Shown: in pieces, positions 1 through 64,000 of the stretch
Layout: each line of letters opens with the position of its first letter
Numbering within the stretch: the stretch's first letter is position 1
Source of the DNA: Dehalococcoidia bacterium
Lineage (GTDB): Bacteria; Chloroflexota; Dehalococcoidia; Lucifugimonadales; Australimonadaceae
DNA length: 64,000 bases
Direction: 5' to 3'
Assembly (NCBI GenBank): GCA_965206315.1
Contig: OZ242210.1
Span: 1,630,724-1,694,723 of the forward strand
Notes under the pieces: model-generated
What the model was told of the DNA's origin: nothing
Seen by the model: only the letters and a program-made list of their open reading frames with translations
Database searches by the model: none
Program-made: the position numbers and the translations under genes

Positions 1-501
1 CAGCAGGTCGGCGAGGCTGCGGTCGAACGGCGCTGATTCGACGTTCGGCGGGGCCTCGTACTCGGCAACGTGCTCGTCGCTGTTGATGACCCACGTGACC
101 TCATCGAGGTCCACGCCGTACTCCGACCGGAGGATGCCGCGATTCCAGACGCCGGTGGTCACTGTGTAGGCGCGCACGCCCACTCTCCTGCCATGGAGGT
201 CCGCAGGAGTGCGGATGCCGGACTTCACGTTGTGGACGATGGAGCCGTGGTGCAGGGCCCGGACGAGGAAGACGGGCAGCGCAGTGATCGGTTTACCGTG
301 GGCCCGAGCGCAGAGGTAGGTGGAGAGCGCCATCTCGCAGACATCGAACTCGAGGTCGCGGATCATCCGGCGGAATGCATTGATGATGTTCGGCACCTCG
401 ACGTGCTCGAACTCTACCCACTCGGAGGTGACCGTTCCGTCCTTGAGCGGACGGGTATGCCCGTAATCGCCCGTTGCCATCTTCAACGAAAGAGGCGGCA
501 T
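1..501 (-). CDS. 4,5-dihydroxyphthalate decarboxylase-like protein (periplasmic-binding-protein fold), truncated by the window edge
   Basis: Not in the ORF track. Hand translation from ATG at 501 gives MPPLSLKMATGDYGHTRPLKDG...AFRRMIRDLEFDVCEMALSTY...LPVF...DLHGRRVGVRAYTVTTGVWNRGIL, typical of this family. GGAG upstream; open to position 1; follows a phthalate-dioxygenase-type Rieske gene. Confidence 0.8.
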   Translation of the reverse strand, partial: MPPLSLKMATGDYGHTRPLKDGTVTSEWVEFEHVEVPNIINAFRRMIRDLEFDVCEMALSTYLCARAHGKPITALPVFLVRALHHGSIVHNVKSGIRTPADLHGRRVGVRAYTVTTGVWNRGILRSEYGVDLDEVTWVINSDEHVAEYEAPPNVESAPFDRSLADLL

Positions 502-559
502 CGTCGGTTCATCTCCTGCAACCGGGGACTTCTGCGGGTCGTGGTCTGGCCGCGGCGCG

Positions 560-1780
560 CTAGGAGTCCTTCTCGTTCCATTGGAAGGGGCCGGGCACTC
601 CGGCGGGCATGGCTACAGACTCCAACACGGAGTCGTCTCGCCTTCCTTCCAACCGCAACGACTCATCGAGATTGGTGTCGATGATCGGGTGGTCCGGGTC
701 GCGTATCACTCCCTTGGGGTCTTCGCCCACCTGCACCTTCACGATGTTGTCCCGCAACACCCTTCGCAGGAGAGCGATGCCCTTGTCGGAGTAGCTCAGG
801 TGCTCCCTCGTCCGGTCGGCGATCGGGCCCTGCGTCTCCCAGGCCATGTGGTCTTCGGGCTGGGCAGTATGTCCCTTGAGCCAGGGCGGCCTCAGTTCGA
901 AGCGCGTGAAGGGGTGCAGCGCGTCCGCCGGGGACTTGAACGGGGCGACGTACTCCACCTCCGGCTCATCGTCGTCCGGTTCGCTCCCGTCGTCCGTAGG
1001 GTAGAAGTCGATGATGAATATCTGGGTGTGCGTGTCGTCCACAGGCACCCGTATCTGCGTTTCGCGGAAGTGCCTGAGGATGTTCGGGAAGATGAGCGGA
1101 TGCTCGTCGACGACTCCGCTCTTGAGAACGCGCTTCTTCATCAGGCCGTACGGAAGCTCGTAGAAATCGAACTGCGCGACATCATCGATATTGCCGCGGG
1201 TGGTGTTGACGACCTTGCGGAAGCCCTGGTGCAGGATGTGCGCGTGCGCAGGGTCCATCGAGTTCTCCGTGGGCTGCAGCCAGTTGCAGTCCAGCATGGG
1301 CTGCACCCAGATCTTGCGCGTGCCGTCCCGCCTCGCCCATACGTCATACTTCGGGATGACCGGTGCGGGAAGAGGCCCCAGGTACGCCCAGTAGAGGCCT
1401 ACCATCTCCTGGACCGGGTACGCTGTCTGCTTCACCGAGTGGATGATGGCCTCGTTCCGCTCCGGCGGGGTTTCGAGGACGTTCCCCTCCGTGTCGTACA
1501 GCCAGCCATGGTAGGCGCAGGCGATCCCGCGCTCTTCGACACGGCCGTAGAGAAGAGACGCGCTGCGGTGCGCGCAGTGATCTGCAAGGAGTCCCACGCG
1601 GCCGGACTTGTCCCGGAACAGGACGAGATCTTCGCCCAGCAGCCGCACGAACCTGGTCGGCTGCTCATCCGTGAGTTCCCGCGCGACCGCGATGGGGTAC
1701 CAGTAGCGCCGCAGCAACTCGCCCGCGGGCTGTCCCGGCCCCACGAGCGTCAGCAGGTCGTTCATCTCCTGCGTTTCCAT
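560..1780 (-). CDS. Rieske non-heme iron oxygenase alpha subunit (phthalate 4,5-dioxygenase/LigXa-like)
   Basis: CAHR...CAYHGW Rieske motif; ENSMDPAHAHILH mononuclear Fe motif; N-terminal VGPGQPAGELLRRYW. Confidence 0.92.
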   Translation of the reverse strand: METQEMNDLLTLVGPGQPAGELLRRYWYPIAVARELTDEQPTRFVRLLGEDLVLFRDKSGRVGLLADHCAHRSASLLYGRVEERGIACAYHGWLYDTEGNVLETPPERNEAIIHSVKQTAYPVQEMVGLYWAYLGPLPAPVIPKYDVWARRDGTRKIWVQPMLDCNWLQPTENSMDPAHAHILHQGFRKVVNTTRGNIDDVAQFDFYELPYGLMKKRVLKSGVVDEHPLIFPNILRHFRETQIRVPVDDTHTQIFIIDFYPTDDGSEPDDDEPEVEYVAPFKSPADALHPFTRFELRPPWLKGHTAQPEDHMAWETQGPIADRTREHLSYSDKGIALLRRVLRDNIVKVQVGEDPKGVIRDPDHPIIDTNLDESLRLEGRRDDSVLESVAMPAGVPGPFQWNEKDS

Positions 1781-1813
1781 AGCCCTCTCCCCACGTCAGC
1801 CTGCGTCGTTGGT

Positions 1814-1842
1814 GCGGAGCGGCAGCACTGCCGCCGCTCCGC
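1814..1842 (-). other. GC-rich stem-loop just downstream of the lipoprotein gene
   Basis: gcggagcggc/gccgctccgc 10-bp inverted repeat, no U-tract. Confidence 0.5.
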
Positions 1843-1848
1843 TAAGGG

Positions 1849-3153
1849 TTACTGAACGATGATGAAGAAGTTGCCCTTGGTGTGGTCCGGGTCAGTGGAG
1901 TCGTAGAGGCGGAAGACGCCGGGCTCCGGGAATTCGAGCTCGATGCCTGGGCTGACGTCCTCGCCCGGCCCCACCGCAACGTCCAGTCCAATCTCGTCGA
2001 TGGTGACGTTGTAGGTGGCCGCGTTGCCGCTGCTGCCGGTGAGCCCGTCCGGGAGGACGACCTTGTCACCGGCGTTCAGGGCGATGCGGATGTCGCCGAC
2101 CTCGTCGGTGCGGACGCGCTGTTCGACCTCGTAGCCCCAGTAGGCGGTGTCGCCGATGCGCAACTCCCACACGTCGTCGCGTACCCGCAGTTCGTCGAGT
2201 GTGAATGTTGCCGGCTGTCCGGTTGGAGGAACGGCCACGATGATGAAGAAGTTGCCCTTGGTGTGGTCCGGGTCGGTGGAGTCGTAGAGGCGGAAGACGC
2301 CCGGCTCGGGGAATTCGAACTCGATGCCGGGGCTGACGTCCTCACCCGGCCCCACCGCAACGTCCACGCCGATCTCGTCGATGGTGACGTTGTAGGTGGC
2401 CGCGTTGCCGCTGCTGCCGGTGAGGCCGTCCGGGAGGACGATCTTGTCCCCGGCGTTCAGGAATACCCGGATGTCGCCGACCTCGTCGGTACGAACGCGC
2501 TGTTCGATGTCGTAGCCCCAGAAGGCGGTGTCGCCGATGCGGAGCTCCCACACGTCGTCGCGGACGCGGAGTTCATCGAGGATGTAGGTCACGGGTGTGT
2601 ATGCGGTGAGGTCGACGTCGCCGACGGCGAAGAACGCCCTGCCGTGGTTGTGTGCGTCCTTGATCGCGTAGATGCCCTCGTCGAAGAACGTGAACTTCCA
2701 GTTGGTCACCGGCCCGCCGGCGTCGATCTCGTGCAGCGGGAAGCCCACGCCCAGGTCCGGCATGGCGAACTGGTGGCGGTCGACAGCGTCGTCACTCTGC
2801 CGGATCTCCCTGACGAATACCTTGTCGCCGGGTTCGAGCCAGACCGCCCATCCGTCGCCCTCTTTCGAACGGGCGACTTCGCCAGCCTCGAACCCGCCCC
2901 CGGCCTCCGGGCCCATGGTGATGATGATGTGCTCGTCTTCGAACACGATCGATTCGATGACGAGCGCACCCGCGGCGGGGTCTGGTGTGGGCGTGGGGGT
3001 CGGGGGAGCTGGCGTCGGCGTGGCGGTCGGGGCCGGGGGGACTGGAGTGGCAGTCGGGACCGGGGTTGCCGTGGGGTCGCTCTGGCACGCAGCCATTAGA
3101 GACAAGACGACCACCGGAACCAGTACCGGCCACATGCGCTTGAGAGTAAGCAT
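1849..3153 (-). CDS. Lipoprotein with Pro/Thr linker and three cupredoxin-like domains (last two near-identical)
   Basis: Start MLTLKRMW at 3153 with GGAGG; lipobox-like MAAC; PTATP linker; domains of form LxxGDK...V.PGE...EFPEPGVFRLYDSTDPDHTKG resemble the cupredoxin fold. Confidence 0.7.
   Translation of the reverse strand: MLTLKRMWPVLVPVVVLSLMAACQSDPTATPVPTATPVPPAPTATPTPAPPTPTPTPDPAAGALVIESIVFEDEHIIITMGPEAGGGFEAGEVARSKEGDGWAVWLEPGDKVFVREIRQSDDAVDRHQFAMPDLGVGFPLHEIDAGGPVTNWKFTFFDEGIYAIKDAHNHGRAFFAVGDVDLTAYTPVTYILDELRVRDDVWELRIGDTAFWGYDIEQRVRTDEVGDIRVFLNAGDKIVLPDGLTGSSGNAATYNVTIDEIGVDVAVGPGEDVSPGIEFEFPEPGVFRLYDSTDPDHTKGNFFIIVAVPPTGQPATFTLDELRVRDDVWELRIGDTAYWGYEVEQRVRTDEVGDIRIALNAGDKVVLPDGLTGSSGNAATYNVTIDEIGLDVAVGPGEDVSPGIELEFPEPGVFRLYDSTDPDHTKGNFFIIVQ
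1856..2580. repeat. Intragenic tandem duplication, two ~344-nt copies with 381-nt period
   Basis: 1856-2199 and 2237-2580 are near-identical in DNA and protein (LDELRVRDDVWELRIGDTA...HTKGNFFIIV). Confidence 0.95.
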
Positions 3154-3318
3154 CCGATGACCTCCAACCCGGCGAATGGACAGACCTCGGAGCGCCCGTG
3201 GAGTGGATTGAGGCGCGGGAGGGCGCCGACGATGCTCAATCAGATTCGCCGCGAGTCTAGTGAAGCGCGTTTCCTTTGACAAGGTCGATGTGTCGGGTGT
3301 GGGTTTCATGGCGGCCTC

Positions 3319-5145
3319 CTAAGCGTTTCGTGCAGGCGCGGTCGACGAAGTGGACGTCGCCTGAGTGTCGGTTACGCCGAACCTGCGGGCTACGCTCATG
3401 TCTTGCCGCAGACCCAGCTTCAGAGCGTAGTGACGTCCGATGAGGGCGAGAACAAGGGTGTACACCATGATTACGAGGCTGATGATCCCGGCGTTCTCGG
3501 TCCTGCCGAGCGAGGGAGAGGCCCACTCCAATCCGATGATGGACAGCGTCACGGTGTCGCGCGACGCAAGGAGGATGATGCTCGACGTCGTGGACGCGGC
3601 GCTGATGAAGTTGAGCATCCCGATCAGGACCATCGTTGGCATGAGCAGAGGGATGACTATCTTGAAATAGGTCTTCAGCCAGCCCGCGCCCGCCACGCGT
3701 GCGGCTTCCTCCACGTCATTCCCCAGTTGCACCATGACGCCCTTGAAGATGTTGGTGCCGGTGGTATTCCCGGCTATGAGCACCACCAGGATCAGCGCCC
3801 AGATGGAGCCGTAGAGGAACCTGAGGCCCGGGACGGAGAGGAACATCAGGAGCAGGCCCAGGCTGGAGATGATGCCGGGGAATACCGCCGATACCCAGAT
3901 GGTGCCGTCCAGGATGCGTCGTCCCCGCCACTTCGTGCGGACGATCATGTAGGCGATGAGGGAGAAGAGGATGGGGCTGCCGATGCCGGCGCTGAAAGCG
4001 AGGATGGTGGTGGTCCGCAACCCCCTCAGGAAGAGAGGGTCGCTGAAGACGTCCACCCAGTGCTGGGTGGTCCACAAGGGGACTGCATCGAAGAAGCCCA
4101 CCCGCGACATGAAGCTGCCGATGATGATGACGAAGAAGGGCAGGGCCGTGAACATGGCGATGAGCAGGATGATGGCGATGAGGACCACCCACCGCCAGCG
4201 CCCGATGTCGATAAGTCCCGGCCTGAAACTGCTGGAGATGGTGGTGTAGTGCCGCCGGCTGACGATCCAGCGTTGCATCGGGAAGATGGCGGCGATGATC
4301 ACCATCGTGAGGCTGGCAAGGACGATCGCGTTGCCGTACTGGGGGATGAACTGGGAGGTCTGGTTGAAGATGAGGGTGGAATAGACGAAGAATCCCCAGC
4401 TCGCGCCCAGTATCCATTCGGTCTCGAACCCGCTGAAGATGCGGAGCAGCTGGAGCGCGGTAACGAGGATGACGGGCGAGATCATGACGGGCAGCGTCAC
4501 CTTGAAGATGGCGCCGAACTTGGACGCGCCGGAGACCCGCGCCGCCTCTTCCAACGCCTGGTCCATGTTGCGGAAGGCCGGAGTGAGCAGGATGACGAAA
4601 TAGGAGACGCTGTCAGACTGGAGCTTGGTCCAGACGATGCCCCAGAAGCTGAAGATGTTGAAGGGGCCGTCCTCGATGAAGGGGAGCGCCTCGAGTGCCG
4701 TGTTGACCATGCCGATGTCCGGGTCGAGCAGCATGATCCAGCCGACGGTGTTCGCGAGGCTCGGGAAGACGAAGGAGATCCAGAAGAGGTACTCGAGCCC
4801 GTGTGTCCAGGGGATGTGGGTGCGGGCGAGGATCAGGGAGATGGCTATCGCAAGGGGGAAGCTGAAGATGAAGTTGAGGAACCAGAGGACGAAGGTGTTC
4901 CGTATCGCCTCGAAGATGCGGGGGTCTCTGAACGACTCGAGCCAGTTGTCGAAGCCCCAGACGATGGGCGGGACGAGGAAGTCGTCCGCGACGTTGAAGC
5001 TCAGGATGAGCAGCAGGATAACGGGAAACATGAGGTAGAAGCCGAGCACCAGGATGGTGACGGCCATGACCATCGTTCCGGTCTCCGACCGCAGTCGTGA
5101 GACCAGCCAGTTCGGGACGCCTGACCGGATAGGTATGGCGGCCAA
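3319..5145 (-). CDS. ABC transporter permease, fused double-TMD (FbpB/Fe3+-type family)
   Basis: Two EAA loops (LEEAARVSGA, VEEAARVAGA); about 12 TM segments. Confidence 0.9.
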   Translation of the reverse strand: MAAIPIRSGVPNWLVSRLRSETGTMVMAVTILVLGFYLMFPVILLLILSFNVADDFLVPPIVWGFDNWLESFRDPRIFEAIRNTFVLWFLNFIFSFPLAIAISLILARTHIPWTHGLEYLFWISFVFPSLANTVGWIMLLDPDIGMVNTALEALPFIEDGPFNIFSFWGIVWTKLQSDSVSYFVILLTPAFRNMDQALEEAARVSGASKFGAIFKVTLPVMISPVILVTALQLLRIFSGFETEWILGASWGFFVYSTLIFNQTSQFIPQYGNAIVLASLTMVIIAAIFPMQRWIVSRRHYTTISSSFRPGLIDIGRWRWVVLIAIILLIAMFTALPFFVIIIGSFMSRVGFFDAVPLWTTQHWVDVFSDPLFLRGLRTTTILAFSAGIGSPILFSLIAYMIVRTKWRGRRILDGTIWVSAVFPGIISSLGLLLMFLSVPGLRFLYGSIWALILVVLIAGNTTGTNIFKGVMVQLGNDVEEAARVAGAGWLKTYFKIVIPLLMPTMVLIGMLNFISAASTTSSIILLASRDTVTLSIIGLEWASPSLGRTENAGIISLVIMVYTLVLALIGRHYALKLGLRQDMSVARRFGVTDTQATSTSSTAPARNA

Positions 5146-5167
5146 TCGAAGCTCCAGTGTGGGATTG

Positions 5168-5210
5168 AGGCCGGCTCCAAGGGTCGCTTAGCGATCCTCG
5201 GAGCCGGCCT
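5168..5210 (-). other. Long stem-loop between the SBP and permease genes (probable mRNA stabiliser/attenuator)
   Basis: aggccggctcc...ggagccggcct 11-bp outer stem plus an inner gggtcgct/agcgatcc stem. Confidence 0.6.
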
Positions 5211-5220
5211 TCCATGCTGA

Positions 5221-6528
5221 CTACGGCAGGTTGTAGTTCACCCAGGCGTCGTAGCCGAGTTCCTTGTAGAGGTCGTTGAAGAATACTTCGGTGCTCTCGC
5301 GGACCTGGAACCACTCGTCGTTGAGCTCGTAGACCACCAGGAACTGGTCGATCGTGCCCTCAGCCCTCCACTTCGGAACGTTCTGGAGCGTCTCCTTCAG
5401 GTGCTCCGGGAATGTGCCCAGCGTCACGTCGGAGCGCAGGGAGACGGCGCCCAGAGGCCCGAAGGAGGACGTGCTCTCGATGTCCGCGGTCTGACCAGCC
5501 CTGGAGTACCACCAGTTGACGAACAGCTTGGCGGCGTTCGGGTGGGGAGCCCGTTCCACCACGCCGACCCCACCGCTGATCTCAGTAGACAGCGCGCCGA
5601 TCGTCTTGGTCAGCGTGAGTTCCCTGACGGGGAGTTGCAGGTTCTGGAGCGCCCTGAAGTCGCGGCCGCCACCGAAGAGGCCGAAGTCCCACTTCCCGTT
5701 GGCGACGCCTTCCGCCAACTCCCTGTCCGCCTCGGCCCCGACGAGGTCCATGTCGGTGTCTCGGTGGATAGCGTCCAGGAAGTCAGGCCCCAGTCCGGGA
5801 GCGAGCCACAGCCTTGCGATGACGGACTTGCTGCCGGGGTTGTTCATCGCACGCATCGCCATGCGGCCCTTGAACTCGGGGCGAAGCAGGTCCTGGTAAG
5901 TGTTGATGAGGTCCAGCTCTTCCTGCGTGACGTTGTCGGTGTTGTACCAGATGCTCCCGATAGCCCCCACGCTCAGCGCGTCCGACATCACGTACTTGCT
6001 CTCGGAGTCGGACCAGAGCACGTTCTCGAAATACCAGCCGGTGGAGCGGTCCAGTACCTCGGGGTGGATCAGCAGGGGCTCCACGGGAACGTAGACCCCG
6101 GCTTCCCGCAGGCGCTCCATCGAGCCGCCGCTCACGGTGGTGAGGTCGACGGTGTAAGCGCCTCGCGACCGTTCGGCGAGGATGCGGTTGGCGTTGTCGG
6201 CGCCGCTCCCGCTGCTCGTAACCACCTCGATGTCGAACGTGTCCTCGAATGCCTGGAAGGCGAACCGGCCTGTCAGGGAGTCCGAGCCGCTGAGCGCGAT
6301 GACGAGTTGACCTTCTGCCTGTGCCGCCGCGATCAACTCCTCCCACTCCTTGGTGAAGGGATCTTCCATGGCCGGCTCGGGCGTTGGCTGAGGCGCGACC
6401 TGGGCGGGTTGCGGCGTGGCGGTTGGAGGCACCGGTGTGGGAGTGGGGTCATCTCCTCCGCAGGCTGCGGCAAGCCCGACAAGGATGGATACCACTATCA
6501 GCCAGGCGGTAACGTTGACTCTCTTCAT
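5221..6528 (-). CDS. ABC transporter substrate-binding lipoprotein
   Basis: Lipobox AAAC, PT linker, WEELIAAAQAEGQL and APHPNAAKLFVNW motifs; adjacent to the permease. Confidence 0.88.
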   Translation of the reverse strand: MKRVNVTAWLIVVSILVGLAAACGGDDPTPTPVPPTATPQPAQVAPQPTPEPAMEDPFTKEWEELIAAAQAEGQLVIALSGSDSLTGRFAFQAFEDTFDIEVVTSSGSGADNANRILAERSRGAYTVDLTTVSGGSMERLREAGVYVPVEPLLIHPEVLDRSTGWYFENVLWSDSESKYVMSDALSVGAIGSIWYNTDNVTQEELDLINTYQDLLRPEFKGRMAMRAMNNPGSKSVIARLWLAPGLGPDFLDAIHRDTDMDLVGAEADRELAEGVANGKWDFGLFGGGRDFRALQNLQLPVRELTLTKTIGALSTEISGGVGVVERAPHPNAAKLFVNWWYSRAGQTADIESTSSFGPLGAVSLRSDVTLGTFPEHLKETLQNVPKWRAEGTIDQFLVVYELNDEWFQVRESTEVFFNDLYKELGYDAWVNYNLP

Positions 6529-6654
6529 CGTGTCCCTCCCGCCGTCGATTTACGGTCTTGTTGCCGAGCTTCTCCTGTATTTGCGCGAGAGTGGGCCGGA
6601 CGTGTCCCCTGGCCCGCTGGCCGTGGGTCTCTCGCCTGCCGGTGAGTGTGAGGG

Positions 6655-6683
6655 AGAATACGCCTACCCTCCCTTAAGGGCAA
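6655..6683 (-). promoter_or_regulatory. Putative sigma70 promoter for the SBP-permease operon
   Basis: TTGCCC-N17-TATTCT on the minus strand. Confidence 0.45.
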
Positions 6684-6742
6684 GTTGGAGAGGGCAAGTC
6701 TGCCCGGTGGTGCTGCCCGGTAAGTCGGCGTCATCCCTCTCC

Positions 6743-7852
6743 TCACACGCTGGCCAGGGTACGGCTCTTGCGCCACTCCTCGAGCGCGACGTCGACGGGG
6801 GGCTCGGGCATCGGTGTGGGGATGGACTTGCCGTAGAGCCGGGCGACGTTTTCGGCCAGCACCTTCGCTTGGGTCGTTGGTTCAAGGTGTCCCAGCGTGC
6901 GGTCGATCACCTCGTCGGAGAAGAGCCAGATGTTCCCCGTGCCCACGTGAGGGTAGTCCGTGGACCACATGAAGTTGTCCGCGCCGTACCATTGCAGCAA
7001 ACGGCCGCCGACCTCGTCCTCCGTGAAGGTTGAGTAGCACTGCCGGTAGAAGTACTCGCTGGGCTTCAGCCGGAGCGACTGGCGCCGGGAGCGTTTGTCC
7101 ATCTCCGTCAACCAGAAGGGGATCCAGCCCACCTCCACCTCGGCCACGATGATCTTCAGGTTTGGGTGACGCTCCAGCACGCCGGAGCAGATGATGTCCG
7201 TCAGCGCCTCGGCCGTGACCTGCTTGTGGCCGCTGGCGCTGCGCTTGAGCGAGGCGAGGTGGTCCCGCCCCCGGCCTGCTTCGCGCGCTCCGGCCTCGTA
7301 AGAGCTGAACCCCGTGTTGATGTGCATGCTCACGGGCGCGTCCATGTCCTGCGCTGCAGCCCAGAACCGCTCGTAGTGGTCGGAGCTGAAGGGGATATCG
7401 GGGGGCGGCACCATCCAGACCGTCGCGCCGACGAGGCCCGCCTTCCGGCAGCGTTCGAGCTCCTTGATGGCATTGTCTATGTTCCACAGAGGGATCTCCG
7501 GCTGACCCCAGAGCCTGTCAGGAGCCTCCTGGCAGAACTCGATCATCCAGTCGTTGTAGACGCGAGCGCACGCCTCTGCCGCCTCGGGCGGCCTCTCGTT
7601 GTCGTACATGTCCTTGCCGAAGGTTGGGTAGAGGACCTCGGCGGCGACGCCGTCCCGGGCCATGTCTTCGAGGCGGGGGCCGGGCTCATACCCGCCCGCC
7701 CTGAAGTAGAAGCCGGTGCCGTACTCGTGCCGCAGGTGGATCGCATACTCGCGGAACCGCTCCGGGAGACGCGTCTCCCACAGGTCCAGCGGCTCGCACA
7801 TGTGGGAGTCCGCCGATATGCGGGGCTGGCGGTCGCTTACTAGTGTGCTCAA
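6743..7852 (-). CDS. Amidohydrolase family protein (Amidohydro_2)
   Basis: TTG start after GGAGG; ISADSHMCEP, AEVLYPT, SMHI, WSTDYPH motifs. The longer N-terminus in the ORF track overlaps the next gene. Confidence 0.9.
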   Translation of the reverse strand: MSTLVSDRQPRISADSHMCEPLDLWETRLPERFREYAIHLRHEYGTGFYFRAGGYEPGPRLEDMARDGVAAEVLYPTFGKDMYDNERPPEAAEACARVYNDWMIEFCQEAPDRLWGQPEIPLWNIDNAIKELERCRKAGLVGATVWMVPPPDIPFSSDHYERFWAAAQDMDAPVSMHINTGFSSYEAGAREAGRGRDHLASLKRSASGHKQVTAEALTDIICSGVLERHPNLKIIVAEVEVGWIPFWLTEMDKRSRRQSLRLKPSEYFYRQCYSTFTEDEVGGRLLQWYGADNFMWSTDYPHVGTGNIWLFSDEVIDRTLGHLEPTTQAKVLAENVARLYGKSIPTPMPEPPVDVALEEWRKSRTLASV

Positions 7853-7886
7853 GGCTTCACCTCCAACGCGTACCTCTACAGACTGC

Positions 7887-9014
7887 TCAAGAGATGCCGA
7901 CGTAGTAGCCGTCCCGCTCCGCGCACCATTCCTGCATCGACTCGTCGTAATCGGTCGGCGCAGGCATCGGCTCCGGAATGGGTTTGCCGTAGAGCGCCGC
8001 GACGCTCTCGCGCACGACCTTCGCACGCGTCGCGCCGGGGAGATGACCGAGGTCCCGCTCGATGATCGCGCCGGAGAAGAGCCAGGTGTCGCCGGTGCCG
8101 GGGTGTGGGTAGTCGTTCGCCCAGAGGAAGCTGTCAGTCCCCCAGCGCGAGAGCAACTGCCCGCCGACGGGGTCGTCGCTGAAGGTGGCGTAGCACTGGC
8201 GGTAGAAGTACTCGCTCGGCTGGAGCGGGAGGTCGCCTTTGCGGCGCAGCCGCTTGTCGAGCTCTTCCAGCCAGAACGGGATCCACCCGATCTCGGTCTC
8301 GGCAACGATGATCTTCAGCCTGGGGTGCCTTTCGAGCACTCCGGAGCAGATGATGTCGGTCAGCGTGTCGGCGGCGATCTTCTTGTGGCCGGTGGCGGTG
8401 AAGCTCAGCTCGGAGAGCGCGTCTCCCTTATTGCGGGTGCGGACCGACTCTGCCGCCTCGGCGTAGGGGCCGAAACCGTTGTTGATATGCATGCTGATGG
8501 GCGTTTCCGTGGCCTCCGCGGCGTCCCAGAACCGCTCGTAGTGGTCGGATGAGAACCGCAGGGGGTCCGGCGGCACCATCCACGTGGTGACGCCTGCCAG
8601 CCCCTTGTTCCGGCAGCGCTCCATCTCGATGATGGCGTTCTCGATGTTCCAGAGAGGCAGGAGCGCCTGTCCCCACAGGCGGTCGAGGTCCTCCTGGCAG
8701 AACTCGATCATCCAGTCGTTGTAGACGCGGGCCGCCGCTTCCGATATCTCCGGTTCGTAGTCGAGCCGGAACACGCTCTTGGCCCGCGTGGGATACAGCA
8801 CGTCCGCGACCACGCCGTCGGCGGCCATATCCTTGAGGCGGGCGACGGGGTCCCAGCCTCCTTCCCGCCGGTACTGCCCCTTGCCGTATTGCTGGCCGGG
8901 CCAGTGGAAGGCGCGGTTGCGATACTTCTCCGGCATCCGCTGCTGCCACAGGTCGAGTGGTTCCGCGACGTGTGCGTCTGCTGAGATCTTGACTTCCGCA
9001 GTGGGGTCGACCAT
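7887..9014 (-). CDS. Amidohydrolase family protein (Amidohydro_2)
   Basis: MVDPTAEVKISADAHVAEP, VLYPT, WANDYPH; close paralog of the neighbouring gene. Confidence 0.9.
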   Translation of the reverse strand: MVDPTAEVKISADAHVAEPLDLWQQRMPEKYRNRAFHWPGQQYGKGQYRREGGWDPVARLKDMAADGVVADVLYPTRAKSVFRLDYEPEISEAAARVYNDWMIEFCQEDLDRLWGQALLPLWNIENAIIEMERCRNKGLAGVTTWMVPPDPLRFSSDHYERFWDAAEATETPISMHINNGFGPYAEAAESVRTRNKGDALSELSFTATGHKKIAADTLTDIICSGVLERHPRLKIIVAETEIGWIPFWLEELDKRLRRKGDLPLQPSEYFYRQCYATFSDDPVGGQLLSRWGTDSFLWANDYPHPGTGDTWLFSGAIIERDLGHLPGATRAKVVRESVAALYGKPIPEPMPAPTDYDESMQEWCAERDGYYVGIS

Positions 9015-9028
9015 GTGCCCTCCTTCTC

Positions 9029-10228
9029 TTACGCGCCAACGCCGGCCAGCGACGGCACCACACCGGCCAGCTGGGGCATGAAGCGCAGCGAGTTGCCTCC
9101 GAGCAGCGCGATCTTGGCGCTCTCCGGCATCTCCTGCTCCGCGATCAGGGGTACTCCCTCCGGCCATGGACTGCCGCCGTGCGGATAGTCCGTGGAGAAC
9201 AGCCACAGGTGCTCCCCGAGGGTCTCGACCGCGTAGGGGATGTGCTGTTCGTCCGCCTCGACGGAGACGAAGAGTTGCCCGCTCTCTACGATCTCGGACG
9301 CGGTGCGCTTCATCTTTGGCGTCACGGTGGAACCCGGAGTGAAGCCGTCGTCCAGCTTCTCGATGAGGTACGGCATCCAGCCACCGAAGCTCTCAAACAG
9401 GCCGATGCGCAGGTCAGGGAACAGGTCGAAGACCCCTCCGCCAACCAAGGCCGTCAGCGCATACTGCCCTCCGATGGCGTGGTAGAGGCCGTTGGGGGCG
9501 TGCACCCACGGGGTCAGCGGGGGCCGGTTGGCGCCCCCGTGTACCCAGAGAGGCAGGTTGAGTTCCTGGCACGCCGCGTAGAGAGGGTAGAGGTCCGGGT
9601 TGTCGAGCATCCTGCCGTCGGGGCAGGCCCGCGGCAGATGCATGCCGGCGAAGTGCGGGTCCTCCTTCGCCCAGTACTCCAGCTGGGAGATGCTCTCGGG
9701 AATGTCGCGCATGGTGAGCCCGCCCATCCACCAGAGCCTCCCGTTGCCCTCGGCGCAGTAGTTGCTCATGAAGCGGTGGTAGGAGCGGTGAAGCGCACTC
9801 TCGAATCCGACGTCACCAAGCGTGCAGAAGCCGTCAGCCTGGCTGGGGAAGATGAAGCTGACGTCGACGCCCGCGACCTCCATGTCGCGCAGGCGTATCG
9901 ACGGGTCCCAGTTGCACGTAGGATCGATGTCGTAGCCTCTGCCGGTGACGGTGGGCGCCGGTCGGGCCGGGCGGTCCTGCGGGAGCGCCGGGTCTGCGAG
10001 TTCGAACGCCTCGTCCAACCCAAGGGGACGGTCGGGATGACGCGGCCAGAAGAGCGGGGTGAAGCCTACGTCGCCGGGCTTGGCCTGCCGGGAACGGACG
10101 GCCTCGCTGAACCAGGCGTACTTTTCCCGGTACTCGGGGTCCATGGTCTCCTTGTACGTCCTGTCCAGCTCCCAGTACTCCCGAAGGTGGCAGTCCGCGT
10201 CTACGACCACGTGTCCGTTGTAGCTCAT
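9029..10228 (-). CDS. Amidohydrolase family protein (Amidohydro_2)
   Basis: MSYNGHVVVDADCH, LWVHGG, FSTDYPH; AGGAG upstream. Confidence 0.88.
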   Translation of the reverse strand: MSYNGHVVVDADCHLREYWELDRTYKETMDPEYREKYAWFSEAVRSRQAKPGDVGFTPLFWPRHPDRPLGLDEAFELADPALPQDRPARPAPTVTGRGYDIDPTCNWDPSIRLRDMEVAGVDVSFIFPSQADGFCTLGDVGFESALHRSYHRFMSNYCAEGNGRLWWMGGLTMRDIPESISQLEYWAKEDPHFAGMHLPRACPDGRMLDNPDLYPLYAACQELNLPLWVHGGANRPPLTPWVHAPNGLYHAIGGQYALTALVGGGVFDLFPDLRIGLFESFGGWMPYLIEKLDDGFTPGSTVTPKMKRTASEIVESGQLFVSVEADEQHIPYAVETLGEHLWLFSTDYPHGGSPWPEGVPLIAEQEMPESAKIALLGGNSLRFMPQLAGVVPSLAGVGA

Positions 10229-10241
10229 CGCGATACTCCTC

Positions 10242-11204
10242 CTAACGCCAGTAGGCGAGGGTAACCCCATGGCCGGTCCCTGCGAGGGAACGGTAGCAGG
10301 GGACGTAGTCGATAAGGGTCATGTCCAGGTCATCCACGGCGCCCGCGAGGACGACCCAGTTGAGGATCTCCGGCGTGCCCGGGGCGCGATTGAGCCGCTC
10401 CCGCGGCAGGTAGCTCAGCGTCTCGACGTCCTTGTGCTGGAGCGCCTCGATGATCTGGCGGTCCAACTCCTCGTCGATGATCTGATGGCTGAGCCCCCCG
10501 GACGCCATGATGGCGACGCGCATATCGCTGTCCCACGACTCGATGGCGCGCCGGATCGACTGTCCCACCGTGTAGCACCGCGCTGACGTGGCCTGATGTG
10601 GGAGGTAACGGCTGAGCAGGAACGGCACGACGGGGGTGCTACGGTCGGGCAGGAACATGTCGTAGGCGAAGGTGAACGGGCCCTCGATGCCCGCTGTGGG
10701 GTCGGACTGGAAGCAGCTTGCGACGTCGATGCCGTCGGCGATGAGGCAGTGCATCAGCCGGTCCGCGAGCTCAGGGCATGTGGCGTAAGACTCCACCTGC
10801 CTGAACGTCTGCTGAGGTTCGGCTGGCTTGCGCCGACCGCTGGTCTGGTGCCCGGAGCGTTCGACCTTCGATTCAGTGTGGCTCATGTAGATGCCGAACA
10901 CCGGCTCCATGCGGTCCTGTGGAGGTACGCCGTGGGGGTTGCTGACGCACACGATGGCGTCGGGCGCGGTCTCCTGCAGGACGTTCGACATCTCCTCGAT
11001 GGCGCGCTGGATGGACTCATAGCGTTCCTGGAGTATCGCCGGATCGAGCTCACGCTCGATCTCCGGCGAGGCCGACGCGAGCACAGCGTCGAAGTCGTAT
11101 CGCGGGTCTTCCATGTCCTTCTGTCCCAGTCGCAGCCAGTCCTCCGGCTGCGACTGTATCGTCGGCCCGTGAGATGCCCCGATCCCCAGAACGATCTCCG
11201 CCAT
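10242..11204 (-). CDS. LigB-family (class III) extradiol ring-cleavage dioxygenase
   Basis: GIGASHGP, ASGGLSHQIIDEELD, EILNW, YVPCYRSLAGTG. Confidence 0.85.
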   Translation of the reverse strand: MAEIVLGIGASHGPTIQSQPEDWLRLGQKDMEDPRYDFDAVLASASPEIERELDPAILQERYESIQRAIEEMSNVLQETAPDAIVCVSNPHGVPPQDRMEPVFGIYMSHTESKVERSGHQTSGRRKPAEPQQTFRQVESYATCPELADRLMHCLIADGIDVASCFQSDPTAGIEGPFTFAYDMFLPDRSTPVVPFLLSRYLPHQATSARCYTVGQSIRRAIESWDSDMRVAIMASGGLSHQIIDEELDRQIIEALQHKDVETLSYLPRERLNRAPGTPEILNWVVLAGAVDDLDMTLIDYVPCYRSLAGTGHGVTLAYWR

Positions 11205-11222
11205 TGCTGCCCTCCTCCTCGG

Positions 11223-12320
11223 TTACGGCATCAGGGTCACGTGGATAGCGCCCGGCTCGCCCTCGCCCGCGGCGGTGTCGAGGGCATGCCTCACCTCCGG
11301 CAACGGGAACTGGTGTGTCGAGATCTCGAGCAGCTCCGGATAGCTGTCGGATGTCAGGTAGGCGATGGACTCGGACACCGACGAGTACGAGTGCCCGTGC
11401 GCCGTCTTGATGGTGATGTCCTTGCGCCGCCGCTCGCCGACCGCGCTGAGCGAGATAGGGTCGTCTCCCGCGGCGGCAAGCACCAGCGTGCATTCCTTGC
11501 TGGCGACTGCAAGCGCGTCACTGACCGCTCCCGCACCGCCCCCCGTCACGTTCACTACGACGTCGATGCCGTCGCCTCCTGTGATCTCCTGAACGCGCTC
11601 CCTGAGGTCCTCGGTCTCGATATCGATGGTGTAGTCCGCTCCGAGGCGTTTTGCCATGTCGAGACGGACGGAGTCGTGGCTCAGTCCGGTCACGATGACG
11701 CAGTCGGAGCCGGCCTGGCTCGCCGCGAAGGCGCAAGCGAGTCCCATCTGCCCCGGCCCCTGTATGAGGACGTTCTTACCGCGCTGCGCTCCGCCGTAGC
11801 GGCACGCCCACTCGATGCCGTTGGCGAGCGGGAGGTAGAGCGCCAGCACATGTACCGGGACGGGCTTGTCCACACGATGCATCACCGTGTTCCGGGGCAG
11901 GTACATATACTCGCTGAAGCCGCCCCAGATAGACGGCCAAACGTCTGTCGTCGTGGAGCCGTGCCTGAGCAGAGTTCCATAGCCGCGGTCCGTCTGATTG
12001 CAGAATCGGAACCGTCCTGTGTAGCAGTACTTGCAATGGAAGCACGGCACGTACTCTTCCGGGATGACCAGGTCGCCTTCCTTCACCCCCCAGCGTTCGG
12101 CGGCCTCTCTCCCCACGGCAGCCATCACTCCGACGTTCTCGTGTCCCATGATCCTGGGCACGGGGACGGGCTGACGGTACGATCGGACGTCGCTGCCGCA
12201 GATGCCGACGGCTTCTACTTTCATGAGCCCCGTCTCTGACGTGAGTTCGGGCACGTCGTACTCGCGGAGCTCGAACTGCTTCGGCGCCACGAGGGTGGCG
12301 GCCTGAGTCTTCGCGACCAT
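11223..12320 (-). CDS. Zinc-dependent medium-chain dehydrogenase
   Basis: CGSD, GHE, CxxCxxC...C structural Zn site, GPGQMG. Confidence 0.92.
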   Translation of the reverse strand: MVAKTQAATLVAPKQFELREYDVPELTSETGLMKVEAVGICGSDVRSYRQPVPVPRIMGHENVGVMAAVGREAAERWGVKEGDLVIPEEYVPCFHCKYCYTGRFRFCNQTDRGYGTLLRHGSTTTDVWPSIWGGFSEYMYLPRNTVMHRVDKPVPVHVLALYLPLANGIEWACRYGGAQRGKNVLIQGPGQMGLACAFAASQAGSDCVIVTGLSHDSVRLDMAKRLGADYTIDIETEDLRERVQEITGGDGIDVVVNVTGGGAGAVSDALAVASKECTLVLAAAGDDPISLSAVGERRRKDITIKTAHGHSYSSVSESIAYLTSDSYPELLEISTHQFPLPEVRHALDTAAGEGEPGAIHVTLMP

Positions 12321-12335
12321 CCTCGACCTCCCCGT

Positions 12336-13661
12336 TCAGCTGCCGATTCCGGCATAGAGCCGGGGGCGCTGGCGCTCGATGCACTCGTCGAACGTGACAT
12401 CCTTCTCTTCCACGAACTGTACGCCGACAACGGAGTACGCCTCCGGCGTGTGCGGCTCTGCCGGCTCGATGCCCTCTTGCAGGTCGATCGCCTGGCCAAG
12501 CATCAGGCGCCGGGCCTGGATGATGGCGATGTCCGTCACGCCGAGGTGCTCCTTGGTGCGATTGGCGATCGCGCCCATCGTGACCTGGGCCATCGAGTCC
12601 TGGATGCCCGTGCCGGCAAGGCCGGTGAAGTTCAGTTCCTTCTGCATCGTGCGGTCGATCAGGAAGTCGTTGTCGCGGTTGCGGATGGTCCGGTAGGTGC
12701 CGGGGATGAGTCCGCCGTGCATGTTGACTCCACCGGCGAGGTCGTGGTCCTTGGCGATCCCGGCGAGCTGGTGTTCCCGCTCTTCCTCCGTGTAGGGGCG
12801 GTCGACCCGGGAAGAGAGGTTGAATGACCAGCAGTTGTAGTCGTCGATGGGTACGAAGGCGTGTCCGCCCCCGCCGCGCGGCGTCATGGAGTAGAAGGGC
12901 ATGAGGAAGTGGTTGAAGCGCCAGTAGTACTTGTTCTCGGCTTCGAGGTTCCTGCGCGCCCCGACCAGCAGGCCGTAGTCCGTGCGCTTGGTCATGAACT
13001 TCGGCGCATCGTCCGCCGTCCGGTAGAGGAGGTCGAGGTCGGTGCTGCCCTTGATGCGCTCCTTGAAGGCGTCGGTCTTGCGGTAGCGGTCGAGGCCTGC
13101 GTGCAGGAAGTTGGTGTGGACGGAGTCGATGCCTCCGTCGATGGCTTGGGCGAAGTTGCACTCCCTGAGGTACTTGGTATGGAGCCGGTGCTCCTCCGGC
13201 ACGTCCATGAAACGGAACTGTGGGAGCTCGGGAGGCATGAACTCCCTGGGCCCGAGGTACGCCCAGATGAGCCCGCCCCCGTCTCGTATCTCATAGGACA
13301 CCAACTTGACCTTGTGCTTGAAGTTGCTCTCCGGCGACTCGGTCGGCATGTCGATGCAGTTCCCGGCCACGTCGTACTTCCAGCCGTGGTAGGGACAGCG
13401 AAGGCCGCTCTCTTCGTTGCGCCCGAAGAAGAGGCTGGTCTGCCGGTGCGCGCAGAGCTCCTCGACGAGGCCGAGCCGCCCTTCGCTGTCACGGAACGCG
13501 ATGAGATCCTCACAGAAGATGCGGACGCGCACGGGAGGACAGTCCGGCTCGGGCAGTTCCTCCTGCAGCAGGATGGGAGTCCAGTACCTCCGCAGCAGGT
13601 CGCCCATCGGAGTACCAGGGCCGACCCTCGTCAGCATCTCCGTCTGCTCGACGCTCAGCAT
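12336..13661 (-). CDS. Rieske oxygenase alpha subunit (phthalate dioxygenase/LigXa-like)
   Basis: CAHR...CPYHGWKYD; GIDSVHTNFLH; EHLGVTDIAII. Confidence 0.93.
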   Translation of the reverse strand: MLSVEQTEMLTRVGPGTPMGDLLRRYWTPILLQEELPEPDCPPVRVRIFCEDLIAFRDSEGRLGLVEELCAHRQTSLFFGRNEESGLRCPYHGWKYDVAGNCIDMPTESPESNFKHKVKLVSYEIRDGGGLIWAYLGPREFMPPELPQFRFMDVPEEHRLHTKYLRECNFAQAIDGGIDSVHTNFLHAGLDRYRKTDAFKERIKGSTDLDLLYRTADDAPKFMTKRTDYGLLVGARRNLEAENKYYWRFNHFLMPFYSMTPRGGGGHAFVPIDDYNCWSFNLSSRVDRPYTEEEREHQLAGIAKDHDLAGGVNMHGGLIPGTYRTIRNRDNDFLIDRTMQKELNFTGLAGTGIQDSMAQVTMGAIANRTKEHLGVTDIAIIQARRLMLGQAIDLQEGIEPAEPHTPEAYSVVGVQFVEEKDVTFDECIERQRPRLYAGIGS

Positions 13662-13662
13662 G

Positions 13663-14868
13663 TCAGTCCTCCTTCAGCCACTCTTCGTCCCACTCGAAGT
13701 CCGGGTTCGTGTACGCCTCCTCCGGCATGAGCGAGGTGAGCCCGCGCTTGGCCAGCTCTTCCTCGAACTTCTGCCGGATCCAGGGGTCCTGCTCGTGGAA
13801 GGGGATCATGCGCTTGGAGTCGGCGGAGGGGTTCGCGCCCGGCCGCGGCGCCCGGATGCGGAGCTGTCTGTTCTCGACGGGCCCGGCGTTCATATGCATG
13901 TGGTACCAGTGGTAGGGCGGCACGAACACAGCCCCTTCCTTCCATGGCGCGACCAGATAGTCGCCGCCCTCCGGCCACATGAGGACGAACCCGTCCGCCT
14001 CCTGGATGCCGACGATGGTGACGCCCGCCGCGTGGCGGTGGGCGGCCCGATACCTTCGCGAGGGAAGAACCATGAGGCTGGTACTGAACGCGGAGCCGGG
14101 GAAGAAGATGCCGCCTCGGTAAGAGAGGCGGCCTGCCCCGCCGCCGACCTCCAGCTTGTCCCACACCGACAGGTCGGGGAAGAAGTTGCCGTACCAGCGC
14201 ATGCTGCTCCGGCCAGCGGACCGGGAGTCCTCCGCCAGCGTACCTGTTCCTGAACCTGGCTCGTAGCCCATCGACCGGGCGCCCGACGAGAAGCTCGCCG
14301 ACCCTGAGAGGCGTACGGGTTGTGCTGCCGCCGAGTAGAACTTTGCCTGGTTCCCGTACAACTGGGTGGTGTCGACGTAGGGGTTGTTGAAGAAGTAGTC
14401 CTCGCTCGGGTTCGTGCCCATGGCCATCGGCAGCAGGTTCACGTGGAGCGTGATCGCAGGCTGATCACCTCTCGCATTGCTGAGCTCGTAGTTGTAGTTG
14501 ACCGGGATGCGGAACAGGCTGTGTTTCTGCCACTCGAAAGTGATCTTCGGCTGGCCCTCGGCCCAGACGTTCGCGATGCCGTTGCCCTCGAAGACGTAGA
14601 TGACCTCTTCGAGCGCCATGCGGAACGGAGGGATCGTCTCTCCGGGAGGAATCTCCAGTACGTGGACGTGCTCGATGCCACGGTGGCCTTCGAGGCTGAT
14701 GACGGCGGCGGGGCATCCGCGCAGCGACCAGTATCCACGTTCGAGGGTGCGGGCGTCCTCAACGTAGTATCCCCTGTGGACGGGAACATCCTGCTTGGCC
14801 AACCAGCCGTCGTAGGCGTGGTTGCGCCAGAAGTCGACTATCTCGGGAAGGGCGGGTTCTGTGACCAT
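13663..14868 (-). CDS. Bicupin protein (gentisate dioxygenase-like/cupin superfamily)
   Basis: Start MVTEPAL with GGAGG; two cupin barrels, the second with AHRH...WYHMH metal ligands. Confidence 0.75.
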   Translation of the reverse strand: MVTEPALPEIVDFWRNHAYDGWLAKQDVPVHRGYYVEDARTLERGYWSLRGCPAAVISLEGHRGIEHVHVLEIPPGETIPPFRMALEEVIYVFEGNGIANVWAEGQPKITFEWQKHSLFRIPVNYNYELSNARGDQPAITLHVNLLPMAMGTNPSEDYFFNNPYVDTTQLYGNQAKFYSAAAQPVRLSGSASFSSGARSMGYEPGSGTGTLAEDSRSAGRSSMRWYGNFFPDLSVWDKLEVGGGAGRLSYRGGIFFPGSAFSTSLMVLPSRRYRAAHRHAAGVTIVGIQEADGFVLMWPEGGDYLVAPWKEGAVFVPPYHWYHMHMNAGPVENRQLRIRAPRPGANPSADSKRMIPFHEQDPWIRQKFEEELAKRGLTSLMPEEAYTNPDFEWDEEWLKED

Positions 14869-14946
14869 AGGACCTCCTCTTGTTGACGCCGCGCCTGGGC
14901 GAGTACCAGAGGCCCTGAGAGGGCGCAGCGAGCGCTGCTCGCTCGG

Positions 14947-14992
14947 ACGGTACGACGCTGTCCGTGCACTGTCAAATGAGCGTTGTGCACTG
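14947..14992 (-). promoter_or_regulatory. Sigma70 promoter for the leftward catabolic operon with overlapping GTGCACTG direct repeats
   Basis: TTGACA(14975-14970)-N17-TACCGT(14952-14947); gtgcactg at 14964 and 14985. Confidence 0.65.
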
Positions 14993-15112
14993 GTAGCCAC
15001 AGCCTCCTGCTGTATTGCGTATTCCGTCTGACTGAAGAGTAACGACGCCGAAAATCGAAGTACTGGTACCACTACCGCAGGGCAGAGTCTCGTTTCCCAG
15101 CCCGCTGCAGGT

Positions 15113-15141
15113 TTGAATTCACACTGAGGGCGGGCTACGAT
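15113..15141 (+). promoter_or_regulatory. Putative sigma70 promoter for the rightward operon
   Basis: TTGAAT-N17-TACGAT about 30 nt before the ATG at 15173. Confidence 0.55.
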
Positions 15142-15172
15142 TCGGGCGTCCTTCGAGGGTAGAGGAGGATGC

Positions 15173-16327
15173 ATGACAACGTCGATTCCGAGCGACCAGG
15201 AGATACGCATATCGGGGGACTCCCACGTATCCGAACCGCCCGACCTGTGGGAGAAGGAGATGCCGCCCAGGTATCGCGACCGCGCGCTCCGCTTTCCCCG
15301 CATCGAGTACGGCCGGGGGAACCACGCACGTGCGGGAGGGTGGGACCCGAAGGAGCGGCTGAAGGACATGGCCGCCGACGGCATCAGCGCCGAGGTGCTC
15401 TACCCTACGTTGGCCAAGGGGCTCTTCGAGCAGTTCTTCTTCGAGCCGGTGGACCTGCCGCTCGGCCAGGCCGGAGAACAGGTCTACAACGACTGGATGA
15501 TGGACTTCTGCAAGGAGGCACCGGACCGGCTGTGGGGCCAGGCGTTCATCGGGCTCTGGGACATCGACTACGCCATCAGGGAGATGCAGCGTGCGAAGGA
15601 CGGCGGCCTCAAGGGGGTCGCGACCTGGATAGCCCCGCCTGACGGCATCCCCTTCACCGGCGATCACTACGAGCGGTTCTGGTCGGCGGCGGAAGAGATG
15701 GATATGCCCATCGGCTGGCACATCAACACGGGCTTCGGCGCCTACGTTACGCGGGGCGGCGAGGACCGTTTCGGAACGTTCATTCGTCAGGCCTATGGGC
15801 ACAAGGTTGTAGCCATGCAGGCCGTAGCGGAGATGATCTTTGCGGGTGTGCTGCACAGGCATCCTCGACTGAAGATCGTGCTCTCCGAGTTCGAGGTGGG
15901 CTGGATCCCGTTCTACCTCGAAGATCTGGACCGCAAGTCGGGAAGGGGCAGAGACCTGGGACTCGACCTCCTGCCCAGCGAGTACTTCAGCCGCCAGGTC
16001 TACTCGACGTTCATGCAGGACGGGGTCGGGGGCTACCTGCTCCAGCGGTGGGGCGCCGACAACTTCGTCTACGCGAACGATTACCCGCACGGGGGCGGCA
16101 TCTGGCCCTACACGGACGACACGATCGAACTCACCCTGAGCGACCTGCCGTCCGAGACACGGCGGAAAGTACTCGGCGAGACGATGGCGAAGGTGTACGG
16201 TCAGCCCATGCCGGAGCCTATCGAGCGCATGGAGTCGGACTACACAGACGAGATCTGGAACCGTCCCTGGCTCAAGAAGGCCGGGGAGTTCACCTTCGAC
16301 AAGCACACGATGGGACTGAAGATGTAG
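15173..16327 (+). CDS. Amidohydrolase family protein (Amidohydro_2)
   Basis: ISGDSHVSEPPDLW, AEVLYPT, YANDYPH; GGAGG SD. Confidence 0.92.
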   Translation: MTTSIPSDQEIRISGDSHVSEPPDLWEKEMPPRYRDRALRFPRIEYGRGNHARAGGWDPKERLKDMAADGISAEVLYPTLAKGLFEQFFFEPVDLPLGQAGEQVYNDWMMDFCKEAPDRLWGQAFIGLWDIDYAIREMQRAKDGGLKGVATWIAPPDGIPFTGDHYERFWSAAEEMDMPIGWHINTGFGAYVTRGGEDRFGTFIRQAYGHKVVAMQAVAEMIFAGVLHRHPRLKIVLSEFEVGWIPFYLEDLDRKSGRGRDLGLDLLPSEYFSRQVYSTFMQDGVGGYLLQRWGADNFVYANDYPHGGGIWPYTDDTIELTLSDLPSETRRKVLGETMAKVYGQPMPEPIERMESDYTDEIWNRPWLKKAGEFTFDKHTMGLKM

Positions 16328-16348
16328 CGCCGCTCGTTCAGGAGGAGT

Positions 16349-17386
16349 ATGTCGGATACGGTCCGTATCGGCATAGTCGGGGCCGGCGGGTTCACACGCC
16401 GCCGCATTCTTCCCAACCTGCTCGCTGTCGAGGGAGCGGAAGTGGTGGCCGTCGCCAACCGCAGCCTCGAAAGCGCCGAGCGGGTCGCGGCCGAGTTTGG
16501 CATCCCCGTTCCGATGGGCGATTGGCGTGAGTTGGTGGTGCGAGACGATATCGACGCGGTCTTTGTCGGCACGCAGCCCTACTTCCACTACGAGGCCGTC
16601 ATGGCGGCGCTCGACGCGGGGAAGCACGTGCTCTGCCAGACGCGGATGGCCACGAGCCTTGCGCAGGCGCGGGAGATGCTGGCCAGGGCCGAAGAGACGG
16701 GCCTGAAGGCTCGCCTCGTGCCGCCGACCTCGTATGAGCACGCCCGCCGCTACGTGAAGCATCTGCTGGACGACGGCTACGTCGGCACGGTTCGCCAGGT
16801 GTTCGCCTACTACCTCGTCCCCGACTATGCGGACGGCTCGGCTCCGCTGCAGCGTCGGCAGGACCATCGCATGTTCGGCGCGCTCAACCCGCTGCACCTC
16901 GGCCTCGACTGGGACGTGCTCCGGCTCTGGTTTGGCGACCCCGAGCGTGTCCTTGCCTGGGGGCGCACGTTCGTATCGCGGCGAGCCGAAGGGCCGGGCG
17001 GCGAGCCTATCGATGTCGAGATGCCGGACGCCCTGACCGTCATCGCTGAGATGCCGGGAGGCGCCACTGTCACCTGCGTTCAGAGCGGCGTGACGCTCTT
17101 CGGCGAGGAGCGTGTCGAGATCTACGGGGAAGAGGGAACGTTGGTCTACCCGCGGAGAGGCGAGTTGCTGGGCGCTCGCAGGGGCGACGATGAACTGGCC
17201 CCGCTACCGGTCCCTACCGGTTTGGAAGAGACGTGGCACGCGGAAGAGGACTTCATACGCCTCGTGCGCGGGGAGGACGTCGCAGAGAACGACACCTTCC
17301 GAGACGGCGTGAAGAACATGGAGTTCCTTGAGGCCTCAGCGCTCTCGCTCTCCCGGGGCGGGTGGGTTGACCTACCCTTACCCTGA
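16349..17386 (+). CDS. Gfo/Idh/MocA family oxidoreductase
   Basis: GIVGAGG Rossmann motif, DIDAVFVGT, AGKHVLC. Confidence 0.9.
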   Translation: MSDTVRIGIVGAGGFTRRRILPNLLAVEGAEVVAVANRSLESAERVAAEFGIPVPMGDWRELVVRDDIDAVFVGTQPYFHYEAVMAALDAGKHVLCQTRMATSLAQAREMLARAEETGLKARLVPPTSYEHARRYVKHLLDDGYVGTVRQVFAYYLVPDYADGSAPLQRRQDHRMFGALNPLHLGLDWDVLRLWFGDPERVLAWGRTFVSRRAEGPGGEPIDVEMPDALTVIAEMPGGATVTCVQSGVTLFGEERVEIYGEEGTLVYPRRGELLGARRGDDELAPLPVPTGLEETWHAEEDFIRLVRGEDVAENDTFRDGVKNMEFLEASALSLSRGGWVDLPLP

Positions 17387-17394
17387 GCGTGATC

Positions 17395-17433
17395 CCTTCC
17401 CCCTTGATGGGGGAAGGTTAGGATGAGGGTGAA
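17395..17433. repeat. REP-like palindromic element (CCTTCCCCC-N5-GGGGGAAGG-ttaggatgagggtgaa)
   Basis: Perfect 9-bp inverted repeat with purine-rich tail, placed right after a stop codon. Confidence 0.55.
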
Positions 17434-17485
17434 CCGTCTAGGGTATGCGGATGGTTACGCAGAGGTTCATACGAAGGAGGGAACG

Positions 17486-18265
17486 ATGGCGAGGCTCACG
17501 GTCGCAGACCTGCACGAGATGAAACGCAACGGACAGAAGATCGCCGCTGCGGTCGTCTACGAGTTCCAGATGACGAAGATATGCGAGATGGCCGGTGTGG
17601 ATGTGCTGTCGGTCGGCGATAGCCTGGGTCGGAACATGCTCGGGCACGACCACGTCGACGAGTGCACCGTGGACGACATGATCCCCTTCGCGCGGGCGGT
17701 CGTACGTGGCAGGGAGCGGGCCATCGTGAGTGTGGATATGCCCACCGTGCCCTCCGCTGCCGGAGTGGAGGCCGTGGCCGCAGCGGCCAAACGCTTCAAG
17801 GAAGAAGCGGGTGTGGACATGTGCAAGATCGATATCCGGACGCACGAGGAAGAGCTCTTCGATGAGGTCTACGCCGTCCAGGAGGTCGGCCTGCACGCCT
17901 ATCCCCAGATCGGCTTCCCCACGCAGGGGGCGGCTCGCGGGATCCAGGGCGGGGCGGAGGTCCACGAATACGTCCAGAAGTGGGCACACAAGATCGAAGA
18001 AGCGGGCGCCGCCATGATCGACCTCACGAACGTGACGCCAGACATCTACGCAGACGTCTGCTCCAGCCTCCGCATCCCCGTCATCGGCGGGCAGGCGCCG
18101 CCGGAGGCCGACGGCAAGATCCAGGTGATGGTGAGCGGGACGGGCTACTCCTACGCCACCATCGGCCGTGACGATGGGCGCCCGGACGGCGCCAAGTTCA
18201 TGTACGACGTGATGAAGTCGATCATCGACAGCATCCACGCCGGCAACTGGACGACGCGCCAGTAA
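17486..18265 (+). CDS. panB: PanB-like (ketopantoate hydroxymethyltransferase family) protein, divergent
   Basis: LSVGDSLG, TVDDMI, VDMP motifs; AAGGAGG SD before MARLTV; several PanB active-site positions differ. Confidence 0.7.
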   Translation: MARLTVADLHEMKRNGQKIAAAVVYEFQMTKICEMAGVDVLSVGDSLGRNMLGHDHVDECTVDDMIPFARAVVRGRERAIVSVDMPTVPSAAGVEAVAAAAKRFKEEAGVDMCKIDIRTHEEELFDEVYAVQEVGLHAYPQIGFPTQGAARGIQGGAEVHEYVQKWAHKIEEAGAAMIDLTNVTPDIYADVCSSLRIPVIGGQAPPEADGKIQVMVSGTGYSYATIGRDDGRPDGAKFMYDVMKSIIDSIHAGNWTTRQ

Positions 18266-18279
18266 CCCTCGGAGGGTTG

Positions 18280-18825
18280 ATGCCTGCTCCGAGCGACAGC
18301 ATCTGGCTCATCACCGGCATACCGGGCGCCGGGAAGAGTTCGGTTGCGAGGGAACTGGCGAGGCAACTCTCCAGCTCGGCTCACGTCGAGGTTGATCTGC
18401 TCCGGGAGATGGTGGTGTCCGGCAACCTGGGGCCCGGCGAGGAGCCGCTGGCTGAATCCGGTCGGCAACTGGAGCTGGGTGCCCACAACGCGGCGCTCCT
18501 CGCGGACTCCCTGATGGACGCAGGGTTCACGCCTATCGTTGACGACGTCGTTCTCCAACCGCAGTTCGCGCGCTACCGGGAGGCGCTCACCCGCTGGCCC
18601 CTTCGCCTGGTCGTGCTGGCGCCGCCCGTCGAGGTCGCGCTCGAACGTGACCGGGGACGAGCGGAGAAGCACGTGGCGAACAGGTTCGCCTACCTGGACG
18701 CTGAACTGCGGAAGCAGATGGGAGGCTTGGGCCTCTGGCTGGACACGTCGGAGATGAGCGTGGCGAAGACGGTCGAGGCCATCATCCGGCGGGCGGATGA
18801 GGCGTTCGTTCGCTCCCTCCATTGA
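18280..18825 (+). CDS. Small P-loop kinase (AAA_33/phosphotransferase-like)
   Basis: LITGIPGAGKSS Walker A; ERDRGR lid; LDTS. Confidence 0.8.
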   Translation: MPAPSDSIWLITGIPGAGKSSVARELARQLSSSAHVEVDLLREMVVSGNLGPGEEPLAESGRQLELGAHNAALLADSLMDAGFTPIVDDVVLQPQFARYREALTRWPLRLVVLAPPVEVALERDRGRAEKHVANRFAYLDAELRKQMGGLGLWLDTSEMSVAKTVEAIIRRADEAFVRSLH

Positions 18826-18899
18826 CGCTTCTGCCCCGTCACTGGGCGGTCGGCGAGGCGTCTTCATGGCTAGGCGTCGGACCCGGGGCGGGCTAGGAT

Positions 18900-19103
18900 A
18901 TGGCCATGCCAGCATCAGACGACCTCATCCGACAGCTGATCGAGGCCCGGTTCGCCGGGAAGCTCTCTCCTGAAGAGGTTGAGACACTGCTGCCCTATGT
19001 CCGGCGCGGACAGGCCACGAGCGAGCGGCTCGCGGCATTCCCACTGGAGGGCCTCGACCCACGGCTCGTGTCGTACATCTCCGACAAGCGGCTGGCGCCA
19101 TGA
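18900..19103 (+). CDS. Small protein, possible GatC/AtzG-like amidase partner
   Basis: 67 aa, helical; overlaps the amidase start (ATGA). Confidence 0.55.
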   Translation: MAMPASDDLIRQLIEARFAGKLSPEEVETLLPYVRRGQATSERLAAFPLEGLDPRLVSYISDKRLAP

Positions 19104-20530
19104 ATGAACTGCTCTTCGAACCCATCTCGTCCATTGGCGAGCAGCTGCGGACGCGAGCCGTCTCGTCCGTCGAGCTGGTCAGCGCCGCACTCGAACAGAT
19201 CGCGGCGACGGACAACCGGCTGAACGCGTTCCCCGTTGTGAAGGCCGAAGAGGCCCTTGCCCATGCGAAAGCCGCTGATGCCGAGCTCGCACAGGGGCAC
19301 TGGCGAGGCCCGCTGCATGGCGTGCCCGTGGGCGTGAAGGACAACATCGCAGTGGCGGGATGGGTTACCACCTGCGGGTCGCCCATCCTCGCGGAGCACG
19401 TCACCGACTTCGACGCCGCCGTGGTCGAGCGCCTGCGGAATGCCGGGGCGGTCGTGCTCGGCAAGAACAACATGCACGAGTGGGCGCTCGCGGGCAGCTG
19501 CATCCAGAGCGTGTTCGGCTCGACGCACAATCCCTGGAACACTGACCACATCACGGGCGGATCGAGCGGCGGGTCGGCGGCTGCGGTGGCTGCAGGGCAG
19601 GCGTTCGTGTCCATCGGCACGGACGCTCGCGCATCCATCCGGAACCCGGCGTCGTACTGCGGCGTCGTGGGGTTGAAGCCCACGCACGGGCTCGTCAGCC
19701 GGTTCGGGGAGCTCCCCCCGACCAGTTCGTGGTACATGACCCTCGGCCCCATCGCGCGGCGCGTTGAAGACGTGGCGCTGACGATGGATGCCATCGCCGG
19801 ATACGACCCCCGCGACCCGTCGTCGGTCGAGGCGCAGCATCGGGAGTACGCCGCGCGGCTCGACGAGGGTGTACGTGGGCTCCGCATCGCTGTGGTGACG
19901 AACTACTTCTACAGCGACACGCTGCCTGAGGTGGCAGCGAGCGTGCGCGCGGCGGCCGACACCCTCGCCAACCTTGGCGCAGAGGTCGTCGAGCTCGAGA
20001 TCGGGATGCTGGAGCACTGGTCCCTGATCGAGTCCTCGTTCGAAGGTGAGAACAAGGGCTGGCTGCTGGACCTGGCGCTCGAGCGCGGCAACGAGTTCCT
20101 CCACGACGACATCCGTTACCGCATCCTCGCGAGCGCCTTCACCAACACCGTCGACACGATGCGTTCCACGCGGATACTCAGCATGCTGCGCCACGAGGTG
20201 CAGGACCTCATGCGCGAGACCGACCTGCTGCTCACGCCCACCAACTCCACGCCTGCCTACCGCGCCGATGCGAGGGACGTTGCGGTCCGCGAGGGCACGG
20301 TGGACGTCGAAGTGCCGGGCGGGCAGAGCAGGATCACGACGCGGCTGACCGTACCGTTCAACGCGCTGGCGCTGCCCGCGATCTCGGTGCCGTGCGGCTT
20401 CTCCTCGGAGGGGTTGCCGATCGGGCTGCAACTGGTGGGACGCGCCTTCGAGGACGACGTGGTGCTCAGGGCGGCGCGTGTGTACGAGGAGGCAGGGCCG
20501 GGCTACCAGCGCCCGGCGGTGGTGCGTTAG
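19100..20530 (+). CDS. Amidase signature family enzyme
   Basis: GPLHGVPVGVKD, GGSSGGS, GTDARASIRNPASYCG, GLPIGLQLVG. Confidence 0.93.
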   Translation: MNELLFEPISSIGEQLRTRAVSSVELVSAALEQIAATDNRLNAFPVVKAEEALAHAKAADAELAQGHWRGPLHGVPVGVKDNIAVAGWVTTCGSPILAEHVTDFDAAVVERLRNAGAVVLGKNNMHEWALAGSCIQSVFGSTHNPWNTDHITGGSSGGSAAAVAAGQAFVSIGTDARASIRNPASYCGVVGLKPTHGLVSRFGELPPTSSWYMTLGPIARRVEDVALTMDAIAGYDPRDPSSVEAQHREYAARLDEGVRGLRIAVVTNYFYSDTLPEVAASVRAAADTLANLGAEVVELEIGMLEHWSLIESSFEGENKGWLLDLALERGNEFLHDDIRYRILASAFTNTVDTMRSTRILSMLRHEVQDLMRETDLLLTPTNSTPAYRADARDVAVREGTVDVEVPGGQSRITTRLTVPFNALALPAISVPCGFSSEGLPIGLQLVGRAFEDDVVLRAARVYEEAGPGYQRPAVVR

Positions 20531-21900
20531 CCCGCCGAGGAGCGCACGCGCTGGATGACCCGCCCGCTTCCCGGCTCGGCGAGCACCTCGCCGTCCCGGA
20601 AGATGATCTCTCCGCGCCGGATCGTCATCGTGGGCCAGCCAGCCAGCGTCATCTCGTCGAAGGCGCTCGTGAAGCGGCTGTGGGTCGAAGCGGCGTTGAC
20701 CGTCTTCTCGAGGTCGAGGTCGACGATGGCGAAGTCTGCGTCGCTCCCGACTGCCATGATGCCCTTCTGCGGGTAGTAGCCGAACGTTCGGGCCGGGTTG
20801 AGCGAGGTCACCTCGGCGATCTTCTCGAGGTTGATACGCCCCTGCTTGAGGCCGAACGTGATGAGCACGGGCAGGATCGTCGCCATGCCGGCGAATCCCG
20901 GACGCTCCTCCCAGAGCGCGCTGCCGCTCTTCTCGATAGGCACATGGTCCGAGCCTACCGTCGTGATGTCGCCGCTCACCAGCCCTTCCCAAAGGCGGTC
21001 CTGGTTCTCGGTGTCGCGGAGCGGTGGGCTCACCTTGCCGATGCCGGCGCGATGGCCGTGGAACACCTCGTGGTCGGCGGTCAGTCCCAGGTAGTGGGGA
21101 CACGTCTCGAGGACGATGCGTGCGCCGCGCTCCTTTGCGGCGATCGCCGCGTCGATACCTGCGCCGACCGTGACGTGCGGGATGTAGAGCGGGCAGCCGA
21201 GCAGCTCAGCCATCCAGATGGCACGGAGGATGTCCTGCTCCTCCACGAAATCCGGCCTCGAGTCGGTATATGCCTGCAGGTCCTGTCTGCCGGTCTGCTT
21301 CACCTCTGCCGTGAACAGCTGGACGAGAGGGTGGTCTTCGGCATGGACCATGCAGAACGAGTAGTCGCCGAGGTGCCGGATGCGCTCCATGCCCGCATAG
21401 AGCACGCCGTCATCCGCCGTGACGATGCCTATCGGGTTCCCGGGCTCGTAGCCGCCCATGTAGAACTTGAACGTCCTGATGTCGAACCGCTCGGAGAAGC
21501 CGAGGATGTCTTTCGCCTGCTCCATCCCGCTCACGATGAAGTGGAACGAGGTATCGACCAGCGACCGCTCCGCAGACAGTTCGATACGCTCCGTAACGTT
21601 CTCGTATCCCATGCTGTCGGAGCGCAGGTACTGCAGGAATGAGGTGACTCCCCCTGCAGCCGCGCTCTGCGTCTCCGTGATGATGTTCTCCATGAAAGGA
21701 GTCCGACCGCCCATGTGGACGTGGGGGTCGAACAGGCCGGGGAACACGTACTGTCCGCTGCAGTCGATCACCTGCTCTGCCGGCGGCAGGTCGGACTTCG
21801 CGGCGATCGCGGTGATGCGCCCGTCCTCGACCGCCACACCGGCGTCGAGCACACCCCACGGGGTGACGAGTCTGCCGTTCTCCAGTACGAGGTCTGCCAT
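20527..21900 (-). CDS. Cyclic amidohydrolase (dihydropyrimidinase/allantoinase/dihydroorotase-like)
   Basis: PGLFDPHVH, FKFYM (carbamylated Lys), VHAED, ETCPHYL, SPPLR, GSDH. Confidence 0.9.
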   Translation of the reverse strand: MADLVLENGRLVTPWGVLDAGVAVEDGRITAIAAKSDLPPAEQVIDCSGQYVFPGLFDPHVHMGGRTPFMENIITETQSAAAGGVTSFLQYLRSDSMGYENVTERIELSAERSLVDTSFHFIVSGMEQAKDILGFSERFDIRTFKFYMGGYEPGNPIGIVTADDGVLYAGMERIRHLGDYSFCMVHAEDHPLVQLFTAEVKQTGRQDLQAYTDSRPDFVEEQDILRAIWMAELLGCPLYIPHVTVGAGIDAAIAAKERGARIVLETCPHYLGLTADHEVFHGHRAGIGKVSPPLRDTENQDRLWEGLVSGDITTVGSDHVPIEKSGSALWEERPGFAGMATILPVLITFGLKQGRINLEKIAEVTSLNPARTFGYYPQKGIMAVGSDADFAIVDLDLEKTVNAASTHSRFTSAFDEMTLAGWPTMTIRRGEIIFRDGEVLAEPGSGRVIQRVRSSAG

Positions 21901-21913
21901 GACCTTCCTCCCG

Positions 21914-23380
21914 TTATCCGCACGTGCGCGCGAACCGCAGCTCCAGCGCGCCGACCCGCTCTTCCAGCTGGCGGAGTAGGGGGTCCGTCTCCTCGAACCG
22001 CGTGAAGCGCTCTGGGAGACTTGCCCATATCCGTGCTGCGAGCTCCTGCGCCTCGCCGAGCACCGCGTCCACGTCGATCGTCTGTATCCGGCGGTCACGG
22101 ACGACGACCTCTCCGCCCACGATAACCGTTTCGACGGACATGCCCAACTCCGAGTAGACGATCTGGTTCATCAACTGCTCTTTGGGCGCGAGGAGAAGCG
22201 AATCGGTGGCGAGCACCGTCAGGTCCGCCTTCCAGCCGCGAGCGATGCGTCCTATGGGCTTGCCCATCACCGCAGCGCCGCCGTGCCAGCACATCCGGAG
22301 CGCGTCCTCCGCTCCGGGCCACTCGTCCGGAGGGTTCGCGATGCGGTGCAGGATGGCTGCGGACTTCACCGTCTCGAACATGTTCTGGCTGTCGTTGCTC
22401 GACGCCCCGTCCGAGCCGAGCGCGACGTTGACACCCGCCCTGACGAGCGCCGGTGCGGGAGCGATGCCGGCCCCGAGCTTCTGGTTGCTGACCGGATTGT
22501 GGACGATGCCTGCGTCGGTCTCGCCGAGCGTCGCGACCTCTTCGTCGCTGAGCCAGATGCCGTGTGCGAACGACGTCCACTCCTGTAGACCGCCGAGGCT
22601 GCGCAGGTAGTCGACGGTCGATCCCGCGAAGCGCTCCTCTGCCACGGGCACCTGCGACTTCGCCGAGAGCAGGTGCGTCTGCAGCCGCACGCCCTTCTGC
22701 CGCGCCAGCGCCAGCGACCCCTCGAAGAGCTCCTGCGAGCATCGAGGGACGGAGGACGGGCCCAGCATCGGCGTCAGCCGCGGGTGCCGGCTGTTCCACC
22801 TGTCGATGAAACGCCCCGCGCGGTCCAGCGAGTCGTTGACGTTCGCCCGGCGGGCGCGGCTCGTGAGGTCTTCGGGCGCGTCGATCAGCCCCAGCGGGAT
22901 GGAGGAGAAGAAATCGAGGTCGGCGTACTGGGTGGCAACGTTCGCCCGCATCCCGATGTCGATGTACGCCTGCATCACGGCGTCCATGCCCTCGTCGTAC
23001 CAGGCGGGCTCCGTACGGTTGCAGTCGAGCAGTGCGGTCGTGCCGGTGCTGAGCATCTCGATAGCGCCCAGCATGGCGGAGACGTACAGGTCGCGCGGTT
23101 CGAGCCGTGCTCCTGCGCCGCCGTACGAGGCGAGCACCATCCACGCATCGAGCGGGAGCTTGTCGCACAGCCCTTTCTCGATGGACTGGTTCGAGTGCGT
23201 GTGGGCGTTGATCAGGCCGGGGATGACGACCTTGCCGGTGACGTCGAGGACGTCGACTTCGGGCGGCGCCGTCACGTCTCCGACCGCTGCGATCTCGTCG
23301 TCTGCCACGAGCAGGTCAGCCTGAACGAGCGGTTCGTCAGGTTGAAGGAGGTATCCGCCCTTGATCAGCAGCGCAGGCAT
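21914..23380 (-). CDS. Metal-dependent amidohydrolase (MTA/SAH deaminase, AtzA/TrzN-like)
   Basis: PGLINAHTH, FAHGIWL, HNPVSNQKLG, LGSDG. Confidence 0.88.
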   Translation of the reverse strand: MPALLIKGGYLLQPDEPLVQADLLVADDEIAAVGDVTAPPEVDVLDVTGKVVIPGLINAHTHSNQSIEKGLCDKLPLDAWMVLASYGGAGARLEPRDLYVSAMLGAIEMLSTGTTALLDCNRTEPAWYDEGMDAVMQAYIDIGMRANVATQYADLDFFSSIPLGLIDAPEDLTSRARRANVNDSLDRAGRFIDRWNSRHPRLTPMLGPSSVPRCSQELFEGSLALARQKGVRLQTHLLSAKSQVPVAEERFAGSTVDYLRSLGGLQEWTSFAHGIWLSDEEVATLGETDAGIVHNPVSNQKLGAGIAPAPALVRAGVNVALGSDGASSNDSQNMFETVKSAAILHRIANPPDEWPGAEDALRMCWHGGAAVMGKPIGRIARGWKADLTVLATDSLLLAPKEQLMNQIVYSELGMSVETVIVGGEVVVRDRRIQTIDVDAVLGEAQELAARIWASLPERFTRFEETDPLLRQLEERVGALELRFARTCG

Positions 23381-23384
23381 GTGC

Positions 23385-25457
23385 TTACCCGAACAACCAG
23401 TCTCTGATGAAGGGCTTGGGCCAGAACACGTTGAGTAGGTTCTCCATGAGCCCCAGTGTAACGGCGGCGATCATCCCCATCGAGACGAGCACCCAGATCC
23501 AGGCCTTACCCCGCAAACCCATCGCGATGGGGAGATAGAACAGCGGGAAGAGGATAGCGGACGCCTGGAAGCCGATGAAACCGATCGCCACGATGAACCC
23601 CAGGAGCCATGCGATGAGCGGGAGAAGGCGCCGCACGGCTGCGATGTCCGTGCCGGTCCGCATGCCGATGTCCATGATTCGAAGCGCGCTCCTGCGCGTG
23701 GTGAGCTCCAGTACCGCCAGGAGAGTCATGAGCGAAAGGAATGCGATGGTAGCCCACATCGGCACGAACGCTGCACTCTGAACGTGTCCAAGCGCTTCAC
23801 GCAGCACGACCACGGTTACCCAGCCGATGAGGATGGCCCAGAGCAGGTATTCCCATTGCCAGCGGAGGTTGAGAGAGAGCGACGGCAACCATGCCAGCAC
23901 CCCTGTTCGCTTGGCTTCCTGCGCGCGTTCGTCGCCTGATCCCCCGGCGATCACCGGTTGTTCGATGACGCTCTCTGCCTGTGGCCGCAGCGCCCAGAGC
24001 AGGAAGCCGATCGCCATGGCGCCCATTATGAGGATGCCGAGTGTGAAGGGTCTCGTGAGGAAGATGAGCACGCCATCGCCCATCTGGAGCGCCGGCCATG
24101 CGTTCTGCTCGACCACCGGGCCCAGGATGAAGGCGATGATGAACGGAGGGCGTGGCCAGCCGTACCACTTCATCGCGAGCCCCAGCGCCCCCATCGCCAG
24201 TACCACGTAGATATCGGCCATGTTGAACCGGGACTGGTACGCCGCCAGCAGCATCAAAGGGAAAAGCGTGGCGGCGATGAAGGGGTAGGGCACCTGCGTG
24301 AGCCTGAGCAGAAGCGGCGTCATCGCAAGGGCAAGGATGACCATGAGCACGTTGCCGATGCCGATTGAGAGCACGACGCCAACCGTGATATCGAGGTGCT
24401 CTCCGAGCAACGGCAACCCCGGCGCGATCCCGTATCCGAGGATCACGGCGAGCAGGATCGCCCATGGAAGGCTGCCGGGGATACCGAACCCCAGCGTAGG
24501 GACCGCCTGCCCGGAGTTCTGAGCGTTCTGGGCGGACTCTGCGAAGAGCAGGCCGTCCAGGCTCCCCTTCCCGAACTGTGAGCGGTCCTTCGTGAACACG
24601 ATGCCGAGCATGTAGGAGAGCCAGTCGATGACACCGGAGCCGACTCCCGGTATAACGCCGAGTCCTACGCCGAAGAGCCCCTGGCGTATGGCCACGCGCC
24701 AGCGCCGAAGGCCGTATCGGATGCCTTCCCATATCTGGCGGTTGGACAGCTTCGTGCCGGGGGCGGATACGGGCTTGCCCGTCATCGTCAGGTCGAGCAC
24801 CTCAGGAAGCGCGAACAGCCCGAGTACGACCGGGATGATGGGCAGCCCTCCGTTGAGGTAGAGGATGTCGAACGTGAACCGTGGCTGGGCTGAGAATGAG
24901 CTCAGCCCTATCGTTGCTATGACCAACCCGAGCATCGCCCCTGCGAGCCCTCGCAGGAATGCACCGCGCGAGAGCACGGAGATCATGAGGATGCCGAACA
25001 GGGCCATCGCTGTGATCTCGGGGAAGGAGAACCGGATGATGAACGGCCTGATGACGGGGAGCAGCAAAGCCAGTGCGATGGCGCCGGCCACGCCCCCTAT
25101 GGTCGACACGGCATAGACGGCCCCCAGTGCTCGGGCCGCTTCTCCTCTTTGGGCGAGTTGGTGTCCCTCCAGGAAGGTGACCTGTGTGGGGGCGGTGACG
25201 TATCCCAGCAGGATGGCAGGGACCGAGTCCATGGTGTTGGCGAGCGAGATGATCGCCGCGACGAGCATGACGCCGTGGACAGGGTCCAGGTTCAGGATGG
25301 CGAACGGGACGAGGATGGAGGCTATCGTCAGGCTGCCCACGCCGGGGATCATCCCCAGCGGCCCGGCGAGCACCAGCGCGATCCCCAGGATCAGCCAGAA
25401 CTGCGGGCTCGTGAGGAAATCCGCTATCAGGGGTACGCTCTTCGCGAGAGCTTCCAT
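23385..25457 (-). CDS. tctA: Tripartite tricarboxylate transporter permease TctA with extra C-terminal TctB-like TM domain
   Basis: GMIPG, GLFALPE, ESAQNA, PTLGFGIPGS, PPFIIAFILGP motifs; about 170 extra aa with 4-5 TMs. Confidence 0.85.
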   Translation of the reverse strand: MEALAKSVPLIADFLTSPQFWLILGIALVLAGPLGMIPGVGSLTIASILVPFAILNLDPVHGVMLVAAIISLANTMDSVPAILLGYVTAPTQVTFLEGHQLAQRGEAARALGAVYAVSTIGGVAGAIALALLLPVIRPFIIRFSFPEITAMALFGILMISVLSRGAFLRGLAGAMLGLVIATIGLSSFSAQPRFTFDILYLNGGLPIIPVVLGLFALPEVLDLTMTGKPVSAPGTKLSNRQIWEGIRYGLRRWRVAIRQGLFGVGLGVIPGVGSGVIDWLSYMLGIVFTKDRSQFGKGSLDGLLFAESAQNAQNSGQAVPTLGFGIPGSLPWAILLAVILGYGIAPGLPLLGEHLDITVGVVLSIGIGNVLMVILALAMTPLLLRLTQVPYPFIAATLFPLMLLAAYQSRFNMADIYVVLAMGALGLAMKWYGWPRPPFIIAFILGPVVEQNAWPALQMGDGVLIFLTRPFTLGILIMGAMAIGFLLWALRPQAESVIEQPVIAGGSGDERAQEAKRTGVLAWLPSLSLNLRWQWEYLLWAILIGWVTVVVLREALGHVQSAAFVPMWATIAFLSLMTLLAVLELTTRRSALRIMDIGMRTGTDIAAVRRLLPLIAWLLGFIVAIGFIGFQASAILFPLFYLPIAMGLRGKAWIWVLVSMGMIAAVTLGLMENLLNVFWPKPFIRDWLFG

Positions 25458-25474
25458 TCCTGCCTCTCAGTGCA

Positions 25475-25509
25475 ACCGTGGCCTGCCTCCGTAGAGAGCA
25501 GGCCACGGT
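25475..25509 (-). other. Stem-loop between tctC and tctA
   Basis: accgtggcctgc/gcaggccacggt perfect 12-bp stem. Confidence 0.6.
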
Positions 25510-25535
25510 CGCGTAACTGTCTGTGAGCCGTGTTC

Positions 25536-26666
25536 CTAGAACTTCGACTCGTACGTCTCGACCCACTCGTCGTAGATGGCGTCGAGGCGGCGCAGGTCGA
25601 AGTTCGCCGCAACCTCTTCCGCGTCCGCTCCGGCGACGATGCTCGGCGGGTTGCCGGTCACTTCCTGGAACTCCGCTCCGAAGGCCGGGTCGGCAAAGGC
25701 TGCGTATGCCGCCTCACGGAGGATCTCCACTATGGAGTCGGGCGTGCTGGGAGCCATCGTCATGCCGTCGAAGAAGATGCCGTTCGATCCGGCGTTCTGC
25801 AGCGTTTGGATGTCGTCGCGCAACTCGCTCGGAACGATGTCTGCGATGTTCAGCAGGTCGTCGGGCAGCGAGGGCAGCTCGGCACTCGGCAGGATCGGGA
25901 TGCTCTCGTTCGATGCTATGGCCCATGGTCGGAACTCGCCGCTCTCGATCCAGCCCGGCCGCAGGCGCTGGAGGAAGTACGGGCTGAACGTCCGGCCGCT
26001 CACGTCCCCACGTTCCATGACCGTCACGCCCACGTTGTAGGACGGCGAGATCCCGAAGATGTGCTCGATGGGCACGCCGAGTTCCTCGATGAGTATCCGG
26101 TCGATGACGAAGCCCGAGCCGGCGGGGGCGATCTGAGGCAGTATGACGGGGGTATCGCCGCCGAACGAGTCCTGCATCCGGTTGTAGGGGATGTCCCGGT
26201 GGACCATGTAGATGTTCGGCCGGTTCAGGTAGAAGACCCGGCGGAAGTCCTCCCACTGGTAGGTGACGCCCGGCACGCTCAGCTGGTTGTCGGGGTACCC
26301 GCCCACGCCGTAGGTGATGGTCAACCCGTCGTCTGATCCCGTGTAGAACTCGTTGAGGAACGCCTCGAACCCGGCGCGGTCGGGCGCAGTCGTGACCTCT
26401 ATCGATGGGTTGCCGGGTATGTACTCGGAGAGCTTGGAGGCGATGAACCGCCCCTCTGTGTCTGCCCCGCTGCCAACGGAGTACCCGATCACCATGCTGA
26501 TGGTCTTACCTTCGTAGTAAGGCGCGGGCTCTGGCGTGGGGGTTGGGGTCGCAGCAGGAACGGGCGTAGCTGTCGGTGTCGGCGTTGGGTCAGCGCCGCA
26601 CGCTGCGACGAGCGCAGCCAGCAACCCGGCCAGTGCTATGAGCATCAATCTCTTTGTCGTTCTCAT
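25536..26666 (-). CDS. tctC: TTT substrate-binding lipoprotein (TctC/Bug family)
   Basis: Lipobox VAAC, PT linker, YYEGKTISMVIGYSVGSGADTEGR...IPGNP; next to tctA. Confidence 0.82.
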   Translation of the reverse strand: MRTTKRLMLIALAGLLAALVAACGADPTPTPTATPVPAATPTPTPEPAPYYEGKTISMVIGYSVGSGADTEGRFIASKLSEYIPGNPSIEVTTAPDRAGFEAFLNEFYTGSDDGLTITYGVGGYPDNQLSVPGVTYQWEDFRRVFYLNRPNIYMVHRDIPYNRMQDSFGGDTPVILPQIAPAGSGFVIDRILIEELGVPIEHIFGISPSYNVGVTVMERGDVSGRTFSPYFLQRLRPGWIESGEFRPWAIASNESIPILPSAELPSLPDDLLNIADIVPSELRDDIQTLQNAGSNGIFFDGMTMAPSTPDSIVEILREAAYAAFADPAFGAEFQEVTGNPPSIVAGADAEEVAANFDLRRLDAIYDEWVETYESKF

Positions 26667-26710
26667 CGGTTCCTCCCTTGCTGTGTGGCTGTGGTCCAGG
26701 GACTTCCTCT

Positions 26711-27793
26711 TCATGCTTTGAGACCGTAGAACACCTGGGCGTTCGTGCGGAGGATGCCCTCCTTGTCCTTATAGGACATGTCCTCGCGTTCGAGCAGTTC
26801 GTTGATCTCCTCGTTGATCGTGTCGTCGTTCACTTCGTGCGGGAAGTCGGAAGAGAACATGAACGGTTCGCTGCCCGCGACGCTCACAGCATAGCCGATA
26901 GCGCCCTCGTCGCCCTCGACGCCCACGAAGAGACGCCGCTCCTTCACCAGCCGGAGGATGTACTCGGCGATGCTCTCTCCCTTGTGCAGTTGCAGGAACG
27001 CTGCGTGCGGGTCGGCGGGGATGAACGCCTTGTGGGACCCGTTGAAGCGCTCCAGCGCCAGCAGGAACCAGGCCAGCCCGCCCTCAAGGAACCCCCAGCG
27101 TACGTTGGGGAACTGGTCGAACACCCCGTTGAAGAGCAGGCTGCCGAAGCTGATGGTGATGCCGAACGGGTGCCCCATCGCGTGTATCGGTGCGAAGAGG
27201 TTCAGGTTGTCCATGCCGAGGCCCATGTGACAGCCGCCGTGGAAGGCGACGGCGATGCCCAGCCGGTTGGCCTCTTCGTACACGGGCCAGTACACCTTGG
27301 CGCCGACGTGGTTCGCCAGCCCCGTCGACGGCAGCATGATTCCGACCATCCCCAGTTCCTCGATGCAGCGACGCATCTCGACTACCGCCGCCGGAGGGTT
27401 CTGCATGGGCACGAGCCCCATGCCCATCAGCCGGGGCGTGTGCCGGGTGAACGTGTCGTAGAGCCAGTCGTTGTAGGCCTGGCATGCCGCCGTGGCGTAG
27501 TCCAGGTCTACCATGCGCCCGCATGCGAGCCCTGAGGTTGGGTAGAGCACCGCCCCCTCGATACCCGCCTGGTCCTGGAAGTTCACCCAGCGGTCCACCG
27601 CTGCGGGCATGAACGAGCCTGGCGGGCGTATGTTCAGCCCCTCATGGAGATGGTCCAGCGCCGGGAATACCTTCCCCACCCGGCGGCTCAGGAAACTCGC
27701 ATACTCCTTGGGGAAGTACGTGGCGATGGCAGGCTCGTCCTCGAGGACGTGTCCGTCACCGTCGATTATCCCTATCTTCGACTGGACTACCAT
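26711..27793 (-). CDS. Amidohydrolase family protein (Amidohydro_2)
   Basis: IIDGDGHVLE, AVLYPT, AFHGG, FSSDFPH. Confidence 0.9.
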   Translation of the reverse strand: MVVQSKIGIIDGDGHVLEDEPAIATYFPKEYASFLSRRVGKVFPALDHLHEGLNIRPPGSFMPAAVDRWVNFQDQAGIEGAVLYPTSGLACGRMVDLDYATAACQAYNDWLYDTFTRHTPRLMGMGLVPMQNPPAAVVEMRRCIEELGMVGIMLPSTGLANHVGAKVYWPVYEEANRLGIAVAFHGGCHMGLGMDNLNLFAPIHAMGHPFGITISFGSLLFNGVFDQFPNVRWGFLEGGLAWFLLALERFNGSHKAFIPADPHAAFLQLHKGESIAEYILRLVKERRLFVGVEGDEGAIGYAVSVAGSEPFMFSSDFPHEVNDDTINEEINELLEREDMSYKDKEGILRTNAQVFYGLKA

Positions 27794-27824
27794 GCCCCTG
27801 CTCCTCTCGCCGCGTTCGGTTCGC

Positions 27825-28931
27825 TTACACCGCCGAAGGTTGTGGTAGGACAACCGCTTTGACTTCCCTGAATTCGGACATCGCCTGCAATGCGTCGCCC
27901 GTGCCCTCCAGGGAGTAGGTGCCGGTGATCATCGACTCGAATGGGAAATGCTTGCTCTGGGTCGACAGGAACTGCACCGCTTGGAGGAAGTGCCTGGCCT
28001 CCGCCTGCAGGACGCTCGATATGGTCAGGTACTTGGTCGTCATCGCAAACATCGGCACTTCGAGAGTGCCGCCTCCCCCGCCGATGCTGATGACCCGGCC
28101 TCCCCTGCGGACGAGGTCCAACGCCTCGGGGATGGCATGCGCGGTGGCAGCCTGGATAACCACGTCCACTCCCACGCCGCGCGTGTGCTCCGCGACCCAC
28201 GCCTTCCGGTCTGCCATCGACGTCTGCTCGATGTCCATGGTGCCCGCAGCGCCCCAACTCCTCGCAACTTCGAGACGAGACTCCGGGGCTCCGAAAACAA
28301 ACACCTTGTCCGCGCCCTTGGCGAGAGCGACCGCAAGGCAGTAGAGCCCTACGGGCCCTGCGCCCTGTACGAGCACCGTCTCGTGGCTCCTGACGGGGCC
28401 GAGCCTCTCGGCAGCGTGCATCGCAGTCCGCAAGGCGCAGGCGGCCGATGCGGCGAGCGGCGCAGGCACGTCGTCCGGGATGGGTATGAAGTCTGCCCCG
28501 GGAGGGTAGTAGTGGTAGTCGGCAGTGCCGCCGAGCAGGTAAGGGTACTGGTCGACCCGCTCCCTGCCGTACCGTGCCCCTTCCAGGCACAGGCTCGGCT
28601 GCATCGCCACGGAGCAGTGGTAGCAGTGTCCGCAGAACGGGTAGTTCGCGATGATGCGCTGCCCCGGCTGGACCGGGCGGTTGAAGATGTCCTTGGGGTT
28701 TCCGGCCACGTCTGCAACCGTGACGGCTGTTTCATGACCGGGGATGTAGGGCAGTTTCTCGGGGCCGACGAAACTGTGCCCGCCCCAGATGTGGACGTCG
28801 GTGCCACAGAGCGTCGCTGCATCGACGCGGCCAAGCACACTGCCGGGTTCCATGTCAGGCAGAGGAACGTCCTGAACCGAAAGGGGCTCGGCGAACTCCG
28901 TCACCACCGCTGCACGGACTGTCTCTGCCAT
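27825..28931 (-). CDS. Zinc-dependent medium-chain dehydrogenase
   Basis: CGTDVH, GHE, CGHCYHC...C, GAGPVG. Confidence 0.92.
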   Translation of the reverse strand: MAETVRAAVVTEFAEPLSVQDVPLPDMEPGSVLGRVDAATLCGTDVHIWGGHSFVGPEKLPYIPGHETAVTVADVAGNPKDIFNRPVQPGQRIIANYPFCGHCYHCSVAMQPSLCLEGARYGRERVDQYPYLLGGTADYHYYPPGADFIPIPDDVPAPLAASAACALRTAMHAAERLGPVRSHETVLVQGAGPVGLYCLAVALAKGADKVFVFGAPESRLEVARSWGAAGTMDIEQTSMADRKAWVAEHTRGVGVDVVIQAATAHAIPEALDLVRRGGRVISIGGGGGTLEVPMFAMTTKYLTISSVLQAEARHFLQAVQFLSTQSKHFPFESMITGTYSLEGTGDALQAMSEFREVKAVVLPQPSAV

Positions 28932-29006
28932 AACACCTCTCCCCCACGCACTGCCGGAGGACTGTGGACCTGACCGTTACACAGCCGATTCGTGCTGACC
29001 GGCGCG

Positions 29007-29035
29007 AGCATACACCCCGGTCATGGACGCCACAA
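29007..29035 (-). promoter_or_regulatory. Putative sigma70 promoter for the leftward ADH-amidohydrolase-TTT operon
   Basis: TTGTGG-N17-TATGCT on the minus strand. Confidence 0.4.
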
Positions 29036-29373
29036 GGAACGGCGCCGTATGTTCCTCGGAAGCACAACCGGCGGTGACATGCGGCCCTTACGCGTTCGCG
29101 CCCCAACCGCGTACGCTGGTTCCATGACCGGCGCATCAACAGCACCTATAGATTGCGTCTATGGCTCGCGGTCCCGGCTATAGACAGGGCCTATGGGTGC
29201 TGGAGCCAAACTTGTAAACGCATGAGATTGTTGTTGCCTTGTTCGCGGGAAGCAGGCCACGGCCATGAAAATGCCTGTTACGAACGGAACAAGAATGTCA
29301 AAACCGCATCCCTCTTCACTCGTAGAAACCGGGAACAAGGGGCTCATGGCGCCACCCTTTGACATCCTTGTTC
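29017..29373. repeat. Cluster of nested inverted repeats in the divergent intergenic region
   Basis: ccggtcatgga(29017)/tccatgaccgg(29121); hairpin 29140-29202; gaacaagaatgtcaaa(29287)/tttgacatccttgttc(29358). Confidence 0.65.
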
Positions 29374-29411
29374 GGAAACCGCTCCACCTTCGGGCGGCGA
29401 CCGCAAAAACG

Positions 29412-29440
29412 TTGACCCTCTCGTGCGCTGGGGGTATCTT
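29412..29440 (+). promoter_or_regulatory. Putative sigma70 promoter for the ADH-Rieske operon
   Basis: TTGACC-N17-TATCTT. Confidence 0.6.
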
Positions 29441-29515
29441 GTCCACGATTGCGTACGCGTGCGGCCGTGACCCACGGGAACGACAACAACAAAACTGTAG
29501 CGGAGGCGAGGCGCG

Positions 29516-30637
29516 ATGGCTGAGAAGGCACTGGTTGCAGCGAAGGTAGGCCCCAATCAGACCGAGCAGATGGAATTCGACCTGCCGGACATCCCGGTCG
29601 ACGGCGCGCTCCTGAAGGTGGAGGCCGCGGGCGTCTGCGGCAGCGACGTAGGCGGCTACGAGCGTGAGATGAAGGGCGGCCCCGTCATCATGGGGCATGA
29701 GAACGTCGGCTACCTCGCGAAGGTCGGCCACGTCTTTGCGAACCGCTGGGGTGTGAAGGAAGGCGACATGGTCGCGCTGGAGGAGTACCTCCCGTGTGGA
29801 CGCTGCGAGTTCTGCCGCGTTGGCGAGTACCGCCACTGCTACGCCACCGACGCCTCCGCGAACGCCTCCGCCATCCGGTACGGCTCCACGTCCGTGGAGG
29901 TCGCGCCGGCGCTCTGGGGCGGCTATGCGCAGTACCTGTACGTTCCGCCGAACGCGCCGCTGCACAAGGTGCCCGACGGCATCACCGCCGAGGAGGCCGC
30001 GATGGCGCTGCCCATGGGCAACGGCATCCAGTGGGCGCTCATCGAGGGGCAGGTCGGCTACGGGAAGAGCGTCCTCATCCAGGGGCCGGGCCAGCAGGGG
30101 CTCGCCTGCGTCGTCGCCTCGAAGCAAGCGGGCGCGGACTGCATCATCATCACCGGCAAGGGTCCAAAGGACGCCAGGCGGATGGAGGTTGCGCGCGCGC
30201 TCGGTGCGGACTTCACCATCGACATCGACGAGGAAGACCCGCTTCCCCGCATCAAGGAGATCACGGGCGGCGGACCGGAGGCTGGCGTAGACGTGGTCGT
30301 CGACTGCACTTCCCACGCCGGCAAGGCGCCCACGCTCCTCGCCATCGAGGCGACGAAGCGCAAGGGCGGCAGGATGGTCGCGCAGGCGGAAGCCCCGATC
30401 TTCCCGGACTTCCCCATCGGCAGGCTCACGCGCAAGTACATGACCCTGGCCAGCGCACGCGGCCACAGCTTCGAGGCGGTCGAGCTCGCGCTGCGCCAGA
30501 TCGCGTCGCACCGTTTCCCGCTCGAACTCATGCGGACGCACACCTTCGGGCTCGTGGACGTCCACACTGCCATCCGCGCGGTGGCCGGAGAGGGCATCGA
30601 CGACGCCATCCACGTCTCCGTCCTGCCGTGGGAGTAG
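29516..30637 (+). CDS. Zinc-dependent medium-chain dehydrogenase (paralog of 11223..12320)
   Basis: CGSD, MGHENVG, CGRCEFC, QGPGQQG. Confidence 0.92.
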
Positions 30638-30690
30638 GCGGGAACGCCTGACGACACGCGACAACGTCTCCATCGGGAGGTAACGGCAAG

Positions 30691-32025
30691 ATGCTGTCGA
30701 TAACAGAGAACGAGAAACTGACGCAGGTAGGCCCCGGAACGCCGATGGGTGACTACATCCGCCGTTTCTGGCTGCCCTTCCGGCTCTCCAGCGACGTCCC
30801 GGAGGCTGACGGTGAGCCTGTGCGCATCCGCCTGATGGGGGAGGAGTTGCTCGCCTTCCGCGACACGTCGGGAAAGGTCGGACTAATCCAGCGGAACTGC
30901 CCCCACCGGTGGGCGGACCTCTTCTTTGCGCGCAACGAAGAGCACGGCCTCCGCTGCACCTACCACGGCTGGAAGTACGACGCGCAGGGCAACTGCGTCG
31001 ACATGCCGACCGAGACCGACGAGAGCAGTTACAAGGACAAGATCAAGATAACGGCCTACCCGGTAGAGGAGGTCGCGGGCCTTCTCTGGACGTACATGGG
31101 ACCGAAGGACCTCAAGCCCGAACTGCCGGACTTCGAGTATCTCCGAATGCCGGAGTCTCACCGGTTCGCCTCATGGAACTGGCAGCAGACCAACTACGCG
31201 CAGGCCATAGAGGGCGGCATCGACTCCGCCCACTCCAACTACCTGCACGCCACGCTGGACGCCTACCACATGACCGACGCCTGGCGCTCGACCTGGGAGC
31301 GCTCCCAGAACCTGCGCGACAAGTACCACGCGCGCGACCAGCACCCGAAGTTCTTCGCCGAGGACACCGACTACGGCGTCATCACCGGCGCTCGCCGGGA
31401 CACGGGTGAGGGCGAGTTCTACTGGCGCTACAACCTCTTCCTGCTGCCGTTCTACACCATGCCACCGTCGGCCCCGTCCCAGAAGTTCTTCCACGCGTTC
31501 GTGCCTATAGACGACCTCCACAACATGCGCTGGACGTTCGTCTGGAACCTCAGGAGCGCCCTGCCGTCGGGCTCCATCGAGGAGTGGCGCAACGGCGCCG
31601 GCCTGCACGCGGCCTCGCTGCCCGGCTTCTTCCGCATCGGCTCCACCGCCGACTCCGTTCCCATCTTCGCGGAGCACTTCCCGCTCCGAAACAAGGAGAA
31701 CGACTACCTCGTCAGCCGCGACTACCAGAAGCGCCTCACCTTCACCGGCATCACCGGCACCGGCGAGCAGGACCTCTCTGTGCAGGAGGGCATGGGACAC
31801 ATCACGCCGCGCAACAAGGAGCATCTCGGCACCACGGACATCGGCATCATCAAGTCCCGCCGCCGTCTGCTGAAAGAGGCCACCGCGCTGCAGGACGGCG
31901 AGGAGCCTTACGCGGCCTCCCACGGCGACGTCTACTACGTCCGCGCGGGCGACATCCTCCTCTCCCCCGAGGAGAACTGGGTGCACGACCGGAAGATAAA
32001 GGACCTGCAGACCGCTACCTGGTAG
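30691..32025 (+). CDS. Rieske oxygenase alpha subunit (paralog of 12336..13661)
   Basis: CPHR...CTYHGWKYD; EGGIDSAHSNYLH; EHLGTTDIGII. Confidence 0.93.
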   Translation: MLSITENEKLTQVGPGTPMGDYIRRFWLPFRLSSDVPEADGEPVRIRLMGEELLAFRDTSGKVGLIQRNCPHRWADLFFARNEEHGLRCTYHGWKYDAQGNCVDMPTETDESSYKDKIKITAYPVEEVAGLLWTYMGPKDLKPELPDFEYLRMPESHRFASWNWQQTNYAQAIEGGIDSAHSNYLHATLDAYHMTDAWRSTWERSQNLRDKYHARDQHPKFFAEDTDYGVITGARRDTGEGEFYWRYNLFLLPFYTMPPSAPSQKFFHAFVPIDDLHNMRWTFVWNLRSALPSGSIEEWRNGAGLHAASLPGFFRIGSTADSVPIFAEHFPLRNKENDYLVSRDYQKRLTFTGITGTGEQDLSVQEGMGHITPRNKEHLGTTDIGIIKSRRRLLKEATALQDGEEPYAASHGDVYYVRAGDILLSPEENWVHDRKIKDLQTATW

Positions 32026-32052
32026 CGCGTCCATCTCCACTGGAGGTATCGG

Positions 32053-32089
32053 CGAGGGCAGGAGGATCTCTCCTGCCCTCGTTCGTTGT
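32053..32089 (+). terminator. Probable intrinsic terminator
   Basis: cgagggcaggag-gatct-ctcctgccctcg 12-bp stem followed by ttcgttgt. Confidence 0.7.
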
Positions 32090-32142
32090 CCCGCGGCGCG
32101 CGATACCGAACTGCACCGGCTCGGTTAGAATGACCTCACGTT

Positions 32143-32901
32143 ATGACGAACCGTCGCTATCAACGATCCGCACCTGTGCCTCCTCCTGATCCTGCGCTCG
32201 TGGAAGGCAGCGCGAATGAAGTCCGCCGCCGGTTGCGCCAGGCTGGCCGCAAGGACGTAGCCGAACGCATCCGCAAGGAGGCAGGCCGGGACGCGCCCTG
32301 CTATGGCGTGCCGTCAGCCGAGGTCTATCGCATCGGGCTCGACCTCGTCCGGCGGCTGCGCTCCGTGGGGCTCCCCGCCACCATCGCTATCGCGGACAAC
32401 CTCTTCCGTACCGGCAACGTCGAGGAAGGACTCGTCGGCGCGCAGATAGTCGGCGCACTGGCACGCCTCATCACCGGCGACGACTTTCAGCGCATCGAAC
32501 CGTGGGGGGATACGCTGACCACCCCGCAAACGGCCGATGCTCTGGGCGCGAACTGCCTCAGCCCTGCCCTTGCCGCCAAACCCTCCCTCGTCAAGACGAT
32601 GCGCGAGTGGGCGCGCTCCTCGAATCCCTCCAAGCGGCGCGCTGCCGTCTCCGCGTTCGGTCCGCTCGTGCGGGAAGGGCGTTTCATGACGGATGCACTC
32701 GAGGTCGCCGAGGTCGTCATGGAAGACGACAACGAGGAAGTGCAGCGTGGTGTAGGTACGATGCTCATGGAGGCGACTCGCCTGAGGTCCGACCGGGTAG
32801 TCGAGTTCCTCATGGAATGGAGAGAACAGAGCCCTCGCCTCATCCTCCAGACCGCTGCCACCAAGCTGCAGCCTGCCCAGCGCGGACAGGTACTCGGCTG
32901 A
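32143..32901 (+). CDS. DNA alkylation repair protein, AlkD-like HEAT-repeat family
   Basis: YGVPS, WARSSNPSKRRAA, MEDDNEEVQRGVGTMLME...VVEFL pattern. Confidence 0.72.
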   Translation: MTNRRYQRSAPVPPPDPALVEGSANEVRRRLRQAGRKDVAERIRKEAGRDAPCYGVPSAEVYRIGLDLVRRLRSVGLPATIAIADNLFRTGNVEEGLVGAQIVGALARLITGDDFQRIEPWGDTLTTPQTADALGANCLSPALAAKPSLVKTMREWARSSNPSKRRAAVSAFGPLVREGRFMTDALEVAEVVMEDDNEEVQRGVGTMLMEATRLRSDRVVEFLMEWREQSPRLILQTAATKLQPAQRGQVLG

Positions 32902-33272
32902 TGACGAACAACCCGGAGGCGCGTCCTGCCCCTGGCATCGGACGGCGGCTCTATCGCGGGTTCGCATTCGCGCTCATCGTTGGTCTGGCCGGCGCCGGGC
33001 TCAGTGGCGTGCCGGCCCTCTTCATCCAATCCATATTCGTCGCTGAGGCGCAGCGGTGCATCGAGGCCATCGAAATGGCCGAGGCGGGAGGCGATGTGAC
33101 GCTGGTCTGTCCTGACCAGTTCACCGATCCGCCGGTCTGGCTGCCCGTCATCATGGTGGTCGGGGGCGCAGCCCTTGGCGCGGCTGGGGGCCTTGCTTAC
33201 GGCATAGCCTCACCGGGACGCAGAGCACGCAGTTCCGCGCCTCCGGCGGAGTCTCCATGGCTGCCGTTCTGA
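32901..33272 (+). CDS. Hypothetical two-TM membrane protein
   Basis: ATG overlaps the upstream TGA; two hydrophobic helices flank a loop with two Cys. Confidence 0.65.
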   Translation: MTNNPEARPAPGIGRRLYRGFAFALIVGLAGAGLSGVPALFIQSIFVAEAQRCIEAIEMAEAGGDVTLVCPDQFTDPPVWLPVIMVVGGAALGAAGGLAYGIASPGRRARSSAPPAESPWLPF

Positions 33273-33366
33273 GCGCAGATACGGCACGGCGGATTCCGCG
33301 CAACTGCCTTCGCTAAGTCGTCGCACCTGTTCCAGTGCCCGTGTATCCTTAAACACGGTTTCTCTC

Positions 33367-34401
33367 ATGCGATATCACTTCATTCGCGTTCCTATCGCTG
33401 TACTCACGGCCGTCCTCCTTCTGGGGACGGCGCTGCCTGCGTGCACCCCCTTCCCCGAACCTGACTACATCACCTACACGTCGGGACTCCCGGGCGCTCG
33501 CGACATCGCAGTCGTCCGGCCGGATGGCGGCCACGCGTTCATACTTACCGACGACGCTCAGGGGCTCTCCTCCGACAACTTCGAACCCGTCTGGGACCCC
33601 AACCGTCAGCGTATCGCCTTTCTCAGCAACCGTGACGGGAACATCGAGGTCTACGTCGGTGTGGCTTCCGAGGACGCGCCAGTCTTCTACCGGATCACCA
33701 ACTCGGAGTTCGACGAGTCCCAGGTCTCCTGGTCCGCAGATGGCAATCGCATCGCGTACACGTCCGAGGACCATGAGGGAAGGCGCACCGTCCAGCACGT
33801 CGCGCTCAACGAACTCGTCCCGACCGCCGTCGTATTCGGAAGCGAAGGCGAGACCGACGCTGCGTGGTCTCCCACTGACAACCTGATCGTCTTTGCCAAG
33901 CTCAAGGAGAACGGCGAGTCCGACGGCATCTTCCTGCGCGACCCTTCGAACGTGAATATCGTCCAGCTCACCGCAGGCCCCCACCACTTCCCCACGTGGG
34001 CGCCGGACGGAAAGAGCATCGCCTACGTCTCCACGCAGAACGATGACCAGAAGGACATCTACGTCATCAACGTCAGCGCCCTCGGACCCACCTCGGAACC
34101 GCTCCGGATCACCCAGGACGGCGCTGACGACTATGGGCCCTCGTGGTCGCGGGACGGCAGCAGGATCGCGTTCATCTCCGACCGCTCCGGCAATGCCGAC
34201 GTCTACACCATCGCCCCGAACGGAGGCGGCCTGGTGATGATTACGCAGAACGCCGTGAACGAGTTGTCGGTTGCATGGGGCCCCGACGGCAGCCTCGTCT
34301 TCCCCTCCGGCCCGGAGGACCGGACGGCGCTCTTCATCGCGGACGCAGATGGCCAGCAGCAACTCACGTCCGGTGCGACGGCGACCTTCCCGGACTGGTA
34401 G
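33367..34401 (+). CDS. TolB-like/PD40 beta-propeller lipoprotein
   Basis: Signal with LPAC; repeated PxWSxDGxxIAFxS motifs. Confidence 0.88.
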   Translation: MRYHFIRVPIAVLTAVLLLGTALPACTPFPEPDYITYTSGLPGARDIAVVRPDGGHAFILTDDAQGLSSDNFEPVWDPNRQRIAFLSNRDGNIEVYVGVASEDAPVFYRITNSEFDESQVSWSADGNRIAYTSEDHEGRRTVQHVALNELVPTAVVFGSEGETDAAWSPTDNLIVFAKLKENGESDGIFLRDPSNVNIVQLTAGPHHFPTWAPDGKSIAYVSTQNDDQKDIYVINVSALGPTSEPLRITQDGADDYGPSWSRDGSRIAFISDRSGNADVYTIAPNGGGLVMITQNAVNELSVAWGPDGSLVFPSGPEDRTALFIADADGQQQLTSGATATFPDW

Positions 34402-34410
34402 CCTCCCTTC

Positions 34411-36204
34411 GTGGGGATTGACGCTCTTACCCATAACGACGCAGGCATTTATGCCGCCCCTGCTTCTCCCGAAGCATGGGGAGACTGGGTTTCGGCCACG
34501 CGGCTGAGGGGCTATCTCCTGAAGAACACGCTCGGCGACTGGCTCAACCTGTACGGCGAGGCCAACGGGTTCCAGCGTGACGACGCATCCGAAGACTACG
34601 ATGAACGACTCGTCTTCGCACCGTTCATCATGAGCCAGGGCGAGAGGTTCGAGGAGGCTGTTGCCCGGCACCTGGCCTCTTTCCACGAACTCGCCACTGT
34701 CTCGCGCGAAGCGGAAGACGTGCGTGAGTTGGAGATTGCCCAACAGACCTTCCATGCGCTCGCGGACGGCCGCCCCATCATCCATCAGGCGGTGCTCTGG
34801 AACCCGGAATCCATGACCTACGGCGCGGCCGACTTCCTCATCCGTTCCGACGTCTTCGACGCGCTGTTCCCCGGGCATCTCGCGCCGGGAGAAGCCGCCA
34901 TCGCCGCGCCGGACCTCGGCGGGTCGTGGCACTACGTCGTGGTGGACGCCAAGTTCACCACGGTACACGCCTCCAAGCAGGGCGAGGTCGGCAACAGTGG
35001 CTCGGCGCCCGCCTACAAGGCGCAACTGTATGTCTACAACGACGCTCTTGCCCGCCTGCAGGGCTACGCACCGCGCCGGGCGTTCCTGCTCGGGCGCAGC
35101 TGGGAGCAGAGTTCGGAGCGCGTAACCAACGCCATGAAGCGGCTCGGGCAGGTTTCCATGAGCGCGGAAGTGCAAGTGGAAGTGGAGGCTGCGGCTGCGT
35201 GGGTGCGCAGACTGCGCTCGGAGGGCGCGCAGTGGCAGCCGCTGCCGACGCCAACGGTGCCCGAGCTGTGGCCCTCCGGTGGGGACTGGCCCTGGGAGAA
35301 CGCTGTCAAGGACATCACGGAGAGGTTGGAAGATCTCACCAAGCTCTGGCAGGTCGGCACTGAGAGGCGCGACAGGGCGGTGCGCCAAGGCATCACATCC
35401 TGGCTGGACCCCCGCGCCACTGCCGAGTCGCTCGGCGTTACAGGGCCGAGCACGCAACCGGTCCTGGAGGCGATCCTCGACGTGCACCGTAACGACGGCC
35501 CGGTTGTCCGCCCCGCTCACGTCCGCGCCGCGGAGAGCGAATGGCGCGCGCAGCCTCCGCTCGAATTCTTCGTGGACTTCGAGTACGTCACCGACCTGAA
35601 AGACGACTTCTCCACGTTCCCCGAACGCGGCGGGCAGACCATCATCTTCATGATCGGTTGCGGGCACATGGAGAACGGCGAGTGGAAGTTCGCACAGTTC
35701 ACCACCGATCGCTTGGACGAGCCAAGCGAAGCGCGTGCGATAGACGCGTGGCTCGCCCATATGCGGGAGACCCAGGCCCGGCTCGGAGGCGAGGATGAGC
35801 CGCGCCTCTTCCACTGGGCGCCTGCGGAAGAGATCAACTACGAGACGGCCTACAACTCCGCGCGGAAGCGGCATCCTGCGAAAGGCTGGCCGGCCGTCAA
35901 CTGGTTCGACCTGCTGCGGAAGGTCGTTCGCAGGGAGCCGGTCGTCGTCCGTGGTTCGATGGGTTTCGGGCTCAAGAGTGTCGCCCGGGCGTTCCGTACG
36001 CACGATCTCATCGAGACCGACTGGGGCAGTTCCAAGGTGGACGGGATGGGGGCGATGGTCGGCGCGTGGCGCTGCGACGACGAGGCTGCCGAGCATGGCG
36101 TTCGCCTCATCGACACCCAGCTCATGGAAGAGATCGCCGCCTACAACGAGGTGGACTGCAAGGTGATGCAGGAGATCCTCCACTACCTCCGCGCTCACCA
36201 CTAG
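34411..36204 (+). CDS. TM0106-like nuclease: RecB-type PD-(D/E)xK domain plus C-terminal RNase H-like (DEDD) domain
   Basis: GAADFLIR...VVDAK...AQLYVY; FFVDFE, IFMIG, WFDLL, FGLKSVA, YNEVDC. Confidence 0.8.
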   Translation: MGIDALTHNDAGIYAAPASPEAWGDWVSATRLRGYLLKNTLGDWLNLYGEANGFQRDDASEDYDERLVFAPFIMSQGERFEEAVARHLASFHELATVSREAEDVRELEIAQQTFHALADGRPIIHQAVLWNPESMTYGAADFLIRSDVFDALFPGHLAPGEAAIAAPDLGGSWHYVVVDAKFTTVHASKQGEVGNSGSAPAYKAQLYVYNDALARLQGYAPRRAFLLGRSWEQSSERVTNAMKRLGQVSMSAEVQVEVEAAAAWVRRLRSEGAQWQPLPTPTVPELWPSGGDWPWENAVKDITERLEDLTKLWQVGTERRDRAVRQGITSWLDPRATAESLGVTGPSTQPVLEAILDVHRNDGPVVRPAHVRAAESEWRAQPPLEFFVDFEYVTDLKDDFSTFPERGGQTIIFMIGCGHMENGEWKFAQFTTDRLDEPSEARAIDAWLAHMRETQARLGGEDEPRLFHWAPAEEINYETAYNSARKRHPAKGWPAVNWFDLLRKVVRREPVVVRGSMGFGLKSVARAFRTHDLIETDWGSSKVDGMGAMVGAWRCDDEAAEHGVRLIDTQLMEEIAAYNEVDCKVMQEILHYLRAHH

Positions 36205-36350
36205 CCCCCTCTCCGACCCCTGCCGGATCGCCTTACCCGCAATCTTCTTACCTCTCTTGCCGGGTACCGTTAGCGGTGCTACCATCCGATTGTGCATTCT
36301 TTCTCAATCTTTTCTGCAGACGATCCCGGGTACAGTGAGGTCAGGCACGG

Positions 36351-37145
36351 ATGACGCTGCACATAGTGGTGACCGCCAAGCAAGTGCTCGACCCCGAAAC
36401 CCCGTTATCCGCCTTCAACGTCGCTGACAACGCCGTCTCCACCGCGGGCAACATCCCCCCGGTCGTCAACGGGTACGACGAGCAGGCCGTCGAGGCGGCT
36501 CTGCGCATCAAGGAAGCCCACGGCGACGCGAAGGTCACTGTGCTCTCCTGCGGTACGGATTTCGCCCTGGACGTCATCAAGAAGCCACTGGCGATGGGGG
36601 CGGACGAGCTGGTTCTGCTCCAGGACGCCGCCTTCGAGAATTCCATAGACCCCACTACGACGGTCGCGGCGCTCACCGCTGCCATCCGCAAACTGGGCGA
36701 CGTGGACATCGTCATCTCCGGGAGGCAGGCGAGCGACTGGGACAACGCGCAGGTGCCGCTCGGCGTTGCGGAATCCCTCAGATGGGCGGTCGCGACCATT
36801 GGACGGAAGGTCGACGTGCAGGACGGCACAGTGCGCGTCGAGCGCGTCCTGCCGGACGGCCACGAGACCGTCGAGGCGCCGCTACCCGCCGTCGTAACCG
36901 TCTCGAACGAGCTGGGCACACCCCGGTATCCCAACATGCGCGGCATCATGGCGGCGCGGCGCGTGCAGCCCACCGTCTGGACTGTTGCCGACCTCGACCT
37001 CGACGGCGCGGCATCCCCCGCGTTCGAACTCGTGTCCCTGAAGAAACCGGAGCGCGCGGTGCAGACCGAGATGATCACCGGCGACGACGACGCGGACGCC
37101 GGACGCAAGCTCGCCCTCCGCCTCCGCGAGGAGCGCGTGCTCTGA
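36351..37145 (+). CDS. etfB: Electron transfer flavoprotein beta subunit
   Basis: AKQVLDP, DEQAVEAALRIKE, LAMGAD, GRQASD, PRYPNMRGIM. Confidence 0.95.
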   Translation: MTLHIVVTAKQVLDPETPLSAFNVADNAVSTAGNIPPVVNGYDEQAVEAALRIKEAHGDAKVTVLSCGTDFALDVIKKPLAMGADELVLLQDAAFENSIDPTTTVAALTAAIRKLGDVDIVISGRQASDWDNAQVPLGVAESLRWAVATIGRKVDVQDGTVRVERVLPDGHETVEAPLPAVVTVSNELGTPRYPNMRGIMAARRVQPTVWTVADLDLDGAASPAFELVSLKKPERAVQTEMITGDDDADAGRKLALRLREERVL

Positions 37146-38110
37146 TGGCTGACGCACTCATCATCGGCGAGATCACGGACGGCGCACCCGCGTCTGCCAC
37201 GCTGGAAGGCATCGCTGCCGCGCGCGGCATGGGTGTCGGCCAGGTGGCCGTCCTGCTGCCGGGCGCGGACGCCGCGAGCGCAGCCTCCGCCGCCATCGCG
37301 GGTGGCACGGACATCGTCTACACCGTCGTCGACGGCCCGGCCGCTGAGGGCGAGTTCGACGCGCTGGTAGACGCGGCGCAGGCCGCTGTCACGCTGAGCG
37401 GGGCACGCTATGTCATTGGTGCGAAGACGCTCACCGGACGGGACGTGGTGCCGCGGCTCGCCTTCCGGCTCGGTACTGCCTTGGCGTCCGACTGCTCCGC
37501 CGTTTCCCTCGACGGCTCCGGACGCCTCATCGCGACCCGGCCGGTCTACGGCGGCAACGCGGAGGCGTCGGTTGCCTGCCTCGGCAGCGTTGCTGTCGCC
37601 TCGCTGCGGCCCAAGAGCGTGGATGCGCTCGAACCGGACGCCTCGCGCACCGGCGAGGTGTTGCCGTTGGCCTTCGAGGCGAACGTCCGTACCCGGGTGC
37701 TGGAACGTGTCGAGGAGGCAGGAGAGGGCGTCCGCCTGGAGAATGCGCGCGTCGTCGTCTCCGGGGGGCGTGGACTTGGCGGGCCGGAGCCGTTCGACTC
37801 GCTGCGGGAGCTGGCGAACATGCTCGGCGGCGCGGTCGGCGCGTCCCGTGCGGCCTGCGACGCCGGTTGGGTCCCCTCCGGTTACCAGGTCGGCCTCACG
37901 GGCAAGACTGTGACGCCGGACCTGTACATCGCCGTCGGGATATCCGGCGCGAGCCAGCACATGGCCGGATGCAGCAACTCTCGAACGCTCGTGGCCATCA
38001 ACAAGGATGCCGGAGCCAACATCTTCAAGGAGGCCCGCTTCGGGGTCGCCGGAGACTGGCAGAAAGTGCTGCCTGCATTCATGGAACAACTGCACGAGCT
38101 GATGGGGTAG
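37145..38110 (+). CDS. etfA: Electron transfer flavoprotein alpha subunit
   Basis: [41 protein letters not shown]; ATG overlaps the etfB stop. Confidence 0.95.
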
Positions 38111-38135
38111 GATTAAGCGAGAGGGAGGTCGGACG

Positions 38136-38582
38136 ATGGCAGACCAGGAATACGACCGCGAGATGGCTGAAGCGATCGAGCACGCCGAGACGTCGGAGGT
38201 CGTCTGCATCATCCTTCCTCTCATCAACCAGTGCCTGGTCTACGACAACCGGAGCACGGCGGAAGACCCGCCGCGCATCTCGGTCTCGCCGCCGCTCGGT
38301 TCGGCTGAGCGTCGCCTGCGCCACGTCAACCGCGCCCGCCCCAATATGCCCCACGCACGGGAGCTCGCCGCCATCCCCTGGGTCGGTTCGATCCGAAGCC
38401 TCGAGGAGTCCGGCGTCTGCGACATGCTGTATCGCCGCGTCAGCGGCTCCGGCTTCGACTCGGTGCAGCGCCAGTACGACGAGGCGCTGGACGAGTTGCG
38501 GCAGTGGGAGCGGCGCTCCACCATCGCGATGATCCGCGGGCAGGGGCCCTACCACACGCTCTGGTCGCGCAACGGCTCCTGA
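38136..38582 (+). CDS. Hypothetical protein
   Basis: GGAGG SD, host-like codon usage, fills the gap after etfA. Confidence 0.7.
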   Translation: MADQEYDREMAEAIEHAETSEVVCIILPLINQCLVYDNRSTAEDPPRISVSPPLGSAERRLRHVNRARPNMPHARELAAIPWVGSIRSLEESGVCDMLYRRVSGSGFDSVQRQYDEALDELRQWERRSTIAMIRGQGPYHTLWSRNGS

Positions 38583-38606
38583 CCGGCAGCGCCTCGCGCC
38601 AAGGAG

Positions 38607-39719
38607 TCAGCCCCAGACCGCTCGCGCTGCGTCCGCGACTACACGGAGTTTCGCGTTCTGCTCCGCGATGCTGAGCTTGTTGCCGACGATCGACGTCCCG
38701 AAGCCGCACTGCGGGCTGATCCCAAGCTGCTCCCGGGGAAAGTGCCGCGCGGCCTCGGCGATACGCTCCGCAAGCCCCTCCGGCGTCTCGGGGCGCGGCG
38801 ACTTGGTCGTCACCAGCCCGAGCACGACCGTCTTGTCGTCGGGTACGGAGCGCAGCGGTTCGAACGAGCCTGAGCGTTCGTCGTCGTACTCCAGCATGAG
38901 CCGCTGCGCGTTCACACGACGCAGCACGGGCTCGACGAGCCGGTCGTAGCCGCCTTCGGCCAGCCAGCGGCTTCCCTGGTTGCCCTTGCAGAGGTGGAAG
39001 GCGAACGTCACATCCGGGAAACCGTCCATGACGGCGTTGTCCAGCTCGACGCCCTGCGCGACCCAGTCCTCCGCCGTCCAGCCACGGCTCCGGTAGAACT
39101 CAGCCCACGTGGGGTCCAGCACGAGCGGGTACTGCGGAGCATCGAGCTGGACATACGTTGCGCCGAGCCTGACGAGCTCCTCGATCTCCTCCCGGAGTAT
39201 CTGCGCGACGTCCGCGAGGAACGCGTCGAGGGTCGGGTAGGCTGCGGCTGACTTCGCGGGCGACCAGAAGTTGGCGAAGAGGCTGGGGCTCGGCAGCGTC
39301 ACCTTAGGGACGCGGGTGGTGCGGCCACGCAGGTACGTGAACTCCTCGGCCGAGAGGTGACGCTTGCGCCGGAGCGTGCCGGTGACCCCAAGGGTGGACG
39401 GGCGCTCCCTGTTCAGGTCCCCGACCCGCTCGTCGCCCTTCCAGTCACCCCAGAGGAAGGCGTTGAGGTCGAACTCGCCGAAGCCCTCGACCGCCTCCGG
39501 CATCTGGCTCTGGAACGAGAGCCTGCGCATCTCGCCGTCGGTGAGTATCTCCAGCCCCGCCTCCTCCTGTGCGGCGACAGCCTGATCGACCGCGGCGTCC
39601 TCGACGCGCTTGAACTCCGCAGGCCCGATCCGCCCGGCGTCGAAGTCCTCGCGAGCAGCCAGCAGCTCTCCCGGCCTGATCATGCTGCCGACCACGTCGG
39701 CGTGGGGCAGGGTCGTCAT
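38607..39719 (-). CDS. Cobalamin-independent methionine synthase II family protein (Meth_synt_2)
   Basis: VVGSMIRP, TDGEMRR, HLCKGN, LEYD, LGLVTTK, SPQCGF Zn ligands. Confidence 0.9.
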   Translation of the reverse strand: MTTLPHADVVGSMIRPGELLAAREDFDAGRIGPAEFKRVEDAAVDQAVAAQEEAGLEILTDGEMRRLSFQSQMPEAVEGFGEFDLNAFLWGDWKGDERVGDLNRERPSTLGVTGTLRRKRHLSAEEFTYLRGRTTRVPKVTLPSPSLFANFWSPAKSAAAYPTLDAFLADVAQILREEIEELVRLGATYVQLDAPQYPLVLDPTWAEFYRSRGWTAEDWVAQGVELDNAVMDGFPDVTFAFHLCKGNQGSRWLAEGGYDRLVEPVLRRVNAQRLMLEYDDERSGSFEPLRSVPDDKTVVLGLVTTKSPRPETPEGLAERIAEAARHFPREQLGISPQCGFGTSIVGNKLSIAEQNAKLRVVADAARAVWG

Positions 39720-39741
39720 GGCGTTCGCCCACGTTTCTTTA

Positions 39742-39866
39742 AGCGTTTCATAGCGTTACATCCTGTCACTTTCACTCGTGGACTGCTGTCGGTCCTGAAA
39801 CCCGTTCGTTACGTTCTGTTCCTTCCGATGTAACCCCGTGTTGGCTGGATGTAACCGGATGAAACA
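39742..39866. repeat. 10-bp-phased short repeats (GTTWCAT / ATGWAAC) in both orientations
   Basis: agcgtttcat-agcgttacat (39742-39761); gatgtaacc (39827); ggatgtaacc-ggatgaaaca (39847-39866). Confidence 0.55.
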
Positions 39867-39999
39867 GCCGCTCGGGGAGGCGGAGCAGGTATGTGTCGCG
39901 CTTCGTCTGCCATTGGAAACAGGGTACGCGGACAGGGGGCGTCGGCGTAAGGGGCGGATGTCACATAGGAGGGAGGCGTTTGCCCGCGCCACTGTGCAC

Positions 40000-40028
40000 T
40001 TGGCGGGCAGGCCAACGGCTGCGATAAT
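40000..40028 (+). promoter_or_regulatory. Putative promoter for the small protein gene
   Basis: TTGGCG-N17-GATAAT with TGn extended -10. Confidence 0.45.
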
Positions 40029-40095
40029 GGTGGAGATTCCCCACCGGCGTGAACGCTCAGGAACGCAGCGGCGTAAGCACGTTGAGGCGAGGCAT

Positions 40096-40353
40096 ATGTC
40101 ATACCAGGTCTATTTCGCAGATCTGACCGAGGAGAACCGCGGGCTCACCATGACGCTCCTCCGGTTGAAGGAAGAGGCGGGCGAGATCGAGCCTGACGAG
40201 GCCAAGCTCCTGGAAGAGTTGCGCGGCAGTCCCACGCCCTGGCCCGCGATAGCGGACGAACCCCAGCCCCGGCAGCACTTCAACCGTGGCGGCGGCCGCC
40301 GCGGCCCGCGCCGTGGCCCCTCCAACGGGCGCGCCTACCGCATCGAGGGCTGA
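40096..40353 (+). CDS. Small hypothetical protein with acidic helix and Arg/Gly-rich tail
   Basis: MSYQVYFADL...RGGGRRGPRRGP; GAGG SD; promoter-like sequence upstream; converges on mfd. Confidence 0.6.
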   Translation: MSYQVYFADLTEENRGLTMTLLRLKEEAGEIEPDEAKLLEELRGSPTPWPAIADEPQPRQHFNRGGGRRGPRRGPSNGRAYRIEG

Positions 40354-43300
40354 GCCAGCACCGCCGCCAGTTCCCCGGCCCGCTCCCGGAACGCAGCAAG
40401 CTCCTCCAGCACTTCCAGCAGCGCCTGCCCCCAGGGTGTCCGTCCCTGTTCGAGCGGGACGTGCACCTGCTGGTTCCCCACTGTCGTCCCGTGTTCGAGC
40501 GCGCGCTCCAGCGCGATGCGCGCTCCTCCCACCTCGTCGACCAGCTTCAGCGTGACGCGGTCGGTGCGGCGCGTTACCGATTCCACCCCCGCGGTCTTCG
40601 CCAGCACGCGTACGCGCACGCCGAAGAGCAGGTTGTGCAGATCGTCCGGCAGCCGGTGGCCGAAGCGCTCCATGAACTCGCGCGGCAGGTCGTCGACGGC
40701 CTCGATGGTCGTGGCGCGTGCCAGCCGCTGGTACATCGCCATCCGCGCGGGCATGTGCGGTACGAGTTCCTCCGGGATCGAGGCGGGCAGACCGAGGTCG
40801 ATGATCGGGTCGGGCGTCTGGGGCGGAGGCGGGGCGCCGCCTTCCCGCATCGCCCGCAGTTCGGCCACGGCCTCCGAGAGCAGCCGTGTGTAGAGGTCGA
40901 ACCCCACGGCCTGGATGTGTCCGCTCTGCTCGCCGCCGAGCAGGTTGCCCGCGCCGCGTATCTCCAGGTCTTTCATCGCGATGCGGAACCCGGCGCCGAG
41001 TTCGGTCGCCGCCATGATGGTCTCCAGCCTGCGCTTCGCCGTATCCGTCAGCCGTCGCCCGCGCTCCACGAGCAGGTAGGCGTAGGCGCGCTGCGACCGC
41101 CGCCCGATGCGCCCGCGCAACTGGTAGAGCTGCGCCAGTCCGAACCGGTCCGCGTGGTCCACGACCAGCGTGTTCACGTTCGGGATGTCCAGGCCGGACT
41201 CGATGATCGTCGTGCAGACGAGCACGTCCCCCTCGCCGTCGGCGAAGCGCTCCATGATCTCGGCGAGTTCGTCCTCCGGCATCTGCCCGTGTCCGATGAG
41301 TATCCGCGCCTCCGGCACGAGGTCGCGCAGCGCTCCAGCGGCCAGGTGGATGCTCTTCACGCGGTTGTGGAGAAAGAAGACCTGCCCGCCCCGGTCCAAC
41401 TCGCGCTGCACGGCCTCCTTCACGAGGTCGTCCGAGCGCTCCGCGAGGTACGTCTTGATGGGCAGCCGCTCCTCCGGCGGGGTCTCGATGGTGGAGATGT
41501 CGCGTATGCCGGACATCGCCATGTGGAGCGTTCGTGGGATGGGCGTTGCCGTGAGCGTGAGCACGTCCACCTCGCTCCGCAGTTCGCGCAGCCGCTCCTT
41601 GTGCGCCACGCCGAAGCGGTGCTCCTCGTCGATGACGACGATGCCGAGGTCCTTGAAATCCACGTCCTTCTGCACGAGCCGGTGGGTGCCGATGACCACG
41701 TCCACCTCGCCGCTCTTCAGCCCGCGCACCACCTCGTCCTGCTCCTTCGGAGTGAGGAACCGGCTGAGCATCTCCACCCGCGCCGGGAAGGGGCCCAGGC
41801 GCTCGGCGAAACTGCGGTAGTGCTGTTGTGCGAGGACGGTCGTGGGCACCAGCACCGCCGCCTGCTTCCCGCTCATCACCGCCTTGAACGCAGCCCGCAG
41901 CGCGACCTCTGTCTTGCCGTAGCCAACGTCGCCGCAGACGAGCCGGTCCATCGGGCGCGCGATCTCCATGTCCTCCTTCACGTCGTCTATCGCGCGCTGC
42001 TGATCGGGCGTCTCGACGAACGGGAAGGCGTCCTCCATCTCCCGCTGCCACGGCGTGTCGTTGCCGTGCGGAAAGCCCTCTGAGGACTCGCGCCGGGCGT
42101 AGAGCGCCAGCAGGTCTATCGCGAGCCGCTTGGTGGACTCCCGCGCCCGTGATACTGCGCGCGTCCACTCCTGCCCGCCGAGGCTCGTCAGCGACGGCGG
42201 CTTCTCCTCTCCTCCGGCGTAGGGCGAGAGCCGCGCAAGATGCTCCATCGGCACGTAGAGGCGGTCGCCGCCCGCGTATTCGAGGATGAGGTACTCGCGT
42301 CCTCCGGGCGCGTCTGTCTCCTCCGACCGTGAGCCCGTGCCTGCGAAGCGTCCTATCCCGTGGTCGACGTGCACGACGTACGCTCCGGGCGTCAGCTCCT
42401 CGACCGTCGTCGCCTGGAAGCGTTGCGCATGCCTCCGGGCGCGGGTGACCCGCTGCTTCCGCGCACCGAACACTTCCGCGTCCGACAGCAGCGTGACGAG
42501 GGGTTCGCCGCCTTCCTCCGCTGCGAGCGTCCACCCTCCCGCGACGGTTGTGTGTACGACGGTGACGCCCCGCTCCGGCGCGGCGTCCAGCGTCCGCTCC
42601 TCCGCGGCTCCCACGTCTGCCTCGGCGAGCAGTTCCCGCAGCCGCTGCGAGTGCTGCGTCGCGATCACCACCGCGCCGCGATGTCCGGCCTGCACGGCCT
42701 CGGCCAGGTCCTCGATAGCGCCCTGGTAGGACGGCGCGGCGTCGAACGGCAGCGCCACGGCGCCGCCGCCGGTCTCTCCCTGGTGGTAGCGGCTGAGCTC
42801 CAGTCGAGGGAGCCCCGCCAGTACCTGCGAGACAGTGTCCCAGTCGGCGAGCGGCGCGGGGAAACCCATCGGCAGGGCCCCGCGCTCCTCCTTCGCAAGC
42901 CGCATCTTCTCCGCGCCGCCTTCCACGTGCCGCGCGGCCTCAACGGTCTCGGAGGGCTCGTTCATCACGACGACGACGTCTTCCGGCAGGTGGTCGAGCA
43001 GCGTGTGACGCAACAGGAAGCCGGCGTAGAACGAGGCGTTGTCCAGCGATACCCCGGCGAGCAGGTCGGCCAGTTCGTCCTGGATGCGGTCACGCTCCGA
43101 CGTTCCGGTGTTGGCGAAGTCCAGACCGCGTATGAGTTCGTCGATCCGTTCGTGGTCAGCGAGCAGGGGAAGCGTCTCTCCGGCGGGAAGCACCGTAACC
43201 GCGTCAAGGTGCTCGCCGGACCGCTGCGTGTTCGCGTCGAACGCGCGGATCGAGTCGACTTCGTCGCCCCACAGGTCTATCCGCACGGGACGGTCGTACC

Positions 43301-43868
43301 CCGGCCCGTAGACGTCGACGATGCCGCCTCGCCTCGCCACGGTGCCGGGATGGTCCACCATCGATCCGACGGCATAGCCCATGCGCGCCCATCGGGTCAG
43401 CATGGGCTCGACGGCGAGCCTCTGTCCGCGCGTGAGCGTGTGCATCGCGTCCCGCAGCACGGCGGGCGGGAGCGTCTTCTGCAGGAGCCCCGTCACCGAC
43501 GCGACGATCAGCGCAGGCGCGTCAGATGTCCGGTGCAGCGCACCGAGGGCGCGGATACGCTCGTGCACCGTCCCGGCCTCCACGGAGAGCCGCTCGTAGG
43601 GCAGCACCTCCGCCTCCGCGAAGTGCAGCAGCGGGGCATCTTCGCCGCAGTACGCCTCCAGCTGGTCGAGCAGGCGCCGCGCGTCGTCAGGATGGGGACA
43701 GAGCACCAGCATCGGGCGTTGGAGGTCGCGCCACAGTCCCGCGATCACGAGGGGTTTGGCCGCGTCCGGCGCGACGGCGGCATGGACGCCGCCGGACGCC
43801 ATCGCTTCCGTCGTCCGCCGGTAGGCCGACGCCTGCCCGAGCACATCCAGCAGTCCCGTGAGACTCAA
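40335..43868 (-). CDS. mfd: Transcription-repair coupling factor Mfd
   Basis: RRGGIVD, VVHVDHGIG, PMDRLVCGDVGYGKTEVA, DEEHRFG, TATPIPRTL, QLRGRIGR, DLEIRGAGNLLG; TTG start after GGAGGG. Confidence 0.97.
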   Translation of the reverse strand: MSLTGLLDVLGQASAYRRTTEAMASGGVHAAVAPDAAKPLVIAGLWRDLQRPMLVLCPHPDDARRLLDQLEAYCGEDAPLLHFAEAEVLPYERLSVEAGTVHERIRALGALHRTSDAPALIVASVTGLLQKTLPPAVLRDAMHTLTRGQRLAVEPMLTRWARMGYAVGSMVDHPGTVARRGGIVDVYGPGYDRPVRIDLWGDEVDSIRAFDANTQRSGEHLDAVTVLPAGETLPLLADHERIDELIRGLDFANTGTSERDRIQDELADLLAGVSLDNASFYAGFLLRHTLLDHLPEDVVVVMNEPSETVEAARHVEGGAEKMRLAKEERGALPMGFPAPLADWDTVSQVLAGLPRLELSRYHQGETGGGAVALPFDAAPSYQGAIEDLAEAVQAGHRGAVVIATQHSQRLRELLAEADVGAAEERTLDAAPERGVTVVHTTVAGGWTLAAEEGGEPLVTLLSDAEVFGARKQRVTRARRHAQRFQATTVEELTPGAYVVHVDHGIGRFAGTGSRSEETDAPGGREYLILEYAGGDRLYVPMEHLARLSPYAGGEEKPPSLTSLGGQEWTRAVSRARESTKRLAIDLLALYARRESSEGFPHGNDTPWQREMEDAFPFVETPDQQRAIDDVKEDMEIARPMDRLVCGDVGYGKTEVALRAAFKAVMSGKQAAVLVPTTVLAQQHYRSFAERLGPFPARVEMLSRFLTPKEQDEVVRGLKSGEVDVVIGTHRLVQKDVDFKDLGIVVIDEEHRFGVAHKERLRELRSEVDVLTLTATPIPRTLHMAMSGIRDISTIETPPEERLPIKTYLAERSDDLVKEAVQRELDRGGQVFFLHNRVKSIHLAAGALRDLVPEARILIGHGQMPEDELAEIMERFADGEGDVLVCTTIIESGLDIPNVNTLVVDHADRFGLAQLYQLRGRIGRRSQRAYAYLLVERGRRLTDTAKRRLETIMAATELGAGFRIAMKDLEIRGAGNLLGGEQSGHIQAVGFDLYTRLLSEAVAELRAMREGGAPPPPQTPDPIIDLGLPASIPEELVPHMPARMAMYQRLARATTIEAVDDLPREFMERFGHRLPDDLHNLLFGVRVRVLAKTAGVESVTRRTDRVTLKLVDEVGGARIALERALEHGTTVGNQQVHVPLEQGRTPWGQALLEVLEELAAFRERAGELAAVLAQPSMR

Positions 43869-43989
43869 GCGGTCCCTCCGTGCCGTCGCGATAGACGCAG
43901 ACAAGCGCCCCACGCTCAGATATCGAGGGACGCACTTGTCGCCGGTCAGTCCCGGCATGGGGTTGAGTGTAACAGGCCGCGCTGTCTCG

Positions 43990-44018
43990 TTGACGGAGCG
44001 GGGGCGCGTCGCTAATGT
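43990..44018 (+). promoter_or_regulatory. Sigma70 promoter for the RCC1-repeat lipoprotein
   Basis: TTGACG-N17-TAATGT. Confidence 0.6.
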
Positions 44019-44030
44019 TCCTTGAGGGTT

Positions 44031-45677
44031 ATGTCGTCTTCACGCACCCTCCCCATCTCCCGCCTCGCGACGATGCTTTCGGGGCGGTCAGTGTCCTGCG
44101 CCGCGCTCCTGTGCGTGTGCGCGGCGCTCCTCGCGCTTGCCGCATGCAGGCCGGAAGCGCCGACCGCTACGCCTCTCCCGGAGCCGACGCCGACCCCCAC
44201 GAGCACACCGACGCCCACGCCGATGCCTACGTTTACTCCGGTGCCGACGGCTACGCCTACGCCGAGCCCGACCGCCACCGCCACTCCGGTCCCCCTGCCC
44301 GCGACGCCCACTCCCGTTCCGCCTACCCACACGCCTACACCCATCCCGCCTACTCACACGCCTACGCCAGTGCCCACTGCCACGGCGACCCCCACCGCCA
44401 CGCCCACCCCCCTTCCCAAGCCGTGGACCGCGTTCGGGCCCGGCTGGTGGCGCGTGGACGTGGACGTCGTCCCCGGCGTGTACGTGAGCGAGAGCCTCAC
44501 CGGGAACTGCGAGTGGATCCGCGCGCACAACATCCGCGCCCGCGAGGGTGAGGTCATCGGCTCCGGTTCGGCGAGCAGCGGCGTGTTGCGCGTGGCGGTC
44601 CTGCCCACCGATGCGGCCATCATCACCTCGACCGGCTGCGGGACGTGGACGCTCGAAACGCCCTCGAGCAACCCGCCGCCCCAGGACCCCACCTTCTCCC
44701 GACGCAATCAGCCCACGACGCTGAGCAGCAGCGGCGATCACACATGCGCGCTCCGGCCGGACATGACCGTCTTCTGCTGGGGCAGCGACGTCCACGGCCA
44801 GTCCTCACCCGAGAAACTCAAAGACGAGAACGACGAACCGCTGCCGCCCGAGGAGCTGCTCTTCACGTCCATCAGCGCGGGCGACCTCAACACGTGCGGA
44901 CTGCGCCCGGACCTCACGTTGCTCTGCTGGGGCGACGACACCCATGGGCAGTCGACTCCGCGCGTGCGGACCACGCCCGGTATCGGCGATTTCTTCATCG
45001 GCTTGGATCTTGGCGCGATACACGGTTGTGCGATACGCCGCGACTTCGCTCCCGTCTGCTGGGGCAGCAACAGGCCTGAACTCGCAGGCGTCCCGACTCC
45101 CACGCCCGCCAGCACCGACCCGGACTACTGGGACGGCCTGAAGCGCGCCGACCCGCCGCCGAACGAGCGGTTCGACGTCATCAGCAGCGGCCTGCAGCAC
45201 ACCTGCGCGCTCCGCAGGGACGGATCGGCCGTCTGCTGGGGCGACGGCCGCTACGGGCAGACCACGCCGCCGGAGGGCGGGAAGTACACCGCCATCAGCG
45301 CCGGTGCCCTGCACACGTGCGCCATCGATACGGACGGGGCAGCGGTCTGCTGGGGATCCAACGAGATGAGGCAGGCAACGCCGCCGCAAGGGGTCAACTT
45401 CAGCGCCATCAGCAGTGGCATCCGGCATACCTGCGCGTTGCGGTCGGACGGGGCAGCCGCCTGCTGGGGCAGCGACGCGCAGGGGCAGTCGTCCCCGCCG
45501 GACCCGGACGCCCGGTACGCGGCCATCAGCAGCGGCGGCGTGCACACCTGCGCGTTGGAGGTGGACGGAACGGCGGTCTGCTGGGGACGGGATGCGTACG
45601 GCCAGGCGTCGCCGCCGGAAGACGAGCGTTTCGCGGTGGGCCGTACGGGAGCGGTGATAGCCGAGCCGATGAGGTGA
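44031..45677 (+). CDS. Lipoprotein with long Pro/Thr linker and RCC1/BLIP-II-type repeats
   Basis: Lipobox LAAC; about 85-aa PT tract; about 7 repeats of ISSGxxHTCALxxDGxAVCWG; start may be 44031 or 44073. Confidence 0.85.
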
Positions 45678-45753
45678 CATCCGCCCATTGCGCGTTCCGG
45701 CGCCCGCCTGGGATGATGTCTCCAGCGGCATAGCGACAGAGCGATACATCGGG

Positions 45754-45793
45754 AGAGCCCCGGTCTGAGAGAGACCGGGGCTCTTTCGCGTTT
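45754..45793 (+). terminator. Probable intrinsic terminator
   Basis: agagccccggtct-gagag-agaccggggctct 13-bp stem followed by ttcgcgttt. Confidence 0.75.
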
Positions 45794-45838
45794 CGCGAAC
45801 GCGTGTCGCATACACGAGGACCGGCAAGGAGGCTGGAG

Positions 45839-47017
45839 ATGCTGAGAACGTTGCGGGAAGTTATGGACGGTATCGCGGTACGACGGGCGAACGCGCCGCT
45901 TGCGGCGTCGTTGCGGACGCTCGCGCCGGACAGAGGAGTCGGCGCCGAGTGGCAGTCGACCAGCTACGGCGAGTACTACGCCAGGAGCGCCGACGTGTAT
46001 GCGGCCGTGAAGCTCCGCGCGGAGGCGGCGTCCCGTCCGCCGCTGCAGGTGCGGGAGGTCGATGCCTCAGGCGCGTGGCGTTGGGTGGGGCCGGAGCATC
46101 CTGCGCAGCGACTGATCGATACGGTCAACGGTTGGTGGAGCAGGAGCGATCTGCTCATCGCCACGGAGACGTACCTCTGCCTGTGGGGCGCCGCGTTCTG
46201 GTACCTCGGACGCTCAGCGAAGGCGTCTGCGTCCGCCGTGCCGGACGAGATATGGGCGCTGCGGCCCGACCGTGTGCGGATCGTGCGCGACCCGGAGCGG
46301 TACGTCGCGGGGTTCGTCTACGAGGAGCGGGGACGGGAGACGGCCCTCCTGCCGGAGGAGGTGGTCTGGTTCCGCTACTTCAACCCGCTGGAGGAGTTCG
46401 CCGGGTTTGCGCCGATGGCAGCCGCGCGGCTCACCGCCGACATGGGCATGGACGCGCTGCGGTTCAACCGCGAGTTCTTCCGCAACGGCGCTCAGCCGCA
46501 GGACCTCGTCTTCCGTGCGACCGGGCCCGTCACCGACGGGCAGATCACCGAGTTCTATTCGAGGCTGGAAGCCCGCCACGCCGGGCCGGGCCGAGCGCAT
46601 CGTCCTCTCGTCACCGGCGACGCCTGGGAGGTGCAGCGACTGGGGCTGGACCAGCGCGATATGGAGTGGCTCGCCGGACTGCGGTGGAGCCTCGAGGGCG
46701 TCGCACGCGTGTACGGCGTCCCGCTGCCGCTGCTGGAGGACTTCAGCCACGCGACGCTCAATAACGTGCGGGAGGCGCGCCGCATGTTCTGGGAGAAGAC
46801 GATGGTCCCGGAGCTGACGTTCCTCGCGGGCGCGATCAACGAGGGGCTGATACCGAGGCTCGGCCCGTCGGCGCGGGGACTGTCCGTGGCGTTCGACCTC
46901 ACGCAGGTCGAGGCGCTGTCGGAGACGGAGAGCGAGCGCACGAAGCGTCAGGTGGCGCTCGTGCAGGCGGGCATCCTCACGCAAGAGGAGGCAAGACGGG
47001 AGCGCGGTTTGAGCTAA
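45839..47017 (+). CDS. HK97-family phage portal protein (solitary)
   Basis: VYAAVKLRA, HPAQRL, WALRPDRV, FRYFNP, FFRNGAQP, VARVYGVP, ATLNN, GILTQEEARRERGL; AAGGAGG SD. Confidence 0.88.
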   Translation: MLRTLREVMDGIAVRRANAPLAASLRTLAPDRGVGAEWQSTSYGEYYARSADVYAAVKLRAEAASRPPLQVREVDASGAWRWVGPEHPAQRLIDTVNGWWSRSDLLIATETYLCLWGAAFWYLGRSAKASASAVPDEIWALRPDRVRIVRDPERYVAGFVYEERGRETALLPEEVVWFRYFNPLEEFAGFAPMAAARLTADMGMDALRFNREFFRNGAQPQDLVFRATGPVTDGQITEFYSRLEARHAGPGRAHRPLVTGDAWEVQRLGLDQRDMEWLAGLRWSLEGVARVYGVPLPLLEDFSHATLNNVREARRMFWEKTMVPELTFLAGAINEGLIPRLGPSARGLSVAFDLTQVEALSETESERTKRQVALVQAGILTQEEARRERGLS

Positions 47018-47208
47018 CGGCGATCTCGCTTGCTCACCCAGGGGCCGGGCGGGCCGTCCAGCGGCGTGCAGACGCGGCACGGGCGGTACCCCGCCACGGC
47101 TGCCTCGCGTTCGTCCGCGAAGGTGACGCGGTGGTCCGGCCTCGTACGGCGGCCCGGCGGACAGTTGGGACGGCAGAAGATGCGCGTGGTCGTGCAGCCG
47201 TTGAACAA
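47014..47208 (-). CDS. Stand-alone Ada-type Zn-binding (methylphosphotriester repair) domain protein
   Basis: TTTRIFCRPNC...F...A...GYRPCRVC matches the Ada N-terminal metal-binding domain. Confidence 0.78.
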   Translation of the reverse strand: MFNGCTTTRIFCRPNCPPGRRTRPDHRVTFADEREAAVAGYRPCRVCTPLDGPPGPWVSKRDRR

Positions 47209-47232
47209 GGCATCACCCGCGCGCCCAGCCCG

Positions 47233-47967
47233 TCATACGGCGAGGTCTGTGGCGGAGTTGAGGTGGTCATAGGCGCTCTTGAAGTCTGCGAGGGTGTCGA
47301 TGTCGGTCCAGAAGAGGCCCTCTATGTCTCGCGTCGTGACCCCGCAGGGCTCGTTCGCGAGGTGCTGCATCACGCGGCTCAGCTCCAGCGCGGCGCCCTC
47401 CCTGGCATAGAGCAGGTCCAGGGTGGCGAAGATGGACGGCTGGAATACGAAGACGCCGATGTCCACGGCGTTCCAGCGCCGCAGTTCCTTGCCGATGCGC
47501 CGGAGGAAGCCGTCGTCGTCCACCAGCACCTTCGTAGCGTCGCTCAACTGGCTCTCCATCGACGCAGCCGAGTCCACGCCCAGCATCGCCGGGTGCTCGC
47601 ACTCTCCCGTCAGCCGGACGGCAACGCCCGGCTCGATGATGTGGTCGCTCATGGCGAGCATGAACGGCCCGCCACCCGCGAAGTCCCGCGCGGCTCGGAC
47701 AGAGACCGCGTTGCCGCCCTCGAACTCCGGGTTGTGGATGAACTCCAGCCGCACGCCCTTCGGCGCCCAATCCGTGAGCCCCTCCATGATCTGCTCTTTC
47801 TGATAGCCGACGACGATACCGACCTCCCGGATCCCCGCCTCAGCCATCGCGGTAAGCGGGTACCAGATGAGCGGGCGCTCTCTGAGATGGATCAGCGGCT
47901 TCGGCGTCCGGTACGTGAATGGCCGGAGTCTGCCGCCATCGCCGGCAGCGAGAATCACTCCTTGCAT
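47233..47967 (-). CDS. NTP transferase (phosphocholine/inositol-phosphate cytidylyltransferase-like)
   Basis: ILAAGDGGRLRP...PKPL, MSDH, ATKV, DIGVF, WTDIDT. Confidence 0.85.
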   Translation of the reverse strand: MQGVILAAGDGGRLRPFTYRTPKPLIHLRERPLIWYPLTAMAEAGIREVGIVVGYQKEQIMEGLTDWAPKGVRLEFIHNPEFEGGNAVSVRAARDFAGGGPFMLAMSDHIIEPGVAVRLTGECEHPAMLGVDSAASMESQLSDATKVLVDDDGFLRRIGKELRRWNAVDIGVFVFQPSIFATLDLLYAREGAALELSRVMQHLANEPCGVTTRDIEGLFWTDIDTLADFKSAYDHLNSATDLAV

Positions 47968-48072
47968 GGCACGCTCCTTCAGCGTCGTGCTATAGATGCC
48001 TGTCCGCCGGGGGATAGCGGTGGCGGCGCCCTCAGCTTGCCAGGGCGCGCGAGAGAAAACGGCCTGAGGCAG

Positions 48073-50103
48073 TTAAGCCCTGGCCAGCTCCTGAGACTCC
48101 TCCACGATCTTCGGAGTCAGGTGCGCCGGAACCTCGCCGTAATGGTTGAACTGCATGGAGAGGGTCCCGCGTCCCTGTGTGAGTGCGCGCAGGTGGGTGG
48201 AGTACTGCTGCGCCTCCGATTGAGGCACCTCGGCCTCGATGTATGCGACGCCGCTCACCGGGGTCATGCCCGATATGTGCGCGCGCCGTGTATTCAGATC
48301 ACTGACCACCGCGCCGGCGAACTGCTCCGGCGTCTCGATGGCCATTCGCATCACCGGCTCGAGCAACGTGGGGGAGGCTTCGACGACTCCCTTCTTCATC
48401 GCCATGCTGCCGGCTATCTCGAAACTCTGGCCGGACGAGTCCACGGAGTGCGAACTCCCGTCCGTGAGGACGACTTTCACGTCCACGATGGGGAAGCCCG
48501 CGAGAGCGCCCTCCTCCATCGTCTTGTGTATGCCCTTCTCTACGGCGGGGATGTACTCGCGCGGCACGTTCCCACCGACGACCTCGGAGGCGAACTCGAA
48601 GCCTTCGCCCCTGCCGCGGGGCTCCAGCCGGAGCAACACGTGCCCGTACTGGCCGTGGCCGCCCGTCTGCTTCTTGTGCTTGTATTCGACGTTTGTTATC
48701 CGGGAGATGGTCTCGCGGTACGCCACGCGCGGCGCCGCGAGCTCCAGCTCGACGCCGAACTTCCGCTTCGCGCGCTCCGCCATCACTTCCACGTGCGTGT
48801 TGCCCTGGCCTGCGATCACCAGTTCCGCCGTTGCCTGATCGCGGTTCAGCACCAGCGACGGGTCTTCTTCCGTAAGCCGCGCAAGCGACGAGGAGAGCTT
48901 CTCCAGGTCGGCCTTGCTCTTTGGGTGCACGGCGATGCGGAAGACGGGCTCCGGATACTCCACGCGCGGCAGCGATACGGGGTCCGCCTTGGAGGTGAGC
49001 GTGTCGCCGGTGACGGCATGCGCCAGTTTGGAGACGCTGCCGATGTCGCCGGCGGCGAGACTCGCGACGCTCTCCTGCTTCTTGCCCACGGGAACGAACA
49101 CCTGCCCGATGCGTTCGGTCTCGCCCGATCCGCTGTCGAATACCTCGCTGTTCGCGGAGAGCGTGCCGCTCATCACCCGGAAGAACGAGAGCTTGCCGAC
49201 GAACGGGTCGGCGGTCGTCTTGAAGATGAAGGCTGCGAGCGGGCCGTTCGCGTCGGCGGTCAGTTCCACCTCCGCGCCGCCCTTCGTGCCCTTCACGGCC
49301 GGTACGTCGGCAGGGGAGGGGATGTAGCTCACGATGGCGTCCATCAGCTCTCCGATACCCACTTCGGTGGTGGAAGAGCCGGCCAGCACGGGGACGGTCT
49401 GCCCTGTCCGGACGCCGATGCTCAGGCCCTGGGCTATCTCCTCGTCGCTGAGCTCACCTTCGTCCAGGAACTTCATCGTGAGGTCGTCGTCGGTCTCGGC
49501 TACAGCCTCACCGAGCTGGTCCTTCGCCATTGCGATGGCGTCTTCCATCCCGGCGGGTGCGCTGCCCGAGACGCAACTGGCGACGCCGCTGAAAGAGGAC
49601 TCCGCGCCGATGGGGAGGTTGATGGGCGCGCACCGGCTCCCGAACCGTGAGCGGACCTGGGCCATCGTGGCCTCGTAGTCGGCATGCTCGCGGTCCATCT
49701 TGTTGACGAAGACGATGGTGGGGATGCCCAGTTCGCGGACGCGCTGCCACGCGATCTCCGAGCCGACTTCCACGCCGCTGGGGGCGGAGAGGACGATCAC
49801 CGCGGCGTCGGCGGCGCGTAGCGCGGAGACGGTCTCGCCCAGGAAGTCCGCGTAGCCGGGGGTGTCGATCACGTTGATCTTCACGCCCTTCCAGACGCAC
49901 GGGAGCACTGCAAGCTGCAGGCTGGTCTGCCTGCGATGCTCTTCAGGCTCGAAGTCGGAGGCGGTGTTGCCGTCCTCGACACGCCCGGGGCGGTTGATGG
50001 CCTGGGTCGCGTGGAGCATCGCTTCGGCGAGCGACGTCTTGCCGGCGCCTGAGTGCGCCAGGAGTACTACGTTGCGGATCTGCTGCGTCGTGAATTGGTC
50101 CAC
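48073..50103 (-). CDS. fusA: Elongation factor G paralog (EF-G2/FusA2)
   Basis: GTG start MDQFTTQQIRNV; AHSGAGKTS, DTPGYADF, NKMD, KKQTGGHGQYG, HSVDSS; not in the str operon. Confidence 0.92.
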   Translation of the reverse strand: MDQFTTQQIRNVVLLAHSGAGKTSLAEAMLHATQAINRPGRVEDGNTASDFEPEEHRRQTSLQLAVLPCVWKGVKINVIDTPGYADFLGETVSALRAADAAVIVLSAPSGVEVGSEIAWQRVRELGIPTIVFVNKMDREHADYEATMAQVRSRFGSRCAPINLPIGAESSFSGVASCVSGSAPAGMEDAIAMAKDQLGEAVAETDDDLTMKFLDEGELSDEEIAQGLSIGVRTGQTVPVLAGSSTTEVGIGELMDAIVSYIPSPADVPAVKGTKGGAEVELTADANGPLAAFIFKTTADPFVGKLSFFRVMSGTLSANSEVFDSGSGETERIGQVFVPVGKKQESVASLAAGDIGSVSKLAHAVTGDTLTSKADPVSLPRVEYPEPVFRIAVHPKSKADLEKLSSSLARLTEEDPSLVLNRDQATAELVIAGQGNTHVEVMAERAKRKFGVELELAAPRVAYRETISRITNVEYKHKKQTGGHGQYGHVLLRLEPRGRGEGFEFASEVVGGNVPREYIPAVEKGIHKTMEEGALAGFPIVDVKVVLTDGSSHSVDSSGQSFEIAGSMAMKKGVVEASPTLLEPVMRMAIETPEQFAGAVVSDLNTRRAHISGMTPVSGVAYIEAEVPQSEAQQYSTHLRALTQGRGTLSMQFNHYGEVPAHLTPKIVEESQELARA

Positions 50104-50226
50104 GATAGGCGCCTCCCCTATAACGCCGGAGTGGGTTGTGCAGCGCATAATAGTTATCAGGCCATGAACGTGCAATGCACAAACGGCAGAGTGCAGGGAA
50201 CCGCGAGGCGGGGTTGAGGCGGGCTG

Positions 50227-51492
50227 ATGCGTGCACTGACAGATAACCTTACGCTCGGTCTGTGGGCGTTGGCGGCCATGCTTCTGATCGCCGCGGGCAT
50301 AGGACGCGGCGATTCCGTCGAGCAGCTGCACCGCACCTCCGCTCCTTATGAGCAGGACATCCTGCGTTGGGAGATAGTCCACTTCCCGGACAAGTGGTTC
50401 AACCTGGCCGTGGGCGTCTTCGGCAGGCCGGACGCGGAGGAACGGCTGGAGCGGACGCAGGAGTTCTTCCGTGTGAGCGGGGAGCTGCACGCGAAGCGGC
50501 GGGAGATCGAGCGCGTCCTCGCGGAGGGGGCGCCGGATGCCGAGGTCGCGGCTCTGGAGGCGGAGAGAGAACGGCTGGAGCGCCGCCGCGCGGAACTGTC
50601 CCCGCTGGTGGAAGAGACGTTGGAAGGTGCGATATCGCAGAGCGCCGACGATCTGGGCGTCATCGCACGCTTCGGTCCGGTGCGCTGGCCTCCTGTGGAC
50701 TTCGCGTTCCAGGAGGGCGGCCACGTGCTGGTGCGCTCGCCGCGCGACGCCATCGTCCGGCTGGACGACCGTCTGCTCACTTCCGACATCAGCCTGCCGG
50801 AGCAGGACGAGTTGGAGCGGAAGGTGGAGTCGCTCGACGACAACATCTCGGCGATCGTCGCCCGCATCGGCGGGGTGGCGACGTACCCGGCACAGGTGAC
50901 GCCGGACACCTCGCTCAGAGGCGCTCTCTCGGTCGCCAGCCACGAGTGGATGCACCACTGGCTCATCTTCCGCCCGCTGGGGCGCGCCTGGTTCGCGGGC
51001 GGCGAGCTCACGAGCGTGAACGAGACCGTGTCCAATATCGCGGCGGAGGAGTTGAGCGACCGCGCGCTGTACCTGCTGACCGGCGAGGTCGTGATGCGCG
51101 AGCCATGGCAGCCGCCGAAGGTCGGCGAGCCCAGACCCACGCCGGAGCCCGGCGTGTTTGACTTCAGGCACGAGATGCGGCAGACGCGCACGCACTTGGA
51201 GGAGCTGCTGGAGGAAGGGAAGGTCGCGGAGGCGGAGGCGTACATGGAGGAGCGGCGGCTCCGGTTCGTGGAGCAGGGCCACAACATCCGCAAGCTGAAC
51301 ACGGCGTGGTTCGCGTTCCACGGCACGTATGCGGACAGCGGAGCGGTGTCGTACGAGAACCCCATCGAGGCGCAATTGCGTACGATACGCGCCGGTTCCA
51401 GCGGCCTCGCTGAGTTCCTCAACCGTGTTGCGGTCATTGACGAGGACGGCGAGTTGGAGCGCCTCGCGCGGGAGGCGGGCTGGCGTCCGTAG
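50227..51492 (+). CDS. Secreted/membrane-anchored putative gluzincin metallopeptidase
   Basis: N-terminal hydrophobic segment; HEWMH followed about 20 aa later by NET; KLNTAWF. Confidence 0.65.
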   Translation: MRALTDNLTLGLWALAAMLLIAAGIGRGDSVEQLHRTSAPYEQDILRWEIVHFPDKWFNLAVGVFGRPDAEERLERTQEFFRVSGELHAKRREIERVLAEGAPDAEVAALEAERERLERRRAELSPLVEETLEGAISQSADDLGVIARFGPVRWPPVDFAFQEGGHVLVRSPRDAIVRLDDRLLTSDISLPEQDELERKVESLDDNISAIVARIGGVATYPAQVTPDTSLRGALSVASHEWMHHWLIFRPLGRAWFAGGELTSVNETVSNIAAEELSDRALYLLTGEVVMREPWQPPKVGEPRPTPEPGVFDFRHEMRQTRTHLEELLEEGKVAEAEAYMEERRLRFVEQGHNIRKLNTAWFAFHGTYADSGAVSYENPIEAQLRTIRAGSSGLAEFLNRVAVIDEDGELERLAREAGWRP

Positions 51493-51541
51493 GGGCGTCG
51501 CGCGCTGCTAGAATCCTGCCATCCCTTGTCGCGAGGCTGCT

Positions 51542-54130
51542 TTGCTCCCGATAAGCCTCTCACTCTCCAACTTCCTCTCCTACCGCGACGCCGCCCCCAC
51601 GCTCCACTTGGAGGGCATCCGCGTTGCGTGCCTCTGCGGGCCGAACGGCAACGGCAAGTCCGCGCTGCTGGACGCCGTCACGTGGGCGCTCTGGGGGAAG
51701 GCGCGCGGCCAGCGGCACGAGCAGCTCCTGCACCACGGCCAGACCGAGATGCGGGTCGAGCTGGTGTTCGACGTCGGCAGCGAGCGCTACCGGGTCTCCC
51801 GTCGCTACTCCCAGGCGAGGCGCAACGCCCAGAGTTCGTTGGAGTTGGCGGTCCAAACTGCTAGCGGAGAGTTCACCACGGCGGGGACAGAGGGCACCGG
51901 AGACACCATCCGGGAGACCCAGGCGAGGATCGAACGCCTCATCAACATGGACTACGGGACATTCGTCAACAGCGCGTTCCTCGTGCAGGGACGCGCCGAC
52001 GAGTTCACGATGGCCACTCCCGGCGAGCGCAAGGAAGTGCTCTCCAAGGTGCTCGGCCTCGGGCGGTACGACGAACTCTCGGAGCGCGCTCGTCTCCGGG
52101 GACGCGACGCACGGGCGAAGCTCGACGCCACCGCGCTCAACATCGACCGCCTGCGCGAGCGTGCCGCGAAGGCCGGCGAGACGCGCGCGGCGCTGACCGA
52201 AGCCGAACGTGAGCTCGCCGAGGCGGTAACGTACGTGAACGGCCTCACGGAGCGACTGCAGCTCCTCCGCGACAAGGTCGCGCACCTCGAACGGCGGCAG
52301 GCGGAGCGGGACGAGCAGGACGCCGCAGCGCAACGCGCGCGCCAGAGGCAGGCCGGCGAGGAGGCGGAAGCTGCGACCCTCAACCAGCGCCTGGTCGGCT
52401 GGCAGCGCACCATCGAGCGCGCGGGCGAGATCGAGCAGGGGGTCGCCGCGTTGCAGGGCGCGCGTGAACATGCGCGGTCGCTGGCTGAGGCAGCACAGCA
52501 GGCGTACGCACTCCGGACGCAACTCGCGCCGTTGGAGAACGCGATAGGCCAGGCCCGCGCACGGCTGGAGAGCGACGTCCAGTCGCAGCGGCAACACGTC
52601 GACACCCAGCTCACGCCGAGGGCGGAGTCGCTGCCGTCGCTCCAGCGTGCGCAGGACGAGTTGACCGAGCGTCAGGCGGCGATGGAGAGCCGCCGGAACG
52701 ACGCGGCGCAGGCTGAGGAGTCGCGGCGGCAACTCGAACTCGAGGTGCAGACGCTCCGTCTGGACAACGAGCAGGTGGAACAGAATGGCAGAGAGCTGAG
52801 GAGCAAACTCAACGTGCTCGACCACGAGCACGCGGACGGCACAACTTGCCCGCTCTGTAGCACTCAGTTGGGACCGGACGGCGTCGCGCGCATTCGCACA
52901 GCCTACGAGAGCGAGATAGAGGGGCTGCTTCAGCGTCACAAGATGCAGAAGCAGCGTGCGGAGGAGCTGGAGCGGCAGGCAGGCGAGGCCGCGGCAGGCG
53001 CGGAGCGCGCGCAGCGCGAACTGGCCGCCGAGCAGCAGCGTATCGCCGGGGAGCAGAGCCGTCTGAACGTGCAGCGGGAGGAGGCGGAGCGGGCCGTGGA
53101 GCAGTTGAAGCAGGCCGTGCCTCTGCTCCGGCAGAATGAGGCCGCGCTTGCGAACGGGGCGTACGCGCAGGATGAGCAGGCGGCGGCGAAAGGGTTGCGG
53201 GAACGGCTTGCCGTGCTCTTGTTCGACCCGGCTGCGCTCAATGCTGCCGAGGCGCAGGTGCAGGAGCTCGTTCACTGGGAAGAGGAGCGGCTGGCGCTCG
53301 CCACGGCGCGCGAACGGATGGATGACGACACTGCGGCCCTCGAGCGTGCCCGCGCCCGGGCGACGGAGGCGGCGAATGACGCTGCCCGCGCCGAGCAGGC
53401 GAGCGCTGCGATAGCGGAGGAGCTGGCGGAACTGCCGTCGTGGAAGGCGCAGCGCGGGCAGGTCGAGGAGGAGTTGCGTGTTGCGTCGGCGGCGCGCGAC
53501 AGTCTCCAGGCCCGCAAGGGCTCGCTGGAGAACGAGATGCTGCAGATCGAACAGGCCGCCGCCGACCTTGCGCGCGCCGAGACCCAGCGGGAAACGCTCA
53601 TCGGCGAAGCGAGCGCCTACGCGGAGCTGGCGCTCGCGTTCGGCAAGGGCGGCGTGCAGGCGCTCCTGATGGAGGCCGCCATTCCGCGCCTGGAGGACGA
53701 GGCGAACGACCTGCTGCGCCGGATGACGGACGGCAGGATGACGCTGAAGCTGGAGACGCAGAAGGAGCGCAGGAGCGGCGGTGACGTGGTCGAGACGCTC
53801 GAGATCGTCATCGCGGACGAGCTCGGCTCCCGCGCCTACGAGATGTTCAGCGGCGGCGAGCGCTTCCGCATCGACTTCGCCGTGCGCATCGCGCTCAGCA
53901 AGGTGCTCGCGTGGCGTTCCGGAGCGCCGCTGCCCACGCTCTTCATCGACGAGGGGTTCGGCACGCAGGACGCCGAAGGGCGCGACCGCATCCTGGAGGT
54001 CATACAGGCCATCGAGGACCGGTTCGAGCGCATCCTCGTCATCACGCACATGGACGACGTCAAGGAGGCGTTCCCGGTGCGCATCGAGGTCACGCGCGGC
54101 CCGAACGGCTCGACGTTCTCGCTCTCCTGA
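51542..54130 (+). CDS. sbcC: SbcC/Rad50-like SMC ATPase
   Basis: GPNGNGKS, FLVQG, coiled coil with CPLC zinc hook, FSGGE, FIDEGFGTQD, VITH. Confidence 0.92.
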   Translation: MLPISLSLSNFLSYRDAAPTLHLEGIRVACLCGPNGNGKSALLDAVTWALWGKARGQRHEQLLHHGQTEMRVELVFDVGSERYRVSRRYSQARRNAQSSLELAVQTASGEFTTAGTEGTGDTIRETQARIERLINMDYGTFVNSAFLVQGRADEFTMATPGERKEVLSKVLGLGRYDELSERARLRGRDARAKLDATALNIDRLRERAAKAGETRAALTEAERELAEAVTYVNGLTERLQLLRDKVAHLERRQAERDEQDAAAQRARQRQAGEEAEAATLNQRLVGWQRTIERAGEIEQGVAALQGAREHARSLAEAAQQAYALRTQLAPLENAIGQARARLESDVQSQRQHVDTQLTPRAESLPSLQRAQDELTERQAAMESRRNDAAQAEESRRQLELEVQTLRLDNEQVEQNGRELRSKLNVLDHEHADGTTCPLCSTQLGPDGVARIRTAYESEIEGLLQRHKMQKQRAEELERQAGEAAAGAERAQRELAAEQQRIAGEQSRLNVQREEAERAVEQLKQAVPLLRQNEAALANGAYAQDEQAAAKGLRERLAVLLFDPAALNAAEAQVQELVHWEEERLALATARERMDDDTAALERARARATEAANDAARAEQASAAIAEELAELPSWKAQRGQVEEELRVASAARDSLQARKGSLENEMLQIEQAAADLARAETQRETLIGEASAYAELALAFGKGGVQALLMEAAIPRLEDEANDLLRRMTDGRMTLKLETQKERRSGGDVVETLEIVIADELGSRAYEMFSGGERFRIDFAVRIALSKVLAWRSGAPLPTLFIDEGFGTQDAEGRDRILEVIQAIEDRFERILVITHMDDVKEAFPVRIEVTRGPNGSTFSLS

Positions 54131-54213
54131 CGCGCCGAAGGCGCGCCGTCTCGTGTAGCATCGCCTCGCCGACGTTCGTCGGCACACACGTCTCACTGAC
54201 AGGAGGACTGCCC

Positions 54214-54624
54214 ATGACGCTGCACCAGGCGGAGGAGAGCAAGGCGCGGGGACGCGCGGTACGGAAGGCGATCAGCGGCTCGGAGGGCTCGCGCAGCACC
54301 GGCAACGCCGCCGGGCTGGACATGGTCCCCGGGCTGGAGGACTTCGTCATCGGCTTCAACTTCGGCGAGATATGGTCGCGGGAGCGCATCGACCTCAGGA
54401 CGCGCTGCATGATCGTGCTCGGCATGATGACGGCGCTGGGGCGCACGCCGCAGGTCGGGGCGTACACCCGCTATGCGCTGCACCTCGGCATCACGCCGGA
54501 GGAGATAGCGGAGGTCTTCCTGCAGGCGATCCCGTACGCCGGTCTGCCCGCCGCGTTCAACGCCATGCAGGCCGCCAGCGACGTCTTCAAGGAGCAGGGC
54601 GTCACCGTCAACATGGAGGCGTAG
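54214..54624 (+). CDS. Carboxymuconolactone decarboxylase family protein
   Basis: FGEIWSR...DLRTRCMI...EIAEVFLQAIPYAGLPAA; AGGAGG SD. Confidence 0.85.
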   Translation: MTLHQAEESKARGRAVRKAISGSEGSRSTGNAAGLDMVPGLEDFVIGFNFGEIWSRERIDLRTRCMIVLGMMTALGRTPQVGAYTRYALHLGITPEEIAEVFLQAIPYAGLPAAFNAMQAASDVFKEQGVTVNMEA

Positions 54625-54631
54625 CCGCGGC

Positions 54632-55276
54632 ATGACCACCGATTCCCGCTGGAACCAGAGCGCGATGGTGGAGCGGATGTCGTCGGACTTCGGACGCCGC
54701 TACCCGCTCGCGTTCTGGGAATTCTTCGAGTCCCGGGTGCGCCCGCGCACCGGCGACGCTCCCGCCGTAGCCGATCTCGGCTGTGGGGCCGGGCTGCTGC
54801 TGCAGGAGCTGTCGTCGCGCCTGCCGGACGCCACGCTGTGCGGTGTGGACGTATCCGAGGCGATGCTCGCGAACGCAAAAGGGCTCGATTACGCAGGCGT
54901 TGCGCCGTCGTTCACGCTGCACGATCTGAGCCACGCGCCGTATCCCGTGGAGGACGCGTCGCTCGACCTCTGCATCTCCGCCAACGTGACCTGCTTCCTC
55001 GACAACCCCTTCGTGTTGTTCGCCGAGGTGCGCCGGATGCTCCGGCCCGGCGGGGTCTACCTGCTGTTCGACTGGAAGCGGCAGGCGCTTCCGGCTTACA
55101 TCGAGGGCCGCGGCGGGTTCGGCGACGATCCGGCGGCGCTGATGGGCCTGCAGCCGTTCCACAACCGCTTTACGACGGACGAGTGGCGGTGGCTGCTGGC
55201 GGAGGGCGGGTTCGACCTCGTCGGCGAGGCGCATCCCCGCACCAGCCACGTCGCCCTCGCGGGAGTGCCGCGATGA
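54632..55276 (+). CDS. Class I SAM-dependent methyltransferase
   Basis: ADLGCGAG, GVDVSEAML, RMLRPGG. Confidence 0.88.
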   Translation: MTTDSRWNQSAMVERMSSDFGRRYPLAFWEFFESRVRPRTGDAPAVADLGCGAGLLLQELSSRLPDATLCGVDVSEAMLANAKGLDYAGVAPSFTLHDLSHAPYPVEDASLDLCISANVTCFLDNPFVLFAEVRRMLRPGGVYLLFDWKRQALPAYIEGRGGFGDDPAALMGLQPFHNRFTTDEWRWLLAEGGFDLVGEAHPRTSHVALAGVPR

Positions 55277-55926
55277 CGCAACGGGACGACCGCGCCCTGC
55301 GCCGCCAGATCGAGCGCTACACGGTGCGCTTCAACGACGGCTTCTGGCGCTTCTGGGACGAGCAGGTCGCGCCCAGGCTCCCTGCCGCGCCGGTGATCGT
55401 GGACGTGGGGCCGGGGCCCGGCCTCTTCCTGCGCGACCTCTCCGAGCGGCTGCCGGGCGCGACGCTCCACGGTGTCGACTCCAACGAGGCGATGGTCGAG
55501 AACGCACGAACGCTCGACTACGCCGGGCCGGTGCCGTCGCTCGTGCTGGCGAACGTGGAGAGCGCGCCGCTGCCCTACGACGACGGGTCGGTCGACCTGC
55601 TGACGATAGCGGCGGTGCTCCATACGTTCGACGACCCGTTCACGTTCCTGCGGGAGCAGGCCGCGCGGGTGCTGAAGCCGGACGGCCGCATCATGCTGTT
55701 CGACTGGTTCCGGGAGCCGATGCGGGACTACATCGCGCGCCGCCTCGTCGAGCCGGGCGACCCGGAGGAGTTGCGGTACGAGCGGGCGCTGGAGCAGTTC
55801 CGCATCCACAACAAGTACACGCTGGACGACTGGCGCTGGGTGTTCGCGGAGTCGGGACTGCGCGTCGAGGCGGAGACATCCGAGCCGCACCCGTCCGCGC
55901 GCCTCTGGCTGCTGCGCCCTGAGTAG
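55273..55926 (+). CDS. Class I SAM-dependent methyltransferase (tandem paralog)
   Basis: ATGA overlap; VDVGPGPG, GVDSNEAM, RVLKPDG. Confidence 0.88.
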   Translation: MTQRDDRALRRQIERYTVRFNDGFWRFWDEQVAPRLPAAPVIVDVGPGPGLFLRDLSERLPGATLHGVDSNEAMVENARTLDYAGPVPSLVLANVESAPLPYDDGSVDLLTIAAVLHTFDDPFTFLREQAARVLKPDGRIMLFDWFREPMRDYIARRLVEPGDPEELRYERALEQFRIHNKYTLDDWRWVFAESGLRVEAETSEPHPSARLWLLRPE

Positions 55927-55931
55927 CCTGC

Positions 55932-56558
55932 CTACTCCTGCCCCAGCCGGGCGCGGAGTTCCTCTAGGCGCCTCAGACACTTGTCGAGGCTAGGGGTGGT
56001 GGCTCTTGCCGCAGTGGGGTTCCACACATAGACGATGAAATGTTCCAAGAAAGCGTTGTAGTCAGGGCCGACCTGCGCTGTCGACCCGGCATTCGGCACG
56101 AGCGCCTCCTGTACTTGGCGACTGCGCGAGTGCCTAGCTAAGTTGACGAGGGTGCGTTTAGGATCAGGTTCCTCCTCCGGTAGCCTAGGCACACGGCTCA
56201 TCGAGACATGGAGCAGTTTGGCTACTCCCTCGCGGTCGGCGAGGAGCCAACTCTCGATCTCGCGTACTACCACGCGGAACAACATGTTGGCGTGTCGGTC
56301 GGGCAGCCATTCACCAACGAGAGAGGCGGGGCAGTCAGGGCGTGGACGGACATCCATGAAGTCCACGAGTGCGAGGTGCGGGACTACTGCGGCGGCCTTG
56401 TTGAGCGCGCGAATGCGGCTTTGCACATAGGACCAGCCCTGCTTTCCGAATACCTCGTCTACGAAGAATCCGCATTCCAGAGCAACTCGCCGGGCTACGG
56501 CTTCTTCCAAGTTGCCCTCCGCGAGTATGCGGAGCGGATGGGGTGTGAACAGGGTCAT
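55932..56558 (-). CDS. DUF4276-like/TOPRIM-fold putative nuclease
   Basis: ILAEG, LVDFMD, CP, VREIESWLLAD, DPK motifs; translationally coupled to the ATPase. Confidence 0.75.
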   Translation of the reverse strand: MTLFTPHPLRILAEGNLEEAVARRVALECGFFVDEVFGKQGWSYVQSRIRALNKAAAVVPHLALVDFMDVRPRPDCPASLVGEWLPDRHANMLFRVVVREIESWLLADREGVAKLLHVSMSRVPRLPEEEPDPKRTLVNLARHSRSRQVQEALVPNAGSTAQVGPDYNAFLEHFIVYVWNPTAARATTPSLDKCLRRLEELRARLGQE

Positions 56559-57700
56559 GCAAAGATGAACTGGCCTGACGCGAGCGGAGCTGCTTTGGGA
56601 AGGAGTACGTCCGCAACGGTCATGCCCTCTCCCAGCAACACCTTGTCGGCCTCTTCGAGAGGAGCGAGTTGCGTCCCCTCTTTGTCTGGCCGAAGCACTA
56701 GGACTTCGTCGGCCCCTATACCGGGGTCATCCAGCATTTCGCGGGAGTAGGTGGAGGTGATGACTTGGCGAGGACGCTTGCGTGCCCTTGCTGCCGCCCG
56801 GAACATCGCAGGAATCTTCTGAACGATTTCAGGGTGCAGGGATAGTTCCGGTTCCTCAAGCAGCAGTGGGCCGTCACCCTCAAAGGCAGACCAGAGCAGC
56901 CCCAGCAGCCTCAACGTCCCGTCCGAGAAATGCGCTTCATTCTGCTTCGCAGCCTGAGGCCGCCAGTTCATGAAGGACCCCACTAAGTGAGGCACTCCGT
57001 TGTTATCCATCTCAGGGTCGAGCTCGGCGAGTTGCGGAATCGCTGCCTTCAGAGCCGCAGTGATGTTCTTCAGACGTGCCCTGCGAGTGTTCTTCGGCGT
57101 GTTGTAGACACGCAAGAGAAAGTCTCGCCCGAAGGGATCGTTCACGACCGCCCCGCCACCAGAAGAGAAACTCTGCGGGTCACGCACGACTTGAGGCACG
57201 AGGTGCTGGTAGGAGACCGACTGGAAGAACTCCGCAACGGGACGGAAATCCCTATTTGCAGAAACCTGTTCGAGGGCAGTTTGTATCAGGCGGGCATCGT
57301 CTGCTATGTCTTCAGGCGTCGGGCGACTGATGACCAATTCCCCATCAGCATTGCGCACGATCTCGGACGCAACCTTCGGTCGGCGGTTATTGTCCTGCCG
57401 TATCCGGAGTGCGTAAAGCCACTGGCACTTGCCGCTGTCGTCGGCGATTTCGACCTCAAACTCAATGTCAGGGCGCTGGCGTGCGTAGAGGCAACGCACA
57501 AGGGACAGCCCCCCACGGCTGTTCACTGCGGTACTTAGTCCCCCACCAGGCGCCGCAATATCCCGGAGGAAGCGAACGGCATCCAGCAGGTTGGACTTGC
57601 CCACCGCGTTGGGGCCGATGACAAATACTCGTGGACGGAGATCTGCTCTGAAGTCTCTGAAGTTTCGCCAGTTCTGTAGGTGAAGCTTGCTGATGTACAT
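56555..57700 (-). CDS. AAA_21/OLD-type ABC ATPase
   Basis: MYISKLHLQNWRNF, GPNAVGKSN, FSDGTLR, LLLEEPELSLHP, QVITSTYS. Confidence 0.9.
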   Translation of the reverse strand: MYISKLHLQNWRNFRDFRADLRPRVFVIGPNAVGKSNLLDAVRFLRDIAAPGGGLSTAVNSRGGLSLVRCLYARQRPDIEFEVEIADDSGKCQWLYALRIRQDNNRRPKVASEIVRNADGELVISRPTPEDIADDARLIQTALEQVSANRDFRPVAEFFQSVSYQHLVPQVVRDPQSFSSGGGAVVNDPFGRDFLLRVYNTPKNTRRARLKNITAALKAAIPQLAELDPEMDNNGVPHLVGSFMNWRPQAAKQNEAHFSDGTLRLLGLLWSAFEGDGPLLLEEPELSLHPEIVQKIPAMFRAAARARKRPRQVITSTYSREMLDDPGIGADEVLVLRPDKEGTQLAPLEEADKVLLGEGMTVADVLLPKAAPLASGQFIFA

Positions 57701-57762
57701 AGTGCACTTGCCCACATCGCGGGACGTGTCCCTATTGTAGACGCTCTTATCTTTGCCGCGGG

Positions 57763-58140
57763 CTACCCGCCCAGCCGCGAACGGATGACAAGCAGGATGG
57801 CGAAACCCTCCGCACCTAGGGCGAGCGAGTACCAGAGCTGGTCCGCGCCCACCGTGAGCACGAACCCGACGATGCCGGGGGCGTGCGCCAGCAGCAGGAG
57901 CGTCTGCGCGAGACCTGCGGGAGCCCGCTGGCTCGCCAGGGCGTTCGCGGTGACGAGGAGCGAGGCGACAGGCACGGCGATGCCCGTGACGATCGCCACG
58001 ATGGTCGCGAGCCGCGTGCCGAAGAACGGCTCGCTGTCGACGAGTGCGAAGTAGATCACGGCGACGGCGACGTAGACGAACGGGGCGGGCAGCATCCCCC
58101 GCACGAGCATCTGGAACCTGCGCCGCTCGATAGGATTCAT
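57763..58140 (-). CDS. Hypothetical four-TM membrane protein
   Basis: 125 aa, strongly hydrophobic, host-like codon usage. Confidence 0.65.
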   Translation of the reverse strand: MNPIERRRFQMLVRGMLPAPFVYVAVAVIYFALVDSEPFFGTRLATIVAIVTGIAVPVASLLVTANALASQRAPAGLAQTLLLLAHAPGIVGFVLTVGADQLWYSLALGAEGFAILLVIRSRLGG

Positions 58141-58171
58141 CGTGGGTGGGGTCTCCGCCCACCTCTCTCCT

Positions 58172-58299
58172 TGTCATGCTGAGCGGAGCCGAAGGCGGGA
58201 GCCTGAGGCAAAGTCGAAGCATCTCTCGGGGAACGTTCGTGAGGGCAGACGCCTGCCCGAGAGATTCCGAGCGGAGCGCAGCGGAGTCGAGGAATGACA
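58172..58299. repeat. REP-dimer/MITE-like palindromic element (TGTCAT...ATGACA)
   Basis: Terminal TGTCAT/ATGACA; inner perfect stem atctctcggg/cccgagagat; two units containing GAGCGGAGC...AGTCGA. Confidence 0.75.
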
Positions 58300-58310
58300 C
58301 TTCCTCCCGA

Positions 58311-60788
58311 TCAGTCCTTGACGACGACGCTGACGAGGTAGCGGCCGGGGACGAAGACGACCTTGTCCACGCTCTTGCCGTCCGTCCAGGCGAGCACTTT
58401 CTGCGAGGTGAGCGCGGCCTCCTTCGCGTCGCCCTCGGAGATCGAGGCGGGGACGGCGATGCGGTCGCGCACCTTGCCGTTCACCTGCACGACGAGCGTC
58501 GCCTCCTCGATGGCGGCGAGCGCCTCGTCCCACTCCGGCAGGGGCTGGTTGTGGACGCTGTACCCGTGCCCGGTGCGCTCCCAGAGCTCCTCGGCGAGGT
58601 GCGGCCCCATCGGCGCGAGCAGCAGCAGCAGCGACTCGACCGCCTCGTTCCACGCGCGGCGCGAGACGGTCCCGGCCTCGTAGGCGGGCGACATCTCGTT
58701 GGTCAACTCCATCATCGCGGCGAGCGCGGTGTTGTACTTGAAGCGCTCCAGCCCCTCGATGACCGACCGGATGGTCTGGTGCGTCTTGCGAACGACGGCG
58801 CGGTCGGAGGCGCCCTCGGACTCGGGCAGCGCGTCGGTGTCCCGCAGGCAGAGGTCCCAGAAGCGGTTCACCCATCGGGCGACGCCGTTGATGCCGGAGT
58901 CGCTCCAGTCGCCCCCGCCCTCCCACGGGCCCATGAACATCAGGTAGAGGCGCACGACGTCCGCGCCCAGCTCCTGCACGTACTCGTCAGGCGCGACGAC
59001 GTTGCCGCGGCTCTTGCTCATCTTCATGTGGTCGGAGAGCACGACGCCCTGGTTGAAGAGGCGGAGGAACGGCTCGCCGAAGTCGATGAGGCCGAGGTCG
59101 CGAACGACCTTGGTGAAGAAGCGGGCGTAGAGCAGGTGCATCACCGCGTGCTCCGCGCCGCCCGTGTACTGGTCGACCGGATTCCACGAGCCGACGCGCG
59201 CGGGGTCGAACGGGCCGTCGGCGAAGTCCGGGCTGACGTAGCGCAGGAAGTACCACGACGAGTCCACGAACGTGTCCATCGTGTCGGTCTCGCGGATCGC
59301 GGGACCGCCGCAGCGGGGGCAGGTCGTGTGCAGGAAGCCGTCGTGGTAGCGGAGCGGCGACTCGCCGGTCGGCTTGAACTGGGCGTCGTCCGGCAGCACG
59401 ACGGGGAGCTGGTCGTACGGCACGGGCTGCGCGCCGCAGTCGTCGCAGTAGACGATGGGGATGGGCGTGCCCCAGTAGCGCTGGCGGCTGATGAGCCAGT
59501 CGCGCATCCGGTAGCCGACGGCGCGCCTGCCCCAGCCCTGCTGCTCGACGTGGTCGGCGATCGCCTCGTACCCCTCCGCGTTCGGCATGCCGTTGAACTG
59601 CCCGGAGTTGACCTGCGAGCCGCTCTTCTCGACCCACGCCTCCCGGAGCGGGGCGCCGTTCCAGCCCGGCGGCGCGACGACGACGCGGATCTCCAGCCCG
59701 TATTTCAGCGCGAAGTCGAAGTCGCGGGAGTCGTGGGCGGGAACGCCCATCACCGCGCCGGTGCCGTAGGTGAGCAGCACGTAGTCGCCCACCCATATGG
59801 GCACGCGGTCGCCGTTGAGTGGGTTGACGGCGTAGGAGCCGGTGAAGACGCCGGTCTTCTCGCGCTCGACGGAGAGCCGGTCGATCTCGGTGGCCTCGCG
59901 GGCGCGAGCGACGTACGCCTCGACGGCGCCGCGCTGCTCCGGCGTCGTGAGCCGCTCGACGAGCGGGTGCTCGGGCGCGAGGACGACGAACGTGACGCCG
60001 AAGATGGTGTCGATGCGCGTGGTGAACGTCGTGATCTCGCGCTCTTCGAGGCCGTACTCCGAGATGTCGAACGAGATGTCGACTCCCTCGCTGCGGCCTA
60101 TCCAGTTCGTCTGCATCGTCTTGATGCGCTCGGGCCAGTCGACGACGCCCGAGAAGTCGAGCAGTTCGTCGGCGTAGTCGGTGATGCGGAAGAACCACTG
60201 GTCCATCTCGTGTCGGATGACGACGTCGCTGGTGCGCTCGCACTTGCCGTCGACCACCTGCTCGTTGGCGAGCACGGTCTGGCAGGTGGGGCACCAGTTG
60301 ACGGGGGCGGATGCGCGGTAGGCGAGGCCCTGCTCGTACATCTTGAGGAAGAACCACTGGTTCCAGGCGTAGTAGTCCGGCTGGCAGGTGACAACCTCCC
60401 GGTCCCAGTCGTAGACCGTGCCCATTGAGCGGAGCTGGTCGCGCATGCGGTCGATGTTCCCCATCGTCCAGATGGACGGGTGGATGCCGCGGTTGATGGC
60501 GGCGTTCTCCGCCGGGAGGCCGAACGCGTCGAACCCCATGGGGTGCAGCACGTTGTAGCCGCGCATGCGCATGAAGCGGGCGTGGGCGTCGGACGGAGCC
60601 ATGGCGTACCAGTGGCCGATGTGGAGGTCGCCGGAGGGGTAGGGGTACATGGTGAGGGCGTACCACCGTGGCCGGGGGTCGTCGTCGTTCACCTGGTAGA
60701 GGTTGTCGTCGGCCCACCGCTGCTGCCACTTGCGGTCTATCTCGCGCGGGTCGTAGCGGAGAGGGGCCATGCGCTGGCGGGTCGTCAT
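58311..60788 (-). CDS. leuS: Leucine--tRNA ligase
   Basis: PYPSGDLHIGH, GTGAVMGVPAHD, DWLISRQRYWG, KMSKS, VQVNGKVR. Confidence 0.98.
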   Translation of the reverse strand: MTTRQRMAPLRYDPREIDRKWQQRWADDNLYQVNDDDPRPRWYALTMYPYPSGDLHIGHWYAMAPSDAHARFMRMRGYNVLHPMGFDAFGLPAENAAINRGIHPSIWTMGNIDRMRDQLRSMGTVYDWDREVVTCQPDYYAWNQWFFLKMYEQGLAYRASAPVNWCPTCQTVLANEQVVDGKCERTSDVVIRHEMDQWFFRITDYADELLDFSGVVDWPERIKTMQTNWIGRSEGVDISFDISEYGLEEREITTFTTRIDTIFGVTFVVLAPEHPLVERLTTPEQRGAVEAYVARAREATEIDRLSVEREKTGVFTGSYAVNPLNGDRVPIWVGDYVLLTYGTGAVMGVPAHDSRDFDFALKYGLEIRVVVAPPGWNGAPLREAWVEKSGSQVNSGQFNGMPNAEGYEAIADHVEQQGWGRRAVGYRMRDWLISRQRYWGTPIPIVYCDDCGAQPVPYDQLPVVLPDDAQFKPTGESPLRYHDGFLHTTCPRCGGPAIRETDTMDTFVDSSWYFLRYVSPDFADGPFDPARVGSWNPVDQYTGGAEHAVMHLLYARFFTKVVRDLGLIDFGEPFLRLFNQGVVLSDHMKMSKSRGNVVAPDEYVQELGADVVRLYLMFMGPWEGGGDWSDSGINGVARWVNRFWDLCLRDTDALPESEGASDRAVVRKTHQTIRSVIEGLERFKYNTALAAMMELTNEMSPAYEAGTVSRRAWNEAVESLLLLLAPMGPHLAEELWERTGHGYSVHNQPLPEWDEALAAIEEATLVVQVNGKVRDRIAVPASISEGDAKEAALTSQKVLAWTDGKSVDKVVFVPGRYLVSVVVKD

Positions 60789-60816
60789 ACGTCGCTCCAG
60801 TAACAGGGGCTGTGGA

Positions 60817-60835
60817 GTATCAGTGTAACTGATAC
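60817..60835. promoter_or_regulatory. Palindrome upstream of leuS (operator or hairpin)
   Basis: gtatcagt-gta-actgatac; overlaps a TACACT -10-like hexamer on the minus strand. Confidence 0.4.
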
Positions 60836-60860
60836 CGCGTTCAGGCGTGGGGGGCGGGTT

Positions 60861-61417
60861 CGTCTTTCCAGCGCAGGCTGGAATTCAGGCGTGCGCGTCA
60901 GCGCACACTGCGGCTCGCAGAGAGCCGCTCGAAGCAGGATGCTTCGTCTAACTCCTCGCCATGACCTACAACTATCCCCGCCGAGAGCCTCTGCGCCCCT
61001 GCGTCTACATCCTCGCCAGCCAGCGCAACGGCACGCTCTACACCGGCGTCACCTCCAACCTTCCTCAGCGTATCTGGCAGCACAAGCAGGGTCTCGGTGA
61101 CGGCTTTACGAGCAGGTACGCCGTGCATGCGCTCGTGTGGTACGAGCAGCACGAGACGATGGTGAGCGCCATCGCGCGTGAGAAGGCGATCAAGGCGTGG
61201 CAACGGAACTGGAAGATGAGACTTATCGAGGAGTCGAACCCTGAGTGGCGGGACCTCTACGATGAGATAGGCTGACGCCCGTCCCCTCCACCACCGCATG
61301 GCCTCGCGGCCATCTGGATTCCAGCCTCCGCTGGAAAGACGGGGCTGCGCCCCACGTCCGGTTCGCCTTTACCGCGCTGGCGCGGCCTTCTGGATTCCAG
61401 CCTTCGCTGGAAAGACG
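60861..61417. mobile_element. Putative REP-flanked GIY-YIG element
   Basis: 28-bp unit CGTCTTTCCAGC-GNAG-GCTGGAATYCAG at 60861-60888 (+), 61314-61341 (-) and 61390-61417 (-), bracketing the nuclease gene. Confidence 0.65.
60961..61275 (+). CDS. GIY-YIG nuclease (small YhbQ/UPF0213-like)
   Basis: CVYILAS...GTLYTGVTSNL..RIWQHK...FTSRY...LVWYE...AIAREKAIKAW.R.WK..LIE..NPEWRDL. Confidence 0.92.
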   Translation: MTYNYPRREPLRPCVYILASQRNGTLYTGVTSNLPQRIWQHKQGLGDGFTSRYAVHALVWYEQHETMVSAIAREKAIKAWQRNWKMRLIEESNPEWRDLYDEIG

Positions 61418-61525
61418 GGGCTTGTGACACGCGCCCCTTACGCGGTTGCCCCTGTCCGTCCTACCATGGTTCCGGCTGCAAAGCAGGGAACCGGTGCGGA
61501 CCGTCTGGTGCGTTCAGGAGTGCAG

Positions 61526-61770
61526 TGTCACCGAATGTCACCAAATGTCACCGCTGGGAAGAAAGGGGGGCTGTCCCACCCGGCGCGGGGGACGCGTTCG
61601 TCAGAGGTGCGATGAGCCTGCATGAGCAGGAATGAGCCACAATTCTTCGCGGCGCACGCCTGACGACCCACCCGCAGGAATGCAGCGGCGTGGCCATCCC
61701 TGTGCATCTGCGGTCAAACGCGCGCAGGCCGTGCTCATCGCCGGTCATATGCTGCCTCATCGTGAGTCAT
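61526..61770. repeat. Clusters of 10-bp-period motifs
   Basis: TGTCACC at 61526/61536/61546; ATGAGC at 61612/61622/61632; reverse-oriented TCAT at 61735/61745/61757/61767. Confidence 0.7.
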
Positions 61771-61837
61771 CCGCCGCTGCGGTACACTCGCGCCAGCGAT
61801 GAACCAGGCCCACCCTTGATGAAGGAGGAGGCTTGTC

Positions 61838-62902
61838 ATGGGGATCCTCGAACGGACCTATGCTCCCGAGGCCGGCCCTGCGGTCGACGAGGTGCTCATC
61901 TCGTCCGACTCGCACGTGATCGAGCCCGCGGGCCTCTGGAGGGAGAACCTGCCCAAGGCGCTCCGCGACCGCGCTCCCGACCTCGGAGGAGCACGAAGGA
62001 ACGACGCTCCCGGCGGGATGGACAAGTGGGAGCGGGTCAGCGAGATGGCCCGCGACGGCGTCAGCGCCGAGGTGCTGTACCCGACGCACGGCCTGAAGAC
62101 GCTCGTCCTCGGCGACCGTGACCTCGAAGAGGCGTGCGCCAGGGTCTACAACGACTGGTTGGCGGACTACTGCTCGGCGGCGCCGGACAGGCTCATCGGC
62201 CTCGCCCTGCTCTCGACGTACCGGATCGAGGCGGCGGTCGCGGAGATGGAGCGCAGCCGCAAGGCTGGCATGGCCGGAGTCATCGTGTGGCAGGTCCCGG
62301 ACCCTGCGCTTCCCTTCACGTCGCGCCACTACGATCCCCTGTGGGCGCGCGCCCAGGAGTTGGACATGCCGGTCTCGCTGCACATCCTCAGCGGCCACGG
62401 CTACAACCTGCGGCAGTCGTTCGGCCAGGGCGAGCGGGGCATCGAACAGGAGCGGACGAGCGTCAACCTGAAGCTCGTCTACGCCATGGACGCCCTGTAC
62501 GACTTCATCTTCTCCGGCGTGCTGGAGCGCTTCCCCCGCCTCAAGCTGGTGCTCGTCGAGAACGAGATCGGCTGGCTCCCGTTCACCCTGGAGCAGTGGG
62601 ACTACTACTTCCAGCGCCACGGCACGGACCGGGCGGCGCTCGACCTGACGATGCTCCCCAGCGAGTACTTCAACCGGCAGGTGTACGCAACGTTCTTCAA
62701 CGACGCGGTGGGCGGCAGGCTCCTCTCCTGGTGGGGCGCCGACAACTGCATGTGGTCCAGCGACTACCCGCACGGCAACTCGACGTGGCCGGACTCGCGG
62801 CAGATCGTCGCGCGCGACATGGGCAGCCTGCCCGCGGACGTGCGCGCCAGACTGGTGCGCGACAACGTCTCGAAGCTGTACGGGCTCGAGGTGCCTGCCT
62901 GA
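61838..62902 (+). CDS. Amidohydrolase family protein (Amidohydro_2)
   Basis: ISSDSHVIEP, AEVLYPT, SLHI, WSSDYPH; GGAGG SD. Confidence 0.92.
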   Translation: MGILERTYAPEAGPAVDEVLISSDSHVIEPAGLWRENLPKALRDRAPDLGGARRNDAPGGMDKWERVSEMARDGVSAEVLYPTHGLKTLVLGDRDLEEACARVYNDWLADYCSAAPDRLIGLALLSTYRIEAAVAEMERSRKAGMAGVIVWQVPDPALPFTSRHYDPLWARAQELDMPVSLHILSGHGYNLRQSFGQGERGIEQERTSVNLKLVYAMDALYDFIFSGVLERFPRLKLVLVENEIGWLPFTLEQWDYYFQRHGTDRAALDLTMLPSEYFNRQVYATFFNDAVGGRLLSWWGADNCMWSSDYPHGNSTWPDSRQIVARDMGSLPADVRARLVRDNVSKLYGLEVPA

Positions 62903-62916
62903 CGGGCAGGAGGCTG

Positions 62917-62974
62917 TGAGATTCCCGCCTTCGCGGGAATGACGGGGTGGTTCGACAAGCTCACTATGAGCGGA
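62917..62974. repeat. Two adjacent REP-like units between convergent genes
   Basis: Minus strand CGTCATTCCCGC-GAAG-GCGGGAATCT (62944-62919) plus CGCTCATAGTGAGCTTGTCGAACC (62972-62949). Confidence 0.75.
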
Positions 62975-62991
62975 ACGGCGGGCGGATTGGC

Positions 62992-63999
62992 TTAGATGGC
63001 GCCGGGGCCGACGCGAATGCAGGCCGTCCAGTGGCCGGGGCTCGTCTCCTTGAGCGGCGGGATGACGGCGCGGCACTCGTCGACGGCCATGGGGCACCGC
63101 GTGTGGAAGACACACCCCTGCGGCGGGTTCTGCGGGCTGGGAATATCGCCCTGCAGCACGATGCGCTCCCGCACCTCCTCCACCCCGGGGTCAGGCACCG
63201 GCACCGCGGAGAGCAGCGCCCTGGTGTACGGGTGCTGCGGGTCCTCGTAGAGGTCGTCGCAGGGCGCGAGCTCCATCAGCCGCCCGAGGTACATGACGGC
63301 GACCCGGTCCGAGATGTGCCGCACCACGGAGAGGTCGTGCGCGATGAGGAGGTACGTGAGCCCGAACTGCTCCTGCAACTCCTGCATGAGGTTGATGATC
63401 TGCGCCTGTATCGAGACGTCGAGCGCGGAGACGGGCTCGTCGGCAACGATGAACTCGGGCTCCGCCGCGATGGCCCGGGCGATGCCGATGCGCTGGCGCT
63501 GGCCGCCGGAGAACTCGTGCGGGAAGCGGTCGGCCATGTACGGGTTGAGCCCGACGACTTCCAGCAGCTCCTGGATGCGCTCCCGCATCCGGGCCTTGCC
63601 CTGCACCAGCCCGTGGACGCTCACCGGCTCGCCGATGATGCCGGCTGCCGTCATGCGGGGGCTGAGCGACGAGTACGGGTCCTGGAAGATGGCGTTGATG
63701 CGCCTGCGCATGTTGCGCAGCTCCCGTCCGCTCAGCGTGCTCATCTCCACGCCGTCGAACTTCACCTCGCCCTCGGTCTGCTGGTGCAGCTGCAGGATGC
63801 AGCGCCCCAGCGTGCTCTTGCCGCTGCCGCTCTCACCGACGAGGCCGAGCGTCTCGCCGCGCTGTATCGTGAGCGACACGTCGTCCACGGCCTTGACCTC
63901 GCCGATGCGCTTCTTGAACACGATGCCGGACGTGACCGGGAAGTACTTCTTCACCCGGCTCACTTCGACGAGGGGAGTTTCCGCTCCGGTAGTCGTCAT
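62992..63999 (-). CDS. Oligopeptide/dipeptide ABC transporter ATP-binding protein (OppF/DppF type)
   Basis: [41 protein letters not shown]; start lies at the window edge. Confidence 0.93.
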
Positions 64000-64000
64000 G

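What the first reader, a model, noticed from the sequence alone, without database searches (positions are those of the whole stretch)
60861..61417. GIY-YIG nuclease gene bracketed by inverted CGTC-tagged palindromic repeats: candidate REP-mobilising element without a transposase
Seen: a 104-aa GIY-YIG gene has one 28-bp hairpin unit upstream (CGTCTTTCCAGC-GCAG-GCTGGAATTCAG) and two inverted copies downstream, 76 nt apart, with loops GGAG and GAAG. The CGTC tags face outward and the cassette sits between leuS and an unrelated region. Established: REP families are normally spread by HUH tyrosine transposases (RAYT/TnpA-REP) whose genes are flanked by their REPs in this same layout. Inference: here a GIY-YIG nuclease, a fold that includes structure-specific nucleases such as SLX1, occupies the RAYT position and may nick the hairpins to spread them or itself.
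Basis: partly seen in the sequence, partly recalled or inferred. Interest (0 to 1): 0.8.

Follow-up and report, generated by a model that had tools for sequence, protein, structure and literature searches.

The report
Known Ssn nuclease with its hairpins

Summary
A 104-aa GIY-YIG ORF (60961-61275) has one 28-nt CGTC-tagged hairpin upstream and two inverted copies downstream.

It is a member of a published system. Chenal et al. 2025 (PMC11893778) describe single-domain GIY-YIG "Ssn" nucleases. These bind the hairpin CGTCATTCCCGCGMAVGCGGGAATCYRG (NTS/SRM) only as ssDNA and cut a few nt upstream. Their genes sit in an NTS-ssnA-NTS layout, which the authors compare with IS200/IS605 and REP/RAYT.

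- The window protein is 64.5% identical (E 5e-32) to a 94-aa, NTS-flanked ORF of Neisseria gonorrhoeae.
- The genome holds about 230 such hairpins, 46 of them exact NTS consensus, and no Y1 transposase.
- All 3 small GIY-YIG genes in the genome are bracketed the same way.

My comparisons add indirect evidence of mobility:
- The cassette is absent beside leuS in all 10 relatives examined.
- A paralogous cassette is missing from its site in 3 relatives.
- The unit shared by the two paralogues runs exactly from CGTC to GACG.
- Across phyla, 54 of 80 homologues have flanking inverted repeats, against 3 of 147 control positions.

Transposition by the nuclease itself remains unshown. Verdict: new member of a known kind, low to moderate interest.

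The parts
60861..60888 (+). Upstream NTS/SRM-like hairpin, CGTC tag outward. It is a variant with T at position 5 and T in place of the C that follows the palindrome.
   Evidence: It fails the published SRM search string only at that C-to-T position.
60889..60960 (+). 5' leader between the hairpin and the start codon. It holds a second hairpin (60891-60906, GTGCGC-GTCA-GCGCAC) and a third (60910-60928, read by eye).
   Evidence: The second hairpin comes from the fold. Comparable hairpins are seen in the leaders of paralogue 2 and of relatives. The third hairpin was not folded.
60961..61275 (+). ssn gene: a single-domain GIY-YIG nuclease of 104 aa plus stop.
   Evidence: Pfam PF01541, E 4e-16. 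Residues Y27, R37, H41, E74 and N93 are invariant in 23 homologues. It is 64.5% identical to the NTS-flanked 94-aa ORF of N. gonorrhoeae.
61298..61313 (-). Inner second hairpin of downstream unit 1.
   Evidence: Fold of window:61295-61347:-.
61314..61341 (-). Downstream NTS/SRM-like hairpin 1 (loop GGAG), CGTC tag outward.
   Evidence: The alignment with paralogue 2 ends exactly at 61341.
61372..61385 (-). Inner second hairpin of downstream unit 2.
   Evidence: Fold of window:61371-61423:-.
61390..61417 (-). Downstream NTS/SRM-like hairpin 2 (loop GAAG). It is part of a 42-nt direct repeat with unit 1.
   Evidence: It is the only one of the three units that matches the published SRM search string.
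60861..61341 (+). The hairpin-ssn-hairpin unit shared with the paralogous cassette at G000:C1:2658613-2659090 (79% identity). It is bounded by CGTC at one end and GACG at the other.
   Evidence: query 962-1442. Hairpin coordinates.
60854..61575 (.). Stretch with no counterpart at the orthologous leuS site of relative G012, which has 210 nt of another repeat element here.
   Evidence: Homology with 9 of 10 relatives stops at 60851-60858.
62921..62944 (-). Solo hairpin of the canonical NTS stem type (TTCCCGC/GCGGGAA), lying between convergent genes.

Best explanation
The locus is an SRM-ssn-SRM cassette. The 104-aa ORF is an Ssn-family nuclease, a single-domain GIY-YIG protein homologous to Neisseria SsnA. 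The CGTC-tagged hairpins are its cognate NTS/SRM repeats.

**Inferred from characterised homologues.** The protein binds the hairpin only when the strand reading CGTC...CCAG is single-stranded, and it hydrolyses that strand a few nt 5' of the CGTC tag. The tags face outward. The predicted cuts therefore fall just outside the cassette: on the top strand a few nt before 60861, and on the bottom strand just beyond 61341 and 61417.

**Shown here.**
- The same hairpin family has about 230 copies in this 2.87-Mb Dehalococcoidia genome. It falls into stem subfamilies that differ by compensatory changes.
- All three small GIY-YIG genes in the genome are bracketed in the same way.
- The cassette is a discrete unit whose presence and position vary among species of the genus.

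**Inferred, about even odds.** The unit and the solo hairpins spread through events started by the nuclease's nick, that is repair or copying primed at the nick. This would be neither HUH nor DDE chemistry. The alternative or additional role is control of ssDNA, as in Neisseria.
For: **Family identity**
- Pfam GIY-YIG, E 4e-16.
- tblastn of the window protein finds a single place in an N. gonorrhoeae chromosome record, at 64.5% identity and E 5e-32. That place is a 94-aa ORF, with 60 of 93 residues identical and 7 exact NTS repeats within +/-600 nt. The published SsnA is also 94 aa.

**Hairpin identity**
- The genome-wide consensus is C-CGTCATTCCnGCGAAGGCnGGAATCCaG, which matches the published NTS.
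- There are 46 exact NTS-consensus copies against 0 in each of 5 simulated genomes.
- A hairpin regex finds 230 copies.
- Stem pairs co-vary. The inner pair is Watson-Crick in 222 of 227 copies (C-G 121, T-A 73, A-T 28). The outer pair is Watson-Crick in 191 of 227.

**Association of gene and hairpins**
- All 3 small GIY-YIG genes of the genome are bracketed by inverted hairpins.
- Of 80 homologue loci from many phyla, 54 have a flanking inverted repeat scoring at least 36, against 3 of 147 control positions.
- Of 104 intact homologue loci, 88 have an outward-tagged hairpin on at least one side and 46 on both.
- Protein distance correlates with hairpin-arm distance: Spearman 0.27, reached by 0 of 1000 permutations. 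Related sequences inflate this figure.

**Unit and mobility**
- The paralogue alignment spans exactly 60861-61341.
- The gene is found in 16 of 21 other genomes of the genus, with 0-7 copies, some carrying stop codons or reduced to fragments.
- It is absent beside leuS in all 10 relatives examined.
- The paralogue-2 cassette is absent at its orthologous site in G012, G014 and G015.
- Of 18 mapped G012 hairpins, 8 are absent at the orthologous G000 site.

**Published biochemistry.** Four Ssn homologues cut ssDNA a few nt upstream of their hairpin (PMC11893778).
Against: - No activity was measured for this protein.
- The cassette's own hairpin variant (CGTCT...) occurs only at these three places in the genome.
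- The upstream copy carries T at the cytosine that the paper reports as most crucial for binding. This copy may therefore be inert.
- The published SRM search string matches only 1 of the 3 units.
- Hairpins persist without the gene. G013 has 165 hairpins and G018 has 76, and in each the only GIY-YIG hit is a UvrC-sized frame.
- The 54-copy CGTCG/GGAAC subfamily has no cognate gene in this genome.
- No clean target-site duplication or exact empty site was recovered, because the sites are hypervariable repeat hot spots.
- In one deltaproteobacterial genome the two cassette copies are bounded by an unrelated 17-bp terminal inverted repeat with ~11-nt direct repeats. That points to carriage by another transposon there.
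- GIY-YIG enzymes are hydrolytic (general knowledge). They cannot by themselves join DNA ends.
Confidence: 0.85

Rival explanations
1. The nuclease is domesticated. It serves the host by cutting ssDNA that carries the hairpins, such as incoming or recombining DNA, as SsnA limits transformation in N. meningitidis. Under this reading the cassette is no longer a mobile element, and the hairpins are maintained as marks rather than spread by the enzyme.
For: - Published in-vivo role in Neisseria.
- The authors' domestication hypothesis.
- The ORF is intact with conserved catalytic residues.
- The cassette's private hairpin variant has not amplified.
- The upstream copy has a C-to-T change at the key binding position.
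- Hairpins are kept in genomes with no small GIY-YIG gene.
- Hairpins are mostly intergenic: 197 of 232 lie outside my crude gene calls, which cover 78% of the genome.
Against: - The gene's distribution is patchy, with variable copy number, stop codons and fragments.
- Its genomic position differs in every relative examined.
- Copies within one genus fall in several clades, between sequences from Pseudomonadota, in an unsupported FastTree.
- Hairpin sites are polymorphic between species.
- This reading is not exclusive of the main explanation.
Confidence: 0.3
2. The gene is a passenger. The hairpins are spread by some other agent, or accumulate in intergenic hot spots. The GIY-YIG gene merely sits in, or is carried through, such hot spots without acting on the hairpins.
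For: - The site next to leuS holds different repeat elements in different relatives.
- An IS30-like element specifically targets these hairpins: 14 of 14 copies do so.
- The L107/L116 copies are bounded by an unrelated 17-bp terminal inverted repeat.
Against: - The orientation rule (tags outward) holds, and flanking repeats are enriched 54 of 80 against 3 of 147 controls.
- The two arms of a cassette usually share the same stem type: 26 of 46 loci have identical arms.
- Protein and hairpin co-vary.
- Direct biochemistry on homologues shows specific binding and cutting.
Confidence: 0.07
3. The hairpins are ordinary transcription signals (terminators or attenuators) of the neighbouring genes, and their layout around the ORF is a coincidence.
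For: Solo copies often lie close after a stop codon in the gene's orientation: 124 cases with a median distance of 28 nt, by my crude gene calls.
Against: - No intrinsic-terminator-like or sigma-70-like site was found in 60700-61900.
- The non-palindromic tags are conserved from Dehalococcoidia to Neisseria.
- The pattern gives 0 matches in 100 shuffles of the window.
Confidence: 0.02

Closest known systems
Ssn nuclease family with NTS/SRM hairpin repeats (Chenal et al. 2025, Nat Commun 16:2388; PMC11893778)
   Same: - A single-domain GIY-YIG protein of about 100 aa.
- The same 28-nt hairpin with CGTCA and TCCAG tags.
- A hairpin-gene-hairpin layout.
- Hundreds of solo copies in the genome.
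- 64.5% identity to the NTS-flanked gonococcal ORF.
   Different: - The host is a Dehalococcoidia bacterium. The paper's main text mentions neither Chloroflexota nor Dehalococcoidia, and its supplements could not be read.
- There are three paralogues, flanked by three different stem variants.
- This cassette's own variant departs from the consensus at two positions that matter in the paper's mutagenesis.
- Activity is untested.
RAYT (TnpA-REP) genes flanked by REP/REPIN sequences
   Same: A single small nuclease gene is bracketed by inverted copies of a hairpin repeat that is scattered through the intergenic DNA. A tetranucleotide tag gives the repeat its orientation.
   Different: The enzyme is a hydrolytic GIY-YIG nuclease, not an HUH/Y1 transposase. 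No PF01797 match exists in the genome. No covalent intermediate is expected, so there is no self-contained cut-and-join chemistry.
IS200/IS605 'peel and paste' elements
   Same: The nuclease recognises hairpins in single-stranded DNA and cuts at a short distance from them.
   Different: The end hairpins of IS200/IS605 lie on one strand in direct orientation (recalled). Here they are inverted, so the predicted cuts fall on opposite strands. The enzyme families are unrelated.
GIY-YIG homing endonucleases (I-TevI type) and SLX1/UvrC
   Same: The same catalytic fold and motifs.
   Different: There is no separate DNA-binding domain, intron or partner subunit. The family's published substrate is ssDNA only.

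Membership tests
Ssn (SsnA-like, cd10448) nucleases | Single-domain GIY-YIG protein of about 94-105 aa | tested here: met
   The ORF is 104 aa. Pfam GIY-YIG covers residues 13-86 and no other family is hit.
Ssn (SsnA-like, cd10448) nucleases | Homology to Neisseria SsnA at E < 1e-10 (the paper's tblastn criterion) | tested here: met
   E 5e-32 and 64.5% identity to a 94-aa, NTS-flanked ORF in N. gonorrhoeae. That stretch of the record is unannotated, so its being the ssnA orthologue is inferred from its length, its being the only match in the record, and its NTS flanks.
Ssn (SsnA-like, cd10448) nucleases | Assignment to CDD model cd10448 | not testable with these tools
   No CDD library was available. 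NCBIfam gives no hit.
Ssn (SsnA-like, cd10448) nucleases | Catalytic residues mutated in the paper (Y6, Y17, E64 of the meningococcal enzyme) are present | tested here: met
   Y16 and Y27 align with identical residues of the gonococcal ORF at an offset of 10. Y27 and E74 are invariant in 23 homologues and Y16 in 13 closer ones. The equivalence of E74 to E64 rests on the ungapped offset.
Ssn (SsnA-like, cd10448) nucleases | Gene flanked on both sides by NTS/SRM hairpins | tested here: met
   The published SRM string matches 1 of the 3 units. The other two each fail at one position, a loop letter in one and the C-to-T after the palindrome in the other.
Ssn (SsnA-like, cd10448) nucleases | Cuts only ssDNA, strand-specifically, a few nt upstream of the hairpin | not testable with these tools
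   This needs an enzyme assay.
RAYT / REP system | HUH Y1 transposase (PF01797) encoded between the repeats | tested here: not met
   The gene is GIY-YIG. PF01797 has 0 matches in the whole genome, while the control genomes give hits in 6 of 14.
RAYT / REP system | Gene bracketed by inverted copies of a genome-wide hairpin repeat | tested here: met
IS200/IS605 | Y1 transposase, and subterminal hairpins on the same strand | tested here: not met
   No Y1 transposase was found. The hairpins are inverted.
GIY-YIG homing endonucleases | GIY-YIG domain joined to a separate DNA-binding domain | tested here: not met
   The protein is 104 aa with a single domain.

The most novel reading that the evidence does not exclude
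The hairpin-ssn-hairpin unit is an autonomous mobile element of a mechanistic class not yet demonstrated. A hydrolytic GIY-YIG ssDNA nickase, rather than an HUH or DDE transposase, starts its spread. Nicks just outside the outward-facing tags would prime copying or repair.

On this reading the solo hairpins are its non-autonomous derivatives, and each paralogue services its own stem subfamily. In this genome the three genes are flanked by three different variants. The fourth, abundant subfamily has lost its gene here, but a relative has a gene flanked by that type.

The truncated 5' half-copies stacked 18-21 nt upstream of 45 of 232 hairpins would then be scars of repeated events at the cut site.
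Probability: 0.35. Interest if true: 0.75.

Novelty: new member of a known kind. Interest (0 to 1): 0.3.

Why it matters
The Ssn/NTS system was described only in 2025, and mainly in Neisseria and other Pseudomonadota. This locus shows the same protein (64.5% identical) and the same 28-nt hairpin in a Dehalococcoidia genome that has no RAYT.

The genus offers closely related genomes that differ 20-fold in hairpin number (55 to 1245). They also differ in gene copy number (0 to 7).

That makes the genus a good natural data set for a question the paper leaves open: how these hairpins and the cassette spread, and whether each nuclease paralogue has its own hairpin subtype. The paralogues and their variant hairpins are also ready-made candidates for new ssDNA cutting specificities, the paper's proposed application.

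Tried and rejected
- **Rfam:** 60000-64000 at E <= 1 gave only a chance RT-15 hit (17 bits against a gathering score of 82).
- **NCBIfam:** no family for the protein.
- **PDB by sequence:** only 1zg2_A, UPF0213 BH0048, at E 1e-3. The higher-ranked WD40 rows are repeat artefacts with no significant single stretch.
- **Literature:** 'GIY-YIG' with 'repetitive extragenic palindromic' gave 0 papers. With 'RAYT' it gave 11, none relevant by title or abstract. COG2827/YhbQ/UPF0213 gave 10 and 'palindromic repeats'+'intergenic' gave 19; none was relevant by listing. The decisive paper was found only by searching for the hairpin sequence itself.
- **The search for related loci** with the 23-sequence alignment A1 failed for lack of a conserved stretch. 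The 13-sequence A2 worked.
- **Three-genome MAFFT** of a 20-kb region was too fragmented by differences in gene content to count indels. I used flank mapping instead. Only 8 of 232 G000 hairpins had both flanks in the 400-kb G012 sample, and those 8 were not analysed further.
- **Replichore bias:** none (70+/75- and 46+/41-).
- **Promoter and terminator scan:** nothing found.
- **Tree:** my translation of paralogue 3 was out of frame, so that row, the rooting and its identity figures are meaningless. No support values were examined, so I use the tree only as a weak hint.
- **No exact empty site or target duplication** was found for either cassette of this genome.
- **Not attempted:** structure prediction, complex prediction and read mapping.

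Full report
**1. Observation.**

- A 28-nt unit, CGTCTTTCCAGCGCAGGCTGGAATTCAG, lies at 60861-60888 on the + strand.
- Inverted copies lie at 61314-61341 and 61390-61417, with start-to-start spacing of 76 nt and loops GGAG and GAAG.
- The 24-nt core pattern, with up to 3 mismatches, gives 4 matches in the window and none in 100 shuffles.
- The fourth match is a solo copy with a TTCCCGC/GCGGGAA stem at 62921-62944.
- As ssDNA, each 28-mer folds into a 7-bp stem with a 4-nt loop (-7 kcal/mol, z -3.4 to -4.3). Each arm has a second hairpin on its inner side. This explains the 44-52-nt inverted arms reported.
- The ORF 60961-61275 (104 aa) is a GIY-YIG domain: PF01541, E 4e-16.
- The gene to the left is leuS: TIGR00396, 988.5 bits.

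**2. The repeat is a genome-wide family.**

The window lies in a single-contig genome of 2.87 Mb and 66.5% G+C.
- A hairpin regex finds 230 copies.
- Their consensus is C-CGTCATTCCnGCGAAGGCnGGAATCCaG, with non-palindromic tags on both sides.
- The stem varies by compensatory changes. The inner pair is C-G in 121 copies, T-A in 73 and A-T in 28, and is Watson-Crick in 222 of 227. An outer pair is A-T in 136 and G-C in 55, and is Watson-Crick in 191 of 227.
- There are three main subfamilies of 99, 54 and 24 copies. The cassette's own CGTCT variant occurs only at its three sites.
- By a crude gene caller of my own that covers 78% of the genome, 197 of 232 copies are intergenic.
- There is no replichore bias.
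- No Y1/RAYT transposase (PF01797) was found.

**3. All small GIY-YIG genes in the genome share the layout.**

PF01541 finds four places: the window gene, two paralogues and a 713-aa frame taken to be UvrC.
- Paralogue 2 (2658711-2659023) has CGTCATTCCAGCGAAAGCTGGAAT upstream and the same unit inverted downstream.
- Paralogue 3 has a slightly damaged inverted unit right after its stop. Its forward unit lies upstream, separated from the gene by an inserted IS.
- The DNA alignment between the window cassette and paralogue 2 is 79% identical and runs exactly from the first C of CGTC (60861) to the last G of GACG (61341).

**4. It is already described.**

A literature search for the hairpin sequence itself led to Chenal et al. 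2025, Nat Commun 16:2388 (PMC11893778). I read the outline, Introduction, Results parts 1-3, Discussion and one Methods section, and ran a term search. The supplements are closed. The paper reports the following.
- It defines the NTS as CGTCATTCCCGCGMAVGCGGGAATCYRG.
- SsnA, a 94-aa single-domain GIY-YIG protein of family cd10448, binds this hairpin only as ssDNA and cuts a few nt upstream, in one orientation only.
- Three further homologues behave alike.
- 71% of homologue regions carry such motifs, and 42% carry them on both sides.
- In N. meningitidis, SsnA lowers transformation by NTS-bearing DNA.
- The Discussion calls the NTS-ssnA-NTS layout identical to insertion sequences. It draws the parallel with IS200/IS605, REP/BIME and domesticated transposases.

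A 2026 preprint already uses SsnA-NTS loci as a benchmark class of known repeats (passages seen).

**5. Membership.**
- The window protein finds one place in each of two N. gonorrhoeae chromosome-sized records of the plasmid collection. The best has 64.5% identity and E 5e-32.
- That place is a 94-aa ORF, with 60 of 93 residues identical and 7 exact NTS copies within +/-600 nt.
- The tyrosines that the paper mutated (Y6, Y17) align with identical residues Y16 and Y27.
- Y27, R37, H41, E74 and N93 are invariant in 23 homologues.
- The genome holds 46 exact NTS-consensus copies, against 0 in five simulated genomes.
- The published degenerate SRM string gives 154 hits against 39-48 in the simulations, but it matches only one of the cassette's three units. 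The upstream unit fails only at a C-to-T change directly after the palindrome. A downstream unit fails only at a loop letter.
- The paper names that cytosine as the most crucial base for binding.
- CDD assignment could not be tested.

**6. What my comparisons add.**

*(a) Distribution of the gene and the hairpins.*
- The gene occurs in 16 of 21 other genomes of the genus, at 0-7 copies, some with stop codons or as fragments.
- Hairpin counts in the genus range from 55 to 1245. The three highest counts (1245, 1007, 765) are in genomes that have the gene.
- G013 has 165 hairpins and G018 has 76, and each has only a UvrC-sized GIY-YIG hit.

*(b) Position of the cassettes.*
- In 10 relatives, the homology on the leuS side stops at 60851-60858 in nine. 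In the tenth it runs on to 60881, because that genome has a solo hairpin of another subtype at the same spot.
- None of the 10 has the gene there.
- G012 has 210 nt of a different repeat element where this genome has about 720 nt.
- The paralogue-2 cassette is missing at its orthologous site in G012, G014 and G015, where the intergenic regions are short. G013 has a solo hairpin aligned with the cassette's upstream hairpin.

*(c) Solo hairpins.* Of 28 hairpins in a 400-kb sample of G012, 18 could be mapped by both flanks. By my reading of the alignments, 8 are absent at the G000 site, 7 are present and 3 are uninformative.

*(d) Generality across phyla.*
- In 80 homologue loci from many phyla, 54 have a flanking inverted repeat of score at least 36, against 3 of 147 control positions.
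- Of the 110 loci held, 104 passed my intactness filter. Of these, 88 have an outward-tagged hairpin on at least one side and 46 on both. In 26 of those 46 the two 7-nt arms are identical.
- Stems differ widely, while the CGTCA and TCCAG tags stay.
- Protein distance and arm distance correlate: Spearman 0.27, reached by 0 of 1000 permutations. For the 66 loci of the wider set it is 0.23, also reached by 0 of 1000. Relatedness inflates such tests.

**7. Mechanism.**

*Inferred from homologues.* The enzyme recognises the folded hairpin plus its tags on one strand of ssDNA and hydrolyses a few nt 5' of CGTC. With the tags outward, the cuts fall just outside the cassette on opposite strands.

*Consistent but not decisive.* The break in homology with relatives lies 3-10 nt before the CGTC of the upstream hairpin.

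*Not shown.* Nothing here or in the paper shows that these nicks cause spread. A hydrolytic nuclease cannot rejoin DNA (general knowledge), so any spread must use host repair or replication.

*Against a simple transposon model.*
- I found no target duplication.
- The sites are repeat hot spots.
- Hairpins persist without the gene.
- In one deltaproteobacterial genome the two copies are bounded by an unrelated 17-bp terminal inverted repeat with ~11-nt direct repeats.

**8. Verdict.**

The system was published in 2025, including the comparison with REP/RAYT. This locus is a new member, in Dehalococcoidia (record titles), of a known kind. The open part is mobility, for which this genus offers good comparative material.

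Noticed in passing
G000:C1:2650218-2651250 (= L123:12218-13250) and 13 further places listed; none lies in the window: A 1033-bp IS has 14 copies in two subfamilies (4 + 10 copies, 73% identical). All 14 are inserted at the same position in the 3' arm of an NTS-like hairpin (...GGAA|G-IS-...TTAG|GGAA-TCCAG). Its 319-aa transposase has HTH_38 above the Pfam cut-off and rve below it (25.9 bits against 32.6), which looks IS30-like; the family name is recalled. REP-targeting ISs are a known phenomenon (Tobes & Pareja 2006, PMC1525189; passages seen).
   Followed up: partly
Genome-wide in G000; examples printed: Of 232 hairpins, 45 have a truncated 5' half-copy (CGTCATTCCCGC, without the 3' arm) 18-21 nt upstream in the same orientation. 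Only 8 have one downstream and 0 have one in reverse orientation. Similar stacks occur in other phyla (L048, L065). The cause is unknown. They could be scars of repeated events at the cut site.
   Followed up: partly
Window 60891-60906, 61298-61313, 61372-61385, and genome-wide: In 57% of the 232 hairpins, the 28 nt on the 3' (TCCAG) side fold to -8 kcal/mol or lower, often as GTGNNC-N4-5-GNNCAC. The figure is 19% for the 5' side and 30% for shuffled sequence. The repeated unit is therefore often a double hairpin of about 50 nt.
   Followed up: partly
Window 61418-61640: Directly beyond the second downstream hairpin lies another repeat: 13 BLAST hits in the genome including itself, four of the others 129-228 nt long, and many copies in relatives. 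It contains three TGTCACC words. Rfam shows nothing there.
   Followed up: partly
L018-L022 and L024 (relatives), and the leuS-adjacent site in L033, L036-L039: More distant GIY-YIG homologues (41-54% identity) are flanked by a different tagged repeat starting TGTCATTCTGAG.... Long palindromic elements with TGTCATGTTGAGCGGAGC... ends occupy the leuS-adjacent site in several relatives. This is probably a second nuclease-repeat pair of the same kind.
   Followed up: partly
L107:1393-1907 and L116:1393-1880 (one deltaproteobacterial MAG): Two cassette copies are 91% identical. They are bounded by a perfect 17-bp terminal inverted repeat (CATAAGCGCTAACTTAA) and flanked by ~11-nt direct repeats, as if the cassette rides inside another transposon.
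   Followed up: partly
Window 61298-61615 (+) and 62764-62964 (-): Long spurious ORFs translate the hairpins into peptides such as WIPAFAGKT and VIPAKAGIS. Such repeat-derived 'hypothetical proteins' are annotation artefacts.
   Followed up: no
G012:C12:66226-66248 against G000 1351338-1351678 (item #12): A hairpin present in G012 and absent in G000 appears to lie inside a stretch that aligns like coding sequence on both sides. Frame and gene identity were not checked.
   Followed up: no
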